Positions 1 to 64,000 of a DNA stretch of 64,000 bases are shown one piece after another. The notes under the pieces were generated by a model. That model searched no databases and was not told the DNA's origin. It saw nothing but the letters and a program-made list of their open reading frames with translations. Source of the DNA: Candidatus Bathyarchaeota archaeon RBG_16_48_13 (GTDB lineage Archaea > Thermoproteota > Bathyarchaeia > RBG-16-48-13); contig MEZH01000007.1 in assembly GCA_001775995.1 (NCBI GenBank), positions 188,807 to 252,806 of the forward strand. The letters run 5' to 3'. The position numbers were made by a program, and so were the translations under genes. Numbering within the stretch: the stretch's first letter is position 1; every line of letters begins with the position of its first letter.

Positions 1-849
1 TCACCTTTCGATTGCTATGGAGGCGTATCCGACTACTGCGCCCATTTCCCCTGAAATATCGGCGGAAGTGGAATATCTTAATAGCGTAGCCTTGTTGGCA
101 CCCAAGGATCTTGAAGCTATGATACAGGAAGCAACCGGACCAGGCCCGCACATGGAGATATTCAATTGAGTTACAGCCCTCATCAACCCCTCCTCATCCA
201 ATCTTAGAATTTCCCTAATTGCCTCTGAGTCCTTATCAAATGCTCTTTGATAGGTTTCGTAGTGGCTCAAATCCGTGCTGGCAATTATAATTGCGTTTTT
301 TCCTTCTAACGAAGTGGCCAAGACCTTGCCAACATCTCTACTGCTGTCCAAATCCTGCATCATCATGCAAATAGGGACTATTCTGATATTCTGCCCGTAA
401 AGATATTGAAGAAAAGGGATTTGCATTTCAAGAGAGTGCTCAGATAGGTGAGCCTTTTCGTCTATATCTATAATATTGGACATGTTGGCTATTCGATGAG
501 CGATCGCTGAGTCAATCTCTATCTCACCTAGAGGCGTCCTCCATTTTCCATCCACCATAATAGATAGACCCGACCCCATGCCGGTGTGATTGGGACCCAA
601 TATCACTGCTACTTCGGGCACCCCGTCCTCTGCTAAAGCGCAATAAGAGTTAGCGGCAACTGGACCTGAGTAAGAATATCCCGCGTGTGGACAAACCAGG
701 CCAATGATCTTTCTGGTTCCTTTCAAGTTGACCTTCGGTATTCTCTTCACGCCAATACTATGCAAAAAGCAGTCTTCGATCTGTTTTTTCAGCAAAGCCG
801 GTGTGCCAGCATACCACGAGCCAGCCACCGAAGGCATTCTCACAACCAT
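1..849 (-). CDS. MEMO1-family protein (AmmeMemoRadiSam system protein B, UPF0103)
   Basis: ORF 1..945. It has the N-terminal pattern R-x-P-x-V-AGSWY, plus CPHAGYSYSG and TDLSHY, all typical of the MEMO family. Start placed at MVVRMPSVAG (849); alternatives are 837 and 945. Confidence 0.75.
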   Translation of the reverse strand: MVVRMPSVAGSWYAGTPALLKKQIEDCFLHSIGVKRIPKVNLKGTRKIIGLVCPHAGYSYSGPVAANSYCALAEDGVPEVAVILGPNHTGMGSGLSIMVDGKWRTPLGEIEIDSAIAHRIANMSNIIDIDEKAHLSEHSLEMQIPFLQYLYGQNIRIVPICMMMQDLDSSRDVGKVLATSLEGKNAIIIASTDLSHYETYQRAFDKDSEAIREILRLDEEGLMRAVTQLNISMCGPGPVASCIIASRSLGANKATLLRYSTSADISGEMGAVVGYASIAIER

Positions 850-954
850 CGTCAAAGGTACCTCTGCAGAATAACTTGCGTACAACACGAAAAGGTTTGT
901 GATTGTCTTGTGCACAAACAAAATTGGAATCATTACTAGGCGCACGAGGAATAG

Positions 955-1356
955 TCATTTGAGGGGAACGTACATACTGCTTCGGCTAGCGCCTATGCCC
1001 GGTGTGCCATGGCTAACTTTCTTGTTCGTAATCGCAAATTCGCCTAGGTAATGGCCTATCATCTGCGGTGCTATTGTTACCGAAATGAACTCCTTTCCAT
1101 TATATACAAGTATGTTCTGTCCGATCATCTCAGGCAAAATGGGCATATTACGACAATGAGTCTTTATGGGTGGAATTACGTCCTTAGTGGCCTTCTTGCA
1201 CTCTCTTATCCTTTCTATGAGCAAACGCTGATCTGGAGCTAGGCCTCTGGTTAGACTCCTTCTGTGTCTTGATGGGAGCAATCTGATGAATTCATCCATG
1301 GACATCTTTTGGAGCTCTGGGAGAGTAAAGCCGCCGTAAGTAAACTCTTTTGGCAT
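955..1356 (-). CDS. rps19: 30S ribosomal protein uS19 (S19P/S15e)
   Basis: 133 aa with a uS19 core (ILVYNGKEF...GHYLGEF). Sits directly after uL2 in the conserved order. Confidence 0.92.
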
Positions 1357-1427
1357 CTTTCAACACCTATTTTCTCGAAGGTTCTTGGAGAGCGACCGAT
1401 ATAAAGCATTCTTGGCAGAGTTGCTAT

Positions 1428-2171
1428 TTACCTTTTTTCACGGATCTTCTTTCTGGATCCAGCATGGCGTGAAGCTATATTGCCCACTTTACGTCCAGGA
1501 GGTGCTCCGCGAGCCACTGTAGTGGGTTTGCCCGGGTGTTTGTGCCTTCCTCCGCCGTGAGGGTGATATGCTGATAGCATGGCAACTCCTGCAACGTGGA
1601 TCCATGTATGACCTTTGGCTTTTGCCATATGGAATCTTGCACCTGCTTTCATAAAGGGTTTATCCACACGACCTGCCCCAGAGATCACGCCTATTGTGGC
1701 GCGACAGGAGTTGTTGAAAGCTGCTGTCTTCCCGGATGGAAGTTTTAACATTGTACCTTGAGGGGTGTGAGCTACCACGGTGGCGTATGTCCCAGATGCG
1801 CGGACCAATCTGCCGCCATCATTTGGTGACAATTCTATGTTGCAGATGAAGGTTCCTTCAGAAATCCTGCCCACAGGTAGTATATTCCCTATGTCATTCG
1901 GTGCTTCTGAGCCTACAGAAATCTCTTGCCCTTGATGAACTCCTTCTGGAATTGGCGAGTTATATGTTCGCCCGTCAGACAGTTCAATAAGAGCTAAAGG
2001 AGTTCCACGGCCTGGTTCGTGGTCGATTCTTCTTACGATACCTTTTATGACAGATGCTATATCCTCCTTTGTCATAATGGCATAGCGAGCGGGACCGATT
2101 CTCTTATGAGTTGAAGCCCTAAAGGTAGAAGTCCCTCTTCCTCTTCTTCGTACGAGTATTCTCTTGCCCAT
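1428..2171 (-). CDS. rpl2: 50S ribosomal protein uL2
   Basis: 247 aa with a C-terminal SAYHPHGGG..HPGKP motif. Operon position fits. Confidence 0.95.
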   Translation of the reverse strand: MGKRILVRRRGRGTSTFRASTHKRIGPARYAIMTKEDIASVIKGIVRRIDHEPGRGTPLALIELSDGRTYNSPIPEGVHQGQEISVGSEAPNDIGNILPVGRISEGTFICNIELSPNDGGRLVRASGTYATVVAHTPQGTMLKLPSGKTAAFNNSCRATIGVISGAGRVDKPFMKAGARFHMAKAKGHTWIHVAGVAMLSAYHPHGGGRHKHPGKPTTVARGAPPGRKVGNIASRHAGSRKKIREKR

Positions 2172-2182
2172 GCCTATTCACC

Positions 2183-2452
2183 TTAGAATATACCTAATTT
2201 TATTGCCACATCGGAGGCTTTGAATTCTGGAGCAAGTTTGATGTAGGCCTTTTTCAATCCTTTGTTTGAAATTGAGACATTCACTTTCTCAACCTTGACC
2301 TTGTAGATCTCTTCTATGCTCTGGCGAATACTTGACTTGCCAGCCTTGAGACTTACAACAAAAACGAGTTTGTTCTCGGCTTCTATGAGGCTTATGGCAT
2401 CCTCTGTCATAACAGGATAGAGAATCGTCTTATTAATGGTCGTCCGCGCCAT
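2183..2452 (-). CDS. rpl23: 50S ribosomal protein uL23
   Basis: 89 aa located between uL4 and uL2, with a typical uL23 sequence. Confidence 0.9.
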   Translation of the reverse strand: MARTTINKTILYPVMTEDAISLIEAENKLVFVVSLKAGKSSIRQSIEEIYKVKVEKVNVSISNKGLKKAYIKLAPEFKASDVAIKLGIF

Positions 2453-2455
2453 GTA

Positions 2456-3241
2456 CTATTCACCGCGCCCTAGTTCTTTTATTGATGATGCCGACCAGAT
2501 TGTCAATCTAGCGGCTTTGCCTCCTGGAGCAAGTGTTTCGGTGTTAAGATCACTGACCTTAACGACGTCAACACCTAACAAATTCTTAGAGGCTTTTATC
2601 AATCCTTTGTCCTCAGAGATCACTATCAGAGGTCCTTTTCCGTGTTTCGGCTGTCTTCCCCGCCTTCTTCTCTTGGGGGTCTGCCCTTGAAACCTGTCCT
2701 TGATTCTGTCGAGGTCAGGAGATAGCCCGATGCTGTGTAGCAACTCTCCCAAGGCTCTCGTTGTTTCTATTCCCTGCACTTCATCCGTGATCACTATTGG
2801 GAACTTCACATCTGCCAATAATTTGTGACCGCGTGCCTCAACCAGTTCTCTCTTAGCCGTTGCTGCCACAGCAGATTTGAAAGCGAGCATGCGTTCTTTC
2901 TTATTTACCTTTTTGGCAATCTTTTTTCTGATCGTAGGAGGATACGCTGAACGACCCCCAACTGCGCTCGGAATAAAAGCAGCTGAAGACGCTGCAGGGT
3001 ACTGTGAACCTTTGACACGTGGAACTCGGGCAGTGGCGAAACCTACTCCCCATGATTGGGCAGTCGTCCTCTTTCCGGCCATTGGATCTCTGCCTTGCGG
3101 TTGTATCCTATGGGATTGAAGTGCGACAACAACCTTTCTTATCACATCAGGCCTGAAAGGCGTATCAAATATCTTGGATAATTCGACTTTCCCTGCTTTC
3201 TTACCTTCGAGGTCGATAACAGGAACGGTCACTTGGGGCAT
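2456..3241 (-). CDS. rpl4: 50S ribosomal protein uL4
   Basis: 261 aa of archaeal L4/L1e type, in the expected operon position. Confidence 0.9.
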   Translation of the reverse strand: MPQVTVPVIDLEGKKAGKVELSKIFDTPFRPDVIRKVVVALQSHRIQPQGRDPMAGKRTTAQSWGVGFATARVPRVKGSQYPAASSAAFIPSAVGGRSAYPPTIRKKIAKKVNKKERMLAFKSAVAATAKRELVEARGHKLLADVKFPIVITDEVQGIETTRALGELLHSIGLSPDLDRIKDRFQGQTPKRRRRGRQPKHGKGPLIVISEDKGLIKASKNLLGVDVVKVSDLNTETLAPGGKAARLTIWSASSIKELGRGE

Positions 3242-3259
3242 GTGTGATTACTCCTCTTG

Positions 3260-4270
3260 TCATTTTCCCTGGATCGATTCCAAGTTGATTTGTGTTATTT
3301 TTGGCATGCCAGGTGGAATAGTTCTTGGAGTTCTCGCTGGGTACCTTACCTTGATTAGCCGCTTTGCCGGGCCTTGGACACTGCCCTTCAGCATCACATA
3401 GTTGCCTTTGACTTGCCCATAATGGGTGAACCCCCCCTTCGGGGTAACCTCTGAGCCGCTACTTCCGGTCTTCAGAATTCTCTTGTTGTATTCAATCCTT
3501 TGGAAGTAGCCCATTTGGCCACTTCGTGGAGTAGTATACATCACATGCGCAGGGGTCCAAGGACCAATAGTTGCAATGTCACGTCTATTCTTTCTGTTCT
3601 TTCTAGATAGAATCTTTACACCATAGCGTTTGACTACGCCTTGCCAACCTTTTCCCTTCGTAACGCCTACGACATCAACATACTGATTAGCCCCAAAGAT
3701 TTCTGAGAATCGAACTTCTTTGCCGAGAATTCTCTTGGCATATTCCAGTTGTTCTCTTGCGTTGCCCCCGCCTATCTTGACCTCAATAAGTTCGGGCGAG
3801 TTCCTTGAAATTGCGGTCAATCTTGGTTGGCTGCAAAGGACCATTCTTATTTCGGTTACCGAGTCTATGGCTTTCTCCAATTTCTGCAATCTTTCTTCAA
3901 GTCTTGGCTCCTTCGGAGTGCTTGAAATCTTGGCGAGATCCTTTGGAGGTTCTTTCATCCAAATGTCAGTGAAACCCTTAAGACCGCCGTCTGTCGCCTT
4001 GTAAATCTTAATAGCGCATGCAATCATTGGAGGAACATCAAGTACGGTAGCAGGTGTAAAAATCTCCTTCCCAAAATAAGGAGACCCCGCGTGATCTTCT
4101 ATGCAGAAAACATTTATTGAGCCAGCTTTATATCCACCAAATCCTAAAAGGGTCGGCGCGCCTTCTATGTGAGGCCAAAATCTTATCCTTCCCTTTTGGT
4201 TGAAAGATCGCCCTCTCGGTAAATATGCGAGCGACCCCCTTCGGGGAGCGTTCTTTTTTCTGTGACCCAT
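3260..4270 (-). CDS. rpl3: 50S ribosomal protein uL3
   Basis: 336 aa with the N-terminus MGHRKKNAPRRGSLAY and GKGWQGV, typical of archaeal L3. Confidence 0.95.
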   Translation of the reverse strand: MGHRKKNAPRRGSLAYLPRGRSFNQKGRIRFWPHIEGAPTLLGFGGYKAGSINVFCIEDHAGSPYFGKEIFTPATVLDVPPMIACAIKIYKATDGGLKGFTDIWMKEPPKDLAKISSTPKEPRLEERLQKLEKAIDSVTEIRMVLCSQPRLTAISRNSPELIEVKIGGGNAREQLEYAKRILGKEVRFSEIFGANQYVDVVGVTKGKGWQGVVKRYGVKILSRKNRKNRRDIATIGPWTPAHVMYTTPRSGQMGYFQRIEYNKRILKTGSSGSEVTPKGGFTHYGQVKGNYVMLKGSVQGPAKRLIKVRYPARTPRTIPPGMPKITQINLESIQGK

Positions 4271-4280
4271 CCGTCCACCA

Positions 4281-5129
4281 TCACTCTATGATATTCAACA
4301 TGCTCAGAGTAGAAGCTAGAGCTTCCTCTGTCCTCACCGTTTGAGTACCCTGTTCAGGTACCGAATTGACTAAGAATTGGGCTACATCGCCGACTTTAAG
4401 GTTTTCGCGAGATAATATCTCTTGAATGCCTTCACTAGGAGAACCAAAAAGGATCACAACAGAATCAGACCTCTCCCAAGCACATTTGATATCTTTAATC
4501 ATGTTCATCATAGGTACACCGTATTTGGAAGTCGCAATCACCAAGTCAGCTGACGTTTTCTTCATCAGTTTCCCGATTGGCGTAGCAGATGCAGTAACAT
4601 TATAACCCCAATATATTTCTATCTCTTCTTTCTTCACCAAAGTAGCTGAAGGTGCATTGCTCTTATCTAAGAGTCTTACAGTGACTTTCTTTCCAGGTCG
4701 GAGAACTTCTCTGACCTTTACGGGCACCTCAAACCCTACGTCAATAAGAGAGCAACCACCCATGGATTGAACCACCAGCCCAATCCGGATTTCATTTATT
4801 GCCGCAGCTTCAAGTCGGCTTTCAGTCGGGTGATGTGGCGTCCGTAGAGGAGGAAGTATTCCAACATAGCGGAACTCCGGTATGATCTTGAAGAGGCGTC
4901 TTCTCAAATACTGAGGAGTATCCATGTAAGAGAGAATCGCGCGAATGAGTTCGACATTTCTCTCTGTTTCATGACTTGGGTCGTCGGGATAGATTATTGC
5001 TTCGTTGACCCGGAATATCGCAAGTAATCTGCCGATCTGACCTATTCGCTGCGTCTTTTCTCTAAGGTGAGGAATATCGGAGACAATAGAAGCGGGAAGG
5101 GCGACTATGAGTTTGCGCGGTCTCTTCAT
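4281..5129 (-). CDS. SPOUT-superfamily RNA methyltransferase (DUF171/COG2106 type)
   Basis: ORF 4281..5159. The sequence LIVALPASIVSDIPHLREKT... and its conserved archaeal position upstream of rpl3 support the call. ATG at 5129 is preferred over TTG at 5159. Confidence 0.65.
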   Translation of the reverse strand: MKRPRKLIVALPASIVSDIPHLREKTQRIGQIGRLLAIFRVNEAIIYPDDPSHETERNVELIRAILSYMDTPQYLRRRLFKIIPEFRYVGILPPLRTPHHPTESRLEAAAINEIRIGLVVQSMGGCSLIDVGFEVPVKVREVLRPGKKVTVRLLDKSNAPSATLVKKEEIEIYWGYNVTASATPIGKLMKKTSADLVIATSKYGVPMMNMIKDIKCAWERSDSVVILFGSPSEGIQEILSRENLKVGDVAQFLVNSVPEQGTQTVRTEEALASTLSMLNIIE

Positions 5130-5174
5130 AGGGTGAAACAATGCGGATACCTCATCCAAGAATGATGATACATT

Positions 5175-6266
5175 TTAATGATTATTTGCGATGTACTCGG
5201 CAGCGGTTTCAATGATTTTGATGCTGTTGAGGTAGTCGTCTAGATCTATGCGTTCTTTTTGCGTATGATCCAGTCGAGAGTCCCCCGGTCCATAGGTCAC
5301 CACCGGAATTTGCTGCCTCAATCCTATCACATTCATATCGCCTGTGCCTGTCTTCCTTACGAGCCGAGCATTCCTTCCTAGGACTCGGAAGACTGCTGTT
5401 CTAAGGCCTTTGACCACAAGTGAGTTTCGGTCAGCTTCATAAGCGTCCAAGAGGCCTTCGACTTTGCTCTCAATGAGGACCTTAGGGTGTTCCTTCTTGA
5501 AGGCTTCGACAATTCTATTAAGTTCTTCCACGACTTTCTGGCAGGCAAGTTGAGGGGGGACTCGGATGTCCAAAGTCATACAGCAGTTTTCAGGTATATT
5601 GTTTGGAAATTCACCGCCTTTGAGAACTGTAAGACAAATGCTCACCTCATGAAACCGATCAGCTACATCAATATCATCTACGAGAAGGTTATTTCTAATG
5701 CGGTTCCAGAGATCGTATCCTCTCTCCACAGCGTTTTCAGACGTCCAAGGCGCGCTTGCATGACCACCAGCTGTTTTGAACTTCAACGCGAATTGGATCC
5801 TGCCTTTATATCCTATTGTAATCTTGTCAACTCCGCTGGGTTCGCCAAAGATGAAGTAGTCGGCGTCGAGTTTTGTCCTCAAGAGATGTTCGATTCCTGA
5901 TCCATCTCCTTCTTCGTCCACTACGCCAATTACGGTAATCGTCCCCAATGCTTTTGTGTTCAGTCTGGAAGCTGCTACAATCATGGCAGCCAGAGATGAC
6001 TTCGCATCAACAGCACCCCTTCCGTACAAAGCATTATCCTCTTCTCTTACTTCCAAGAAACCTGGGACTGTATCCATGTGACCGCATAGAATGATCTTAG
6101 GTTTGCCGCTACCGGCTTCGCCTAGAACGTTTCCAATGGGATCGATGTGCACGTTTTTCAGCCCTAGGTATCTCATCTCTTCGCGCAGTAAAGTGGCCAA
6201 TTTTGCTTCTTGGCCAGAAGGGCTGTATATTTCGAGCATTTCTTTCAGAAGATCAATCTCGTACAC
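5175..6266 (-). CDS. lysK: [LysW]-lysine/ornithine hydrolase (M20 peptidase, LysK/ArgE type)
   Basis: 363 aa with M20 motifs (CGHMDTVPG, GRGAVDAKS). Last gene of the LysW cluster. Confidence 0.8.
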   Translation of the reverse strand: MYEIDLLKEMLEIYSPSGQEAKLATLLREEMRYLGLKNVHIDPIGNVLGEAGSGKPKIILCGHMDTVPGFLEVREEDNALYGRGAVDAKSSLAAMIVAASRLNTKALGTITVIGVVDEEGDGSGIEHLLRTKLDADYFIFGEPSGVDKITIGYKGRIQFALKFKTAGGHASAPWTSENAVERGYDLWNRIRNNLLVDDIDVADRFHEVSICLTVLKGGEFPNNIPENCCMTLDIRVPPQLACQKVVEELNRIVEAFKKEHPKVLIESKVEGLLDAYEADRNSLVVKGLRTAVFRVLGRNARLVRKTGTGDMNVIGLRQQIPVVTYGPGDSRLDHTQKERIDLDDYLNSIKIIETAAEYIANNH

Positions 6267-7464
6267 TATATTTGCCCTCTTTTAGGACTCTATCAAGAAT
6301 CGCTATCGTTTGTGTTATGTCCTCAGAAGTTATAACGAATGGGGGCAGAAATCGTAGGATGTTTCTGCCCGCGTCCAAGATTAAGAGACCATTATTCGCA
6401 GATTGCAACAAGATATTCAATATGTCGAAGCGAAATTCTACTGCCAGCATCAAACCCAGTCCTCGAGTCTCGCGAATCACAGGATTCCTGCTCTTGAGGT
6501 CATCTAATCTGGCTTTGAACTCTGCACCCTTGATTTCAGCCTGTTCTACCAACTTCTCTTCTTTCAAGATATCCAAAAAGGCTGATGCTGCAGCGCATGT
6601 GAGAGGGTTGCCTCCGAAGGTAGTCGAATGTTCACCCATGGCAAAAGACGACATTATATCATCTCTTGCCACCGTTACTCCCATAGGAAGACTCCCACCA
6701 ACTGGTTTGGCTAAGGTAATAATGTCGGGTTTGACGTGCCAGTGTTCACATGCCCATAGTTTACCGGTTCTCCCGAAACCCGTTTGAACCTCGTCTGCGA
6801 TTAGAAGCAGCCCTTTTTCATCGCATGTTTCCCTGAGTTCTCTGAAGAACGCCGGAGGTGGGATATTGACACCTCCTTCTCCTTGGATCGGCTCAGCTAT
6901 AATCGCTGCCGTGTTTTCACTTATGGCTTCCCTGACTCTATCAATTTTCCCATAGGGGACAAATGTGAAGCCCGGGACAAGGGGCTCAAAAGGCTCTCTA
7001 TACTTAGTGTTCCATGTAGCTGACAGCGATCCCATTGTCTTTCCATGAAACGATTTCATCATGGCTACGATCCCGGGTTTGCCAGTGAATTTGCGGGCGA
7101 CTTTCAAGGCACATTCAATCGCTTCTGTTCCGCTATTACTAATGAACATGCGGTTCAAGCCATTGGGGGTAATCCTGATCAGTTTTTCGACGAAAGTCGC
7201 GCGAACATCGTTGTAAAAGGACCCGTGGCATACAGTCAATCGCTCTAATTGTTGTCTTATAGCATCCATTATCTTTGGATGCAGGTGACCTGCCAAGCCT
7301 ACGCCATATCCTGTAGTGCAGTCGATGTATTCTCTCCCATGTATATCCCAGACACGGGAACCCTTTCCTCGGGTTATAACTATGCGTCTTTTCATATAGG
7401 TTCGGGCCAAGGAATTATCCTCTATGCGAAAAACATCTTCTTCATTCAATTCCATGACATGCAC
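6253..7464 (-). CDS. lysJ: Class-III aminotransferase (LysJ/ArgD, acetylornithine/[LysW]-aminoadipate semialdehyde aminotransferase)
   Basis: 403 aa with the PLP-enzyme pattern (SNSGTEA, DEVQTGFGRTG, LAKPVGG). GTG start at 7464 or ATG at 7455. Confidence 0.85.
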   Translation of the reverse strand: MHVMELNEEDVFRIEDNSLARTYMKRRIVITRGKGSRVWDIHGREYIDCTTGYGVGLAGHLHPKIMDAIRQQLERLTVCHGSFYNDVRATFVEKLIRITPNGLNRMFISNSGTEAIECALKVARKFTGKPGIVAMMKSFHGKTMGSLSATWNTKYREPFEPLVPGFTFVPYGKIDRVREAISENTAAIIAEPIQGEGGVNIPPPAFFRELRETCDEKGLLLIADEVQTGFGRTGKLWACEHWHVKPDIITLAKPVGGSLPMGVTVARDDIMSSFAMGEHSTTFGGNPLTCAAASAFLDILKEEKLVEQAEIKGAEFKARLDDLKSRNPVIRETRGLGLMLAVEFRFDILNILLQSANNGLLILDAGRNILRFLPPFVITSEDITQTIAILDRVLKEGKYSVRD

Positions 7465-7509
7465 CCTCCGAAGTCGTAGTGAAAAAACATGAAAAAGTCA
7501 TCATTTAGT

Positions 7510-8313
7510 TCAAAAGATCACTGTGCCTAATTCCCGAGAGAGGACTGACGTAACTGGATGGTCTATGAAACCAGATGAGATAACCGCCCTCTTGACGCCC
7601 AATTTGATAGCTTCTGATGCCGCAAGGATCTTCTTTTCCATTCCTTGACCTATCCTGGGCAATAATTCAGATACTTTGTCTGCATCTATCTTCTTCACTA
7701 TTGTGTTGTCCAAATAGACTCCTTGGACATCTGTCAGGAATAGCAGCAGATCAGCTCCGAGGGCTCCCGCAACGTAAGCTGCAGCTCTATCTCCATCTAC
7801 GTTCAAGATCTCAGCTTCGTCGCCAAGAGCTATGGGGGAGAGTATCGGGATATATCCCCCATTGATCAGCAAAAATAGGAATTCTGAATTGACCGAGGTA
7901 ATTTTGCCCGTATAGCCGCCATCTATTATGCGTTTTCTTTTGTTTTCATCTATTATGATGAGTCTCTTCTTTCTCTCAGCACGGATTGCGGCGCCATCTA
8001 CCCCCGAGAAACCGACAGCGTTGATCCCCGCTTTTTGAAGTGCAACAACCAAGCCCTTATTTATCATTCCAGCCATGACCATAGCGTAAATTACGGCGGT
8101 TTCTCTTCCGGTATATCTGCTTCTTATCCCTTCGGGCGATATTACAAAGGTTTGAGGCACCCCTAATTTTTCGGCAATCCTTGTTACCTCATCACCCCCG
8201 CCGTGAACTAGAGCAATCTTCTGTTCTTCAGAGACTTTCTTGATATCGTCTATGATTGCGGGACTTAGACTCCCGGAACCAACTATGTCGCCACCCATCT
8301 TTATTACTATCAA
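7510..8313 (-). CDS. lysZ: [LysW]-aminoadipate/glutamate kinase (amino-acid kinase family, LysZ/ArgB)
   Basis: ORF 7510..8370 with IVIKMGG and VHGGG motifs. A TTG at 8313, preceded by GAGG, gives MIVIKMGG and avoids overlapping lysX. ATG alternatives are 8361 and 8370. Confidence 0.8.
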   Translation of the reverse strand: MIVIKMGGDIVGSGSLSPAIIDDIKKVSEEQKIALVHGGGDEVTRIAEKLGVPQTFVISPEGIRSRYTGRETAVIYAMVMAGMINKGLVVALQKAGINAVGFSGVDGAAIRAERKKRLIIIDENKRKRIIDGGYTGKITSVNSEFLFLLINGGYIPILSPIALGDEAEILNVDGDRAAAYVAGALGADLLLFLTDVQGVYLDNTIVKKIDADKVSELLPRIGQGMEKKILAASEAIKLGVKRAVISSGFIDHPVTSVLSRELGTVIF

Positions 8314-8335
8314 TTTCGTTCCCTCAAGATCAATG

Positions 8336-9196
8336 CTATTTCTTGACCAAGCCAATCGCATATTCCACAATCTTCCCCGCTATATCTACGTCGGTAACGT
8401 GAGATAGGCCCTTGAATTCCACCGTGCTGTTCACTTCATGAACTAGTAAGCCATCTGGGCCTTCCATCATGTCGACGCCGAGGACACCCCCGCCCACAGC
8501 CTTTGCAGCTTTCAGTGCGAGTTCTTCGAATTCAGGAGTAATCTCGAGACGGACAGCCTTTCCTCCCCTTGCCAGATTAGTTCTCCAATCATTGGATGCA
8601 GCGTGGCGGTGCATCGCTGCGACCACTTCTTCGCCCACCACTACCGCTCTGATGTCTCTGGGTGGTCTCGTAACCATTTCCTGCACATAGTATATGTGGA
8701 AGATCGGCGAGCTTAGTTGCTCTCTGTGTTCCAATATGGCTTCGGCAGATTCTCGATCTTTTAGGGGTGCAATAAGACGTCCCCAACTCCCTACGACAGG
8801 TTTCAGCACCGACGGATAGCCAAGATTTTCTGCCGCCTTTATCGCCTCTTCGGGAGTAAAAGCCAGGAATGTCCGAGGGGTCGGAATCTTTTCCTTGATG
8901 AAGGCCAAGGTTGCGAAGAGCTTGTCGCCGCAGATTTGAGATGTGTCGAATGAGTTAATCGTTGGTATATCCATTTCTTTCAAGACAAAGGCTAAATGAA
9001 GACCGCGGAAATAGCTCACACATCTTTGTATGACTACATGACCGAACTCTCTACTATCCTTTGTCGTGAGGTCGAGGCAGATCTTCTTGGCGTCAATGGA
9101 GTTTATTCTTAGACCCCTCTTCCGTGCAGCTCTCATTATAGCTTTCTCTTCTAGTCTGACCCTATCATAGATCAGACCCAGTTGTGGCTCTGTCAT
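8336..9196 (-). CDS. lysX: ATP-grasp ligase LysX/ArgX (RimK family)
   Basis: ATP-grasp RimK-like sequence located immediately after lysW. ATG at 9196 lies 6 nt past the lysW stop; alternative start at 9214. Confidence 0.8.
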   Translation of the reverse strand: MTEPQLGLIYDRVRLEEKAIMRAARKRGLRINSIDAKKICLDLTTKDSREFGHVVIQRCVSYFRGLHLAFVLKEMDIPTINSFDTSQICGDKLFATLAFIKEKIPTPRTFLAFTPEEAIKAAENLGYPSVLKPVVGSWGRLIAPLKDRESAEAILEHREQLSSPIFHIYYVQEMVTRPPRDIRAVVVGEEVVAAMHRHAASNDWRTNLARGGKAVRLEITPEFEELALKAAKAVGGGVLGVDMMEGPDGLLVHEVNSTVEFKGLSHVTDVDIAGKIVEYAIGLVKK

Positions 9197-9201
9197 AGCT
9201 C

Positions 9202-9375
9202 TTATTCCCCCCAATCCTCTCCTTCAACTTCTGCCACCTTCACTTTGACACTCCCATTTGTGATTTCTACAATTTCTAATTCTTGGCCGCAGTCAGGACA
9301 GCTCACAATTTCCCCAATGATGACGTCGTCGGGGATTTTGACCTCGGCATCGCATTCTGGACAGCGTGCTTTCAT
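9202..9375 (-). CDS. lysW: Amino-group carrier protein LysW/ArgW
   Basis: Not in the ORF track (57 aa). My translation is MKARCPECDAEVKIPDDVIIGEIVSCPDCGQELEIVEITNGSVKVKVAEVEGEDWGE. It has a CxxC...CxxC zinc ribbon and an acidic EDWGE C-terminus, as in LysW. Confidence 0.85.
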   Translation of the reverse strand: MKARCPECDAEVKIPDDVIIGEIVSCPDCGQELEIVEITNGSVKVKVAEVEGEDWGE

Positions 9376-9398
9376 TGACTCACACCTCCTTCCGAATA

Positions 9399-10874
9399 TT
9401 AGCTCCTTCTAGTTGGGAGTTTAATATTGATACATGCCGCTTCTAAGCGGCTGGAAGCTTCGCCCAAGTCTCTAGTACGTCTTTCTAGCCAATTAGTGTC
9501 CTTCTCCAACCCTTTTCTTCTTTTCTTTAAGCTCTTTCCGACCTCTGTAGGGGAAGGACCGCCCACCACTTTCTTATTCTTGACGCTGCTAATCGGATCG
9601 AGTATGGCAGAGATTCTTTCTGGTGTCAAAAGAATCTTGCCATCAGTCTCATTTGAGATCAGAACTGAAACCTTTCTTGCATCCCAGTCACTAGTAGCAA
9701 GTTCTTTCACTACCGTCCTCACAATTCTGTAGGCAACCCTAAAAGGAAGACCGAAATCCCTGACCAAGGTATCAGCCAGATCCGTTGCCGTAGAGAGATC
9801 TTCTTTTGCCTCCGACAAAAGCTTTTCAGAGTCGAATTTCACTTCCTTTAATAGCCCCTCCATGACGACGATTGATGAAAGAGTTGCCTCGCATGATAGC
9901 CAGAGATGCTGGGTGGCTTCCTGCAGATCTATGTTATAACTCAGGGGCAGCGCCTTTAGGATAGTAAGGAATGCAATAAGGCTCCCGTATACGCTGCCAG
10001 TCTTTGCCCGAATTAACTCGGCTGTCACAGGGTTCTTCTTTTGGGGCATTATGCTACTAGTTGAGACGTATTGGTCTGGCAACTTTACTATATTGAATTC
10101 GCTGGTAGCCCATATTACTAGTTCCTCAGAAACTGAGCTAAGATCGGCCATTGTCTGTGCCAGAACAAAGAGGATTTCAGCTGCGAAGTCTCTCGAACTG
10201 ACTGCGTCTATTGAGTTTTCTACGATACCATCAAACCCCAATAGGTCAGATACTTCATACCTATCAATATCGAAGCTAGTAGTTGCTAATGCTGCTGCGC
10301 CCATAGGAGATAGATTTAGCCGTTTGTATGCGTCCTTGAGGCGTGCCCAATTTCGTTCCTGCGAGTCGTAATGAGCCATCAATTGATGAGCCAGTGTCAC
10401 GGGTTGTGCTCGTTGGAGATGAGTATAACCTGGCATCACAGTGTATAAGCACTCTTCGCAACGGTTCAAGATAGTCTCTCTAAGCTTTATGAGCGAGCTC
10501 ATTAGGTCTATGACAAAGTTCCTAAGGCATATGCGAATTGCTGTCGCTACTTGGTCATTTCTGCTCTTCCCAGTGTGCATTCTCCCGCCGACCTCTTCTC
10601 CGATGATCTGAACTACTTTTTGCTCTAGATTCATATGTATGTCTTCGAGTTTAGGGTCCATATTGGTGAGATCGACTTTGTTTAACGCTTCTAAGAGAGC
10701 TGCGCCTTCACTTTTGGAGAGTATTCTCTTATTGGCAAGCATCACAATATGGGCTTTGTTTATATCAATGACGCCCTTCGCTAAGTATGTATCATCTTTT
10801 ATTGAGGACGTGAATTTTGCTATTGATTCTGATCGGGGTCCCAAAAGGCCATCCCTTAGGAGATCACCTGACAC
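9399..10874 (-). CDS. argH: Argininosuccinate lyase
   Basis: 491 aa of the fumarate-lyase family (GSSIMPQKKNP signature). Confidence 0.92.
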   Translation of the reverse strand: MSGDLLRDGLLGPRSESIAKFTSSIKDDTYLAKGVIDINKAHIVMLANKRILSKSEGAALLEALNKVDLTNMDPKLEDIHMNLEQKVVQIIGEEVGGRMHTGKSRNDQVATAIRICLRNFVIDLMSSLIKLRETILNRCEECLYTVMPGYTHLQRAQPVTLAHQLMAHYDSQERNWARLKDAYKRLNLSPMGAAALATTSFDIDRYEVSDLLGFDGIVENSIDAVSSRDFAAEILFVLAQTMADLSSVSEELVIWATSEFNIVKLPDQYVSTSSIMPQKKNPVTAELIRAKTGSVYGSLIAFLTILKALPLSYNIDLQEATQHLWLSCEATLSSIVVMEGLLKEVKFDSEKLLSEAKEDLSTATDLADTLVRDFGLPFRVAYRIVRTVVKELATSDWDARKVSVLISNETDGKILLTPERISAILDPISSVKNKKVVGGPSPTEVGKSLKKRRKGLEKDTNWLERRTRDLGEASSRLEAACINIKLPTRRS

Positions 10875-10878
10875 TTGC

Positions 10879-12102
10879 CTATTCTCCTTTTTTCTCTAAC
10901 CTTTCAGCGAGGTTGCATGCGGCCCTTGTGGGGAGACCCCATAGCTCAATAAATCCCGTAGCCGAAGATTGGTCGAATTTGGAACTCACATCATATGTCG
11001 CCAGATTCTGATCGTATAAGGAGTATTGTGATGAGCGACCTACGACTACGGCAGAGCCTCTGTAGAGCTTCATCTTTACCTCGCCATTGACTCGCTTCTG
11101 GGTTTCATTGACGAAGGCGTCCAAGGCTTTCTTCAATGGGTCTGCCCATAAGCCGGCGTAGGTCATGAAGGACCATTGATCCTCAATTCCCCTCTTGAAG
11201 GACAGTTCATGTCTGGTCAGTACGATCTTTTCAAGGTCTTTATGAGCTTCTAGGACGGTCAGAGCCGCAGGGCATTCGTATACTTCCCTAGATTTTATAC
11301 CCACAATCCTATCTTCAACATGGTCGATGCGTCCCACTCCATGATCACCAGCTACTTTGTTGAGAGCGCGGATCAGTTGAACCCCGTCCTTGATTCCGCC
11401 ATCAAGTCCTACGGGTATTCCTTTTTCAAATTGGATTGTCATGTATTGGGGTTTCTCAGGAGCCTTTTCCGGAGAAACAGTCCATTCGAACGCACCCTCG
11501 GGGGGCTCGGTCAATGGGTTCTCTAACGGACCGCATTCGATGGATCGACCCCATAGATTTTGGTCGATGCTGTAGATGCTCTTCTTTGCGTCTATTGGTA
11601 TTTTGTTCTTCCGAGCGTATCGTACTTCTTCATCTCTACCCATGGACCATTCTCTCATGGGAGCGATGATCTTAACATCTGGTGCCAAAGCTTTAATAGT
11701 GACATCAAATCGGATTTGGTCGTTGCCTTTCCCTGTACAACCGTGGGATATCCCGTCAGCACCTTCCATTCGAGCGACTTCCACCAATTTCTTGGCAATG
11801 AGGGGACGGGCTAAGGCGGTGGAGAGAGGGTACTTGCCTTGGTAAAGTGCATTGGCTCTTATGGCTGGAAAGATGTAGTCTTGAACGAATTCTTTCTTGG
11901 CGTCGATTGGATAGTGTTTCATCACACCCAAGGCATTAGCTTTGTCACCTATCTCTTGGAGGTTCTCCGCTTGCCCAACATCTATGGTTACGGTCACTAC
12001 TTCTGAACGGTATTTCTCTTGGAGCCATTTGATTGCAACAGAGGTGTCCAGTCCTCCAGAATATGCCAATACTACTTTACTGACGCGTTGGTTTGTATTC
12101 AT
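10879..12102 (-). CDS. argG: Argininosuccinate synthase
   Basis: ORF to 12198. It has VVLAYSGGLDTS and GCTGKGNDQ motifs. Start placed at MNTNQRVSKVVLAYSGG (12102); alternatives are 12120 and 12198. Confidence 0.92.
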   Translation of the reverse strand: MNTNQRVSKVVLAYSGGLDTSVAIKWLQEKYRSEVVTVTIDVGQAENLQEIGDKANALGVMKHYPIDAKKEFVQDYIFPAIRANALYQGKYPLSTALARPLIAKKLVEVARMEGADGISHGCTGKGNDQIRFDVTIKALAPDVKIIAPMREWSMGRDEEVRYARKNKIPIDAKKSIYSIDQNLWGRSIECGPLENPLTEPPEGAFEWTVSPEKAPEKPQYMTIQFEKGIPVGLDGGIKDGVQLIRALNKVAGDHGVGRIDHVEDRIVGIKSREVYECPAALTVLEAHKDLEKIVLTRHELSFKRGIEDQWSFMTYAGLWADPLKKALDAFVNETQKRVNGEVKMKLYRGSAVVVGRSSQYSLYDQNLATYDVSSKFDQSSATGFIELWGLPTRAACNLAERLEKKGE

Positions 12103-12283
12103 TTCTAATAAAGACTCCATATTGCTTCTATTTTGTTCATGGAGTCCTCTTAAGGACTTTAAAGTTGCTAATAAATATTTCTTATATCGATGCAACAAAG
12201 ATATGAAGTTTCAACATTTCATCAAGCGTTTTGTTGAATTTCCCTCGGATTTTTTGGCATTCTGCGTGAGAATGCATCATATG

Positions 12284-12817
12284 CTAGTTCTTTCCCAAGT
12301 CCCAGTATTTCCATGCCCAACCGCTGTAAACCAGCATCTGAGCCTTTGCCAGATCTATCTTGCTTTCTTGGTCAAGAATCTCCTCATCTACATGGGTAGC
12401 CACGACTTCTCCTACGACCAGTCGTGGGATTTCGGTGCACCAATCACCAATTTCTGCCTCAATATGCATTCCATGTTCACTGGGCATTCCTCTATCAGGG
12501 GTGATTTGCTTTTTCCGGAATTAATCGGAGTCAGTCCGGTTGCCTCGAACTTGTCCACATTTTTGTCGGAGGAGCGAGTTCCTATGAAATCGGTCTCCCA
12601 CAATAATTCGATTGTGGGAAGTTTACAACGAAATCCTCCGTTCCTCAATTAGTCTGTAGGAATGGCGGAATGGGTATATTCCTATGCCGAGAATTGGCGG
12701 ATTTGAGCTGATGTGTGTGACCGCCCACAAGGTAATTATGTTTGGCTTTTCATTCCTCCCTACGCATGATACTAGAGCCACTGGAAGAACTGGCAAGACA
12801 GATGAATTCTTTTCCAT
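12284..12817 (-). pseudogene. Flavin reductase-like (FMN-binding split-barrel, COG1853) gene broken by two frameshifts
   Basis: Three consecutive ORFs in three frames (12623..12817, 12412..12648, 12284..12487) together spell one family-typical protein (PVALVS..KPNIITL.., ..LPT..DF.G..S..D.DKFE.TGLTP..ECPVNMEC, ..VGEVV..HVDEE). The frame changes fall near 12645 and 12470. Confidence 0.7.
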
Positions 12818-12952
12818 GCCTCTTCATAAGGAAACCCCTTTTGAATGTGATATGCAAAATAGATTCTTGAGCTTTTGGACGTGACAAGTTATTGTTCCCC
12901 ATAAACTTGAGGATTGCTATATTCAAGATCATTGACAAGATTCTTTGGAGAA

Positions 12953-13612
12953 ATGTCCCGAGGGGTATCCCATTTGATTGGTGACGAAATAGTTGCGAGA
13001 TTAAGGGAGTATTTCCCAATAAGATGGTCGCAGCCCACAAACGGATTTGGCAGTTTAATCCGGACAATTCTCTCTCAAAACACAAACTTCAGAAATGAAG
13101 ATTCAGCGTATAAGACCCTTGACAAAAGGATTGGTGTTAGTCCAGAAGCGTTAGCCAGTGCAAGTATTGATGATGTTATGGATTCCATAAGATCAGCGGG
13201 ACTCTATAGAAACAAGGCTCCCCGAATAGTCGAATTGGCAAGAATCGTGCTTGAGAAATATTGCGGTGATCTGTCGTCACTCTTGAAAAAGAACTACGAT
13301 GAAGCCAAGGAAGAGTTAATGACACTGCCAAGCGTTGGTATGAAAACAGCTGATGTCTTCTTGCTCTTTCAGGGCAATAAGGCGGTCATCCCGATTGACA
13401 CCCACATTTTCAGGATTTCGAGAAGGCTAGGCTTTGCTCCTAAGACCTCCAATCATGATGAGGTCAGGAGAGCGTTGGAGGCAGTATTTAGACCAGAAGA
13501 CTACCGTGACATTCATCTATTGCTGATACAATTGGGAAGGGAGGTCTGCACGGCCAGAAAAGCCAAGTGCATTATTTGCCCTTTGGCAGACATCTGCCCC
13601 AAACTGATATAA
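12953..13612 (+). CDS. nth: Endonuclease III-like HhH-GPD DNA glycosylase
   Basis: HhH motif (LPSVGMKTADVFLL) and a C-terminal 4Fe-4S loop (C..ARKAKCIICPLADIC). ORF from 12914 (TTG); ATG at 12953. Confidence 0.85.
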   Translation: MSRGVSHLIGDEIVARLREYFPIRWSQPTNGFGSLIRTILSQNTNFRNEDSAYKTLDKRIGVSPEALASASIDDVMDSIRSAGLYRNKAPRIVELARIVLEKYCGDLSSLLKKNYDEAKEELMTLPSVGMKTADVFLLFQGNKAVIPIDTHIFRISRRLGFAPKTSNHDEVRRALEAVFRPEDYRDIHLLLIQLGREVCTARKAKCIICPLADICPKLI

Positions 13613-13629
13613 AGAATGAAGATTGAAGC

Positions 13630-15117
13630 TTAGCCTTTTATCACAGCCAAGGGCACAAGTCTGGCAACCTTCGTCGCTATTCTGAGATCGTGGCTGACTT
13701 GGACTACTTCGTCGACATTCTTGTATGCTGGATCGGCTTCTTCGGCCAAGACAACTGATGAGGCTGCTCGTACAACCATCCCTCGACTCTCAAGCTCCTT
13801 CTTGACCTCATTCCCCCAGAAACTCTTCTTGGCCATGGTTCGGCTTAGCATTCGACCAGCTCCGTGAGCAGTGCTCCCCCAGGTAATATCCATGGCATGT
13901 GGTGCGCCGACCATGACCCAGGAGCTGGTTCCCATGGATCCAGGTATTATTACTGGCTGTCCGACAGATCGATATGCGGAGGGTATTGCTGGATGTTCTG
14001 GTGGAAAAGCTCGAGTAGCTCCTTTTCTATGAACGATGACCTTTTTGATGCTACCATCAACAGCGTGTTCCTCGATCTTTGCTATATTGTGCGCAACGTC
14101 ATAAACGACTTTTAAGCCCATTTTGTCTGCTTGGGCATGGAAAGCCTGTTCGAAGGATTGACGAACCCAATGAGTGATCGCTTGTCTATTGCTAAATGCA
14201 AAGTTGACCGCGCTGGCCATTGCCTTATAGTAATCTTCAGCCTCATTACTGCTAGCTGGAGCACAAGCCAATTCTCTATCTGGGAGTGAGATTTTATACT
14301 TGTCTATGGCGCGTTCCATAACTTGGAGATAGTCGCTGCAAATCTGGTGACCAAAACCTCGACTTCCCGTATGAATCATCACCGTAATCTGATCAGGTTC
14401 CATCAAACCGAAGGCTTTCGCAGTTTGGGTGTCGAAGATCTTGTCGATTTTTTGAATTTCAACAAAATGATTGCCACTGCCCAAGGTTCCGATTTGCGAT
14501 TCACCTCTATCTTTTGCGGTCTTGGAGACTTTCTCTGGATCTGCGTTCTTCATGAAGCCGTTCTCTTCACAGTAATTCGGATCTTCAGGCCAACCCAGAC
14601 CTCTTTTCTCAATTAACCAATTAACGCCTTCTAGAGCAATCTTGTCCAGCTCAGCTCCACTAACTCTGAAATCTTTTCGGCGACTTCCCAAGCCACTCGG
14701 TACGTTTTGAAAGATTGAGGTTGCCAAATCGGCAAGTTTTGGTCGTATGTCATTCAGGGTTAGGTTTGTGGAAAGAAGTCGGACACCGCAGTTTATACTA
14801 TTGGAGGGCTAGCTCACAATATTTATATCGTATCCGACTCCGCCCGGACTAATTACTCCCGATTCATAATCGGTAGCTGCTACTCCACCTATGGGGAAAC
14901 CGTAGCCTTCATGACCGTCCGGCAAAACAATACTGGATTTGTAGATACCCTTGAGGTGCGCCACATTCACTCCTTGCTCTATGGTCCTGTCGAGCTGCAT
15001 TTTTTTTAGAAGTTCTTCGTTGGCAAATATCGTGCAAGGCACTCTCATGCCCGATCTATACGAGGGTGGCAGACGCCAAGTGTTCTTATCGATTCGTTCT
15101 AGGGGAAAATGAGACAT
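13630..15117 (-). CDS. rtcB: tRNA-splicing ligase RtcB, reading frame interrupted by a 30-nt TAG-containing insert
   Basis: ORFs 14809..15117 and 13630..14727 are in the same frame and together cover a full RtcB ([22 protein letters not shown]|[29 protein letters not shown]). Removing 30 nt gives 485 aa. Confidence 0.9.
14792..14821 (-). other. Putative 30-nt BHB-like mRNA intron in rtcB (register ambiguous by up to 6 nt because of a UAUAAA direct repeat)
   Basis: The insert encodes IVS*PSNSIN between DIN and CGVRL. A 12-bp exon-exon helix (14830-14841 with 14775-14786), an internal hairpin, and a UAUA/UAUA central helix with an AAC bulge at the 3' junction support a splice-site structure. 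Confidence 0.5.
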
Positions 15118-15482
15118 TATTACCCATCCTAAAAGAACTAGAAAATGGACTTCGATTTTAACCTATTCGAATCAGCTTGTCATTTCTTGTATGTGGTCTA
15201 GGGTAGTTCAAGATCCAAGAATTGTTGCATCCAGCTGAGGTTTCTCGTTTCTTTCTTGATATCATAATGGTGAAGGGAAGGACTTATGCTCAGAGCCAAA
15301 CTGCCGTTCAAGGCATCTAAATATCTCGCATTCAGAATATTTTTCTTTCTAAGAAGTGTTCAAATGCGCAGAGTTCTGACTCAGGGGGGAAACTTTGCCC
15401 CGCGAAGTAGGTGGCAGAAGTCCCATTTCCTTTTTGAGAGTCTTTGGACAAAGACTAGATCATGAAATGAAGCAATGCCGTG

Positions 15483-15886
15483 TCAGCGTTTCAAGGACTG
15501 GTGCACATTCCTCCCACAACTATTTCTGAGAGAACCCAGTATTATCCTTCTTTTCAGACGAAGCTCTTGATCCTTGAGATACTGATGGCGCTCAATTGAC
15601 CTGTACGAAAGAACAAGGCGCTCTGCAACAAGTTCTCCCAAAAAAGCTTGTTGCATGTCCTTCTCAAAAAGCAACCCATCAATAGTGACTAGGGAAACAT
15701 TGAATTGATTCTCCTTCTCGAAGGAAAATCGCACTAGCTTCTGATAGTCTTGCAGGACTGCAGCTATCCAGAGCCAACCTTTTCCGCTCTGGGTTAACGC
15801 GTAAAAAAAACCGTGGCCACAACCTTATACTCTGCAAGTTTCTTTTGCAACATGCGACTTTCTAGAGGAACTTCGTCCTTCTGCAT
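15483..15886 (-). CDS. Hypothetical protein that needs a -1 frameshift at a U8 tract, or a pseudogene
   Basis: ATG at 15886 opens MQKDEVPLESRMLQKKLAEYKVVATVFF and stops two codons after the T8 run (15803-15810). The -1 frame continues YALTQSGKGW...VRFSFEKE... to 15483. No family recognised. Confidence 0.3.
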
Positions 15887-15926
15887 ATCAACCGATTCCT
15901 CGGAATCAAAGTCCTGCGATCTTCCA

Positions 15927-16361
15927 TTATACATCCAGAATGAACCTTAAGGTCGTCTTCCCTTTTCTTTCGGAAATCGCCATTCTGTGATACGTTATGG
16001 CCTTGACGCCAACTCTCGACGGGTGCCGTTCTCCATCATAAGTTTCCCCATATATTGTGGCCTCCAGATGGAAGATTTTCCACCGCATTTCTATTTTTTC
16101 TACTTGAAATCTTGAGTACACGTTGTTGTCTATTTCGAATTTTAGGATTAATTGTTCCAGCCACTTATATAGGAGTTCATGTTTGTCTCTTGCCTCTACA
16201 ACTATTGTCTCTCGTTTCGTTGGCTTCACAGTGCTAGTATCAATCATGACCTCGAACAAAGCCAATGCAGCGTCTTCGAAAGATTTTCCGATGGTTGGGC
16301 CCCAAGCTTCCACATATACATCGGCTGTATGTTCAAGAAATCTAAATCCCACTTGAATCAA
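15927..16361 (-). CDS. Archease (RtcB activator)
   Basis: 144 aa with the N-terminal F.FLEHTADVYVEAWG signature of archease. Located near rtcB. Confidence 0.9.
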   Translation of the reverse strand: MIQVGFRFLEHTADVYVEAWGPTIGKSFEDAALALFEVMIDTSTVKPTKRETIVVEARDKHELLYKWLEQLILKFEIDNNVYSRFQVEKIEMRWKIFHLEATIYGETYDGERHPSRVGVKAITYHRMAISERKGKTTLRFILDV

Positions 16362-16470
16362 CTAAGAGATATTTCATTACGCAGTAGAAAAAGACTTGCA
16401 CGTTCTTCCAGCAAGGTAAGACTTAAGATATTGAGCTACTAGAATCTCAAAATGCCGGGAGATAAGAGGT

Positions 16471-16635
16471 GCCGGGATGACGCGTAAACTAAAAGATTTT
16501 CGCGTCTCGACGGCTGAGTGGACTAACACGCCCAGACGATGCGTGGCCCAAAAGCGCCGGCCTTGAGCCGGTCATAAGCAAGAGAGCCGGTGGCCCTTCT
16601 GGGTCTCAAGGGTTCAAATCCCTTTCCCGGCGCCA
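16471..16635 (+). tRNA. tRNA-Ser(UGA) with three introns, CCA encoded
   Basis: Acceptor GCCGGGA/TCCCGGC, G73, T-arm AAGGG-TTCAAAT-CCCTT, and a long variable arm TGGCCCTTCTGGGTCTC. Introns are at 16479-16511 (33 nt, position 8/9), 16526-16551 (26 nt, D-loop) and 16568-16584 (17 nt, 37/38). Each has a 4-bp helix plus 3-nt bulges. The mature tRNA is 89 nt with anticodon loop CUUGAGA. Confidence 0.85.
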
Positions 16636-16710
16636 TTCCATCCTTGGCAAGAACCAAAAATTCAATCAGCAATGAATGGTTTCGAGTCATTCAATTCTGA
16701 TCGATTTCTA

Positions 16711-17019
16711 TTAGACCAATTCAATTTCTATATATATGTCGTCTGGAACTTTAATTCGCATGACGCGTCTCATGGCCCGTTCATTAGCGTCTATATCTAT
16801 CATTCTCTTATGAACTCGGAGCTCGTATTTGTCGTAAGTATGTGTTCCCTCTCCACATGGTGATTTCCTCACCGGGACTAACAATCTTTTGGTGGGTAAA
16901 GGCATAGGCCCAGCTATCTTAACCCCCGTCTTTTCGGCGATGTCTCTCAATTCATCGCATATGATTTGAAGTTTCTTTGGGTCGGTGCTGGTCAACCTAA
17001 TTCTAGCTTTCTGAACCAT
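16711..17019 (-). CDS. rps10: 30S ribosomal protein uS10
   Basis: 102 aa beginning [17 protein letters not shown]..., directly downstream of EF-1alpha. Confidence 0.93.
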
Positions 17020-17127
17020 GTAGTTTTGCTCCGAACATGAAACATTGGGGCTGAAGCTATGAGATTCTGTGGGGCTTATTTAATGCTTTTGTCTCCTTCA
17101 AAAAGAAGAGGGTAGAGAAGAAAAAAG

Positions 17128-18444
17128 CTATATCTTTTGTCCTGGTTCGACTTTCGTTGTTATCTCCTTTACGACGCCGGCTGCGATGGTAGTCCCCATA
17201 TCTCTAACTGCAAATCTGCCAAGCTGGGGTATGTCTGAGAATGCCTCTATTGCTATTGGATGGAGAGGCTCCAGCTTGACTAGGGCGCCGTCACCTGTCT
17301 TAAGGAAGGCGGGTTTTTCCTCTACTACTTGACCGGTCCTTGAATCGATCTTCTTTATGAGTTCTGAGAACTTGCAGGCGACTGTTGCTGTGTGGATGTG
17401 AAGGACCGGGGTATATCCTTGAGCAATAGCCGTTGGATGATGTATCACTATGATTTGACCAATGAATTCTTTCGCAACTGTAGGCGGATTTTTCAGTGGC
17501 CCTGCAACATCGCCCCTATGGATTTCATTCTTGGCTACACCTCTGACGTTGAAGCCTATGTTATCGCCTGGAACAGCTTGGTTGATGCGTACGTGATGGG
17601 TCTCAAGAGATTTGACTTCGCCTTTGACATTGGACGGCATGAAGACTATAGAGTCGCCTTCTTTGACAATGCCTGTTTCGACTCTTCCCACGGGGACCGT
17701 GCCTATTCCGGTGATGGTGTAAACGTCCTGAATTGGAAGCCTCATGGGTTTGTCGATTGGTTTTGGCGGAACTTGAAGCGCATCCAGGGCTTGGATCAAT
17801 GTTGGGCCCTTATACCAAGGCATATTCTCGCTTTGCTTCACCAAGTTATCTCCTAACCATCCGGATATGGGGACGAACGATATCTTACTTGTGTCATATC
17901 CGACGGTCTTAAGGAGTTTATCGATCTCTGCTTTGCACTCATTATATCTTTCTTGGGACCAATTGACAGATGGATCATCCATCTTATTTATTATCACAAC
18001 CATCTGGCCAACACCTACAGTTCGAACCAAGAAAGCGTGTTCTCGAGCCTGACCTCCAGGAGCTATGGCGGTCTCGAACTCTCCTTTCTTCGCGGAGATT
18101 GTCATTAGACTTATGTCTGCCTGACTGGCCCCCGTGATCATATTCTTGATGAAGTCCCTGTGACCCGGGGAATCGATGATGGTGAAGAAGTACTTTGGAG
18201 ATTCGAATTTCCAGAAGGATAGGTCTATCGTGACCCCTCTCTCACGTTCTTCTTTCATCTTGTCCATTATCCAAGCGAATTTGAAAGACTCTCCCAGACC
18301 TGTCTTCTTTGACTCTTCTGAAAGGCTAGCCATGGCTCTCTCGTCTACATAACCTGTGAGGAAAAGGAGATGCCCCATAGTTGTTGATTTCCCATGGTCT
18401 ACGTGACCGTTAACGACGATGTTAAGGTGCGGTTTCTCGCTCAA
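17128..18444 (-). CDS. tuf: Translation elongation factor EF-1alpha (aEF1A)
   Basis: 438 aa with G-domain motifs GHVDHGKST, DSPGHRDF and NKMD. TTG start. Confidence 0.97.
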   Translation of the reverse strand: MSEKPHLNIVVNGHVDHGKSTTMGHLLFLTGYVDERAMASLSEESKKTGLGESFKFAWIMDKMKEERERGVTIDLSFWKFESPKYFFTIIDSPGHRDFIKNMITGASQADISLMTISAKKGEFETAIAPGGQAREHAFLVRTVGVGQMVVIINKMDDPSVNWSQERYNECKAEIDKLLKTVGYDTSKISFVPISGWLGDNLVKQSENMPWYKGPTLIQALDALQVPPKPIDKPMRLPIQDVYTITGIGTVPVGRVETGIVKEGDSIVFMPSNVKGEVKSLETHHVRINQAVPGDNIGFNVRGVAKNEIHRGDVAGPLKNPPTVAKEFIGQIIVIHHPTAIAQGYTPVLHIHTATVACKFSELIKKIDSRTGQVVEEKPAFLKTGDGALVKLEPLHPIAIEAFSDIPQLGRFAVRDMGTTIAAGVVKEITTKVEPGQKI

Positions 18445-18555
18445 CTAATCAAACCTCCAATCAAGTCAGATTGATTGTCTATACCTTATTTGCCTCAACG
18501 TATTTTAATTCTGCTATATTTAACTCTATTCCAGCTGAGATTTCAGAGGAATTAC

Positions 18556-19134
18556 TTACCGCGAAGCCAAAGCGACCCTCTCAGTCTCATCCCTTTTCTG
18601 AACGGCATAGCTTTTTGGGTCCCTAGCTGCAGCATACAGAAGCTCATCTGCCAAACATTCTTCAATTGTCTTTGGGTTATTCAGAGAGGCTTCTCTAGCG
18701 CCATTGGAAATGAATCTCAATGCCAAGTCAACGCGCCTTTGGGCAGAGATGTCTACCGAAATATGATACACGACACCCCCATAGCTTATTCTCGTGGTCT
18801 CCTCAGACGGCGCTGCATTTTCTACGGCTTTCACCAAAATTTCTAATGGGTTCTTCCCTGAACGGAGATTTATTATTTCAAAGGCGTTTTTCACAAAGTT
18901 GATTGCCCGGGCCTTCTTCCCCCCAGCTCGGCCGGGTCTCATCAGCATATTCACCAAACGTTCCGCGATATTGACCTCTGATTTTTTGAAACGCCTGTGC
19001 TCGTGGCGACCTCCACTAGTCGGAATCAATACTGGGTCAAGACAAACATACTTCTTGAGACCAGGATCATTAACCTCTAAGTCGTCAAAGGACCACTTTT
19101 CGAAGAGTCTTATCTCTGCTTTGTATTTGTTCAA
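18556..19134 (-). CDS. rps7: 30S ribosomal protein uS7
   Basis: 192 aa of archaeal S7/S5e type, positioned after uS12. Confidence 0.92.
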   Translation of the reverse strand: MNKYKAEIRLFEKWSFDDLEVNDPGLKKYVCLDPVLIPTSGGRHEHRRFKKSEVNIAERLVNMLMRPGRAGGKKARAINFVKNAFEIINLRSGKNPLEILVKAVENAAPSEETTRISYGGVVYHISVDISAQRRVDLALRFISNGAREASLNNPKTIEECLADELLYAAARDPKSYAVQKRDETERVALASR

Positions 19135-19168
19135 GAGTTTTCACCAGGGCATGATCATGAATGGAAGT

Positions 19169-19564
19169 CTAGCGAACTGGTTTCTCTTTCTTACCAGTGA
19201 TGAGTGATTTCAAAGCCACCCCGTTGACTGAGAGAACTCTATATCTGACGCCGGGAAGGTCACCATATGACTTACTTCTAGGGCCTCCAATCCCCTCGAT
19301 AAGTACTTCATCATGTTCATCAATGAAGTTGAGAGCCCCATCACCAGGTAGAAATGCTGTTACCACTTTACCATTTTTTATCAATTGAAGCCGTACACAT
19401 TTTCTGATGGCAGAGTTAGGCTGACGACTTTCAATTCCCACTTTCTCAAGGACGATACCTCTTCCCAAGGGAGCTCCCCCCAAGGGGTTAGCTTTTATAT
19501 CTAGGCCTAAGAGACGTCTCTTGTAGGTTCTGAGTTTCCAACGGAGACGCTTGTGTTTCTTCAT
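19169..19564 (-). CDS. rps12: 30S ribosomal protein uS12
   Basis: 131 aa from ATG 19564 ([21 protein letters not shown]). A conserved in-frame N-terminal stretch ([13 protein letters not shown]) lies upstream with no canonical start codon; see findings. Confidence 0.9.
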
Positions 19565-19626
19565 AAGCTGTCTCGCAGCGTATTCGCCTCGCGGAGATTT
19601 GACCGTGGATTCCCCCTCCCGAATAT

Positions 19627-19637
19627 CTTTATATAAG
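19627..19637 (-). promoter_or_regulatory. TATA-box-like element CTTATATAAAG upstream of rps12
   Basis: AT-rich TATA-like motif in the nusA-rps12 spacer. Its centre is about 26 nt upstream of position 19606. A similar CTTATAT motif sits upstream of the SRP RNA. Confidence 0.45.
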
Positions 19638-19681
19638 CTCGATAGTTGGAACGACGACCCTTATATATGGTTTTTGCAAAT

Positions 19682-20119
19682 CTATGAAATCACGACGTCA
19701 CTTATCTCGAAATACCTCTTAGCCAAGAAACGTATTCTCTCTACAGTCCGCCCATCTTTTCCTATAGCTACACCTTTGTCCTTTGGCTCAACCGCAATCA
19801 CAGCAATCTTTCTACCATCTGGTCTTACAGTGATACGTACCTCATTTATTCTGGCTGGCGCAAGAGCATTCTTGATGAAGTCTGTGGGCTGTTCATCAAA
19901 TTCAACGATTTCAACGTTTTTGTTGATCATGCGCATGAGGAGTTTTACGTTGTATCCACCTTTTCCTATGGCCAAGCCAACATTTCCAGCTTTGACCACA
20001 TATATGATTCTGTTGGCTTTCTCGTCAATTATGCAGTCTTTGGCAAGGGCACCGGTGACATTCTCGAACAGTGCCATGTACTTGATTTCATCTTCTCTTA
20101 GGAGGATCTTACTGGGCAT
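19682..20119 (-). CDS. nusA: NusA-like KH-domain transcription termination/antitermination protein
   Basis: 145 aa with two KH-like GKGG/GKDG motifs. Conserved position between eL30 and uS12. Confidence 0.85.
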   Translation of the reverse strand: MPSKILLREDEIKYMALFENVTGALAKDCIIDEKANRIIYVVKAGNVGLAIGKGGYNVKLLMRMINKNVEIVEFDEQPTDFIKNALAPARINEVRITVRPDGRKIAVIAVEPKDKGVAIGKDGRTVERIRFLAKRYFEISDVVIS

Positions 20120-20429
20120 TCTGGTCCTCCACGGTCTTCATTATGTCCGAGTCCCCAATCTCCTTCATGACCAAAGCCGCCACGCTATAGGGTTTTCCGC
20201 AAGCGGCACCAAGGTCCATGCCGGATCCTTTGAACATATACAAGGGAACAGTGGAGAGTCTTATGTAATACTCCATATCTTGACGTATCCCTTTGGGACA
20301 ATTGGACGCTAAGATTATCAGTTTAGCTTTGCCAGATCTTGCAGCGTCCAATGCCAATTTGGCACCAAAAAGAACCTTACCCGTCTTGACGGCCATTTTC
20401 AGAGCCTTGTTTACATCAACTTCGACCAA
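20109..20429 (-). CDS. rpl30e: 50S ribosomal protein eL30
   Basis: ORF 20109..20522 overlaps the rpoA end. A TTG at 20429, preceded by GAGG, gives MVEVDVNKALKMAVKTGKVLFG..., typical of L30e. Confidence 0.85.
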   Translation of the reverse strand: MVEVDVNKALKMAVKTGKVLFGAKLALDAARSGKAKLIILASNCPKGIRQDMEYYIRLSTVPLYMFKGSGMDLGAACGKPYSVAALVMKEIGDSDIMKTVEDQNAQ

Positions 20430-20439
20430 ATTAGTCGCC

Positions 20440-23400
20440 TCAATTCTTGTTTTCGTTTTTTGGGACCACGGAGGCCATGTAGAGCTCCACCAAGCCTGTG
20501 CCAACTGGAACGCTTTGCCCAACTATTACGTTTTCAGTTACACCCTTAAGCATGTCGCTCTGTCCTCTTAATGCTGCTTCTATTAGAGATGGTACAGTGA
20601 TTTCAAAAGCGGCTCTAGCTAGTACGCTTGCTTTCTCGCCACTTACACCATGGCGACCTATCTGATGAACCTCACCCATAGAGGTCATGACATCGGCCAC
20701 TAGCATAACGTGCCTTATGTCGACGTCAAGTCCTTGTTCCTCGAGAACGTTCATTGCCTCTCGGATAATGGAATTCCGAGCGGCTTCAATTCCCAATGTC
20801 TCGGCAATTTCATGAATATTGTTCGATACTATGTGGGACGGATCCACTCCTGGGACTTTCATGACTTTCGAAAGGTTTGAGCCATCGGTATATATTACCC
20901 ATTTTCCCTTCTCCTCGACCAAAAGGACCCTCCGGATCCCAGGTATACCCAAAAGGTGGAGCGAGAATACTTTTGAGTAGAGTTTTCCAAGGTTCAGTGC
21001 GGTCTTTGGTCTTATTGTCAGGATGTTCTCATTCAGAGACGTTTCGCAATCAGGAATCTTTATTATCTCCCTTATCTTCTCCGCCGTGAGCCCTCTGTCT
21101 TTGAGCATTGAATCATCTAGCTCTACAGTCACCGCAACGTCCATAGGGTCTATGAAGATCTTTTTGGCCACGTCTTCAACTGAAGTATATATGACTCTCT
21201 GAGCTACTTCCGTTGCTTTTTCTTTGCTAACCTGATGTTCCTTATCAAGGCTAATCGTCATGACTGGTGTGGAAGGGTTTCTTCGAGCATCAACAATCTC
21301 TATGAGTCTTGGCAAACCCAATGTAACGTTTCTCTCCTTGACGCCCGCATAGTGAAATGTTCTGAGCGTCATTTGGGTTCCAGGTTCACCTATGGATTGA
21401 GCGGCTACTACTCCCACTGCCTCACCGGGTTCAACTAAGGCTTTTCTGTAATTTTCAGCGGCTAATTCTATTATGTTGTCGATTTTTTTCTTCTCAAAAT
21501 TGGCTTCGGAGAGCCCTTTTTCAAGCTCGGATAATAGAGAGACTGGAAGTTTTTCTCTGTAAACATCGAGCTTCTTTGTTATATAGCTCTTATCTGACAT
21601 TCCCTCTTCTTTAGCATCAATCTTGAAGATGTCGATTAGCCGTTCGACATTGACTGCCTTACCATGATCACTCTTCGCTGGGTCCACACCATCCTCGCCG
21701 TATACCAGTTGTATTATATTGCCTTTGGAATCTCTGATCGTCCCATCATATTCTGCCTTAAGGTGCTCCAGCGCATTTATGAGCCTTCTCTGCATGTAGC
21801 CACTCTGCTGAGTTCTCACAGCGGTGTCCACTAGCCCTTCTCTGCCGCCCATAGCGTGGAAAAAGAATTCTATGGGATTCAACCCGTCTCTATAGCTAGT
21901 GTAGACGAAACCTCTAGCCTTTGGACTAGGGTCGCCTGGCAAAAAGTAGGATAAAGCTCGGTCTCGATATCCTCTAAGAATTCTCTTCCCCCGGACTGCT
22001 TGTTGGCCTATGCAGGCTGTCATCTGACCGATGTTCAAGCTAGAACCGCGAGCCCCGCTACGAGTCATTATGACGCCTTCATTGTCTATAGTGAAGTATT
22101 TGTCCGCAACATCGCCCGATTTATCTCGGGTGGTTGCCAGTTCGTTCATTATGAAAATCTCTAAGGATTCATCAATAGACCTTCCGGGCAATCTTTGGAG
22201 TGTCCTTGACTTATACTTCTCTATAAGATCTTGGACCTTAGTTTCAGAATTGGATATGACTTTGTCGATCTTCTTTCTCGCCTCCTTAGAGAGATCCAAT
22301 TCACCCAAGGAATAGGTGAATCCTCTCATGGTAATGAAGGCGGTAGCTAGTCTGCAAATCGAGTTCAAAAATTTCCGGGCTTCTTCCGATCCATAATCCT
22401 TGACTATCCTGTGATATATGCTGTCGGATTTCTCGGCACCAATGGAGTTCTTGTCTATTCTCCCCATTTCGAGGAGACCATTTTTGATTATCACCGGCGA
22501 CGTCTCAGATCTTTGGACATAATTGAAATCCTTCGGAATGAAGCAACTAAAAAGCTGCCGTCCACTCCACATCGGCTGGGGGTCTTTGACAACCGGTTCA
22601 GGCAGTTCTCCTTGATAGTCAGCGGCGGTGAGAAGATTACAGACTACCTCTTTCGGCAGCAGAGTCTCATCTGAAGTCAGTATGAAAGAGGAACTGAGGA
22701 AATCCCTGATCGCGCCAATAATTGGCCCACCGTAACGAGGAGAAAGAATCTGATCCTGAACCAACATCAATATTCTAGCTTCTGTTTGGGCTTCTTCACT
22801 TTGCGGGATGTGTAGATTCATCTCATCCCCGTCAAAGTCTGCGTTGTACGGTGGACAGACAGATAAATGCAAACGGAAGGTTTTGTAGGGAAGAACTCTA
22901 ACCCGATGCGCCATTATGGACATCCGGTGTAGCGATGGTTGTCGATTAAAAACCGCTATGTCGCCGTCCTTCAAATGCCTCTCCACGACAAAGCCGTATT
23001 GGAGGGTTTCGGCCAATTTGTCCCGCTCGGACACGAATTCCAGTCTAATACGTTTTCCGTCGGGTCGCAGAATGTAGAGAGCGCCGGGATATTTCTCAGG
23101 CCCATTCAAAATATATTGTCTCAGTTCTTCCATGTTCCAAGTGGCAACCTTCTCAGGAACTGTAAGGCGCATAGCGACATCTAATGGTACTCCCACTTCG
23201 TTAATGTCTATGTTTGGATCGGGGGATATTACGGTTCGTGCAGAGAAGTCGACTCGTTTTCCGGAGAGATTGCTTCTAAAACGTCCTTCTTTTCCTTTCA
23301 AGCGTTGTGAAATTGTCTTCAAAGCCCGTCCTGAGCGGTGACGGGCTGGAGGTATACCAGATGCTTCATTATCAAAGTAGGTCGTGACATGATATTGTAA

Positions 23401-24222
23401 GAGCTCCGAAAGATCCTGAATTATCAAGGTTGGTGCTCCAGCGTCGATATTCTCTCTCAGTCTCTGGTTGATTCGAATTATGTCAACCAACTTATGCGTC
23501 AAATCATCCTCGGATCTGATTCCAGATTCCAGAGTTATTGATGGTCTAACGTAGACAGGTGGTACAGGAAGGACCTGTAGGACCATCCATTCAGGCCTGG
23601 CTGCATTGGGTTCTATGCCGAAAAGGATGAGGTCATTCACGCTGATCCTTTCAAGCCGCTCCCGAATCATAGCTGGAATGAGGCGCATCGCGCCTCCGCC
23701 CTCAAGGATCTCGTGAAATGTTGTAGGTTTGCTGAATTCGATCTTGTATTGTCTGGCACCGCAATAGTAGCATTCCGTGTTCTTCTTGGCTTCCTTGACA
23801 ACTGATACATAGAAACTGTCAGTAATGTACCCCATTATTCTTTTCTCTTCTTCAGCTTGGCCTAGGAACTCCTTGACCCTTTCTTCGCTTAGAAGAACTC
23901 TACCACAGTCTCTACATGTACTAGATAGCAAGTCATGGATTTTCTTGGCAAAAGCGACATGAACAACGGGAGCAGCCAACTCGATATAGCCAAAGTGACC
24001 AGGACACCGAGCTGCAGTATTCCCACATGTCTTACATCTCTGGCGTGGCTCTAATGTCCCCAATCGCCCATCCATAAGACCTGATGTTATAGGAGCTCCG
24101 TCTTCATCGTACGTATCTGCCGTCTGTATCTCCACAACCGCAAGTTTTCGGATCTCCTGAGGAGAGAGAACCTTGAACCCTATGCCATCGATTTGCTTAT
24201 AATAGCCTTCTTCTGCCGACAT
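20440..24222 (-). CDS. rpoA: DNA-directed RNA polymerase subunit A, with A' and A'' encoded as one unsplit 1260-aa ORF
   Basis: N-terminal zinc motifs, NADFDGDEMNLH, then uninterrupted reading through the usual A'/A'' boundary (..DAKEEG-MSDKSYITKKL.. near 21600) into VEPGEAVGVVAAQSIGEPGTQMTLRTFHYAGV. Confidence 0.95.
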   Translation of the reverse strand: MSAEEGYYKQIDGIGFKVLSPQEIRKLAVVEIQTADTYDEDGAPITSGLMDGRLGTLEPRQRCKTCGNTAARCPGHFGYIELAAPVVHVAFAKKIHDLLSSTCRDCGRVLLSEERVKEFLGQAEEEKRIMGYITDSFYVSVVKEAKKNTECYYCGARQYKIEFSKPTTFHEILEGGGAMRLIPAMIRERLERISVNDLILFGIEPNAARPEWMVLQVLPVPPVYVRPSITLESGIRSEDDLTHKLVDIIRINQRLRENIDAGAPTLIIQDLSELLQYHVTTYFDNEASGIPPARHRSGRALKTISQRLKGKEGRFRSNLSGKRVDFSARTVISPDPNIDINEVGVPLDVAMRLTVPEKVATWNMEELRQYILNGPEKYPGALYILRPDGKRIRLEFVSERDKLAETLQYGFVVERHLKDGDIAVFNRQPSLHRMSIMAHRVRVLPYKTFRLHLSVCPPYNADFDGDEMNLHIPQSEEAQTEARILMLVQDQILSPRYGGPIIGAIRDFLSSSFILTSDETLLPKEVVCNLLTAADYQGELPEPVVKDPQPMWSGRQLFSCFIPKDFNYVQRSETSPVIIKNGLLEMGRIDKNSIGAEKSDSIYHRIVKDYGSEEARKFLNSICRLATAFITMRGFTYSLGELDLSKEARKKIDKVISNSETKVQDLIEKYKSRTLQRLPGRSIDESLEIFIMNELATTRDKSGDVADKYFTIDNEGVIMTRSGARGSSLNIGQMTACIGQQAVRGKRILRGYRDRALSYFLPGDPSPKARGFVYTSYRDGLNPIEFFFHAMGGREGLVDTAVRTQQSGYMQRRLINALEHLKAEYDGTIRDSKGNIIQLVYGEDGVDPAKSDHGKAVNVERLIDIFKIDAKEEGMSDKSYITKKLDVYREKLPVSLLSELEKGLSEANFEKKKIDNIIELAAENYRKALVEPGEAVGVVAAQSIGEPGTQMTLRTFHYAGVKERNVTLGLPRLIEIVDARRNPSTPVMTISLDKEHQVSKEKATEVAQRVIYTSVEDVAKKIFIDPMDVAVTVELDDSMLKDRGLTAEKIREIIKIPDCETSLNENILTIRPKTALNLGKLYSKVFSLHLLGIPGIRRVLLVEEKGKWVIYTDGSNLSKVMKVPGVDPSHIVSNNIHEIAETLGIEAARNSIIREAMNVLEEQGLDVDIRHVMLVADVMTSMGEVHQIGRHGVSGEKASVLARAAFEITVPSLIEAALRGQSDMLKGVTENVIVGQSVPVGTGLVELYMASVVPKNENKN

Positions 24223-27200
24223 CTAGGCTCGCTCCTTTAGTTTTATCTTGGAAGCAACACACAGGCTCATCATCTCTTGGATGAGGAGTTTGAATGCATA
24301 TGAAACAGCTACCGTCGATATATGAGCATCTTCTCCACATACTTTGCACACATATTTTCTCTGCTTGAGATCGAAGTATGAAAGGTAGCCACAACGTTCG
24401 CAGACATATATTATGCTCTTATCCGATTCTTCTAGCAAGCGGTCTTTAAGGAGCATTGCTGCACCATGTCCTATCAAACAATCTCGTTCCATTTCTCCAA
24501 ATCGAAGACCACCGCCTCGAGCCCTACCCTCCGTGGGTTGTCGGGTTAGCATTTGGACTTGGCCCCTAGCCCTTGCGTGCATCTTGTCAGCTACCATATG
24601 GTGGAGTTTCTGATAGTAGACAACACCAATAAAAATGTCGGCAACGAATTTCTCTCCGGTCATACCATTGTACATTACTTCGCGCCCGTCAGGTTGGAAT
24701 CCCATTGCCCTGAGCGTCTCTCTTATTTGATCCTGTTTCTTATGGTTGAAGGGCGTCCCGTCTTCGAACTGCCCATGGAGCAATGCGTTCTTACCGGCTA
24801 GCGATTCTATAAAATGCCCGATGGTCATACGTGACGGAATAGCGTGAGGATTGATTACTATATCTGGAACTATGCCTTGTTCCGTGAAAGGCATGTCCTC
24901 TTGAGTTATTACCATTCCCACAACGCCTTTCTGTCCATGTCTAGAGGCGAACTTGTCTCCAAGCTCTGGGATCCTTTGATCTCTCACTTTGACCTTAACC
25001 AATTTATTTCCTTGAGAAGTCTCGCTTATGAAGACGGAATCAACAACTCCAGCCTCTGCTGGCCTCATGCTGACGGAAGTGTCCCTTCTAGTTGGACCTC
25101 TGACTTCGAACTCCTTATATTCTTCTAGAAATCTTGGAGGACTGGTTCTGCCAATAAGGACATCGCCGCCATTAGTCTGAGCCTCTGGGCTGACTATCCC
25201 ATCTTCTTCCAAAAGACGGTAGAATTGTTCTCCGCGAAAACCTCTGATTCCGGGTTCGGGTAATTCGAATTTGTCTTTAAGACCACCAAGATAATGTTGG
25301 CACTCGGCTTCATAAACTCTAAAAAAGGATGACCTGAAAAGTCCACGTTCTATCGATGATTTGTTGAAAACCAGCGCATCTTCCATATTATATCCTTGAA
25401 AGGACAAAACTGCGACAACGGCATTCTGACCTGATGGACGATCATTATAGCCTATTAGCTCCATAGGCTTGGTCTTAACAACTGGCTTCTGCGGATAGTG
25501 AAGGAGGTGAGCTCTGGAATCAACCCTATTTGAGAAGTTAGTAGAAAAAATGCCTAAAGCCTGTTTGGCCATAGCCGCTTCATAGGAATTCCTTGGGGAC
25601 TGATTGTGCTCAGCAAACGGAATTATCGACGTGCATATTCCCAAGACTGAGTAGGGCGCGATCTCCAGATGGGTATGTTCAGAAGTTAGTTCATTTAGGT
25701 CCAGAGCGATATATGCGTTCTCTTCCTCGTCTGAATCCAAATATTCTATTATACCATTCTTCACGAGATCGTCCCATTTCCATTCTTCTGCCGAGATTCT
25801 ATCCAAATGTTCCTTCATTAGTCTGGGTATGCCCTTGTCAACTATTATTACTGGCCGCTTGACTCGCCCGGCATCACAGTTTATGTAGATTTCACGACAT
25901 ATGCCGATTTCGTTGTTCAAGTAATGCACGAAGTTGACCTCAGAGCTTAAGTCGCCCTTTCGCCTCTTTTCTTTCAGACTTGAGATTATCATGTCAGAGT
26001 TATTCGAGTATCCTACCAATGATCCATCTATGAAAATCTTGGCATAGTCTCGTTTCATCTCTGTGTTTACTGATTCACTCGGAACCATTCCCAGCTGAAA
26101 GAGGAATTGCCTGATCTCTGAGGAATCAGTCGCGACTGACGTGGAAGCCATAAGGGCCAAATTCTTTACCAACCCGCAGTTCGATCCCTCAGGTGTCTCA
26201 TTGGGGCAGAGTCTACCCAAGTGGGTTGGGTGCAGATCTCTAGCCTCGAAGTTAGGCTGGCTTCGGCTAAGTGGTGATTGAAGACGCCTCAAGTGGCTCA
26301 AAGTTGAAAGGTAGTTCGTTCTATCCAAGAGTTGAGTTGTGCCAACCTTGCCTCGCCCCCAGTTACCCGTCGCCAAGGCATGTTGTATTCTCTCGGTGAT
26401 TATGCTGGGCCTAACTGCGACCGCTACAACTACGCCTTCCCTTTTCCTTACGTTCATTCTCTCCAGTTGGTATTTGATATCTCGACAGAGATTGCGAAAG
26501 GCCATTCTGAATAGGTCCGCTACGAGAGAACCAGCTAATTTAAGCCGCTTATTGGCGTAGTGATCCTTGTCATCCTCTTTTCTAAGACCCAATTTCAATT
26601 CTATAGCCCTTGCGGCCATCTCACCCAAGAAGATAGCTTTTTCTCGACGTTTTTCGGTAACACGCCCTATATGAGAAAGGAAATTTCTATCTATTATTGA
26701 TTCGGCTTTTTTGAATCGGTATTCCTCGACTTGACCATGTGCCACCCTATTTCCAATGTACAATATCGCGTCTTTAACGTTGTTAATGCCAAGTGCTTTC
26801 TCGAAAGATATCTCAAGTTGATCCTGTATTCTAGAGTCGGAGGAGACAAGTTCGACCAATTCTTTATCCGATTCCATTCCGAGGGATCTCATCAGAACTA
26901 TCAGCGGAATCTCAGTCGGAACTCCCGGCATATTCACGTACAACCCACCATCGGACTTGAAGCTCAGTTCTATCCTTGCTCTAAACCCAACAGTGGTAGA
27001 GAAGACCTTTGATCTATATGCGGGTTGAGTTCCGCTGTCATCAATATCCACTAATATCCTGTTTGGTGCTAGATCCTCCAATGCAACTATGACTCTTTCC
27101 GAACCGTTGACCGCAAAGTATCCACCGCAATCGTTTGGATCCTCACCATTTTCTATGAGCTCTTGGTTGGACATCTTCGAGAGAGGACATATGTTTGATT

Positions 27201-27603
27201 TCAGCATCACCGGGATGTCACCAATATAGACAGATTCAGCCATGCTCTCTTTTCCATCAACTATTATTGACAAGTTGATGTATACAGGGGCTGCATACGT
27301 CAGATTCCGAAGCCTTGCTTCCATTGGATATATAGGATGTTCAGAGCCGTCAACCTCGATGACTCTGGGCTTGAGGACTTCTATTTCGCCCAATTTGATC
27401 TTGTAAGAATACTCAGGTATCTCAATTGGAATCTCGCCTATTTCATTGACTATCTCCTGGAGGCCATATTCCAGAAAATGATTATAGGAGTCCAAATGCT
27501 GTTTAACAAGACCCTTCTCTTTCAGAAAAGACTTCATCAATATCCACATATTGCGATCAAATGCAGATGATGACATAGCGTTACCTCGAATGGATTCAAC
27601 CAT
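24223..27603 (-). CDS. rpoB: DNA-directed RNA polymerase subunit B (unsplit)
   Basis: 1126 aa with conserved Rpb2 motifs (GDKFASRHGQKGV, GEMERDCLIGHGA) and a C-terminal zinc ribbon. The ATG overlaps the rpoH stop. Confidence 0.97.
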   Translation of the reverse strand: MVESIRGNAMSSSAFDRNMWILMKSFLKEKGLVKQHLDSYNHFLEYGLQEIVNEIGEIPIEIPEYSYKIKLGEIEVLKPRVIEVDGSEHPIYPMEARLRNLTYAAPVYINLSIIVDGKESMAESVYIGDIPVMLKSNICPLSKMSNQELIENGEDPNDCGGYFAVNGSERVIVALEDLAPNRILVDIDDSGTQPAYRSKVFSTTVGFRARIELSFKSDGGLYVNMPGVPTEIPLIVLMRSLGMESDKELVELVSSDSRIQDQLEISFEKALGINNVKDAILYIGNRVAHGQVEEYRFKKAESIIDRNFLSHIGRVTEKRREKAIFLGEMAARAIELKLGLRKEDDKDHYANKRLKLAGSLVADLFRMAFRNLCRDIKYQLERMNVRKREGVVVAVAVRPSIITERIQHALATGNWGRGKVGTTQLLDRTNYLSTLSHLRRLQSPLSRSQPNFEARDLHPTHLGRLCPNETPEGSNCGLVKNLALMASTSVATDSSEIRQFLFQLGMVPSESVNTEMKRDYAKIFIDGSLVGYSNNSDMIISSLKEKRRKGDLSSEVNFVHYLNNEIGICREIYINCDAGRVKRPVIIVDKGIPRLMKEHLDRISAEEWKWDDLVKNGIIEYLDSDEEENAYIALDLNELTSEHTHLEIAPYSVLGICTSIIPFAEHNQSPRNSYEAAMAKQALGIFSTNFSNRVDSRAHLLHYPQKPVVKTKPMELIGYNDRPSGQNAVVAVLSFQGYNMEDALVFNKSSIERGLFRSSFFRVYEAECQHYLGGLKDKFELPEPGIRGFRGEQFYRLLEEDGIVSPEAQTNGGDVLIGRTSPPRFLEEYKEFEVRGPTRRDTSVSMRPAEAGVVDSVFISETSQGNKLVKVKVRDQRIPELGDKFASRHGQKGVVGMVITQEDMPFTEQGIVPDIVINPHAIPSRMTIGHFIESLAGKNALLHGQFEDGTPFNHKKQDQIRETLRAMGFQPDGREVMYNGMTGEKFVADIFIGVVYYQKLHHMVADKMHARARGQVQMLTRQPTEGRARGGGLRFGEMERDCLIGHGAAMLLKDRLLEESDKSIIYVCERCGYLSYFDLKQRKYVCKVCGEDAHISTVAVSYAFKLLIQEMMSLCVASKIKLKERA

Positions 27604-27901
27604 CTATTACGTATCGGTAAGTTATGGCTTCCTTGGCAGTTGGAGACTTTCGTATTATCTTTATGATGTTTCCAGGTTTGGCCTCTACGGCTCTCGCCCC
27701 GGGATCGGAAGCCTTGATGTAGGGAAGCTGATGAGGCACAAAGTGATGGGAAGCCAGTAGTGACTTAACTTCGCTTTCATTCAGCAATACGTGTTTAGGC
27801 ACTAACTCATGCTCAAAAATATCAAATTTCTTGTCTTTGCTCTCGACCAATAAGTAACCCCCGAAAATTGGTGAATGAGAACTCCGTCGAACTATCCTCA
27901 C
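27596..27901 (-). CDS. rpoH: DNA-directed RNA polymerase subunit H (Rpb5)
   Basis: HELVPKH..L...E motif and a C-terminal ITYRYV. GTG start at 27901, or more likely TTG at 27850 (84 aa). Confidence 0.88.
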   Translation of the reverse strand: MRIVRRSSHSPIFGGYLLVESKDKKFDIFEHELVPKHVLLNESEVKSLLASHHFVPHQLPYIKASDPGARAVEAKPGNIIKIIRKSPTAKEAITYRYVIDG

Positions 27902-28043
27902 CTGAGCTCCTAAAGAGAGAGTTCCCTAATACGTAGGACTACCATGACTCACAAAGATGATATTAATAAACTTTCTTAATCAGCTGCAAACCAAAGGCTG
28001 AAATTAGCCGTTCCTGATTGAAATGGACTGATAACAACAACTC

Positions 28044-28643
28044 TCAGGCCAGAACCGCTTCGATCAGATATAGAGTCTCGAAGGATAGACTTCGGGTGTC
28101 TTTAATCACGCCAGAAAGCCCGAACTGTTTGAGATTAGAGAGAGGGTCCACGCCTGATAGAGATGATTGTATGAAGAGAACACGCCCTTTCTTCTTCAGA
28201 CATGCTTCAACTCTTCCAAGGAAAGCTGCTATGGTGCGCATCCCTGTTGGTCCCCCATCCCAAGCTTTCGATAGCCAGTCCTTAGTGCGAGCAGCCTCGT
28301 CTGGCAAGTATGGAGGGTTAAAAACTATTAGATCAAACTTTTCACGAGGTTTCAAGGCATTGAACAGATCGCCTAATCTGACCTCGATTTTGCCTTCGAG
28401 TCTGTGGAGAGCGATGTTCATATTGGCGCATGAAACAGCGTGCGGGTTTATGTCAATGGCTAATACTCTCTTTGCTTTCTTAGAGAGAATTATCGCCAAA
28501 ATCCCACAGCCAGTACCCATATCAAGAACCTCTTCTCCTTCAACGCCCTCCAAATTATCTGCAATAAGGTATGAGTCTTCAGCTGGCAGATATGTCTGAC
28601 TCGTGACTTTAATAACAATGTTATTGAACAAGATCTTCTGCAA
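28044..28643 (-). CDS. Class I SAM-dependent methyltransferase with NPPY motif (HemK/Mtq2-like)
   Basis: VLDMGTGCGILAI and FDLIVFNPPYLP motifs. TTG start. Confidence 0.7.
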   Translation of the reverse strand: MQKILFNNIVIKVTSQTYLPAEDSYLIADNLEGVEGEEVLDMGTGCGILAIILSKKAKRVLAIDINPHAVSCANMNIALHRLEGKIEVRLGDLFNALKPREKFDLIVFNPPYLPDEAARTKDWLSKAWDGGPTGMRTIAAFLGRVEACLKKKGRVLFIQSSLSGVDPLSNLKQFGLSGVIKDTRSLSFETLYLIEAVLA

Positions 28644-29481
28644 GATTCCTCTTCACCACATAAATCATGTTTGACAACTCAATAAATTCAGAGGGCGATA
28701 TCTGATACACTCTCTTGCCTAAGTACGGCAACTTTTCTATCAAGGTATTGAGTCCGGACTCGTCTAGCATCAGATTCTTCTTGATAAACTCCTTAATCAC
28801 TTTCTTGGATGTCTTGTTTCTTTGTGTGAAGAGTTCTCTGACAAAAAGGCTAAAAAGACTCACATCTAGAGGCTGTAACGAAGGTCCTTCGGGATTCAAT
28901 CTCACAACTGCAGATTCTACTCTCGGGGAGGGAGAGAATACTGCATGATTCACGTATTCTAATATTTCACTTCTAGATTTCAAATGGGCCATTACCGATA
29001 AACGACCATATTCTTTTGTTCCCTCCTTAGCGATTAGCCTTCTAGCGAATTCTCTCTGAAAAGTGAGGACCATTACTTTGAAGCCGTGCTCAAGTAGTTT
29101 GAATAACAGAGGAGAAGAGAGTTGGTATGGTGGATTTGACACTACTTTGTCGAAAATCAAGTCCCTTGTTTTCATTATATCTTTTTCGATAAGAACTATG
29201 TTTTCTTTGTTCCCAAGTCTGTCTTTTAGGATTCTCATTAGGTTCGAATCTTTTTCCACGGCAATGACTTTGCCTGCTTTTTCCGACAGCAACTCAGTCA
29301 AGAAACCCAGGCCCGCACCTATCTCCAATACCACATCATCTGAGCAAACTCTTGCGTAGTCTATCATTCTCTTTAGGAGAGCTGAATCCGTGACAAAGTT
29401 CTGACCGAATATCTTTTGAGGTTTTATACCGTACCTAGAGATGATGCGGCTCACATCGTCAGAAATATCCATTAATGGCAT
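28621..29481 (-). CDS. rsmA: 16S rRNA (adenine1518/1519-N6)-dimethyltransferase KsgA/Dim1
   Basis: GQNFV, VLEIGAGLGFLT and VSNPPYQLSSPLLFKLL motifs. Confidence 0.9.
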   Translation of the reverse strand: MPLMDISDDVSRIISRYGIKPQKIFGQNFVTDSALLKRMIDYARVCSDDVVLEIGAGLGFLTELLSEKAGKVIAVEKDSNLMRILKDRLGNKENIVLIEKDIMKTRDLIFDKVVSNPPYQLSSPLLFKLLEHGFKVMVLTFQREFARRLIAKEGTKEYGRLSVMAHLKSRSEILEYVNHAVFSPSPRVESAVVRLNPEGPSLQPLDVSLFSLFVRELFTQRNKTSKKVIKEFIKKNLMLDESGLNTLIEKLPYLGKRVYQISPSEFIELSNMIYVVKRNLAEDLVQ

Positions 29482-29486
29482 CAACG

Positions 29487-30050
29487 CTATGGAAGACGAG
29501 TAAAGATCCTGTACTTCGGTTCTTCAGTCAGCTCTTCAAGGATTCTATTGACGACCAGCTTTGATGGATCTGGAATACCAGTTCTTCTCCGGATATCATG
29601 AAGGTCCTTAAATGCCGATCGCTCCCGTTCATTCAATATTTGCCACATATATTTTTTTCCTATTCCCGGCAGCAATTCCAGAGAATGCATGCGAGGGGTT
29701 ATAGATTGTGCGTTGTTGAAGAACTCTAGAAATCGGTTCTCATTGCTTCTGACTATCCTCTCTATCACGGAAGGCAATTCGCTCTTTGCGTTGGCCGAAA
29801 GTTCATTGTATTCTATGCGACCAACAATGTGGAGTATTTTATCTCGTATTCCTTCCTTTCCGACGTATACTTTTTCATTTGGGGAGAAAGACACACGAGC
29901 TTTCGCCACAGCCTCCAGTAAGGTGAAGAAATCTTCGCCTACAAGTTGGACTAGGGCCTCAGCTTTGAAAGACTGCCTTACGGAAGATGGTCTTCCCTGA
30001 GGCAGATAGTCTAACACGTAGGCGTAACTCTCGTACCTCTTTCTCTCCAT
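29487..30050 (-). CDS. DUF655/COG1491 putative RNA-binding protein
   Basis: YAYVLDYLPQGRP N-terminus and a C-terminal HhH-like region. Conserved archaeal neighbour of rpoF/ksgA. Confidence 0.7.
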   Translation of the reverse strand: MERKRYESYAYVLDYLPQGRPSSVRQSFKAEALVQLVGEDFFTLLEAVAKARVSFSPNEKVYVGKEGIRDKILHIVGRIEYNELSANAKSELPSVIERIVRSNENRFLEFFNNAQSITPRMHSLELLPGIGKKYMWQILNERERSAFKDLHDIRRRTGIPDPSKLVVNRILEELTEEPKYRIFTRLP

Positions 30051-30088
30051 AGATGGTCCCAATCCAAAATTTATATATGGAGAAGAGA

Positions 30089-30427
30089 CTATTCCATTCT
30101 ATATTCTTTTAAGGCATTTAATATCTCTTGAAGCTGAGATGTCAAGAGCACTCTGTGTCTTCCTGCGGAGAAGAATACCTGCAACTCCTCGGTGCTTCCT
30201 GGCATGCAGTTAGCGATTTGGATGGCCTCGTTCCTTTCTAGAGAGAATTTGTGAATAAGAAGATCAACGAGCTCTTCGGCTTTACTCTCGTCCAACTTCA
30301 TGAAATGGTTCACATATTCATAAGTTCTCAGTTGAAATTGATCCAGCTGGTCCTTTCCCTTTTGATCCAAGAGCATTTTGGTTTCAGCCAGAGTTATGGA
30401 TTTGTCATTCACGATCTTTCCAGGCAT
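30089..30427 (-). CDS. rpoF: DNA-directed RNA polymerase subunit F (Rpb4-like)
   Basis: 112 aa in the conserved position after eL21, with an Rpb4/RpoF-like helical sequence. Confidence 0.75.
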   Translation of the reverse strand: MPGKIVNDKSITLAETKMLLDQKGKDQLDQFQLRTYEYVNHFMKLDESKAEELVDLLIHKFSLERNEAIQIANCMPGSTEELQVFFSAGRHRVLLTSQLQEILNALKEYRME

Positions 30428-30443
30428 CTTTTTCCCTCAGCTG

Positions 30444-30740
30444 TTAGGTTGATGTATAAAGCTTAAGGTGTTCCGGCCTTGAGATTATAACCTTCTGTCT
30501 ATCGCCGTCGGTCACTTGGAGCAGATAAGCTCTTCCTCTTTTTTCTAGAATTGTGCCTATCTTTCCGTGACTTCGCTTATGCGGCATCCCTTTTTGGCAA
30601 CCTGGATCTATACTAATTACCGCTCTGTCACCGGGTCGGTACTCAATCAAAAGTTTGCCTAGGGGTTGCATGCCTTTGCTTCTAGACCTCTTTGTTAGAA
30701 CGTCCCGCGTGCTTGAGCGGAATCCTTTAGATTTCGTCAT
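30444..30740 (-). CDS. rpl21e: 50S ribosomal protein eL21
   Basis: 98 aa beginning MTKSKGFRSSTRDVL..., with the HKRSHGKIG pattern. Confidence 0.92.
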   Translation of the reverse strand: MTKSKGFRSSTRDVLTKRSRSKGMQPLGKLLIEYRPGDRAVISIDPGCQKGMPHKRSHGKIGTILEKRGRAYLLQVTDGDRQKVIISRPEHLKLYTST

Positions 30741-32068
30741 CTCTCATCATTCCACACTATGTCTATTACCTCAAACTCCATCTTTCTTGTTGGATTCTCG
30801 ATTATCTGCGAGAAATTATCTTTAAACTCACCTTGCTTACCCACTAGCTCTTTAACATATCTTCCTCCAGTGGCAGAAATCGTGATTTCAATGGAGTTTT
30901 GTGTCAATTTTTTCGCATTGGTTTCATATATCTGTTTTTCTGGATTGGAAGTCAACATCTTATTTGGAGAAGAAGGCCTTCTAGCTTCGAAGTATCTGTG
31001 TACCCCTTCCTGGAGTCTTGCTAGATTGATATCCGAAAGAGGGTTTTCAAATTCAACTACTATTCGATAGGTTTTCCTAAGCTCTCCTTGAGCCTTCAAT
31101 CGCCTCACATTTTCTTTTCCAGACACGCTGAGTCCAGCAACAATTATCTTCCCTTCAGAATCTTGTTGAATTTCCTCACAAATCTCGTGGAGCCTCAAAT
31201 CTCTTTTCAGCGGGTTCTTAATCTCCAAAATGAATGGCCTACCAGTACCCATAATCCTTGTGTCAGCATTCTCTCTACCTGCAGCGTGAAACTTTTCATC
31301 GCTTCCTTTTGAAGCCTGAAGTAAGGGCTTTGCGATGTATTCTTCTACAGATTCCTTCGATATTGTTCCAGCTCCATTACATTTTGGACACCCCTTACCT
31401 CCGCAAGAGCCGCAAATTGATTTCGATTGGGATATACCCGCTGCCAGTTTACGATAACGGCCAGAAATATATAGGGGGTTGATTTGAAACGTAACTTCCT
31501 CTGAAAAGGGATTTACCATGATGACCACGTCAGGTCTCATGAGGTCGAATTCCCTTTTGGTCACCTTTGTCAATTCTTTTCCTATTTCCCGACTGAACTC
31601 ATTTCTTATAGTCTCTCCCCATTTAATTCCCATCTGAGATCTAAGTTCATCTTCCTTTTCAATTATTGATGAAGCAATTTTGACGCCTACTAAAAAAGTG
31701 TTGAAGCCAATATGGGAAATTTTTTGATTCGCCACATCAGCGATGCGACTTATTGCCTCAAACTTCCCGCTGCATAAGTAGCAGCTCTTCTCGATTGGAA
31801 TCTCTTCTCTGCCGAGGTTCTGGAGAATCATTGCGGCGGCTTTTGAAGAGCCCCCTTTTACCAGAGACTCGAGCAATTCTATGCCCTCTGATTTCTTATC
31901 CAAAGCGAGAGCATGCCCCTCCATTGCAAGGCAATCTTTGATGATTTTCCCTCTTTCGCAGTTGGTTGTCCCATGCATGAGAAGAGCAAACTGTCGCCCT
32001 AAACAGTGATCACAGAGTGGATATTTTTCAATAATAGCCTTAGCCAAATCAAGAACTTTCAACCACAA
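30737..32068 (-). CDS. pus10: tRNA pseudouridine(54/55) synthase Pus10
   Basis: 443 aa with an N-terminal CDHCLGRQF zinc motif, a THUMP-like middle region and a C-terminal catalytic domain. Confidence 0.85.
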   Translation of the reverse strand: MWLKVLDLAKAIIEKYPLCDHCLGRQFALLMHGTTNCERGKIIKDCLAMEGHALALDKKSEGIELLESLVKGGSSKAAAMILQNLGREEIPIEKSCYLCSGKFEAISRIADVANQKISHIGFNTFLVGVKIASSIIEKEDELRSQMGIKWGETIRNEFSREIGKELTKVTKREFDLMRPDVVIMVNPFSEEVTFQINPLYISGRYRKLAAGISQSKSICGSCGGKGCPKCNGAGTISKESVEEYIAKPLLQASKGSDEKFHAAGRENADTRIMGTGRPFILEIKNPLKRDLRLHEICEEIQQDSEGKIIVAGLSVSGKENVRRLKAQGELRKTYRIVVEFENPLSDINLARLQEGVHRYFEARRPSSPNKMLTSNPEKQIYETNAKKLTQNSIEITISATGGRYVKELVGKQGEFKDNFSQIIENPTRKMEFEVIDIVWNDER

Positions 32069-32125
32069 AACACCTGAAGACGTCCTAGAACTTCATAGAG
32101 GACCTATGAATCTGAACCATCTATT

Positions 32126-33208
32126 ATGACGCAAAGCCCATTAATTACCCTTGCCTTCTTTTCATGGGAAGATATGTCATCATCACTCTTTGACATGGGC
32201 AAATATCCCTTCACCAAGGAAACTCAGGACTATAGGCTTCTTAGGCAGAATTACATCGCGGAAGAAGACTTGTTGAAGTCTGAGTTCACGATTTTGACCG
32301 ATCGAGCCAAGTCAAGGATTCTACAATCACTCGAGAAGGGGATAGTAGATTTTCTGCCGGACATGGATCCAGAAATCGAGATATGGTCTTTTTCCATAGC
32401 TATGTACATTGTCGCGGCCATCGGTGATTCCTATTTGCGGAGACGATATGCGTTGGCCGAGGCGAAAAGGGTATATGAAATCCTAAGGACTGATCAGAGG
32501 GAAAGGTTGTTCAAAATTGCGGTTGAGACATTCAATTGGAACATAAAGAAAGAGATGCCCAATTTTGGCGAACAATATGATTTCGCTCTCCACTTCGTGA
32601 ACTACTTGGCCAATGCGTTGATTTTTCAAGACGATAGATGGAAACTCGTCAATAGGCTCCTCACTAATTCATATGTCTTCTTGACTCGAGAGGAGACAGC
32701 TAGACTCTTGGAGGAAGAGGTCAGGAAATTCATAGAGTCGAGATTGGACAAGACAGATGCTATAATTCATATCCCTCCTTCAGAATTGTCAGATGAAATA
32801 AGACGCCATCTGGACTTGGCGAGAAAAAAGGTGGAATATGAAGAACTGCCCAAGAATGCAATCATAGAAGCGTATCCATCTTGTATAAGGCAACTATATG
32901 ACCACGTGGTTGCCGGGCAGCACCTTTCACATTTAGGGAGATTTGCATTGACAACGTTTCTCTTCAACATAGGAGTCACTGTGGATGAGATTGTGAAACT
33001 TTTCGCAAATCAGTCAGACTTCAACGAAAAAATGACTAGATATCAAGTGGAGCATATTGCCGGTTCAAAGGGATCAAAAACAAAATACAAGCCGCCCAAT
33101 TGCGACACTCTGAGAACACACGGTCTATGCCTGCTAAGGGTGGAGGAGTGCAGGAAAATAAAGAATCCTCTGGTATACTATGGAAGAAAAGTCAGGACGT
33201 ATGGTTGA
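32126..33208 (+). CDS. priL: DNA primase large subunit PriL
   Basis: 360 aa with Fe-S domain cysteines (YPSCI..., PPNC...HGLC) and a YQVEHIAG motif. Confidence 0.85.
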   Translation: MTQSPLITLAFFSWEDMSSSLFDMGKYPFTKETQDYRLLRQNYIAEEDLLKSEFTILTDRAKSRILQSLEKGIVDFLPDMDPEIEIWSFSIAMYIVAAIGDSYLRRRYALAEAKRVYEILRTDQRERLFKIAVETFNWNIKKEMPNFGEQYDFALHFVNYLANALIFQDDRWKLVNRLLTNSYVFLTREETARLLEEEVRKFIESRLDKTDAIIHIPPSELSDEIRRHLDLARKKVEYEELPKNAIIEAYPSCIRQLYDHVVAGQHLSHLGRFALTTFLFNIGVTVDEIVKLFANQSDFNEKMTRYQVEHIAGSKGSKTKYKPPNCDTLRTHGLCLLRVEECRKIKNPLVYYGRKVRTYG

Positions 33209-33222
33209 AGGAAAGATGAATC

Positions 33223-34458
33223 TTGGGAAAACGCGAAGAAGTCATCAGGCGCCAATTCAGCCAGTTCTATGAGAAGAATAATCACAAGATTACCTATCCT
33301 TCACACTTGGAGTCAAGAGAATTTGGGTTCCTTCTTTTCAAAGAAGGCTACATGGTAAGGCACAAGAGCTTCAGAGATTATCTTGCATTGAGAGATTTCA
33401 TACGAGCGACATCACCATCTGATGTCTATTATTCCACCGCCTATTATAAAAGACCGGAATACGAGATGGAGAAGAAAGGATGGATGGGAGCAGATCTCTG
33501 CTTCGATATCGATGCAGACCACCTAGAGACTCCTTGCAAGCAGTCTCATGATTCCTGGAAATGCGTGCAATGCGGAACTGCAGGCTTCGGAAACCCCCCC
33601 GAGATCTGCCCCGCATGCCATGCAAAACGTTTTGAAGCCAACAATTGGTTCTGCAAAGACTGCCTGAAAGCTTCAAAACTGGAAACTCTGAGACTTTTGG
33701 CGGTGCTGAGGGAGGATTTCGGTTTTCAAACATCAGATCTTGATGTTTGTTTCTCAGGTCATAGAGGTTTTCATGTCCACGTAGAGGACAAGCGCGTTAT
33801 CGGCCTCGATCAGTCTGCTCGAAAGGAAATTGTCGACTATGTTATGGGCACTGGAATAGACCTCAAATACTATGGTTTTCCACAAAAAGAAGCGATTCGG
33901 GGAAACATAAGGACAAGATTCGATTCTGATGAACCGGGCTGGAGAGGCCGTGCAGCTAGAAATGTCCATGATTTCTTGCTGAATCTGAAAAAAGAGGATT
34001 TGAAAAGGCAGGGATTCACGGCAAGCATGGAAAATGTCCTTCTGAATAATAAGGAGGAAATCGCAAACGAGTTGACCGAAAAAGCCGAGCTGAAAACTTA
34101 CAAGGGATTGAACATTCGAGGATGGGAGAGAATTGTGTATTTAGCTTTGAAGACTAGCGGTATCGAGATCGATACCGTTGTTACAGTCGATATTCACCGC
34201 CTGATACGGTTGCCATATACTCTCCACAGAAAGACCGGCTTCATGGTTGTCGTCGTTCCAATTGACAGGCTTTTTGACTTTGATCCTTTTGCAGACGCTA
34301 TAGCATTCAAAGAGGGTACAATGAAACTGCATGTCTCGGCGAGCCAAAAATTCGAAGTGGCAAGCTATGAGTATGGTCCTTATAAGGACGAAGACGTAGA
34401 ATTACCTATGGCATCAGCGATGTTTTTGTTATGTAAAGGCTTAGCCGAACCTCTCTGA
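33223..34458 (+). CDS. priS: DNA primase catalytic small subunit PriS
   Basis: 411 aa with catalytic FDIDADH, a zinc knuckle (CVQCG...CPAC) and FSGHRGFHVHV. TTG start. Confidence 0.9.
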   Translation: MGKREEVIRRQFSQFYEKNNHKITYPSHLESREFGFLLFKEGYMVRHKSFRDYLALRDFIRATSPSDVYYSTAYYKRPEYEMEKKGWMGADLCFDIDADHLETPCKQSHDSWKCVQCGTAGFGNPPEICPACHAKRFEANNWFCKDCLKASKLETLRLLAVLREDFGFQTSDLDVCFSGHRGFHVHVEDKRVIGLDQSARKEIVDYVMGTGIDLKYYGFPQKEAIRGNIRTRFDSDEPGWRGRAARNVHDFLLNLKKEDLKRQGFTASMENVLLNNKEEIANELTEKAELKTYKGLNIRGWERIVYLALKTSGIEIDTVVTVDIHRLIRLPYTLHRKTGFMVVVVPIDRLFDFDPFADAIAFKEGTMKLHVSASQKFEVASYEYGPYKDEDVELPMASAMFLLCKGLAEPL

Positions 34459-35028
34459 GTGAAGAATATGTATGAGGAGATATACAAAGCTTGGAAGAAT
34501 GAAATAGAGAATTCGCTCCTCCAACCACTGCAAAGAGATTTCTACTCAAAGTCAAGCTTGTATATGAAGAGACTCCTAGCGGAAAAGGAGAATATCGATG
34601 AAAAATCTCTCAAATTCCGCTTGATCACAGGCGAATATGGCAATGCCAGAAGATTGATCATCGATCTTTGTAACTTACGTTTCAAGAAGATTGCAGACTT
34701 GGCATATGAAGGACAGTCTGTACCTGAGACGACCCTTACGGATGAAGAAGAACTCTACTTTGAGAATCTCCTAAATGCGGCAACCCATTTCTCAAGGACG
34801 TCTAGAGATCTTGTAGAAGGTCAGTTGATTACCATTGAAACGCCCCAGGATGAGAGAAAGCCAAAAAGAATATTAGTTCGATTTACCCGAGAGATTCCCG
34901 CCATAATCGGAGTTGATATGAAGCCCTACGGCCCGTTCAAGTCTGAAGACGTGGCAACTTTACCCTTGGAAAATGTTGAGAACTTGGTAAAGCAAGGTGT
35001 CGCCATTAAGCTTGAGGTTGATCAATAG
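34459..35028 (+). CDS. Probable GINS complex subunit (Gins15/51 type)
   Basis: 189 aa, helical. Called from its position directly after priS (as in other archaea) and overall GINS-like sequence. No strict motif was checked. Confidence 0.5.
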   Translation: MKNMYEEIYKAWKNEIENSLLQPLQRDFYSKSSLYMKRLLAEKENIDEKSLKFRLITGEYGNARRLIIDLCNLRFKKIADLAYEGQSVPETTLTDEEELYFENLLNAATHFSRTSRDLVEGQLITIETPQDERKPKRILVRFTREIPAIIGVDMKPYGPFKSEDVATLPLENVENLVKQGVAIKLEVDQ

Positions 35029-35307
35029 ATGAAAGCGCCAAAAACCATAATCACTCACTGCCCAAAATGCAAAAAGCATACAGAGCATCTCGTAACACTT
35101 TACAAAAAAGGAAAAGAGAGAACCCTGGCAGCCGGCAAGAGGCGTCATGAAAGAGAAAAGCACGGCTACGGCGGACAGAAATTTCCTGAGCAAAAGAAGT
35201 TCGCCAAGACTACAAAAAAGCAGATGCTCAAGCTGAGATGTAAAGTGTGCAATTACACTTTGCAGAGACGCGGTATTAGATTGAAGAAACTTGAGATAGC
35301 CACCTAG
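35029..35307 (+). CDS. rpl44e: 50S ribosomal protein eL42 (L44e)
   Basis: 92 aa with CPKCKKHT...CKVC zinc ribbon and GKRRHEREKHGYGGQ. Confidence 0.93.
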   Translation: MKAPKTIITHCPKCKKHTEHLVTLYKKGKERTLAAGKRRHEREKHGYGGQKFPEQKKFAKTTKKQMLKLRCKVCNYTLQRRGIRLKKLEIAT

Positions 35308-35318
35308 GTGATCTTCGA

Positions 35319-35516
35319 ATGTCTAAATGGAAGAATCTCATCCCCAGACCTAAGAGCAATTTTGCTCAGGTCAAATGCGCGAGTTGTGGAAATGAGCAGA
35401 TTATTTTTCTCAGCCCAGCTACCCCTGTGACATGCAATGTCTGCAGTGCAATTCTGGCAGTATCAAGAGGAGGTAAGGCGGAGATCAAGGGAGAAATAAT
35501 ATCAATCCTTGAGTAG
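35319..35516 (+). CDS. rps27e: 30S ribosomal protein eS27
   Basis: 65 aa with a VKCASCGNEQ...CNVC zinc ribbon. Confidence 0.9.
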   Translation: MSKWKNLIPRPKSNFAQVKCASCGNEQIIFLSPATPVTCNVCSAILAVSRGGKAEIKGEIISILE

Positions 35517-35539
35517 AGCATCTAGCGGAGTAGCTTCGG

Positions 35540-36331
35540 ATGTCCAAAGAAAAAGATGGTTGGCCTGACGCCGGAGACCTAATCGTCGGTACCGTGTCGC
35601 GGGTCTTACCGTATGGCGCTTATGTAACACTCGACGAATACGAAAAGAGAGAAGGACTCATTCACATTTCAGAGATCAGCTCGACTTGGATCAAAAACAT
35701 TAGGGACTATGTCCGGGAAGGACAAAAGATCGTTGCCAAGGTTTTGAGGGTTGACCCCGCGAAGGGACATGTGGACCTTTCTCTAAGGCGAGTAACGGGC
35801 AGAGAAAAGAAGGATAAAATGGTCGCCTTTAAGAAGGCAAATAGGGCTGAGGGCCTCTTGAAACTGGCGGCTGAGAGACTAGGGATAACCCCCGAGGAAG
35901 CTTACTCGAGGCTTGGCTCCAAAATAGAGGACCATTTTGCAGGTCTATATGAGGGCTTCGAAGAGGTAGTTGAGAAGGGCGGAGCAGCCCTAGTCAAGAT
36001 TGGCATTTCTGAAGAAGAAGCAAATATCATCGCTGAGATCACCCAAAGCAAGCTCAAGATCCCAAAGGTCAAGATAAAAGGAATCTTAGAGCTTCAATGC
36101 TCTGGTCCAGATGGAGTCAACACTATTAAAGAGATCCTTCTGAAATCAAAGAATATTAGAAGACCTAGGGAGACAGATATCAGCATATACGTCGTGGCTG
36201 CTCCTAGATATAGAGTCGAGATTACGGCCAAGAATTACAGGGATGCCGAGAAGGTTCTTCACAACCTGACCGAAAACGCCTTGAGCGTCATAAAGGAAGA
36301 GGGCGGCTCAGGCACCTTCAAAAGAGAGTGA
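35540..36331 (+). CDS. Translation initiation factor aIF2 alpha subunit
   Basis: 263 aa with an N-terminal S1 domain (GDLIVGTV..YGAYVTLDEY...GLIHISE). Confidence 0.9.
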   Translation: MSKEKDGWPDAGDLIVGTVSRVLPYGAYVTLDEYEKREGLIHISEISSTWIKNIRDYVREGQKIVAKVLRVDPAKGHVDLSLRRVTGREKKDKMVAFKKANRAEGLLKLAAERLGITPEEAYSRLGSKIEDHFAGLYEGFEEVVEKGGAALVKIGISEEEANIIAEITQSKLKIPKVKIKGILELQCSGPDGVNTIKEILLKSKNIRRPRETDISIYVVAAPRYRVEITAKNYRDAEKVLHNLTENALSVIKEEGGSGTFKRE

Positions 36332-36346
36332 TGATTTCTGGTTTGG

Positions 36347-36511
36347 ATGCTTAGGAAGTGCGAAATTTGCGGAAGGTACTCTATGAAAACGGAAAAGTGC
36401 CCCAGCTGTGAGGGGACGCTTCGCATACCACATCCCCCCAAGTTTTCTCCCGAGGACAAGTACGAGAAGTACAGGAGAGAACTCAAAAGGATGTCAGAGA
36501 AAAAAGGCTAA
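36347..36511 (+). CDS. nop10: H/ACA RNP protein Nop10
   Basis: Not in the ORF track (54 aa). My translation is MLRKCEICGRYSMKTEKCPSCEGTLRIPHPPKFSPEDKYEKYRRELKRMSEKKG. It occupies the conserved position after aIF2alpha. Confidence 0.85.
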   Translation: MLRKCEICGRYSMKTEKCPSCEGTLRIPHPPKFSPEDKYEKYRRELKRMSEKKG

Positions 36512-36532
36512 GACTAGCCACGACTATTTTGA

Positions 36533-38668
36533 CTAGGACACGCCGGTATAATTGACCTGGTATACTAATACCCATCGGCTGGTCGAAGCAAAGACCAAGT
36601 TGAAATGCTCAGGTGCCGAGTAACTGGACACTGGGGATCCACCTATGCCATTCCAGATCATCTTACCCAAGACCGTATTAGCATTGGGTATTCCGTAGCT
36701 GTTACCTGACGAATCTTTTGTAGTTTCTTCGAATTCAGTTTCGTTCAAGCCTGCTATCCTTGCCATCCAGCGCCATTTTCCGTCTTCCCCGAAACCATAA
36801 AATTTGACGTCCTGTGAACCTGTCGTCGATGATGTGGTTGAGGACCAAGTGACGAAGACCACAACGTGAGTCACATCATGGGCTTTCAGGATCTTTGTGG
36901 CTTGCGTCTCGTTAGAGAGAAACATTTGTCCTATCTGGGCGATCTGGGTCGAGTTTATGGTTCCATTGTCTGCCAGCGTAGTATGGTTACCTATGACAGT
37001 GATCCAATATCCGTAGTCCCACCATGCGGCGACCACTGATTCTCTCGGTAGATTATCATTCATCCATGAGAGGGCTTGAATCCAATCATCAAATGAGTTC
37101 GCATCTGTCGGTCTTACTGGCAGGGAGGAAGAAGCCAAAGTCGTTGGAGTATATGACGAGTCTACGGCGCGAGACAAAGGAGGAAAGACCAACAGGAGGA
37201 GTATAATGACAAAGATCGCGCCGAATTCTCGGCCTACTTTGGGAACAAAGCGCCGCTTCTTGCTGAAAATCACGGTTTCTCGTGCAATATTGATAAATGG
37301 CTTAACCAGCTCGACCACGGCCACGGAGGCCAATATCGCCAAAGCTGGAGCCAGAATTAAAGTCAGTCTGACCATGGAAGCCGCGAAATAGAGTGCTGTA
37401 ATGCCCAAGAGGACCACAAACAGATCACGCACGTTGCTTCTCCGGAGCAGGAAGTAGAATCCCAAAGGGGCTATGAATAGGATGGAGCCCATTTCATAAA
37501 AGAATGAGGCCCAAGTTGCAGGCCTATGTTCTGCAACAGACTCTATTAGTGGTTGAGTGACTCTTTCAAAGGGGTTCAACACTGATATAAATTTCGCAAC
37601 GAGAGGTGATACGAGCCCGAAGTACTCCAACAGAAGGTATGTCGATCCGAGTGCTATGAAGAAGACACCGAATGATGCTATTCTCATATTTGAGTTTTGG
37701 ATATTTCGCGTGAACTCCATCATGCACAAAAGCAGTGCCATGCCAATAGCAGATAGCGTTGGGAGTTGAGTTAGAAAGCCTACTCCTATCCTCGGAACCT
37801 GTATCGCTATTAGGAAGGCTATGCTTATGGTCACGCTGTACGAAACCAATAGTCTCCTTGAGTATTTCCTGAAGACGATGAGAACTCCTGCGAACAGAGC
37901 AATGAGACTTACTACATATATGGAGGCGCCCCATGTAGCTTGCAGGTATCCCAAGCTAAGACCAGTAGCTATCGCATAGAGGATAGTGCCTTTAAGTGTC
38001 CTACGAGAATCCAGAGAACGCAGAAACAGCAAAGCCACTAGAACGAGGGTGAAGACACCTACCGTCTCGTCATCAAAGAATCCCAGCGAGGTTCGGCTTA
38101 TGTGGCTTGCACTGAGGGCGATGAAAAGAGCGGAGAAAATACCCACTTCCTTTCCTCCAATGTCTTTGCCTAGAAAGTAAACCAAGATGATTGTCAAAAC
38201 GCCCATGAGTACAGGCCAGATTACACAAACATCAAATACTGTCAAATTCAGACCTAGGACATTCAAGAAAGTGTATAAGGCAGCGGCGGAGAAGGGAATG
38301 CCGGGATATGATGACTGCGCCACACTTCTTCCCCAAGGGAACCAGACAGTGTTATCATGCCAACTGAACCATGCCAGGTATCCATGGTCGACAATATATT
38401 GGGTTTGATGGTATTGCCAATACGGATCAAATTCGGTCAAATAGAATCCCCAGCGCACAGAGAGTGACCTTAGCATTGCGCCTATTACCACGATTAGAGC
38501 CAAGGCGCCCAAACTGAAGATCAACGATCTTGTGAATTTATGGCGTATCGACCCGATGGATCTGAGAGAGCCCATCACCGTCTCGCTACTAAAATAATCC
38601 TTGGTTGACCCCTTTAGCCTCTCTTTAGTCCTCGTTGAACTCAAGTCAATATCTCCCAAATGAAACAA
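36533..38668 (-). CDS. aglB: Oligosaccharyltransferase AglB (STT3 family)
   Basis: 711 aa, polytopic membrane protein with a WWDYGYW motif. Confidence 0.9.
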   Translation of the reverse strand: MFHLGDIDLSSTRTKERLKGSTKDYFSSETVMGSLRSIGSIRHKFTRSLIFSLGALALIVVIGAMLRSLSVRWGFYLTEFDPYWQYHQTQYIVDHGYLAWFSWHDNTVWFPWGRSVAQSSYPGIPFSAAALYTFLNVLGLNLTVFDVCVIWPVLMGVLTIILVYFLGKDIGGKEVGIFSALFIALSASHISRTSLGFFDDETVGVFTLVLVALLFLRSLDSRRTLKGTILYAIATGLSLGYLQATWGASIYVVSLIALFAGVLIVFRKYSRRLLVSYSVTISIAFLIAIQVPRIGVGFLTQLPTLSAIGMALLLCMMEFTRNIQNSNMRIASFGVFFIALGSTYLLLEYFGLVSPLVAKFISVLNPFERVTQPLIESVAEHRPATWASFFYEMGSILFIAPLGFYFLLRRSNVRDLFVVLLGITALYFAASMVRLTLILAPALAILASVAVVELVKPFINIARETVIFSKKRRFVPKVGREFGAIFVIILLLLVFPPLSRAVDSSYTPTTLASSSLPVRPTDANSFDDWIQALSWMNDNLPRESVVAAWWDYGYWITVIGNHTTLADNGTINSTQIAQIGQMFLSNETQATKILKAHDVTHVVVFVTWSSTTSSTTGSQDVKFYGFGEDGKWRWMARIAGLNETEFEETTKDSSGNSYGIPNANTVLGKMIWNGIGGSPVSSYSAPEHFNLVFASTSRWVLVYQVNYTGVS

Positions 38669-38778
38669 AAGCTTTATGGAACATTCTATTTGAGTTACAG
38701 TTTAACCGTTTACTCATTTATGATCGATCTTAAAAGCTTACTCTTTAGAACCTGCATCAAATCAATAAGACCTTAAGG

Positions 38779-41700
38779 TTGATGGAGACTGTGGTCAAAG
38801 GCGACATGAAAGGCTATAGCCCTAGAAGGCTGGAGAAGGAAGTCTCAACATGGTGGCAGGAGAATCAAATCTATGAAAAAAGCAAGATCGCTAGAAATAA
38901 AGGCCCCAAATTCTATTTCTTGGATGGCCCACCCTACGTGACAAACCCTATTCACGTAGGAACTACTTGGAACAAATCCATTAAAGACGCAGTAATTCGA
39001 TTCAAACGCATGCGCGGTTACAATGTCAGAGCACAGCCTGGCTTTGATACGCATGGTCTCCCAATTGAGGTGATGGTGGAGAAACGCTTAGGGATCCAGA
39101 ACAAGCGTGAAATAGAAGAGAAGTTAACGGTCAGGAGGTTTGTCGAAGAATGCCGAAGATTCGCCCTAGAGAATCTCAGGATTTTGACAGATCAATTCAA
39201 GGATCTAGGTGTCTGGATGGACTGGGACAAACCTTACGTCACATTGAAGGATGAGTATATAGAGTCGGTCTGGTGGCTCTTCAAACGAGCCCATGAAAAA
39301 GGGGTTCTAAAGAGAGGGACGAAATCCGTACATTGGTGCTATCGATGTGGCACTGTCTTATCAGGCTATGAGGTGGCCCAGGAATATAGAGAGGTTGAGG
39401 ATATCTCTGTATACGTCAAGTTCCCAGTAAGGGGAAAGGAGTCTCTATTAGTTTGGACAACAACGCCGTGGACCATCCCAGCTAACGTTGCGGTTATGGT
39501 GCACCCAGAAGCTGAATATGTTAGAGTCCAAGTGGACAACGAGATCCTAATATTGGCTCAAGAGCGTTGCACTATCTTCGGCGAAATGGGAAAGACCTAC
39601 AAGGTTCTCGAAAAGTTCCAAGGGAAGATGTTGAGGGACGTAACATACTGCGCTCCTTTGTCTAATGAGGTACCTGCTCAAAGGAGACTGAAAGGAGCTC
39701 ATAGGGTTATTCTCAACTCTCAGTTTGTGACAATGGTTGAGGGGACGGGCTGTGTTCACGTTGCGCCTGGCCACGGCGAGGAAGATTTTGAGGTAGGTGT
39801 GGAAAACAAACTTCCTGTGCTGTCCCCTGTAGATGATAATGGGCGTTTTACTGATCAAGGAGGAAAATATGAGGGCAAAATGGTCTTTGATGCCAACAAG
39901 GATATACTGCAAGACCTTGCGAAAAAGAACCTCCTTTTCCATACCGCCCTCATAAAACATAGGTATCCTCACTGTTGGCGCTGCAAGACTCCGCTAATAT
40001 TGAGGACAACCGATCAATGGTTCATAACCGTCTCCGAATTTCGAGACAAGTTATCTGAATCTAATTCACGCATAAACTGGGTTCCGAAATGGGCGGGGGA
40101 AGCACGTTTTGGAAAGTGGTTAAGCGAGGCTCGGGACTGGGTGGTAAGTCGACAACGTTATTGGGGTTCACCTTTACCCATTTGGATATGCAAGACATGC
40201 GGAACTCACATAGCAATTGGCTCCAAAGCAGAACTTAGAAAGAGAGCAACAAAGAAATTTGCTGAGATCGAGCTTCACAGACCTTGGGTTGATGAAATCT
40301 ATTTGAAATGCGAGTGTGGAGGCATCATGCAAAGGGTTTCTGATATAATCGATGTTTGGGTAGATTCAGGTGTCGCGTCATGGGCCTGCCTCGGCTTTCC
40401 GAATGACAAGACAGAATTCGATGATTGGTGGCCCGCCGATTTCATAACAGAGGGACATGACCAGACGCGAGGATGGTTCTACACACTTCTCGTTTCCAGT
40501 CTGGTCGCCTTTGGTGAAGCGCCTTATATGAACGTGTTAATGCATGGCTTCACACTAGATGAAAAAGGCAGAGAAATGCACAAGTCCTTGGGCAATTTCG
40601 TTTCCCCTGAAGAAGTCTACAATAAGTATGGAAGAGATACATTGAGATGGTTCGAAATGAGTTGCACCACGTGGGAGGACTTGAAGTTCTCTTGGAAAGG
40701 TGTCGAAGAATCCTTTAGGAGCTTACAGATCTTATGGAACATATTCAACTTTACGCATCTTTACATGAGTCTAGACAAATTCACCCCCCAAAAATGGCCT
40801 TTGAGAAGGGTGGGAAAGAACTTGCGGCTGGAGGATTCATGGTTAATATCGAAGACTGAAAATTTAAAATCAGAAGTAACAAAGAGCATGGAGAGCCTGA
40901 GCGTTCACAACGCGGTTAGGGCATTAAACTCCTTTATTTTGGAGGATCTAAGTCGCTGGTACATAAAACTGGTCAGAAGAAGACTATGGCAAGAAAAGAC
41001 AGACCCCGACAAATTAGCGGCTTATTCTACCATGTATTATGTTCTAGAAAGCGTTCTGATCATGTGCGCACCATTTATCCCCTTTTTGACGGAGAGCCTC
41101 CACCAAATGCTGGTCCAGCCCCCGAGTGGCAAAACCCGCAGAAGCATTCACATGGAGAATTGGCCTGACATTCATCCAGATAATTTGAATATTCACCTGG
41201 AAGAAGAGATGGAGATCGCTAGAAACGTAACAAGAGCTGTGGCAAGCGCGCGACAAATCGCCAAGATCAAGTTGAGACAACCCATCATCTCCGTCCTGAT
41301 AGCAACTGAAGACGTAGGAGTACGAAAAGCAGTGGAAGAGCTGAAAGATGTGATCTTGGATCAGGTCAATTCGAAGTCCGTGGAATTCCTTGGCGCTGCC
41401 GAGGAGCAGAAACTGAAGACTGTCAAAGCATTTCCTAGATACGAGACTCTCGGACCCTCATTCCGAAGAAAATCGGCTATGATTGGTGAGGCGATCAAGA
41501 GAGCAGATGGCAGAAGGATTCTGGAGAGCTTTGAAAAGGAGAAGACCTGGAGTCTAATTTTGGGCGAAGAAGAATTCACCATAACGCCTAATCAAGTTTC
41601 ATTCGAGGAAGGGTTATCAGAGGACTACGTTTCGAACGGGTTTAACGATGGAATGGTTTACATTAATACAAAGATATCCAAGGATTTGCTTCAAGAGGGA

Positions 41701-41961
41701 TTAGCGAGAGATCTCGTGAGAAGACTTCAAGAGATGCGAAAATCCTTGGACCTGCCGGTGGAGGCTTTCGTTGGAGCCATCATCGTTGTTCCTACGAAGA
41801 AAGATGAGTTGTATCTAAGAAGGGAGAAGAGCTTCATTGCAAAGGAAGTCAGAGCGAAGAACCTTCAAATCATCCTTAAAAGCGAAAAAGTGCCGATGGC
41901 AACTCAAGAAATGACTTACATGATAAATGGAAGAGCCTTTGTAGTAGGCATCGTGCTCTAA
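38779..41961 (+). CDS. ileS: Isoleucine--tRNA ligase
   Basis: 1060 aa class I synthetase with a HIGH-like PIHVGTT, a KMSKS-like EMHKSLGN and editing-domain zinc motifs. Confidence 0.92.
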   Translation: MMETVVKGDMKGYSPRRLEKEVSTWWQENQIYEKSKIARNKGPKFYFLDGPPYVTNPIHVGTTWNKSIKDAVIRFKRMRGYNVRAQPGFDTHGLPIEVMVEKRLGIQNKREIEEKLTVRRFVEECRRFALENLRILTDQFKDLGVWMDWDKPYVTLKDEYIESVWWLFKRAHEKGVLKRGTKSVHWCYRCGTVLSGYEVAQEYREVEDISVYVKFPVRGKESLLVWTTTPWTIPANVAVMVHPEAEYVRVQVDNEILILAQERCTIFGEMGKTYKVLEKFQGKMLRDVTYCAPLSNEVPAQRRLKGAHRVILNSQFVTMVEGTGCVHVAPGHGEEDFEVGVENKLPVLSPVDDNGRFTDQGGKYEGKMVFDANKDILQDLAKKNLLFHTALIKHRYPHCWRCKTPLILRTTDQWFITVSEFRDKLSESNSRINWVPKWAGEARFGKWLSEARDWVVSRQRYWGSPLPIWICKTCGTHIAIGSKAELRKRATKKFAEIELHRPWVDEIYLKCECGGIMQRVSDIIDVWVDSGVASWACLGFPNDKTEFDDWWPADFITEGHDQTRGWFYTLLVSSLVAFGEAPYMNVLMHGFTLDEKGREMHKSLGNFVSPEEVYNKYGRDTLRWFEMSCTTWEDLKFSWKGVEESFRSLQILWNIFNFTHLYMSLDKFTPQKWPLRRVGKNLRLEDSWLISKTENLKSEVTKSMESLSVHNAVRALNSFILEDLSRWYIKLVRRRLWQEKTDPDKLAAYSTMYYVLESVLIMCAPFIPFLTESLHQMLVQPPSGKTRRSIHMENWPDIHPDNLNIHLEEEMEIARNVTRAVASARQIAKIKLRQPIISVLIATEDVGVRKAVEELKDVILDQVNSKSVEFLGAAEEQKLKTVKAFPRYETLGPSFRRKSAMIGEAIKRADGRRILESFEKEKTWSLILGEEEFTITPNQVSFEEGLSEDYVSNGFNDGMVYINTKISKDLLQEGLARDLVRRLQEMRKSLDLPVEAFVGAIIVVPTKKDELYLRREKSFIAKEVRAKNLQIILKSEKVPMATQEMTYMINGRAFVVGIVL

Positions 41962-41981
41962 ATGTTGGTGTTCAGCAAGCA

Positions 41982-43082
41982 TTGAAGCTCCTAGGGTTAA
42001 TTGTTAACCCGATTGCTGGAATGGGTGGGTCAGTTGGGTTAAAGGGTACCGATGGCGCAGAGATCATAGAAGAAGCAATCGATTTGGGCGCAAGAAGGCA
42101 TTCACCTGCGCGCACAGAAGAGTTTCTGCGCCAACTTTCTCATATTGAAAGCGAATTTGAACTCATAACATATGCGGGAATGATGGGGGAGGAGGAAGCT
42201 CTCAACTGCGGTTTGAAACCAAGGGTTTTGGGAAAAGTAGACCAAAAGACTTCAAGGGCTGATACAATAGAAGCTGCACGCCTGATGAAGGAGACTGTTG
42301 ACATAATAGTTTTCTGCGGTGGCGACGGAACAGCTATAGACATAGTAGAGGTTATTGATGCGAAAATTCCTTTATTAGGCATCCCAGCTGGGGTCAAAAT
42401 GCACAGTGCAGTCTTCGCCTTGAACCCACAGGCTGCAGCTAGAGTAATCACAGAATTCCTGTATGATAGAGCGTATCTCTCAGACGCTGAGGTTGTGGAT
42501 ATCGATGAACAAGCATATAGAAGAGGCGATCTGTCACCTCGAATTTATGGCTACGCTTTGACACCAAGGATTCTGGATTTGGTTCAAAACATGAAGATGC
42601 CCAGCGCTGAAACCGAAGACGAAAGAGAAGACCAGAAGGGATTGGCCAGAAGCGTGATAGACAAGATGATTGATGGCGTTTACTATATCCTCGGACCTGG
42701 TACAACCGTCAAGACAATTGCTGAGATTCTAGGCGTTGAAAAGACAATTCTAGGAGTTGATATTCTCCTAAACAAGAAAATAATCGCCAAAGACGTGAAC
42801 GAGAATGAAATTCTGGCGGTTGTTGAGGGAAAGGATGCTAGAATCGTAGTTTCGCCTATAGGTAACCAATTTTTCATATTTGGAAGAGGAAACCAGCAAA
42901 TAAGTCCTTCAGTAATACGAAAGATTGGCAAATCCAACATTATTGTTATCTCAACAAGAGACAAAGTGCGCAAAACGACTTTGTTGAGGGTAGATACTGG
43001 AGACACTGAATTGGATAAGCAAATGAGGGGCTATATTAGAGTAGTGACTGGTTATAATGAGGAAACCCTAATGAGAATATGA
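41982..43082 (+). CDS. ATP-NAD kinase-like protein (COG3199 type)
   Basis: 366 aa with a GGDGT motif and an IVNPIAGMGG N-terminus. Confidence 0.6.
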   Translation: MKLLGLIVNPIAGMGGSVGLKGTDGAEIIEEAIDLGARRHSPARTEEFLRQLSHIESEFELITYAGMMGEEEALNCGLKPRVLGKVDQKTSRADTIEAARLMKETVDIIVFCGGDGTAIDIVEVIDAKIPLLGIPAGVKMHSAVFALNPQAAARVITEFLYDRAYLSDAEVVDIDEQAYRRGDLSPRIYGYALTPRILDLVQNMKMPSAETEDEREDQKGLARSVIDKMIDGVYYILGPGTTVKTIAEILGVEKTILGVDILLNKKIIAKDVNENEILAVVEGKDARIVVSPIGNQFFIFGRGNQQISPSVIRKIGKSNIIVISTRDKVRKTTLLRVDTGDTELDKQMRGYIRVVTGYNEETLMRI

Positions 43083-43092
43083 TAAAGAGGGC

Positions 43093-43533
43093 CTAATGCT
43101 TCTTGGCCTCTTCTTTAACATGGTGCATATAATTTTCAGTGTTCATCAAATTCTTTAAGTCAGCATGGATTTTGTCAGCCTTTATTATTGCTATCCAGCC
43201 TTCTTCATAGGGTTTCTCGTTAATTAGTTCAGGTTTGTCCAACAATTTCTCGTTGACCTCGATGATCTCACCCGAAACAGGACTGAAGACTTCTGAAACT
43301 GCCTTGACCGACTCGACCGTTCCAATGGAATTCTTCTGCGAGACTTTAGCACCCTTATGCGGTAATTCCACGAACACTATCTCGTGTAAGGATTTTTGTG
43401 CGAAGTCGCTCAATCCAATTCTGATTTTGGCTCCCTCGACACTCGCCCATTCATGAGTGGCAGTGTAGTAAAACCCTTCCTTAACTTCGTATCCTTCAAC
43501 TTTCATTTCATGAACCTCCAATGATGCTTTCAT
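43093..43533 (-). CDS. gcvH: Glycine cleavage system H protein
   Basis: Lipoyl-lysine context (VESVKAVSEVFSPVSGEI) and HEW near the N-terminus. ORF extends to 43572; start placed at 43533, alternative 43506. Confidence 0.85.
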   Translation of the reverse strand: MKASLEVHEMKVEGYEVKEGFYYTATHEWASVEGAKIRIGLSDFAQKSLHEIVFVELPHKGAKVSQKNSIGTVESVKAVSEVFSPVSGEIIEVNEKLLDKPELINEKPYEEGWIAIIKADKIHADLKNLMNTENYMHHVKEEAKKH

Positions 43534-43902
43534 TATTCTATTGCCATTTCTCTTTAAACATTGGTTTCTCACACCTTTTTAAGTTCTGCGCTTTACCACC
43601 CGACCTAATGCATGATCTACTGCGGCGTTTGATGTGCGCTCGATTGGTCAGGCGAATTCAAGAAATAGAGAAATTAATGGTTTCGATTCAGAATTTACGA
43701 CAACTTGAACCAGACCCGCTTAAGATAGCGCGATCTAAAGTTTGGAGGCTGTCAGTCATCGAATCTATTTATCGCAGCAGCTTCTTGATTGCTCTTGAAT
43801 AATAAAGCGTGCATCATACATGCATCTCCATACATTCGCCTCGCAATCGCGGAGCTTGGAGAAGAATAAAGCACTCCAACACTTAGTGTCTCTTCAGCAT
43901 TT

Positions 43903-44547
43903 TCATTTGAACATAAGGCCGGTCTCTTCAGACCACAGGAGAAGGTCAAGCTCACCCATGGGAATACCAATAGTCCTGGAGAAGACCATCATACTGTTCT
44001 CTATTTGTAGGTATGTTCTCTTAGAGAGACCTTTTGGGACGCCTTCAATTACACCTAACTCCTCCAAATTCCTCATTATATGGCGGTCCAATATGGCTAG
44101 ATCTTCTCCTAAGCCTATATTTCTCAAAAAATGACTTGCTTCTTTCATGCCTATGCCTTTCACATTTTTGACTAACCAACCCCGCAATCTCAGGCTATTG
44201 TTGGCATTTTTCATTATGCTTTTTATATTGAGGTGACCTTTCTTGGTGAAGAAATTCCTAGCTTCGACGATGTACTTAGCTTTGTTATTATGGAATCGAA
44301 TTCCTCTTAGAAAGGCGCTGATTTCTTCTTTCGAACCATGATATAGCAGAGAGTTGTTCATCAGTCCTAGGATAGCGCGCCAGCATATTACTGCCTTGGA
44401 TTGAGGGGTACATATACAGAAGGAGAGTTCCGCGAAAATTCTCTCCTCGCTCTCATCTAACAAATGCCTAAACTCTTCCAAACGCTTCAGGATCTGGCGT
44501 TTCTTACCAGAGTGAAAGTTCACCAGCCGAGTGTTTTTGTTGCACAT
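43903..44547 (-). CDS. ogg: 8-oxoguanine DNA glycosylase/AP lyase (archaeal Ogg2 type)
   Basis: 214 aa with an HhH-GPD pattern (GIGMKEASHFLRNIG...LDRHI). Confidence 0.75.
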   Translation of the reverse strand: MCNKNTRLVNFHSGKKRQILKRLEEFRHLLDESEERIFAELSFCICTPQSKAVICWRAILGLMNNSLLYHGSKEEISAFLRGIRFHNNKAKYIVEARNFFTKKGHLNIKSIMKNANNSLRLRGWLVKNVKGIGMKEASHFLRNIGLGEDLAILDRHIMRNLEELGVIEGVPKGLSKRTYLQIENSMMVFSRTIGIPMGELDLLLWSEETGLMFK

Positions 44548-44564
44548 TTTCTCTCTTTTTTCGA

Positions 44565-45524
<960 letters not shown>

Positions 45525-45635
45525 TTACATATTTATTTATCTTCCAGTGACTCCCTTTTTTCTGCCGGATTGCAGAAACACAAAGCATATTATTTATGGA
45601 AGATGTCGGATAGTAGGAAAGGGGGCTTCTGGAAT

Positions 45636-46112
45636 ATGAGTTATGATTCGAGCCGTGAGCAACTGAAGATCAAGAAAATACATGATGGAACCGTTATTGA
45701 TCACATAACTGCAGGATATGCTCTTGATGTCCTAAAGATTCTGGGTGTTACTGGTAAGGAGGGCTATACCGTCAGCGTGTTGATGAATGTGCCTAGCAAG
45801 AGGTTGAAAAGGAAGGACATTGTGAAGATCGAGGGCAGGGAATTGGAACCTGAGGAGGTCGATAAGATAGCATTGATAGCAGCCCACGCAACAATAAATA
45901 TCGTAAGAAACTTTGAGGTTATTGAAAAGAAGGTAGTGAAATTGCCTTCTCAAATATATGGAATGGTCAGATGCGCCAATCCAACCTGTATATCCAATAG
46001 CAGGGAACCAATAAAATCATCATTCTTGGTGGAAGATGATGAAGATCTACGCTTGAAATGCCATTACTGTGGTCGAATCATGGAAAAGGGCGACGTCTTG
46101 AAGCAATTCTAG
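45636..46112 (+). CDS. pyrI: Aspartate carbamoyltransferase regulatory subunit
   Basis: The sequence LKIKKIHDGTVIDHI and C-terminal zinc cysteines (CANPTC...CHYCG) fit PyrI. Start at MSYDSS (45636) inside ORF 45570..46112. Confidence 0.88.
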   Translation: MSYDSSREQLKIKKIHDGTVIDHITAGYALDVLKILGVTGKEGYTVSVLMNVPSKRLKRKDIVKIEGRELEPEEVDKIALIAAHATINIVRNFEVIEKKVVKLPSQIYGMVRCANPTCISNSREPIKSSFLVEDDEDLRLKCHYCGRIMEKGDVLKQF

Positions 46113-46116
46113 GATT

Positions 46117-46473
46117 CTATCTGGTTTTCAGGAGTATTATGGCTTGAGCTAGGTCGCCCCCGGTCTCCTCCAATGCTTTTTTCGATTCTTGAGGCGAGAC
46201 ATTAGCTTGCTGAGCTACGAGGAGCACATCTTCCTCTTTTATGGTTGGCGTCACCTCAGCTCCGCCCTCTAAAGGTCGTTCAGAAGTTTTCTCACCAACG
46301 ATTTGATAGATCCGCTGACCTTGCATATTTATGACCGACACAGAAGGCTTTTCAATGACCAGTTCTCTTTCCGAGAGCTTGATAACAACTTCCTTCACGC
46401 CACCAATTTCGTCCATTTTCATTCCCATTTGGCGCATCATCCTCATGGCGTTTCTTTGGTTCATCCTTTTCAT
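46117..46473 (-). CDS. nac: Nascent polypeptide-associated complex protein (NAC with UBA)
   Basis: 118 aa with a NAC domain followed by a UBA-like tail (ALEETGGDLAQAIILL). Confidence 0.85.
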   Translation of the reverse strand: MKRMNQRNAMRMMRQMGMKMDEIGGVKEVVIKLSERELVIEKPSVSVINMQGQRIYQIVGEKTSERPLEGGAEVTPTIKEEDVLLVAQQANVSPQESKKALEETGGDLAQAIILLKTR

Positions 46474-46955
46474 TCGTGGTTTCCTCCATCGACGCCTCGC
46501 CTTATTTTTACGGCAATCCCCCTCTTAAAGGCTAACATCTCTTCACCTGTCAGAATGGCCCTTCCAACTGCCAGCAACGTGTCTCCTGAATTGACCACTA
46601 GGACCTCATCTAAGGGTCTTATTTCGTTATCGGCTGAGATCACGTGTTTGGAAAAGACGTTGTTGCCATGCCTGATGACTTCCTCAACGTCCTTGTTTAT
46701 GATGACCCTGAGTGTTACGGGTTTGAACTCCTTCAATAGCCTAGACGCTCCCGCTAACGTAAGTGCGAAGAGGCTATTTGTTGGTTTGAGGGTTGCCAGG
46801 AGTTCACCATTCAGAGAGATGAAACGAATCCTTTTTGTGGTTGGGGAAAGGTCTACTGTGACTCCCTTTGGGAAAAGAGCTTCTCCTGCTCCTCTCCTCA
46901 ATTGATAGTCGGCTATGGATCTGATCTTTCGAAGATGATCTGGAGAATTGGACAA
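46470..46955 (-). CDS. PUA-domain RNA-binding protein
   Basis: 161 aa with a C-terminal PUA-like segment (DEVLVVNSGDTLLAVGRAILTGEEM). Confidence 0.6.
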   Translation of the reverse strand: MSNSPDHLRKIRSIADYQLRRGAGEALFPKGVTVDLSPTTKRIRFISLNGELLATLKPTNSLFALTLAGASRLLKEFKPVTLRVIINKDVEEVIRHGNNVFSKHVISADNEIRPLDEVLVVNSGDTLLAVGRAILTGEEMLAFKRGIAVKIRRGVDGGNHE

Positions 46956-47144
46956 TACAGCATTCCTCTTAGAAGTTGCATTAGCTGTATTACTTGTGGA
47001 ATGCCCTTTTAAGTTAGATCAAAAACCTAGGTATTCATATGACATAACATTTTCATGAACCCTTTGCGGTCCACGGATCAAGACAAGAAATGCTAAAACG
47101 TAGAAATGACTAATTCTACCAACTAGATTTCAGGTGGAGTTTCT

Positions 47145-47645
47145 ATGAATTGCGAGATTTGCGGTCAACCGATTAGAGGTAGGCCAGTAAATGCTATAGT
47201 GGATAAAGCGAAACTCATAGTTTGCGTGGAATGTGGCAAGCATTCCAGTGGAAGATGGAAGGTTGGCGAGACTATCAGACTGTCAAACCCACCACACTTG
47301 AGTACGGTTAAGCCAAAGATAAGAACTGCGTCAGGGATGTCTAGAGAAAGAGTAGGTGAAGAATTAGAAGTCACTGAAGGCTTTGGTCTAAAGATTAGAC
47401 AAGCTAGAGAGAAATTGGGTATCAGCTATGAGGAGCTGGGGAAGATCCTAAACGAAAAGGTGTCAGTCATTCAACGTGTAGAGAGCCAGAAATTGGTCCC
47501 AGACATAAAGCTCACAAAGAAAATCGAGTATGCTCTAAAGATCAAATTGTTGGGGGATGTTTCTGTGCCTTCTGAGCCATTGAAGGAACCGAGCACTTCT
47601 GAAGTCACTCTTGGAGACGTCGTGGCTGTAAAACGTCGAAAATGA
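47145..47645 (+). CDS. mbf1: Multiprotein-bridging factor 1 (zinc ribbon plus XRE-type HTH)
   Basis: 166 aa with an N-terminal CEICG...CVECG zinc ribbon and an HTH (IRQAREKLGISYEELGKILNEKVSVIQRVE). Confidence 0.85.
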   Translation: MNCEICGQPIRGRPVNAIVDKAKLIVCVECGKHSSGRWKVGETIRLSNPPHLSTVKPKIRTASGMSRERVGEELEVTEGFGLKIRQAREKLGISYEELGKILNEKVSVIQRVESQKLVPDIKLTKKIEYALKIKLLGDVSVPSEPLKEPSTSEVTLGDVVAVKRRK

Positions 47646-48939
47646 TCAAAGGGAGGACAGAAATTCGTTAAGGACAATCATCGTTCAACGGAGGACTCGC
47701 GAAGAGTCTAAGAACCTTGAAGAACTGAAGAGTCTAGCCGAAGCAGCTGGATACTCGGTTGTTGGTTCCATGGAACAGGTTAGGGAACCTGGTTCTAAAT
47801 ATCAAATTGGAGTTGGAAAAGCCCAAGAGTTGGCCCGACTTGTGAAAGAGAGAGCGTGCGATAAAATAATCTTTGATAATACCATGAAGCCCCTGCAGGA
47901 GTACAATTTAGCCAAATTAACTGGGAGAGAGGTCATAGATCGATTTCTGCTGATTCTCGAAATTTTCAGTAGAAGGGCGTCAACTAAAGAAGCACTTCTT
48001 CAAATCCAGCTAGCCAAACTTCAATACCAATTGGCTAGGGCCAGAGAGAATGTAAATCTCGCGAAACATGGAGAGCAACCAGGGTTCTATGGTCTGGGAA
48101 AATATGAGGTTGACGTCTACTATGACGCGATAAAGAGACAGATGTCCCACATAAAAGAGGAACTCAAGGACATAAGAGGAAAAAGATCAGTCCAAAGGAG
48201 TCGCAGGCTGGCGTCAGGCTTTTCCCTAGTTGCATTTGCAGGGTACACAAACGCTGGGAAGACGACGCTCTTCAACTTGATGGCGGGAGAAAACAAGGCA
48301 GTAGGGTCTAAACTCTTCACCACTTTAACCACAACGATTCGCAGCGCCGATCTACAAAACAAGAAGGTATTGTTGATAGACACTGTCGGATTCATAGATC
48401 GCTTACCAGTTCAGCTAGTTGAGGCGTTTCAATCAACTCTCGAAGAGACGATATTCTCCGATGCTGTAATCTTGGTTGTGGACGGCAGTGAACTCTTGGA
48501 GACGATAAAGATGAAGCTGGAAACTTGCCTCCGGACGATAAGGAACATAGGAGCGCAAGGAATACCGATAATCACGACTTTCAATAAAATGGACTTGGTC
48601 TCAACCGAGGAACTGGTTCGAAAAGAAAGAGCTCTCGAGCAGCTCACTCCAAGTCCTATCTTCATCTCAGCTTTGAAGCAGACCAATATTGAAGCCCTAA
48701 GAATTGAGGTTGCTAGGCGCTTAGAAGTCTATTCAAAGCTTTTCCTAAAACTACCCATAGGGGACAAGTCATTGGGGCTGGTCTCGTGGCTTCATGAAAA
48801 GACATACGTAAAAAGCATTAGCTACTCTGGCAAGTTTGTCGAGATTGACTTGGAAGCACCTTTCAGACTTGTTGAGGTCATTAGAGGCAAGTGTGAAAAG
48901 GCTGCAGGTAACATGAGAACATTGATCAACAACTATTGA
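47642..48939 (+). CDS. hflX: GTPase HflX, with the 5' end out of frame with its likely ATG
   Basis: ORF-track Met at 47770, but a conserved N-terminal domain (LRTIIVQRRTREESKNLEELKSLAEAAGY) extends in frame to 47632 with no start codon. The ATG at 47642 overlaps the mbf1 stop (ATGA) and is in another frame. G-domain: GYTNAGKTTLFN, DTVGF, NKMD. Confidence 0.8.
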
Positions 48940-49496
48940 TGTGGCCCATTTTGCCAAAACTGCATGTTATGAAGATAGGACACAGACCAGAAAGAGACAA
49001 GAGAATTGACATGCATTGTGTCCTCGTTTCAAGAGCTTTCGGAGCCGCAGGCATAACCTTCGACTTTGAGGACGCGGAACTTGAGACTAGGGCAGAATCA
49101 GTAACAAAGCACTTTGGCGGGCGTTTCTCGATCGGGACGGGAGTCAATTGGAAGAGTTACCTAAAATCTTGGAAAGAAGAAGGGGGAGAGATCATACACT
49201 TGACCATGTATGGTTTACCTATTCAAGATCTTATTGGCGAGATAAAGTTGTCCCCAAAAGACAAACTAATCGTTGTCGGTGGTCAGAAGGTACCTCCTTC
49301 GATCTATGAATTAGCTGACTACAATATCTCGATTACGCAGCAACCCCACTCCGAAGTGGCCGCCCTCTGCATCTTTTTAGACAGGTACTTCGAGGGCGCA
49401 GAGTTTAATAAGAAGTTTGATGACGCTGAACTGAGAATAATTCCTCAACGCATGGGGAAGTTAGTGGTTAGGGAAAGTGGGTTAGAGAGAACTTAA
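48939..49496 (+). CDS. trm56: tRNA (cytidine56-2'-O)-methyltransferase aTrm56 (SPOUT)
   Basis: The motif IGHRPERDKRIDMHCVLVSRAFGA is typical of aTrm56. The start is uncertain (48936, 48939 or 48951). Confidence 0.8.
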   Translation: MWPILPKLHVMKIGHRPERDKRIDMHCVLVSRAFGAAGITFDFEDAELETRAESVTKHFGGRFSIGTGVNWKSYLKSWKEEGGEIIHLTMYGLPIQDLIGEIKLSPKDKLIVVGGQKVPPSIYELADYNISITQQPHSEVAALCIFLDRYFEGAEFNKKFDDAELRIIPQRMGKLVVRESGLERT

Positions 49497-49538
49497 GTCA
49501 CAGAAATAGTATTCACTAATGATTAATTGGAGGTGGGT

Positions 49539-50057
49539 ATGGCTTTGCTTACAGGGATCAGAGAAGAACTCCTCCTTAAGGTGACCAACATTCTGGGCGG
49601 CGAGGAAGCCATAGCTGTTGTGAAGTATCTAGCCTCCAAGGATCGGGTCACCGACGATGAGATTGCTACGGCAACAGGACTGAAGCTGAACGTAGTTCGC
49701 AAGATCCTATACAAGCTTTATGATAGTTCTCTGATAACATGTGAGCGATTGCGAGATGAGAAGACCGGCTGGTTCATTTTTTGGTGGAGTCTCCAGATGG
49801 GTCAACTCGAGGGGTTCGTTAAGAACCGCAAGAGAGAATGTTTAGAAAAGCTAAAGATAAGACTTGAATACGAAAAGAAACACGACTTCTATTACTGCAA
49901 TAACCCAACGTGCAAAGAGATAACCTTCGAAGAAGCTATGGAAGTTGTTTTCCGATGCCCTTCATGCGGTAGGCCGCTTCAGCACTTTGATAACTCTTCT
50001 TTGATTAGGGTTTTGTCCGAGAGAATTGAGACTCTCCAGAAGGAGTTGGATGAGTAA
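49539..50057 (+). CDS. tfe: Transcription factor E (TFE alpha, TFIIE-alpha homologue)
   Basis: Winged-helix N-terminus and a zinc ribbon (CNNPTC...CPSCG). The ATG is preceded by GGAGGTG. Confidence 0.85.
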   Translation: MALLTGIREELLLKVTNILGGEEAIAVVKYLASKDRVTDDEIATATGLKLNVVRKILYKLYDSSLITCERLRDEKTGWFIFWWSLQMGQLEGFVKNRKRECLEKLKIRLEYEKKHDFYYCNNPTCKEITFEEAMEVVFRCPSCGRPLQHFDNSSLIRVLSERIETLQKELDE

Positions 50058-50588
50058 GTGGAGGTTCCCTCTCAGAAGGAGGCGGTACAGATACTACGAA
50101 ATTCAGGTTGCTCAGAGCAGGTCATAAATCACTGTATCGCGGTTTCTAAATTAGCTAAGGAGATAGCTCAAATATGCCACAAAAAGGGTTTAAAGGTTGA
50201 TATTAAGGTAGTCGAGATCGGCGGACTCTTACACGATCTCGGCAGAGCCAAAACCCACGGCATCAGACATTCGGTGATCGGGGGAGAGATTGCACGATCA
50301 ATGAGGCTATCAGAGCCAATCATTTCGATTATTGAGAGACATGTTGGCGGTGGGATCTCAAAGGAGGAAGCAAAGGTTCTGGAAATCCCCGAAAGGAGTT
50401 ACATCCCTGTGACCTTGGAGGAGAAGATAGTATCATATGCAGACAAACTGATCGAGGGCGATCGACAGGTTAAGATCGATGAAACCATAGGCAAATTCTC
50501 AAGGCAGCTTGGGAACGATCATCCAGCCATAGGTAGACTTCGAGCTCTCCATACCTTTTTCAGCGACATCCTGAAGGACAGCAAGTAA
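50058..50588 (+). CDS. HD-domain phosphohydrolase
   Basis: 176 aa with an HD motif (LLHDLGR), a later H..GG and a D. GTG start. Confidence 0.7.
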   Translation: MEVPSQKEAVQILRNSGCSEQVINHCIAVSKLAKEIAQICHKKGLKVDIKVVEIGGLLHDLGRAKTHGIRHSVIGGEIARSMRLSEPIISIIERHVGGGISKEEAKVLEIPERSYIPVTLEEKIVSYADKLIEGDRQVKIDETIGKFSRQLGNDHPAIGRLRALHTFFSDILKDSK

Positions 50589-51409
50589 TGGTTGAAGTCA
50601 CCCTCATAACAAGGGTCTATGGCCCTTATTCAGAACGAGTTCTTCGTTACTTAACGATGGCTATGAAATCTCTCTCTTCAGACCTGAGACTGAAATCTGA
50701 AATTCTCAACGTATCGAAACGGGGATTTGTGCAGATATTAGTGAACGGTGAAGATGAAGAAATAGCACTAAACTACATCAGAGGCAAATTCGGGATAGCC
50801 CTTCAAGCATTGAGTGAGAAGTCAATTGGCGTGAATACGGTTGGCAGGATCGTTGATTCGGGCAAGGTAGGCTATGGCTTGTACTTGGATCTAGGCTTGA
50901 CATCCAGAGAGTATTCAGATGCATTGATTCCTCTCCGTACTTTGAGGGATCAACTCGTTGGCAGAGAGAACATGTCGATCCGCGGACTAATAAGGGCATA
51001 CGCTCTTTATGATGACCTCCCTCTATCGATCGAAATCTCAAAGATAGACTCAGAGAAGAGGGAGATAACAGCAAAGCTGACAGATAGACAGAGGCGAACG
51101 TACAGACGATGGTTGAAATCAGGCTTGGAAAGAGTCATCGTGACTGGAACTTTTCATGAGGAATTGAAAAAGGCGTTGGCAAGAACTGGCCATTCGAGGG
51201 ATATTGTTAGAATAGATTCTTTGGGTTTGTTAGAACATGTGATCGTCTGCAAGAGTGGAACTGAGGCACCAGGCCTGATCGCTGCACTGGGACCATGTTT
51301 TCCACGTGTACCTCTTCATGCCCTAGTTCCTTCCAAGATTGCGACAGACAAAAAGGTCTTGAACATGGTGGGCCGGGCCGGACTCGGACCGGCGACCTCT
51401 GCCTTGTAA
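50588..51409 (+). CDS. Conserved archaeal hypothetical protein (possibly DUF2110 family)
   Basis: 273-aa ORF with start-stop coupling to the HD gene. Family assignment is from memory only. The last 44 nt run antisense through tRNA-Val. Confidence 0.45.
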   Translation: MVEVTLITRVYGPYSERVLRYLTMAMKSLSSDLRLKSEILNVSKRGFVQILVNGEDEEIALNYIRGKFGIALQALSEKSIGVNTVGRIVDSGKVGYGLYLDLGLTSREYSDALIPLRTLRDQLVGRENMSIRGLIRAYALYDDLPLSIEISKIDSEKREITAKLTDRQRRTYRRWLKSGLERVIVTGTFHEELKKALARTGHSRDIVRIDSLGLLEHVIVCKSGTEAPGLIAALGPCFPRVPLHALVPSKIATDKKVLNMVGRAGLGPATSAL

Positions 51410-51461
51410 GGGCAGCTTCAGGCCCAACTCAGATATCCTGACCAGGCTAGACGACCGGCCC
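51366..51461 (-). tRNA. tRNA-Val(UAC) with one non-canonical intron, CCA encoded
   Basis: Acceptor GGGCCGG/CCGGCCC, A73, and anticodon arm CTGCC-CTTACAA-GGCAG. An 18-nt intron at 51417-51434 (position 25/26) has central helix CAGG/CCUG and bulges AUA and AAG. The T-loop reads UCCGAGU, which is atypical. Confidence 0.8.
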
Positions 51462-51568
51462 TTATGATAGATTTCATTCCTATGAATGATATATTTACTC
51501 TTTTTCCTTCTGGATCTGATGAGACATCTTGTTTATGCAAAAACAAACGCTCTCAATTGATTCTAAAG

Positions 51569-51707
51569 TGGCGCCGGGGGTGGGATTTGAACCCACGCGG
51601 GCTTCCGCAGACTGTTTCAACGGCCCACAGGCTTTCAACCCTAGGTGGCTAGCAGGCTTGGGCTAAGCTTGTTCAATCTGCCCCCTACCAGACTAGGGCA
51701 CCCCAGC
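51569..51707 (-). tRNA. tRNA-Ser(GCU) with three introns, CCA encoded
   Basis: Acceptor GCUGGGG/CCCCGGC, G73, and T-arm GUGGG-UUCAAAU-CCCAC. Introns are at 51658-51677 (20 nt, 29/30; GGGC/GCCC helix, bulges AGA and AAG), 51634-51649 (16 nt, 37/38) and 51603-51617 (15 nt, variable loop; CCGU/GCGG helix, bulges UGA and AAG). The mature tRNA is 88 nt with stem CAGGC/GCCUG and loop CUGCUAA. Confidence 0.75.
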
Positions 51708-52249
51708 AAGTCGCAATATCCATCCGTAACGCATATCGAAATGCGCTTCAAGTTTCTAACGATATTGTTCACTTGTATAAAAGAGTTGCAGCAATCAAGA
51801 CACACCGGACAATCAGCAAATACTGACTCATCTGGATTCAATTCTGCAAAATGAATTTTGGAGGAAAGCGAAGCCTGAATCAGTAAACTCGGTTTCAAAT
51901 GATCGAAAGATTCATCACTCAACCTATCGAAGTGGTCACAAAGAAGTCTTGCAACTGATCTCCTTTTTGATCATGAGTGCTCATAGCCATGGCTTCTACC
52001 TGTCCGAGAGAATGCGCACCCTGAAGATCGATGACCAAATCAATATGGATGAACGCTGTCAAATAAAGACGTCTGCCGAAGATAGCCTCGAGCTGATGGG
52101 TTTGGCTGCTAAGCTTACTCTCATACGTGCTTCGTATTTCTCATATTATTGGAAATCTGAAAGTGAGGCGCCAGAGAGGTCGATGAAGAGCAGCTTATGA
52201 TATTGCATTTAGAAAAGGTTCAAAGATGAATCCAAAGGATTATGGAAAG

Positions 52250-52570
52250 AAGGTAGCGGTAGCTCCTGGGCGTTGAAACCCATCCCAAGGAAGTGCACAA
52301 TCCGCAAAATCCGTTCCATAGCCCTGAGAGCGCCATCCGTCCACTTTAGGGCTGCTCCATCCCTGGCCTGACCCGTTTCAGCAGTTAGGGGGAATCCTCC
52401 TTCCTACAAAGGAGTATCTCCTTCCAACGGCCCCTCAGGATAGAATTTCATCTTCACGGAGTTGGTTTCCTCCCTGTTCAGAATGATCCTCCGTCCAGGT
52501 TATCAGGCTCCCGCGTGTCGCTCATTTCGGGTTGCAGGGAAGAGCGAGCTCCCCAGCCATCCTACCGCCG
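52250..52570 (-). ncRNA. Signal recognition particle RNA (7S/SRP RNA)
   Basis: The minus strand contains the helix-8 core GGUCAGGCCA-GGGA-UGGAGCAGCC (compare the bacterial 4.5S GGUCAGGUCCGGAAGGAAGCAGCC). The 5' GGCGGUAG pairs with the 3' CUACCGCU. About 320 nt, with a TATA-like motif upstream. Ends are approximate to about 10 nt. Confidence 0.8.
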
Positions 52571-52592
52571 AGACTGAAATAAGAGGTTTAAC

Positions 52593-52600
52593 GATATAAG
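52593..52600 (-). promoter_or_regulatory. TATA-box-like element CTTATATC upstream of the SRP RNA
   Basis: The motif centre is about 26 nt upstream of the inferred SRP RNA 5' end (52569-52571). Confidence 0.45.
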
Positions 52601-52626
52601 CATCTCGCACCTGAAGCTAAGACGAC

Positions 52627-53556
52627 TTATTCAGGCTTCAAATGTGAAAGGATCTCGCAGGTCTTGCACATGTCCGCTGCAGCTGGTTCACCGCACTCCT
52701 TACAGTACCTTATGTCCGCTATGGTGGAGGTCCTTATGGATGATGAGAGCCTCTCAAATGAGCGTAACATAGTATACCTGGTTCCTGGATGCTTCTTCTC
52801 AAAAGTGTTGATCAGCATTCTGGCGTCATTTCTCATGGATTCCTTTGCATAGGGGCAAGGAGTCTTTTGCATCTCTATCTTCCGGAGAAATGCATATAGT
52901 GCTATCTCTTCTTCTGGGACTTCCCGTAGGGGCTTTACCCTTGGAATCAACCCGGGGATCTTCCTCTCAACATCAGGCGTTATTCTTGGAAGACGAAGGA
53001 TATCCCCATGGATGACGTTAAGCAATATCGTCTGCACCTCGTCGTCCAAGCTGTGAGCTGTAATCAACTTATCGGCTTTCACAGCCTTAGCTGTTGAATT
53101 AAGGGCTTTTCTCCTTAGGACACCGCAATAAGAGCAAGTACCCAGACCTACTCCATCCCTCCTGAGAGCTTCCCTAATTTCATCCAGTGTGAAGCCATAC
53201 AAATCCTCGAACGAGACGATTAAGTGATCTACCCCCAGCTGCGAACAGCGCTTTCGCGCTATCCTTATGGATTCATCCCTGTAGCCTGCTATACCCTCAT
53301 CCACCGTAATAGCGACGAGTTCATACCCAGGAAACCGGGCCCCAAGTTTTGCCATTATACTGATGAGCGCTGTGCTGTCCTTTCCGCCCGAGAGGGCTAA
53401 AGCAACCTTCTCGCCGTGTCTGATCATTGAATATTTGGATATAGTTTCCCGCACCTTGTTTTCGATGGAGCGAAGAAAGCATCCCCTGCAGAGCTTTTCT
53501 CCAGAATACATGCGGAAGTAGACGCTTGGCCTTTCACAGGCCGCACAATTCTCCAT
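52627..53556 (-). CDS. PP-loop tRNA 2-thiolation enzyme (TtuA/Ncs6/TtcA family)
   Basis: 309 aa with an SGGKDS PP-loop and N- and C-terminal CxxC pairs (CAAC..CRGC; CKEC..CKTC). Confidence 0.8.
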   Translation of the reverse strand: MENCAACERPSVYFRMYSGEKLCRGCFLRSIENKVRETISKYSMIRHGEKVALALSGGKDSTALISIMAKLGARFPGYELVAITVDEGIAGYRDESIRIARKRCSQLGVDHLIVSFEDLYGFTLDEIREALRRDGVGLGTCSYCGVLRRKALNSTAKAVKADKLITAHSLDDEVQTILLNVIHGDILRLPRITPDVERKIPGLIPRVKPLREVPEEEIALYAFLRKIEMQKTPCPYAKESMRNDARMLINTFEKKHPGTRYTMLRSFERLSSSIRTSTIADIRYCKECGEPAAADMCKTCEILSHLKPE

Positions 53557-53577
53557 GATAATCAGAACCTGAAGACC

Positions 53578-54708
53578 CTAGAGATACAACTTCAGAAGAC
53601 TTAGCCCTATGTTCAGTATGAGAATGGCAAGGAAAAGCATTGAAATGGCAGATCGTATCTTTTCTTTTTTCTTGGGCACATATTTTTCTAGGGCACTGCT
53701 CAAAAAGCCATCCCCGTCCAAGTAATAGACCGGCAGCATGTTGAGGATAGCGACGCTCAAGGCAACGATGAATGTCCAATTCAAGCTATTGAACGCCTCG
53801 TAAGATACTATGTGTCCGAAGACATCTAATGCGGAGGGGAGGTAGTTATCTCTCTGAATTCCTATGAAAGACCTGCTTGAATTGGTTGGATCTTGGCTAG
53901 TAGTTAGCGGAACAGTTCCTCTGTCAGTGTCTAACATCAAGACCTGCCCCGGCTTCACCCCATTAATATAGTAGTACAAAGCTCCGATGTCCTTTGTCAT
54001 GGTACCGTTAATGGAATAGATGATATCACCAGCCATGATTCCTGCCTTTTCAGCGCTGCCTCCCTGAACTACGCCGGTGATTAATATCCCCGAGGGGGAA
54101 GCGTACATGGACGTCGTCAACAGAAAAACGATAACTCCAATTATCAAATTGGAGGATGACCCAGCTGCGAGAACTCTGAGTTTCGAAATCATCTTGGACT
54201 TGCTGAGCACATCCTCATCTGGCTCAACAAATCCACCCGGGAATAGGATAAAGAAAAAAAGGCCTGATGATTTTATCGGAATACCCTCAACCTGAGCTGA
54301 AATCCCATGAGCCAATTCATGGACAGCGAGATTTATTGCGAGACCCACCAAGAGGTACGGAACCCAGTAAAGAGAAATCGTAATACCTGGCACAATTGGG
54401 ACCAGGGGAGAAGCGGATTGCGGGACGAAAATGAAGCTTAGAAGGTTTTGGCTAATAAAGTACAAAGCATAGATTTGAAGACCTACTCCCATGGCTACAC
54501 CTACTGACCCAAGGGTACGCCATAACCTCGGCGACACCTGAGCGATCTTCCTTAGGAGTTTGTTCAAGCGTTCTGTTTTCCAAAGGAGATAGAAAGGTTT
54601 CAACTCGAGATTGAACCGCTTGAAGTTGAATGCCTTACTGAGTATGTAAATAGAGACCCAGAAGCCGACTATGACTAATGCAGCAGTGTATAGCTCGATG
54701 GAATCCAT
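53578..54708 (-). CDS. Site-2 protease family (M50) membrane metalloprotease with PDZ domain
   Basis: 376 aa with HELAHG in a transmembrane segment, a PDZ-like GGSAEKAGIMAGDIIYSING, and multiple transmembrane helices. Confidence 0.85.
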   Translation of the reverse strand: MDSIELYTAALVIVGFWVSIYILSKAFNFKRFNLELKPFYLLWKTERLNKLLRKIAQVSPRLWRTLGSVGVAMGVGLQIYALYFISQNLLSFIFVPQSASPLVPIVPGITISLYWVPYLLVGLAINLAVHELAHGISAQVEGIPIKSSGLFFFILFPGGFVEPDEDVLSKSKMISKLRVLAAGSSSNLIIGVIVFLLTTSMYASPSGILITGVVQGGSAEKAGIMAGDIIYSINGTMTKDIGALYYYINGVKPGQVLMLDTDRGTVPLTTSQDPTNSSRSFIGIQRDNYLPSALDVFGHIVSYEAFNSLNWTFIVALSVAILNMLPVYYLDGDGFLSSALEKYVPKKKEKIRSAISMLFLAILILNIGLSLLKLYL

Positions 54709-54783
54709 TGCGCAAACTACCTTGGGAAGGAGAATACTAATCGAAGGGTGATAATTATCCTTTGCGAGTCTAGAAAAAGGAAG

Positions 54784-55100
54784 ATGAACTACAAGATATT
54801 ATTGGTGAGGGATTCTAACTAAGACGAAGAGTAAGAAATAGCCATGAACCTTTTGGAGAAGAGACTCGTCGCTTGTGCTAACGTAATCCCCTGTGTATGA
54901 TCGATCTACCTGTTGAAGGGAAAGATCGAGGACATACGAGAGACACTGCTCTTGATGAGGACAAGGGCCTTCATTGAAAAGACTGGTTCAGAATCTCCGA
55001 GATCCTTAATAATGGGATTTCGGAGGCCTTGACTCTTGATGTCTCTGTCGGCAACGTCTCATATTTAGAATGGTTGATGAAGGAGAATGAGATCAGGCCT
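54784..55100 (+). pseudogene. cutA: Decayed cutA (divalent-cation tolerance protein CutA1)
   Basis: CutA-like translation (..IAMNLLEKRLVACANVIPCV*SIYLLKGKIE..., later ..VGNVSYLEWL..). It has in-frame stops at 54820 (TAA), 54832 (TAA) and 54898 (TGA), and a frameshift near 54990. Confidence 0.7.
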
Positions 55101-55239
55101 CTTCCAAGAAGAGGCTGGGGAGGCAGTAATATCGGGGTATTGTTAGGCGTGAGATCAATGAAATCGAATGAATATTATTTAAAGCTACCACGATAGATCT
55201 CTGTTCATTATGAATGATTCATCAGAAGAGTGCTAATAC

Positions 55240-56322
55240 TTGAAGATTTTCGAGAGGGATCTCAAACACGGCAAGTTGGTCGTTTTGCCAGCGAACCTTG
55301 ATGACCTCTGGACATTGTATAATGTCTTGGATAAGGGCGACATTGTTTACTCAAGAACCTCGAGGGAGATCAAGGCCTCCGGAGATGAGACAAGCTCCTC
55401 TAAGCCCCGAAGGATACCTATGGTCCTCGGACTGCGAGTTGAGGAAGTCTACTTCGATCAGAGCGTCAACCGCCTTAGAATCCATGGCATAATAGTAGAC
55501 TGCCCCGAGGAATTTGAGATCAAGGGCTCTCATCACACCATAAACGTTGTTCCCAACGAGAATTCACTGTCAATAACAAAGGATCGATGGTTCAGCCATC
55601 AGTTGAAGCGAATCGAAGTCTCCGCAGAGTCGCATACTCCTCCAGTAATACTGGTTGCCCTTGACGATGAGGAATGCGGGATAGCAGCAATCTATGAAAG
55701 GGGAATCAAGATGAAGGCTGAGATAAGGGCCAAACTACCTGGAAAGATGGAGGACAAGGGAAGAGACGAAGCCAGGGGCACCTACTACAAGAGTATTCTA
55801 GAGGCTATTTCACAGGCGCACAACGAGACCCGCGGCCCCGTGATAATCGTGGGTCCAGGATTCGCCAAAGAAAATCTATCACGATTCGCCAAGGACAAGA
55901 TGAGTGAGCTAGCCGCCCACATCATTGCTTTGAGCGGAGTCAGCAGCAGCGGCTTGGGCGGAATCAAAGAGGCAGTCAGGTCAGGCGTTCTTTCGACTGT
56001 TCTGAAGAAGTTACGGGTGAATGAAGAGATGACATTGATCGAGGAGCTGCTTGCCAGACTAGCATCGGGAAGAGGTCTAGTTTCTTATGGCATTGAGGAA
56101 GTCAACGAAGCCCGATGTTTGGGGGCGATAGATCAGCTCCTTGTCGCTGACACTTACATAAGAGGAAAAGTGGGAGAGGAGAGGGATAGTACAGAGAGAT
56201 TACTCGAGGACGTCGAGAGGATGAAGGGAAAAGTCCACATCATTAGTACAGAGCATGAGGGTGGCGAGAAACTCCTTTCCCTTGGTGGAATAGCCGCCCT
56301 CCTGAGATTTGCAATAACTTAA
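55240..56322 (+). CDS. pelA: Pelota (Dom34) mRNA surveillance/ribosome rescue factor
   Basis: 360 aa with the N-terminus MKIFERDLKHGKLVVLPANLDDLWTLYNV and an eRF1-like C-terminus. TTG start. Confidence 0.9.
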   Translation: MKIFERDLKHGKLVVLPANLDDLWTLYNVLDKGDIVYSRTSREIKASGDETSSSKPRRIPMVLGLRVEEVYFDQSVNRLRIHGIIVDCPEEFEIKGSHHTINVVPNENSLSITKDRWFSHQLKRIEVSAESHTPPVILVALDDEECGIAAIYERGIKMKAEIRAKLPGKMEDKGRDEARGTYYKSILEAISQAHNETRGPVIIVGPGFAKENLSRFAKDKMSELAAHIIALSGVSSSGLGGIKEAVRSGVLSTVLKKLRVNEEMTLIEELLARLASGRGLVSYGIEEVNEARCLGAIDQLLVADTYIRGKVGEERDSTERLLEDVERMKGKVHIISTEHEGGEKLLSLGGIAALLRFAIT

Positions 56323-56386
56323 AGGACTCTCTCAAAGCCTTTAACTTCATCAATCAACGAATTCCGCGCAAAAAAGACGTGAAGGT

Positions 56387-57055
56387 ATGACGATGATCTT
56401 CAAGGTAAAAGCGATATTCTATGACTATGACGGGACCCTAGTGAACTCAAAGAAGGTCATCTTTGATGGTATCAATCTGGTTTTGGGGAGTCGAGGCTTA
56501 TCAAGGATCAAGACCAAAGAGCTGATGAATATCGCCGGGATGCCACTCCAGAAGGGGCTTGCCAAGAGATTCGAAGGTTTGACTGAGGAGAAAATAAAAG
56601 GTTGCCAGACAGATTTCGATGCTTATATGAGGGTAGCCTCAATGGAGTACAAATTGATCGAAGGGACCAAAGACGTTCTTTCGTATTTCCGGAAAAAAGG
56701 GGCGATTCAAGCGGTAATCACAAGCGCTCCGAGACATCAAGTCGACCATGACCTAAGTAGATTCGGCCTACACGAGTTCCTTGAACTGGTCATTTCAAGA
56801 GAGGACGTGGACAACCACAAGCCCGCTCCAGATTCAATTCTTAAAGCCCTCGCGAGCTTGAAGGTCAACGCAGAAGAATCACTCTATGTGGGCGATAGCT
56901 ACGTTGATTTGGCTGCAGGCAAAAGAGCGGGGGTAAGAACGATCGGCGTATTGACTGGATTCTGCGACCGAGGTACCCTAGAGAACGGATATCCGGACAT
57001 GATCATTGATAGCGTTGCGGACCTCCAAAAAGTAGTAGAAGTTATAAGCGCGTAG
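56387..57055 (+). CDS. HAD-superfamily hydrolase (phosphoglycolate phosphatase-like)
   Basis: Motif I (YDYDGTL), motif II (TSAP), and K plus GDSYVD. Confidence 0.75.
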   Translation: MTMIFKVKAIFYDYDGTLVNSKKVIFDGINLVLGSRGLSRIKTKELMNIAGMPLQKGLAKRFEGLTEEKIKGCQTDFDAYMRVASMEYKLIEGTKDVLSYFRKKGAIQAVITSAPRHQVDHDLSRFGLHEFLELVISREDVDNHKPAPDSILKALASLKVNAEESLYVGDSYVDLAAGKRAGVRTIGVLTGFCDRGTLENGYPDMIIDSVADLQKVVEVISA

Positions 57056-57104
57056 GCTTCCACCATTTAAATCTCCTAATTTGCACTAGATTGAAGGCAA
57101 GAAT

Positions 57105-57905
57105 TTGATGCAGTTCTTTCCAATCCACACGAGGCTAATAAAGCCCAAGGAAGACTACCTGGAGATCATTTTAGAAGCAATGAAAGCTCAGAGTTTGACA
57201 TTCGAAGATGGCGACATACTCATTCTCTCTGAGAAAATCGTCGCCACGTCTGAGGGCAGGATTGTCAATTTAAAAGAGGTCAAAGCGAGCCCGAGAGCCA
57301 AAGAACTGGCCAAAAAATATTACGTTGATGAGAAGACCGTCGAGTTGGTCTTGCAGGAAGCCGATGAGGTGCTGAGCGGGGTTCCAAGAATCCTTCTGAC
57401 GCTGAAGAATAATATGTTGATGCCGAACGCAGGAATAGACCACTCGAACGCACCTTCGGATCATGTGATTCTCCTTCCGAAAGACCCCTGGATCTCAGCC
57501 GAGAAAGCCAGATCGAAGATCATGAAGCGATTCGGAAGAAGAATTGGAGTCCTTATCATAGACAGCAGAGTCATGCCTATGCGGATGGGGACCATAGGCT
57601 TGGCTTTAGGAGTCGCAGGGTTTGAACCCATGGATGACATTCGAGGCAGAGACGATCTCTATGGGAAAATGCTACTGGTGACCCTCAGAGCTGTAGCGGA
57701 CGATCTGGCCTCAGCGGCACAACTGGTCATGGGTGAGGCAAATGAGAGCAACCCAGCTGTACTGGCCAGAGGTGCACCGGTTATGATGACGGACAGGCCT
57801 ATAAAGAGAGACTCGATGTACATTTCCCCTGATGAATGTCTATATATTAGGGGGTTCGAACGGTGGAATTGGGGGAAGAAAGACCGAAAGAGGGAAATGC
57901 CCTAG
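57105..57905 (+). CDS. cofE: Coenzyme F420-0:L-glutamate ligase-like protein (CofE family)
   Basis: 266 aa with GDILILSEKIVATSEGR and PNAGIDHSNAP patterns, typical of CofE. Confidence 0.75.
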   Translation: MMQFFPIHTRLIKPKEDYLEIILEAMKAQSLTFEDGDILILSEKIVATSEGRIVNLKEVKASPRAKELAKKYYVDEKTVELVLQEADEVLSGVPRILLTLKNNMLMPNAGIDHSNAPSDHVILLPKDPWISAEKARSKIMKRFGRRIGVLIIDSRVMPMRMGTIGLALGVAGFEPMDDIRGRDDLYGKMLLVTLRAVADDLASAAQLVMGEANESNPAVLARGAPVMMTDRPIKRDSMYISPDECLYIRGFERWNWGKKDRKREMP

Positions 57906-58066
57906 CTTTTGAGTGATATTTCAACCCTTTCGGAGCTGAACATAAGCTTCTTGCCGCAATGGGGGCAAGACCCATTAAGCTCTTGAATGATCTCCTGAGG
58001 GAATTTAAGTTCTGGTTCTTCGTATAGAATCTTCTTACAATTGTTGCAGATGATCTTTTGCGGCAT
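57902..58066 (-). CDS. Small zinc-ribbon protein (hypothetical)
   Basis: Not in the ORF track (54 aa). My translation is MPQKIICNNCKKILYEEPELKFPQEIIQELNGSCPHCGKKLMFSSERVEISLKS. It fills an otherwise empty spacer; no family is assigned. Confidence 0.4.
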   Translation of the reverse strand: MPQKIICNNCKKILYEEPELKFPQEIIQELNGSCPHCGKKLMFSSERVEISLKS

Positions 58067-58181
58067 AAAGAACGCCAAGTAGTGCTAGAAGAAAATATGT
58101 GCGAGCAATATTTTAACGTAACCTTGAGAAAGAAGACATCCTGAGCAAATAGCGCACGAATTTTAAGGAAAGTCTGAATGG

Positions 58182-60260
58182 TTGACGTATACCCTGATCA
58201 TAGCCGAGAAGCCAGATGCGGCTGCAAGGATCGCTGAGGCATTGAACGATAAAGGGAGACCTGCCAAACATGCTAGAAATGGGGTCCCTTATTACATCGG
58301 CTCAAGAAAAGGGAAGGAGTTCGTGGCATGTTCGTCGATAGGTCATCTATACACAGTAGCAGCTGAGGATGCGGGGCGATTTCATTACCCAGTTTTCTCC
58401 TTCAATTGGGTACCCAAGTTCACGGTAGAGCGAAACTCTAAGTACCAACGGGCATGGATCGAGATCATTCAGGATCTGGGAAAAGAAGCAGATGATTTCA
58501 TCAATGCGTGCGACTATGATGTTGAAGGCAGCCTGATCGGCTTCTCCATACTCAAATACGCTTTAGGCGATGTGACGAGAAAGTCGAAGAGGATGAAGTA
58601 TTCTACCCTAACAAAGGACGAATTGGCCCATTCTTATGACAATCCTCTACCCACTCTCGACTTCTCATTGATCGAGGCGGGGAAGACGCGGCATGAAGTG
58701 GATTGGCTTTACGGCATAAACCTGAGCAGAGCGATGATGAAGGCTGCATATACAGCCAGTGATAAGTATTCGGCTCTCAGCATTGGCAGGATTCAGGGAC
58801 CTACGTTGAAGGCACTAGCCGAAAGGGAGAGGGAGATCAACAATTTTGTGCCTATCCCTTATTGGAGTCTCAAGTGTGCGGTTGAGATCGATGGAAAAAC
58901 ATTTTCTGTCAGATATGACAAGGAAAAGATAGACACGAGAGACGAAGCCCAAAGAATAGTGAATGCTTGTAACGGGAAAGAGGGATTAGTGGACCTTGTG
59001 GAAGCGAAGAAGTATTATGAGAAACCTCCTCCACCGTTTGATGTTGGAGGCCTCCAGGCAGAAGCCTATCGCCTCTTCGGTTACTTCCCATCGAGGACCG
59101 TGGCATTGGCTGAACGTCTCTACTTGGAGGCCTTGATAAGCTACCCCAGAACGGGCAGCCAGAAGCTACCTCCATCAATAGGGTACAGGAATATCCTTAT
59201 GGGTCTAGGTGGCCTGGTCGAGTATTCTGATCTGGCAAACGAGATCTTGAGTGGACGACTCATTCCCAACGAGGGGACAAAGACTGACCCTGCCCACCCA
59301 GCAATTTATCCCACAGGAAACCCTTCCAGAAGGAGATTATCGACCGAGGAGCACAGACTTTACGACCTGATCGTCAAGAGGTTTCTGGCGGTCTTCTCCA
59401 CTCCGTCGCATAAGGAGCGCACCAGAGCAAGGATTTCTTGCGGAGAATTCATCTTTTCTATGGAAGGATTCAGAATACTGGAGGAGGGTTGGATGAGGTC
59501 TTACATGCCATACACATCAGCTAAAGAGGTCCCGATGCCAGCGCTAACCGAAGGACAAAGAATCATATTTCTCGATCTGTCAGCTCACAAGAAGTTCGTC
59601 CAACCGCCATCAAGATACAATCCTTCCAGTTTGCTGAAGCTCATGGAAGAACAGAACATCGGGACAAAGGCGACGCGCGCGGATATCATAGAAACCCTCA
59701 TGGAGAGAGGTTACATTCGGGACGAGAGAATCACTATGACCGAGTTAGGGTTCGGTGTGGTAGATACATTTGAGGAGATGTGCCAGGACATCTTAAGCGT
59801 GGACCTCACAAGGAAACTTGAGAAGGACATGGAGTTGATAGAGGAAGAAAAAAAGACTCGTGAAGAAGTCCTAATCGAAGCAGTCTCATTCCTACGGAGG
59901 ACTTTGGCTACAATAAGAACGGATGAAAGGCGAATTGGGGCCCGTCTGACCGAAGCCAAAAGGAGGGCATGGCTTGACAAGGTCGCGGTTTCGAGTTGCC
60001 CGAGCTGCAGAACAGGAAAGCTCCTCATGATAAGGTCTAGATCAACGGGAAAGGTCTTCATAGGCTGCTCCAATTACCAGAGCGGGACATGCTCATTCTC
60101 TGCACCTTTGCCTCAACATGGGATCATTCGGCCTAGCCACCGTCTCTGTCATACTTGCGGCTACCCGACAGTAATTGTCAGAAGGAAGAAAAGCAAGCCC
60201 TGGAGCCTCTGCATCAACATCCACTGTCCTTCAAAAGAGAAATGGGGGAAGAGGCAATAA
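58182..60260 (+). CDS. topA: Type IA DNA topoisomerase (TopA / archaeal topoisomerase III)
   Basis: 692 aa with an N-terminal TOPRIM (LIIAEKPDAA), ISYPRTGSQ around the catalytic Tyr, and C-terminal zinc ribbons. TTG start. Confidence 0.92.
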   Translation: MTYTLIIAEKPDAAARIAEALNDKGRPAKHARNGVPYYIGSRKGKEFVACSSIGHLYTVAAEDAGRFHYPVFSFNWVPKFTVERNSKYQRAWIEIIQDLGKEADDFINACDYDVEGSLIGFSILKYALGDVTRKSKRMKYSTLTKDELAHSYDNPLPTLDFSLIEAGKTRHEVDWLYGINLSRAMMKAAYTASDKYSALSIGRIQGPTLKALAEREREINNFVPIPYWSLKCAVEIDGKTFSVRYDKEKIDTRDEAQRIVNACNGKEGLVDLVEAKKYYEKPPPPFDVGGLQAEAYRLFGYFPSRTVALAERLYLEALISYPRTGSQKLPPSIGYRNILMGLGGLVEYSDLANEILSGRLIPNEGTKTDPAHPAIYPTGNPSRRRLSTEEHRLYDLIVKRFLAVFSTPSHKERTRARISCGEFIFSMEGFRILEEGWMRSYMPYTSAKEVPMPALTEGQRIIFLDLSAHKKFVQPPSRYNPSSLLKLMEEQNIGTKATRADIIETLMERGYIRDERITMTELGFGVVDTFEEMCQDILSVDLTRKLEKDMELIEEEKKTREEVLIEAVSFLRRTLATIRTDERRIGARLTEAKRRAWLDKVAVSSCPSCRTGKLLMIRSRSTGKVFIGCSNYQSGTCSFSAPLPQHGIIRPSHRLCHTCGYPTVIVRRKKSKPWSLCINIHCPSKEKWGKRQ

Positions 60261-60466
60261 TGTGCGTAGTGTGCGGAACGAACGATGAGACAGAGTACTG
60301 CAAGAGACATCAATCCGCCTATGAAAACCTCGTAAAAACTTACGATATTTGGCAACGCGCAACGGAATTATCTTGGGATGAATATTTGGGCAAAGTGATT
60401 GAAAACGAATTCACGGGTTTTTGGGCAATGGAAGTAGCCCAAAGACTGAAAACGAAGAAGGGTTAA
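60260..60466 (+). CDS. Hypothetical small protein
   Basis: 68 aa beginning MCVVCGTNDETEYCKRHQ... The ATG overlaps the topA stop (TAATG). No family recognised. Confidence 0.45.
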   Translation: MCVVCGTNDETEYCKRHQSAYENLVKTYDIWQRATELSWDEYLGKVIENEFTGFWAMEVAQRLKTKKG

Positions 60467-60515
60467 GAAACCTTTAAAAAACATCTCATGCTATTTGCCA
60501 TAGGGACTTGCCTGG

Positions 60516-60956
60516 ATGACATCTCTTGCAGATAGATTGAGGTATTCAGGGATAGGGCGGCGCCTCAGGAAACTCAATATCCCTAGAGTCGGTCTGTTCA
60601 AGCCCTCAACTGTGCTTCTAACTGGGATAATCATTGCAGTTTCAATATTCATATTAGGTGGAGGAGTTTTCGATCTTCTCGAGCACCCCTTAGCCCTGTT
60701 GCCCAGTTCTAGTGGCTGGCTCTTCATTTATCCAGGTCTATATTCCCAGACTTGGAATGAGAGCATCTTCTCCATGTTCATGCTCACTCTGGGGATTGCA
60801 GGAACCTTTGTCTGTTATCGGAGCACCAGATATGCCTTCAAACCTAAGCAAGCCACTGTTCTGCTCCTAATAGGAACGGTGTTGATAGTTATATCCATCT
60901 TGGGCTTCGAGTACGCACTTTACCTGAAGCTTAACACTAGCACAACGTCAGCATAA
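60516..60956 (+). CDS. Hypothetical membrane protein
   Basis: 146 aa with about four hydrophobic helices. No family recognised. Confidence 0.5.
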   Translation: MTSLADRLRYSGIGRRLRKLNIPRVGLFKPSTVLLTGIIIAVSIFILGGGVFDLLEHPLALLPSSSGWLFIYPGLYSQTWNESIFSMFMLTLGIAGTFVCYRSTRYAFKPKQATVLLLIGTVLIVISILGFEYALYLKLNTSTTSA

Positions 60957-60964
60957 CAGCTCTT

Positions 60965-61450
60965 CTACCAAGGCTCCTTCTTGAGATTCAGAAGATAAGC
61001 TGCAATGTTCGTGCTCAGATGTATAATTGGGGTCAAGATCGTTATGAGAAGAACCTCAGTGAAGGTAGGGGTATTGATGAGAGAAACTAGCAGAAAAGCG
61101 CCTCCTACGAAATCGAGTTGATCAACTACTGGCAGTGATGCTCCAGGTTTCATTCCTAGTCTCCTCTTTAGAAAGGCTCCTCCGAGATCACCTAGAAGCG
61201 CCCCCAAGGAGAGCAAAAAACCCCTCAAAGGCCAACCTTGGAGAATTCCTACCAAGGTCCCTGCTGCTAAGCCCCCGGCAAAACCCCTCAGAGTCTTGTT
61301 TTGACCGAACAGTCGCTTTCCATCGATGAAGTTGTAGCCCATATCCAATGGAATCTTGCCCTTTGTCAATATTGGAGTAGCGTTGGCTAGATAGACGGGC
61401 AAAAAACCGTAAAGTGTCAACGCGATCTGGAAGATGTCCAAAGGATTCAA
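60965..61450 (-). CDS. carS: CDP-archaeol synthase (CarS, DUF46)
   Basis: 161 aa membrane protein with FIDGKRLFGQNKTLRGF and LPVVDQLDF patterns, typical of CarS. Confidence 0.8.
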   Translation of the reverse strand: MNPLDIFQIALTLYGFLPVYLANATPILTKGKIPLDMGYNFIDGKRLFGQNKTLRGFAGGLAAGTLVGILQGWPLRGFLLSLGALLGDLGGAFLKRRLGMKPGASLPVVDQLDFVGGAFLLVSLINTPTFTEVLLITILTPIIHLSTNIAAYLLNLKKEPW

Positions 61451-61508
61451 CTTCAGCCAAATTGATTTTAGATTGTTCTATTACCTGAACATAAAATCTT
61501 ATGGATTT

Positions 61509-62198
61509 CTAGACATCACTAATGCCAAACTCAGTCAATTTGTAACTGCAGACTTTATTTGCTATCTTACCACGATATTTCTTTAGCAATGCCTCTCTCA
61601 TGCCCATACCAGGGGCTTGCTTCAACTGCATAATCAAATCAGACCAATAGTTCAAGATTCTAGAGGCTGGAGGTTCAATAATGCCCTTCTTAAAGGCAAA
61701 ATGAACTTGGCTGGTGAGAAGGACAACCAAGTCCTTCTCTTTAGACATTTTTGATAAATGTGCAAGTTGGCGATTTAGATCTTTATTCATCCTGAAGGTT
61801 CTTGAATGAGCACCGATCTCCATTCTGTAGAGAGAAGTGATGGTATCTATTACAATCAGAGAAGTCTCGGGGGCAACATATTTTTCCATTTCTTCTAGGG
61901 TTTCTGACTGTTCTCTGAAATTCCTAGGAGACGTAAGAAGAAATTGCCGAAGAAAATCTGGACCTGACAAAATGGCTAATTGTTCGAGGCGCGGAACCGA
62001 GAAGGCATTATCCGAGTCGATGTAGATCGTCTTGAACCCTCTTTTCATTGCGGCCAAGGCACACTGCATCGCTAGGGTGGTTTTTCCCACATGGGCTTCT
62101 CCGTAGACGAGAGATATTGCCTTAGTGGGGAAACCTCCAACCAGCAGCTTGTCTATTGAACTGCAACCTGTATAGGCTATTCGATTTTCCGCAATCAT
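61509..62198 (-). CDS. radB: RadB-type RecA-family ATPase
   Basis: 229 aa with Walker A (GEAHVGKTT) and Walker B (LIVIDT). It is short and lacks the N-terminal HhH domain of RadA. Confidence 0.75.
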   Translation of the reverse strand: MIAENRIAYTGCSSIDKLLVGGFPTKAISLVYGEAHVGKTTLAMQCALAAMKRGFKTIYIDSDNAFSVPRLEQLAILSGPDFLRQFLLTSPRNFREQSETLEEMEKYVAPETSLIVIDTITSLYRMEIGAHSRTFRMNKDLNRQLAHLSKMSKEKDLVVLLTSQVHFAFKKGIIEPPASRILNYWSDLIMQLKQAPGMGMREALLKKYRGKIANKVCSYKLTEFGISDV

Positions 62199-62259
62199 CG
62201 TTTATAGTCATCACAAACTCTGTATTTAAGAGAATATATTTGAGGTTTCAAGAGTCTAT

Positions 62260-62889
62260 ATGGTGGAGCTTATGGCAACAGAGATCGCGATCTCAACCCT
62301 TTTTGGGAAGGTTTACTTTCTCCTCGTCGATGAGCTCAAGAGAAGACACCTCCCGTTCATCAGTCTGAAACCAGGGGATCCAATTCCCGTTAGCATTAAG
62401 GTTGTTTTGACTTCTCAAGAAGAGGTGAAACTCTTCACCCATGTTAATGTACTGGCTTATACGGAAAGAGCTGATCCTTCCGCAGTAGTGGATATGGCCA
62501 CAATGATTCTACTCAGCAAGAGCTCTTTTCGTGAGTTGAGTATTGGCATTGACCCAGGCAAGACCATAGGAGTTGCTCTCTTAGGAGATGGAATAATTCT
62601 AAGAACCGAAAAGAGGAGAAGGGCCGAAGAGGTCATTGCGGACATATCACGGTTCCTAAGGAGTTTCAAAGCTGATAAACTCGTTATTAGGGTTGGAAAT
62701 GGTTCCACAGAGTATCATAGACACATAATAAAGAAGATTGAGGATAATCTTCCAAGAGATGTTGTTCTAGAATTGGTTGACGAGAAAGGAACTAACAGAA
62801 CGCCCAAAAACAGATCGCGACCGATATCTCTGGATGAAAAACCAGCAATAAGAATAGCTGAAAAACGAGGAAAGACCTTGAGAAGCTGA
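62260..62889 (+). CDS. Hypothetical protein, possible RNase H-fold (RuvC/YqgF-like) nuclease
   Basis: 209 aa. The only hint is IGIDPGKTIGVA, which resembles the first motif of RuvC/YqgF-like folds. Confidence 0.3.
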   Translation: MVELMATEIAISTLFGKVYFLLVDELKRRHLPFISLKPGDPIPVSIKVVLTSQEEVKLFTHVNVLAYTERADPSAVVDMATMILLSKSSFRELSIGIDPGKTIGVALLGDGIILRTEKRRRAEEVIADISRFLRSFKADKLVIRVGNGSTEYHRHIIKKIEDNLPRDVVLELVDEKGTNRTPKNRSRPISLDEKPAIRIAEKRGKTLRS

Positions 62890-62894
62890 AAGTC

Positions 62895-64000
62895 ATGGAA
62901 TTGAGACTGACACCTGGACGCACGTTGACGATCGACGGACCGGCTGTGGTTACCCTGCTACAGGGTAGAGTGGAAATCTTGGGAAATGTATGGACCCCTC
63001 AGAGCAAGTTGAGTGTCAGAAAAGGAAGAAGGATTCCGATCGAGTCTATGGATGGGTCACGTCTAGAAGTGAATTTGGGAAAGGATGCAACTTGGACCGA
63101 GGTCGCAGAGAAAGCAATTCCAGAGACATGGATGACAGTAGCCGAAAGAATAACCACAGAGAGAGGAACGGCCCTTATTCTCGGAGGAGGAGATTGTGGC
63201 AAAACTACCTTCTGCACGTATCTCGCTAACAAGGCTTTGAGCAAGGATCTGAAGGTCGTGGTAATAGATGGAGACCTCGGACAGGCTAACATAGGGCCAC
63301 CTACTACATTAAGTCTAGGGCTTGTTGAGTGCCCCATCGTTGACCTCTTCAGAATAAAACCAGAGAAGACATATTTTGTAGGAATCATCAGCCCAAGCAC
63401 CGTTGGAAATATTGTCATTAGATGTTTGCGGAATCTGAAGGTCGATGCCGAGAACAAGTGTGCGGATTTGATCATAATCGACACAGACGGATGGATTCAG
63501 AGCGAGCTTGCGCGAAATTACAAGACAACAATGGTAAAGGAGATTGAACCAGACTTCGTGATAGCTATACAAGAAAAGGAGGAAATGAAAACAATCCTTG
63601 AATCCATAAGAAAGAGGGGCGTTTTCATCCTGCAAGTCTCAGAAATGGTCCGGGAACGTGGGCGAGAAGATAGACTGCTTCTCAGAGAGCAAGGCTATCG
63701 AAAATGCCTCAAAGGATCAACTCTTCGAACCATCCAATTAATGAACGTAAAGATGGAATTCCTAGGCATCAATTTTGAACAACCAGCTCCCGCGGAGAAA
63801 GAGAAGAAATTCGAGAAATATCTGGGATGCTTGGCTAAGCATTTTGAAGAAGCTGCGTCTGATAGGAGTCCTCAAATGCCGATGACTTGCATCACCAAGG
63901 CTTTTGATGGAAAAGACGCCAATTTCTCAAAGGAAGGCATCGAGAAGGGACTCCTAGTTGGACTGCTGGATCATGAAAGAAAATTCATAGGTTTGGGGAC
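62895..64000 (+). CDS. Clp1/Grc3-type polynucleotide 5'-hydroxyl kinase (partial, runs off the window)
   Basis: Not in the ORF track because it has no stop in the window. My translation from ATG 62895 is open to 64000. It has a P-loop (GGGDCGKTTF), IDGDLGQ and IIDTDGW, typical of archaeal Clp1. It makes track ORFs 62990..63229, 62999..63484 and 63315..63635 spurious. Confidence 0.8.
   Translation, partial: MELRLTPGRTLTIDGPAVVTLLQGRVEILGNVWTPQSKLSVRKGRRIPIESMDGSRLEVNLGKDATWTEVAEKAIPETWMTVAERITTERGTALILGGGDCGKTTFCTYLANKALSKDLKVVVIDGDLGQANIGPPTTLSLGLVECPIVDLFRIKPEKTYFVGIISPSTVGNIVIRCLRNLKVDAENKCADLIIIDTDGWIQSELARNYKTTMVKEIEPDFVIAIQEKEEMKTILESIRKRGVFILQVSEMVRERGREDRLLLREQGYRKCLKGSTLRTIQLMNVKMEFLGINFEQPAPAEKEKKFEKYLGCLAKHFEEAASDRSPQMPMTCITKAFDGKDANFSKEGIEKGLLVGLLDHERKFIGLG

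Follow-up and report, generated by a model that had tools for sequence, protein, structure and literature searches.

In Candidatus Bathyarchaeota archaeon RBG_16_48_13 the gene for the tRNA-splicing ligase RtcB is broken by a stop codon, which raises the question of how this organism might obtain an intact enzyme. The preliminary description of the window, by which we mean the whole stretch of 64,000 nucleotides analyzed here, had reported two rtcB ORFs in the same frame separated by the TAG at 14811-14809, and these ORFs, the stop and the coordinates all matched the sequence (Table 1). Sequence and translation placed the in-frame TAG within a 30-nt insert that separates the Asn99 codon from the Cys100 codon, with the catalytic Cys100 lying one codon after the insert. 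Translation of the unspliced ORF ended at this stop and returned a fragment of 102 aa, while removal of the insert in silico restored the DINC motif and a RtcB of 485 aa.

The conceptual spliced protein was then compared with the RtcB family. It matched the Pfam RtcB profile PF01139 with 574 bits over profile positions 1-426 and aligned with P. horikoshii RtcB (1uc2/4dwq) over residues 4-485 with an E value of 8.5e-183. The motifs DINCGVRL, GSGNH, HTGSRG, AHNI and HGAGR were all present, the catalytic motifs being intact. The metal and GMP ligands of RtcB are Cys98, His203, His234, His329 and His404 in P. horikoshii numbering, and the spliced protein agreed with the family in the profile, in the comparison with solved structures and in these ligands.

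Table 1. Features of the rtcB locus and its surroundings, in positions of the window; structural elements are those of the predicted fold.
Feature	Position	Strand	Remarks
rtcB	15117 down to 13630	minus	one frame, single internal stop TAG at 14811-14809
rtcB exon 1	14823..15117	minus	ATG at 15117; 3' end ...GAU AUA A; from ORF list, translation, Pfam and alignment
rtcB exon 2	13630..14792	minus	starts AC UGC (Asn99 codon positions 2-3 and Cys100); stop codon included
Candidate BHB-type intron, 30 nt	14793..14822	minus	drawn with cuts after A14823 and A14793
Central helix H, 5' strand AUAU	14825..14828	minus	exon 1; pairs with GUAU 14798-14795
Central helix H, 3' strand GUAU	14795..14798	minus	intron 3' end; structure model
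5' bulge AAA	14822..14824	minus	predicted cut after second base A14823
3' bulge AAA	14792..14794	minus	predicted cut after second base A14793
Hairpin h'	14799..14821	minus	UAUUG-(U)-GAG, loop CUAGCC, CUC-CAAUA; loop contains TAG 14811-14809
Clamp helix, exon-1 strand GGAGUCGGAUAC	14830..14841	minus	codons for G-V-G-Y
Clamp helix, exon-2 strand GUGUCCGACUUC	14775..14786	minus	pairs with 14841-14830
Archease gene	15927..16361	minus	upstream of rtcB, same strand; Pfam PF01951, E = 5e-42
tRNA-Ser(UGA), three introns	16471..16635	plus	introns 16479-16511, 16526-16551, 16568-16584

The same 30-nt insert recurs at the identical site in 12 independently assembled loci, whose proteins are as little as 82% identical. 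It is carried by L162-L170, by L171 and by L081, which is 99.5% identical to the window; their assemblies, from ENA, JGI and Logan, are separate, and these relatives were reached solely via clusters of protein fragments. A 10-member cluster of RtcB N-terminal fragments sharing one ending occurs in the protein database; the fragment P0136 ends in DINIES followed by the stop and, according to its gene map, lies on a contig of 237 kb that shares this synteny. The best 160 RtcB loci from species-representative genomes and JGI metagenomes, all 73% identical or less, showed no insert, and a search of database proteins with junction-spanning peptides returned no unsplit RtcB above 78% identity; therefore neither a close intron-free relative nor an assembled spliced transcript was found. 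Alignment of related rtcB loci had been suggested earlier as a check against an assembly artefact, and the recurrence of the insert across independent assemblies shows that it is real, fixed and conserved. Some other split entries were discarded as candidates. The locus L177 (fragment P0216), suspected of an intron at a neighbouring site, proved to carry a deletion of about 40 nt removing DINCGVRLL..., and the N-terminal fragments P0155, P0191, P0203, P0204 and P0212, on long contigs, look like ordinary frameshifts with shifted-frame tails.

A stop codon one codon ahead of the catalytic Cys is what would be expected if rtcB were a pseudogene, inactivated by a recent 30-bp insertion (a duplication or the footprint of a mobile element) while another copy of the ligase works. 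The 6-bp direct repeat TATAAA on both sides of the insert resembles a target-site duplication, the 160 homologous loci of other lineages lack the insert, and genuine lesions of rtcB do occur in metagenomes, as in L177. Moreover, one Bathyarchaeia MAG of the set carries two rtcB copies (L004 and L005) and, by comparison with it, a second rtcB may exist elsewhere in the window's genome. The substitution data, however, speak against a loss of function. The five full-length intron-bearing genes showed dN/dS values of 0.06-0.12 wherever the two members of a pair had diverged (dS reaching 0.48), and a value of 0.19 for L163-L165, which differ by only 15 nt and are nearly identical. Exon 1 alone gave pairwise values of 0.02-0.28 (0.02-0.10 in pairs with dS of about 0.4; dN = 0 for L163-L165) and exon 2 values of 0.07-0.21, or 0.07-0.11 when L163-L165 was left aside. 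In the comparison with L171 dS was saturated and dN was 0.11, and even at this distance neither the five full-length genes nor L171 had further frameshifts or stops. Both exons are under strong purifying selection despite the insert, in lineages that all bear it. The case against a pseudogene, previously argued from the need of every tRNA gene in the window for ligation, has in this way been put to the test by dN/dS.

Change in the insert itself is far slower than at synonymous sites. Of the codons capable of synonymous change, 33% vary within the close clade and 58% differ from L171, whereas the 30 nt contain 2 variable sites in the close clade and 3 against L171. The substitutions are confined to unpaired positions, namely the loop, the bulged base of the hairpin and the 3' bulge, with no change in the 20 paired intron bases; the stop codon of the insert alternates between TAG and TAA among relatives. 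In L163 and L165 the 3' bulge reads ACA, which leaves three workable cut registers, both BHB registers among them. This pattern indicates that the insert is constrained as RNA. Searching the window for other copies of the insert returned nothing beyond chance matches, at most 11 nt long, and a repeated mobile element is thus without support. Inactivation of rtcB by the insert is therefore strongly disfavoured and we regard it as very unlikely.

The same comparisons bear on the proposal that pieces of about 102 and 365 aa are translated separately and assemble into an active ligase, as the two RtcB-domain ORFs annotated by gene callers in every related contig might suggest. Neither ATG nor GTG nor TTG occurs from the stop to Cys100, however, and the catalytic Cys would be absent from both pieces. 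In the window the nearest in-frame start follows 22 codons later; its position varies between relatives, and in L171 a stretch of 50 codons contains no start. When the 27 codons that precede the first start possible in this frame after the stop were compared with L171, dN was 0.16 and dS 1.36, indicating purifying selection on the stretch from stop to start. An enzyme split in this manner is extremely improbable.

Different inserts were detected at exactly the same rtcB site in two lineages further removed from the window, one of 38 nt in L172-L175 and one of 29 nt in L176, whose RtcB is 76% identical to Hadarchaeota loci. The inserts of all three types fit the arrangement G-[AYAU]-(AAA)-hairpin-[GURU]-(AAA)-C, and cutting in silico after the second bulge base gave GAY AUA AAC UGY, encoding DINC, in the window, L163, L171, L172 and L176. 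When the intron types were aligned, 98.7% of cells paired and 7 pairs changed on both sides; none of 500 shuffles reached the observed value and slid controls paired at 36-56%. In all three types hairpin h' consisted of a stem of 5 bp, a bulge of 1 nt and another 3-8 bp, with all 5 basal pairs changing on both sides across them, and was predicted independently by RNAalifold, in whose prediction for the intron types the central helix was absent.

These inserts also allowed us to weigh recoding, in which the ribosome would either hop from AUA to AUA, as in T4 gene 60, or read through the stop, producing RtcB without or with 10 extra residues. In the window's clade the insert length is indeed a multiple of three, identical AUA-AA stretches stand on both sides of the insert and a stop-bearing hairpin follows the take-off region. 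Since the 38- and 29-nt inserts both shift the frame, they are unreadable by read-through, which is thereby excluded, as pyrrolysine-type decoding is by the alternation of TAG and TAA; ten added residues within the metal-binding motif would probably be harmful as well. Hopping would call for matched take-off and landing codons in all members, and three loci depart from this. In L163 and L165 the landing AUA is followed by CAC, resulting in DIHC, not DINC, at a position occupied by Asn in 158 of the 160 intron-free loci (Thr in L061 and L079), and in L176 the ribosome would have to land on GUA instead of AUA. We consider recoding highly improbable.

The removal of the insert as RNA was examined at the nucleotide level. 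Eight 30-nt deletions, from 14791-14820 to 14798-14827, gave DINC and the 485-aa product; seven of them yield identical RNA and the eighth the synonymous codon AAU, so that the seven registers counted earlier are right for the nucleotide sequence. The registers 14792-14821 and 14793-14822 are equivalent and return identical mRNA, with GAUAUAAACUGC as the predicted spliced junction, from which 30 nt of the genomic sequence are absent. Thermodynamic folding of 14765-14851, proposed as a further check, returned an MFE structure of -26.2 kcal/mol in which the clamp helix, the UAUA/UAUA helix and the hairpin with the CUAGCC loop were all present, thus reproducing the whole structure drawn in the preliminary description, although its stability is only modestly above chance (z = -2.67; 2 of 200 shuffles as stable). 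The 5' junction, described there as relaxed, becomes a clean 3-nt bulge once the helix is drawn one base earlier, and two 3-nt bulges and a 4-bp helix can be drawn exactly as AUAU/GUAU with AAA bulges.

The central helix consists of A-U or G-U pairs throughout and its ensemble probability lies between 0.01 and 0.35, being about 0.35 for UAUA/UAUA and about 0.01 for the canonical-bulge register AUAU/GUAU, which was 2.5 kcal/mol worse by explicit energy evaluation. Every lineage retains the four pairs of the AUAU/GUAU register. In L176 this helix reads ACAU/GUGU and is kept because its second pair, U-A, is replaced by C-G; all four pairs are retained there in the AUAU/GUAU register, while the UAUA/UAUA register gives a C.A mismatch. 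The comparative support for the central helix consists of this single U-A to C-G change, which an alternative exon-exon pairing could accommodate too. On its 3' side the AUAU/GUAU register is loose: in place of the canonical exon-exon helix h adjoining the 3' bulge there is one G-C pair, followed by 4 unpaired bases and then the clamp. L176 showed a 6-bp helix after a 4-nt bulge and L172 the distal clamp only. As modelled, the rtcB intron motif corresponds to the "relaxed" HBh' class and not to the strict hBHBh' one.

The 12-bp exon helix (10 Watson-Crick and 2 GU pairs) was present in the sequence as reported, pairing at 12 of 12 positions in the window versus 4-11 in the 160 intron-free homologues. 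Its exon-1 strand was invariant in all 12 intron-bearing loci, and the sole change in the clade, CGA to CGG on the exon-2 strand of L171, keeps the pair because U-A becomes U-G. Outside the window's clade, counting by hand returned 8 pairing positions out of 12 in L172 and 6 out of 12 in L176. The clamp that had been proposed to enclose the insert is therefore borne out within the window's clade, but it is specific to that clade and no general feature of rtcB introns.

A loose BHB scan of the window returned about 5,280 H-plus-hairpin candidates; as BHB-like candidates are this common by chance, the resemblance of the rtcB motif alone is weak evidence. When combined with ORF merging, the scan recovered the rtcB intron and about 140 other ORF-merging matches at gene boundaries, and it was rejected as a caller of further mRNA introns for lack of specificity. 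Rfam gave no match at the rtcB locus, its matches in the window being the SRP RNA and two tRNAs only. The weight for the rtcB intron comes from the comparative data, not from motif resemblance.

The gene for archease, a known activator of RtcB, and the three-intron tRNA-Ser gene, 1.35 kb from rtcB, were found where they had been described, and the archease-rtcB synteny is retained in related loci. ARAGORN called tRNA-Ser(tga) solely after removal of all three intron segments, in agreement with the cut rule proposed earlier for the tRNA introns, as far as the three of this gene are concerned. Judging from this gene, the host processes non-canonical BHB introns.

An intron removed at the RNA level could also be the substrate of other machinery than EndA and RtcB, for instance a hairpin-recognising endonuclease or a different ligase. 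The element with the best support is indeed the hairpin, in which the layout of 5-bp stem and 1-nt bulge is conserved, whereas the central BHB helix has little thermodynamic stability and is missing from the RNAalifold prediction, and helix h is irregular. Nevertheless, in each of the three intron types the splice sites lie relative to the hairpin as the BHB rule requires, tRNA introns at non-canonical positions are clearly removed by BHB splicing in this organism, and relaxed BHB motifs are the norm for cbf5 mRNA introns, which are cut by the heteromeric EndA (PMC2738675). Such a machinery is unlikely.

The 30 nt at 14793-14822 are thus very probably an archaeal BHB-type intron in the rtcB pre-mRNA. 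The proposal of an mRNA intron in place of a pseudogene, already made in the preliminary description, is strongly sustained by the conservation of the insert, the purifying selection, the substitutions at unpaired positions only and the frame-shifting inserts of 29 and 38 nt. We infer EndA and RtcB as the enzymes of its splicing. The transcript would fold so that AUAU of exon 1 and GUAU at the intron 3' end form the 4-bp central helix, flanked by one AAA bulge per strand, with the intron hairpin on one side and the exon-exon clamp (12 bp in this clade) on the other. The tRNA-splicing endonuclease EndA would cut each bulge after the second base, and RtcB, aided by the archease of the adjacent gene, would ligate the exons to GAU AUA AAC UGC, so that the DINC motif of the 485-aa ligase would regain its metal-binding Cys100. 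Unspliced mRNA would stop at the UAG or UAA of the intron and yield only the inactive fragment.

The closest known system is the BHB intron in the pre-mRNA of the pseudouridine synthase cbf5 of Crenarchaeota (Watanabe 2002; Yokobori 2009, PMC2738675). In cbf5 the introns, 16-44 bp in length, break into the codon of a catalytic residue; their BHB motifs are relaxed, and cleavage takes place between the second and third bulge bases (PMC2738675). The rtcB introns resemble them in being short (29-38 nt) and within the coding region, in interrupting or adjoining a catalytic-residue codon, in their unconventional relaxed BHB and in the predicted cuts between the same bulge bases. In both genes, moreover, some introns keep the frame and others shift it, the phylogenetic distribution is patchy and the host gene acts in RNA processing. 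Unlike cbf5, the rtcB host gene encodes the RNA ligase itself, whose product is needed for the maturation of its own mRNA; its hosts are Bathyarchaeia and a Hadarchaeota-like lineage instead of Crenarchaeota, and its splicing is deduced from sequence, whereas that of cbf5 has been shown experimentally.

The hBHBh' and relaxed HBh' motifs were reportedly described by Marck and Grosjean in 2003, together with the non-canonical and multiple tRNA introns of Thermoproteota. The rtcB intron shares with these tRNA introns the predicted motif, the cut rule and a similar length, and the same genome carries both; it differs in its mRNA substrate and in the distal, codon-made exon-exon clamp that replaces helix h, and the insert has no sequence similarity to any other element of the window. 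The HVO_1309 mRNA of Haloferax volcanii contains a BHB intron in its 5' UTR that is processed by EndA (PMC7714728). That intron of a euryarchaeon leaves the reading frame uninterrupted, in contrast to the rtcB intron within the coding region. A search of the literature returned no earlier report of an rtcB intron, and cbf5 was the only archaeal coding-region BHB intron found, plus the one 5' UTR case (PMC7714728, PMC2738675).

Two further systems share single traits with the rtcB intron. In HAC1/XBP1 the mRNA is cleaved by IRE1, and in metazoa it is ligated by RtcB. As proposed for rtcB, a short mRNA intron is lost by protein-only cutting and ligation, the frame or the product is changed and RtcB is the ligase, but the endonuclease and motif are different, the reaction is a stress-regulated switch and the spliced message does not encode the ligase. 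Inteins also occur at the catalytic Cys of archaeal RtcB, at DxN|C, as seen in the database fragments P0228, P0169 and P0252. They have the same insertion point as the intron, both elements looking parasitic and occupying the site where the gene is most conserved, but inteins are removed at the protein level, comprise hundreds of residues and are in frame.

Endonuclease-type introns in archaeal protein-coding genes are extremely rare, and rtcB would add a second host gene beside cbf5. As its hosts lie outside the classical Crenarchaeota, the tRNA-splicing machinery would act on mRNAs more widely than thought. Every database entry of this clade is annotated with two ORFs, and split genes in MAGs should not be labelled automatically as pseudogenes. 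The occurrence of an intron and an intein at the same catalytic-site codon bears on the persistence of selfish elements at conserved sites, and the conserved 90-nt element offers a ready substrate for tests of EndA specificity on mRNA. A ligase that must complete its own reaction would be a natural system for studying the self-dependence of an enzyme. The regulatory meaning of this dependence is speculative: as a tentative possibility, the intron might be more than a parasite that the gene tolerates, in that new RtcB could be made only where RtcB and EndA are already active. This would form a self-referential circuit, which could sense spare ligation capacity and which several archaeal lineages (Bathyarchaeia and Hadarchaeota-like) might have retained, or acquired again, at one and the same codon. 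If this were true, mRNA splicing by the tRNA machinery would represent a regulatory layer of archaea and a prokaryotic counterpart of XBP1/HAC1.

The rtcB gene, which encodes the tRNA-splicing ligase, keeps one frame throughout, and the sole internal stop in this frame is a TAG at 14811-14809. Deletion of 30 nt in any of eight registers restored the stretch around the DINC motif, which holds the catalytic Cys100, and a 485-aa product; seven registers returned identical RNA and the eighth a synonymous AAU codon. The spliced protein scored 574 bits against Pfam RtcB, and its residues 4-485 aligned with Pyrococcus horikoshii RtcB (E = 8.5e-183) with every catalytic motif in place, Cys100 being the equivalent of the metal ligand Cys98.

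Features of the rtcB region and other RNA genes of the window
Feature	Position	Strand	Remarks
rtcB	ATG 15117 to stop 13630	minus	one frame throughout
archease gene	15927-16361		encodes RtcB activator; directly upstream of rtcB
tRNA-Ser(UGA)	16471-16635	plus	three introns; ARAGORN call once all three removed
tRNA-Ser intron	16479-16511	plus	33 nt, near position 8/9
tRNA-Ser intron	16526-16551	plus	26 nt, D-loop; A.C mismatch in central helix
tRNA-Ser intron	16568-16584	plus	17 nt, canonical 37/38
tRNA-Val gene	51366-51443	minus
tRNA-Val gene	51569-51707	minus
archaeal SRP RNA	52256-52568	minus	Rfam RF01857, 141.9 bits

The source organism is a Bathyarchaeia archaeon whose nearest RtcB genes, among 185,579 species-representative genomes and the JGI metagenomes, were at most 73% identical, and none of the 160 closest loci from these collections carried the insert. 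Intron-bearing relatives were traced through clusters of RtcB fragments in a large protein collection that broke exactly at the insert point, namely an N-terminal cluster (10 members of about 102 aa, all with a common ending) and a C-terminal cluster (6 members). Their contigs, from separate ENA, JGI and Logan assemblies, provided eleven more loci with the same 30-nt insert at the identical site, the remotest being L171 (81.6% protein identity, synonymous divergence saturated). One fragment, P0136, ends in DINIES* and lies on a 237-kb contig sharing the EF-1alpha, S10, archease and rtcB neighbourhood. The comparison of related loci proposed in the preliminary description thus yielded twelve independent occurrences, which exclude an assembly artefact; the insert is genuine, fixed and old. 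A search with a junction-spanning peptide returned no unsplit protein above 78% identity, and therefore all known members of the window clade are split. Public gene calls on all related contigs split rtcB into two RtcB-domain ORFs and guess different starts for the downstream one, a consistent misreading of the locus by automated annotation.

Since the insert was already in the common ancestor, the sequences diverged throughout in the presence of the stop. Pairwise dN/dS, computed for five full-length genes that carry the intron, was 0.06-0.12 in all diverged pairs, in which dS reached 0.48; L163 and L165, which are nearly identical, gave 0.19 from only 15 differences. Both exons were constrained and no second lesion was found in these five genes, which rules out a pseudogene, as had been argued from the window alone. 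Production of the two halves as separate polypeptides is argued against by the stretch from the stop to Cys100, which holds no start codon, and by the first possible in-frame start past the stop, which varies among relatives, is missing in L171 and is preceded by 27 codons still under constraint (dN 0.16 vs dS 1.36).

In L177 (JGI 3300062543, about 268-1705) an intron was rejected, as rtcB has lost about 40 nt encoding DINCGVRLL... and is frameshifted, which looks like a genuine lesion or misassembly. Five Bathyarchaeia RtcB N-terminal fragments (P0155, P0191, P0203, P0204 and P0212, on contigs of 39-279 kb) break at differing points 20-50 residues past the Cys, with tails that resemble the products of ordinary frameshifts, introns at other sites being possible.

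The minimum-free-energy structure recovered the entire fold of the preliminary description, including the clamp, a 12-bp helix between the exons (14841-14830 with 14786-14775). This fold was only moderately unusual (z = -2.67) and a loose scan of the window returned thousands of bulge-helix-bulge (BHB)-like candidates, so that structure prediction alone could not decide. Codons capable of synonymous change were variable in 33% of cases in the close clade and differed in 58% from L171. Variation within the insert was confined to two loop bases, one of which decides whether the stop reads TAG or TAA, the hairpin's lone bulged base and one 3'-bulge base. Paired intron bases showed 0/20 changes, an outcome of order 1e-7 against L171 alone, by a rough binomial estimate, if they drifted like synonymous sites. 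Judged by its substitutions, the insert behaves like structured RNA. The clamp pairs at 12/12 positions in the window vs 4-11 in 160 intron-free homologues (11 in only one locus), and is invariant within the clade save for CGA to CGG in L171, which turns U-A into U-G. Synonymous change is also scarce at codons 91-109 (1/19 variable), one of three such cold spots in the gene.

Two further, different inserts were found in more remote lineages exactly at the DIN/C junction, of 38 nt in L172-L175 (GGTGGTCGAGGGCTATCAGGCCTTTGCTGCCGTATAAA) and of 29 nt in L176 (TGCCTGCAGCTCAGCTGAGGCAGTGTAAA). Both shift the frame, so the protein can be restored only by their removal; stop read-through is thereby excluded, and pyrrolysine-type decoding fits poorly with a stop that alternates between TAG and TAA. 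The L176 RtcB (Logan SRR12613057, 198-1570) is 76% identical to two intron-free Hadarchaeota loci (L041 and L045), which extends the phenomenon beyond Bathyarchaeia, so that an intron at this site crosses class or phylum boundaries. Each intron-bearing lineage has intron-free relatives closer than the other carriers, implying repeated gain or repeated loss. All three types share the layout G-[AYAU]-(AAA)-hairpin-[GURU]-(AAA)-C, where the hairpin consists of a 5-bp stem, one 5'-strand bulged base and 3-8 further pairs, with stems unrelated in sequence (UAUUG/CAAUA, GGUGG/CUGCC, UGCCU/AGGCA). In their alignment 98.7% of cells were paired, with both-side changes in 7/13 pairs; no shuffle of 500 equalled this, and sliding the partner by 1-3 columns lowered pairing to 36-56%. 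The minimum-free-energy fold of L176 is a near-textbook hBHBh' (-48.8 kcal/mol).

The central helix had been placed as UAUA/UAUA, a register that yields the same mRNA as a one-base shift but leaves a 2x1 internal loop at the 5' site and a C.A mismatch in L176. The shifted helix, AUAU/GUAU, has clean AAA bulges on both strands and keeps 4/4 pairs in L176 (ACAU/GUGU) through U-A to C-G. L163 and L165 have ACA as their 3' bulge, and DINC results there from just three cut registers, both BHB registers among them; all others give DIHC. The central helix is composed solely of A-U and G-U pairs; a nearest-neighbour model favoured the original register by 2.5 kcal/mol with low probability for either helix, and RNAalifold predicted hairpin and clamp with the central helix absent. 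On the exon side, helix h at the 3' bulge amounts to one G-C pair, beyond which four bases are unpaired. This irregularity and the weak central helix therefore assign the motif to the relaxed HBh' class. Most cbf5 mRNA introns are likewise reported to have relaxed motifs, and they are cut by the heteromeric crenarchaeal tRNA-splicing endonuclease EndA between bulge bases 2 and 3 (PMC2738675).

The archease gene and the three-intron tRNA noted earlier beside rtcB were both located there. Unspliced tRNA-Ser(UGA) was missed by both Rfam and default ARAGORN; two of its three introns occupy non-canonical positions and one has a mismatched central helix. These three removable segments therefore indicate that the organism splices non-canonical relaxed BHB introns routinely. 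Elsewhere in the window, the anticodon region of tRNA-Val GAC is interrupted by a 58-nt insert, and tRNA-Val UAC, whose acceptor stem is poor in the ARAGORN model, may conceal a non-canonical intron.

From these comparisons we infer that the rtcB insert is spliced by EndA and RtcB. Ribosomal hopping from AUA to AUA would work in the window sequence but is disfavoured, as L163 and L165 would gain His for the conserved Asn and L176 lacks a matching landing codon. Removal by a different endonuclease recognising the hairpin is a less likely alternative.

The nearest known system is the crenarchaeal cbf5 mRNA intron, which resembles the rtcB intron in size range, relaxed BHB, location at a catalytic-residue codon, patchy distribution and lengths of which some keep the frame and others shift it. 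According to the literature as of 2020 (PMC7714728), no BHB intron had been reported in any mRNA other than that of cbf5, apart from a Haloferax 5' UTR case. No account of an intron in rtcB turned up in full-text searches, and the only paper joining RtcB, introns and Bathyarchaeia concerned rRNA circularisation. Three archaeal RtcB fragments (P0228, P0169 and P0252, with tails CLPPGTRVL, CISGSSLI and CLTGDAKV) carry an intein at the same DxN/C junction, so intron and inteins target one catalytic-site codon.

The Bathyarchaeia MAG JAVZLM01 holds two full-length intron-free rtcB genes, L004 (scaffold 4) and L005 (scaffold 13); this class thus includes RtcB paralogues, a point relevant to a possible back-up ligase in the window organism. 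Unlike in cbf5, the host gene here is the ligase needed to finish the reaction, and this self-dependence may have regulatory value, or the intron may simply be a selfish element, well tolerated and protected by its indispensable site.
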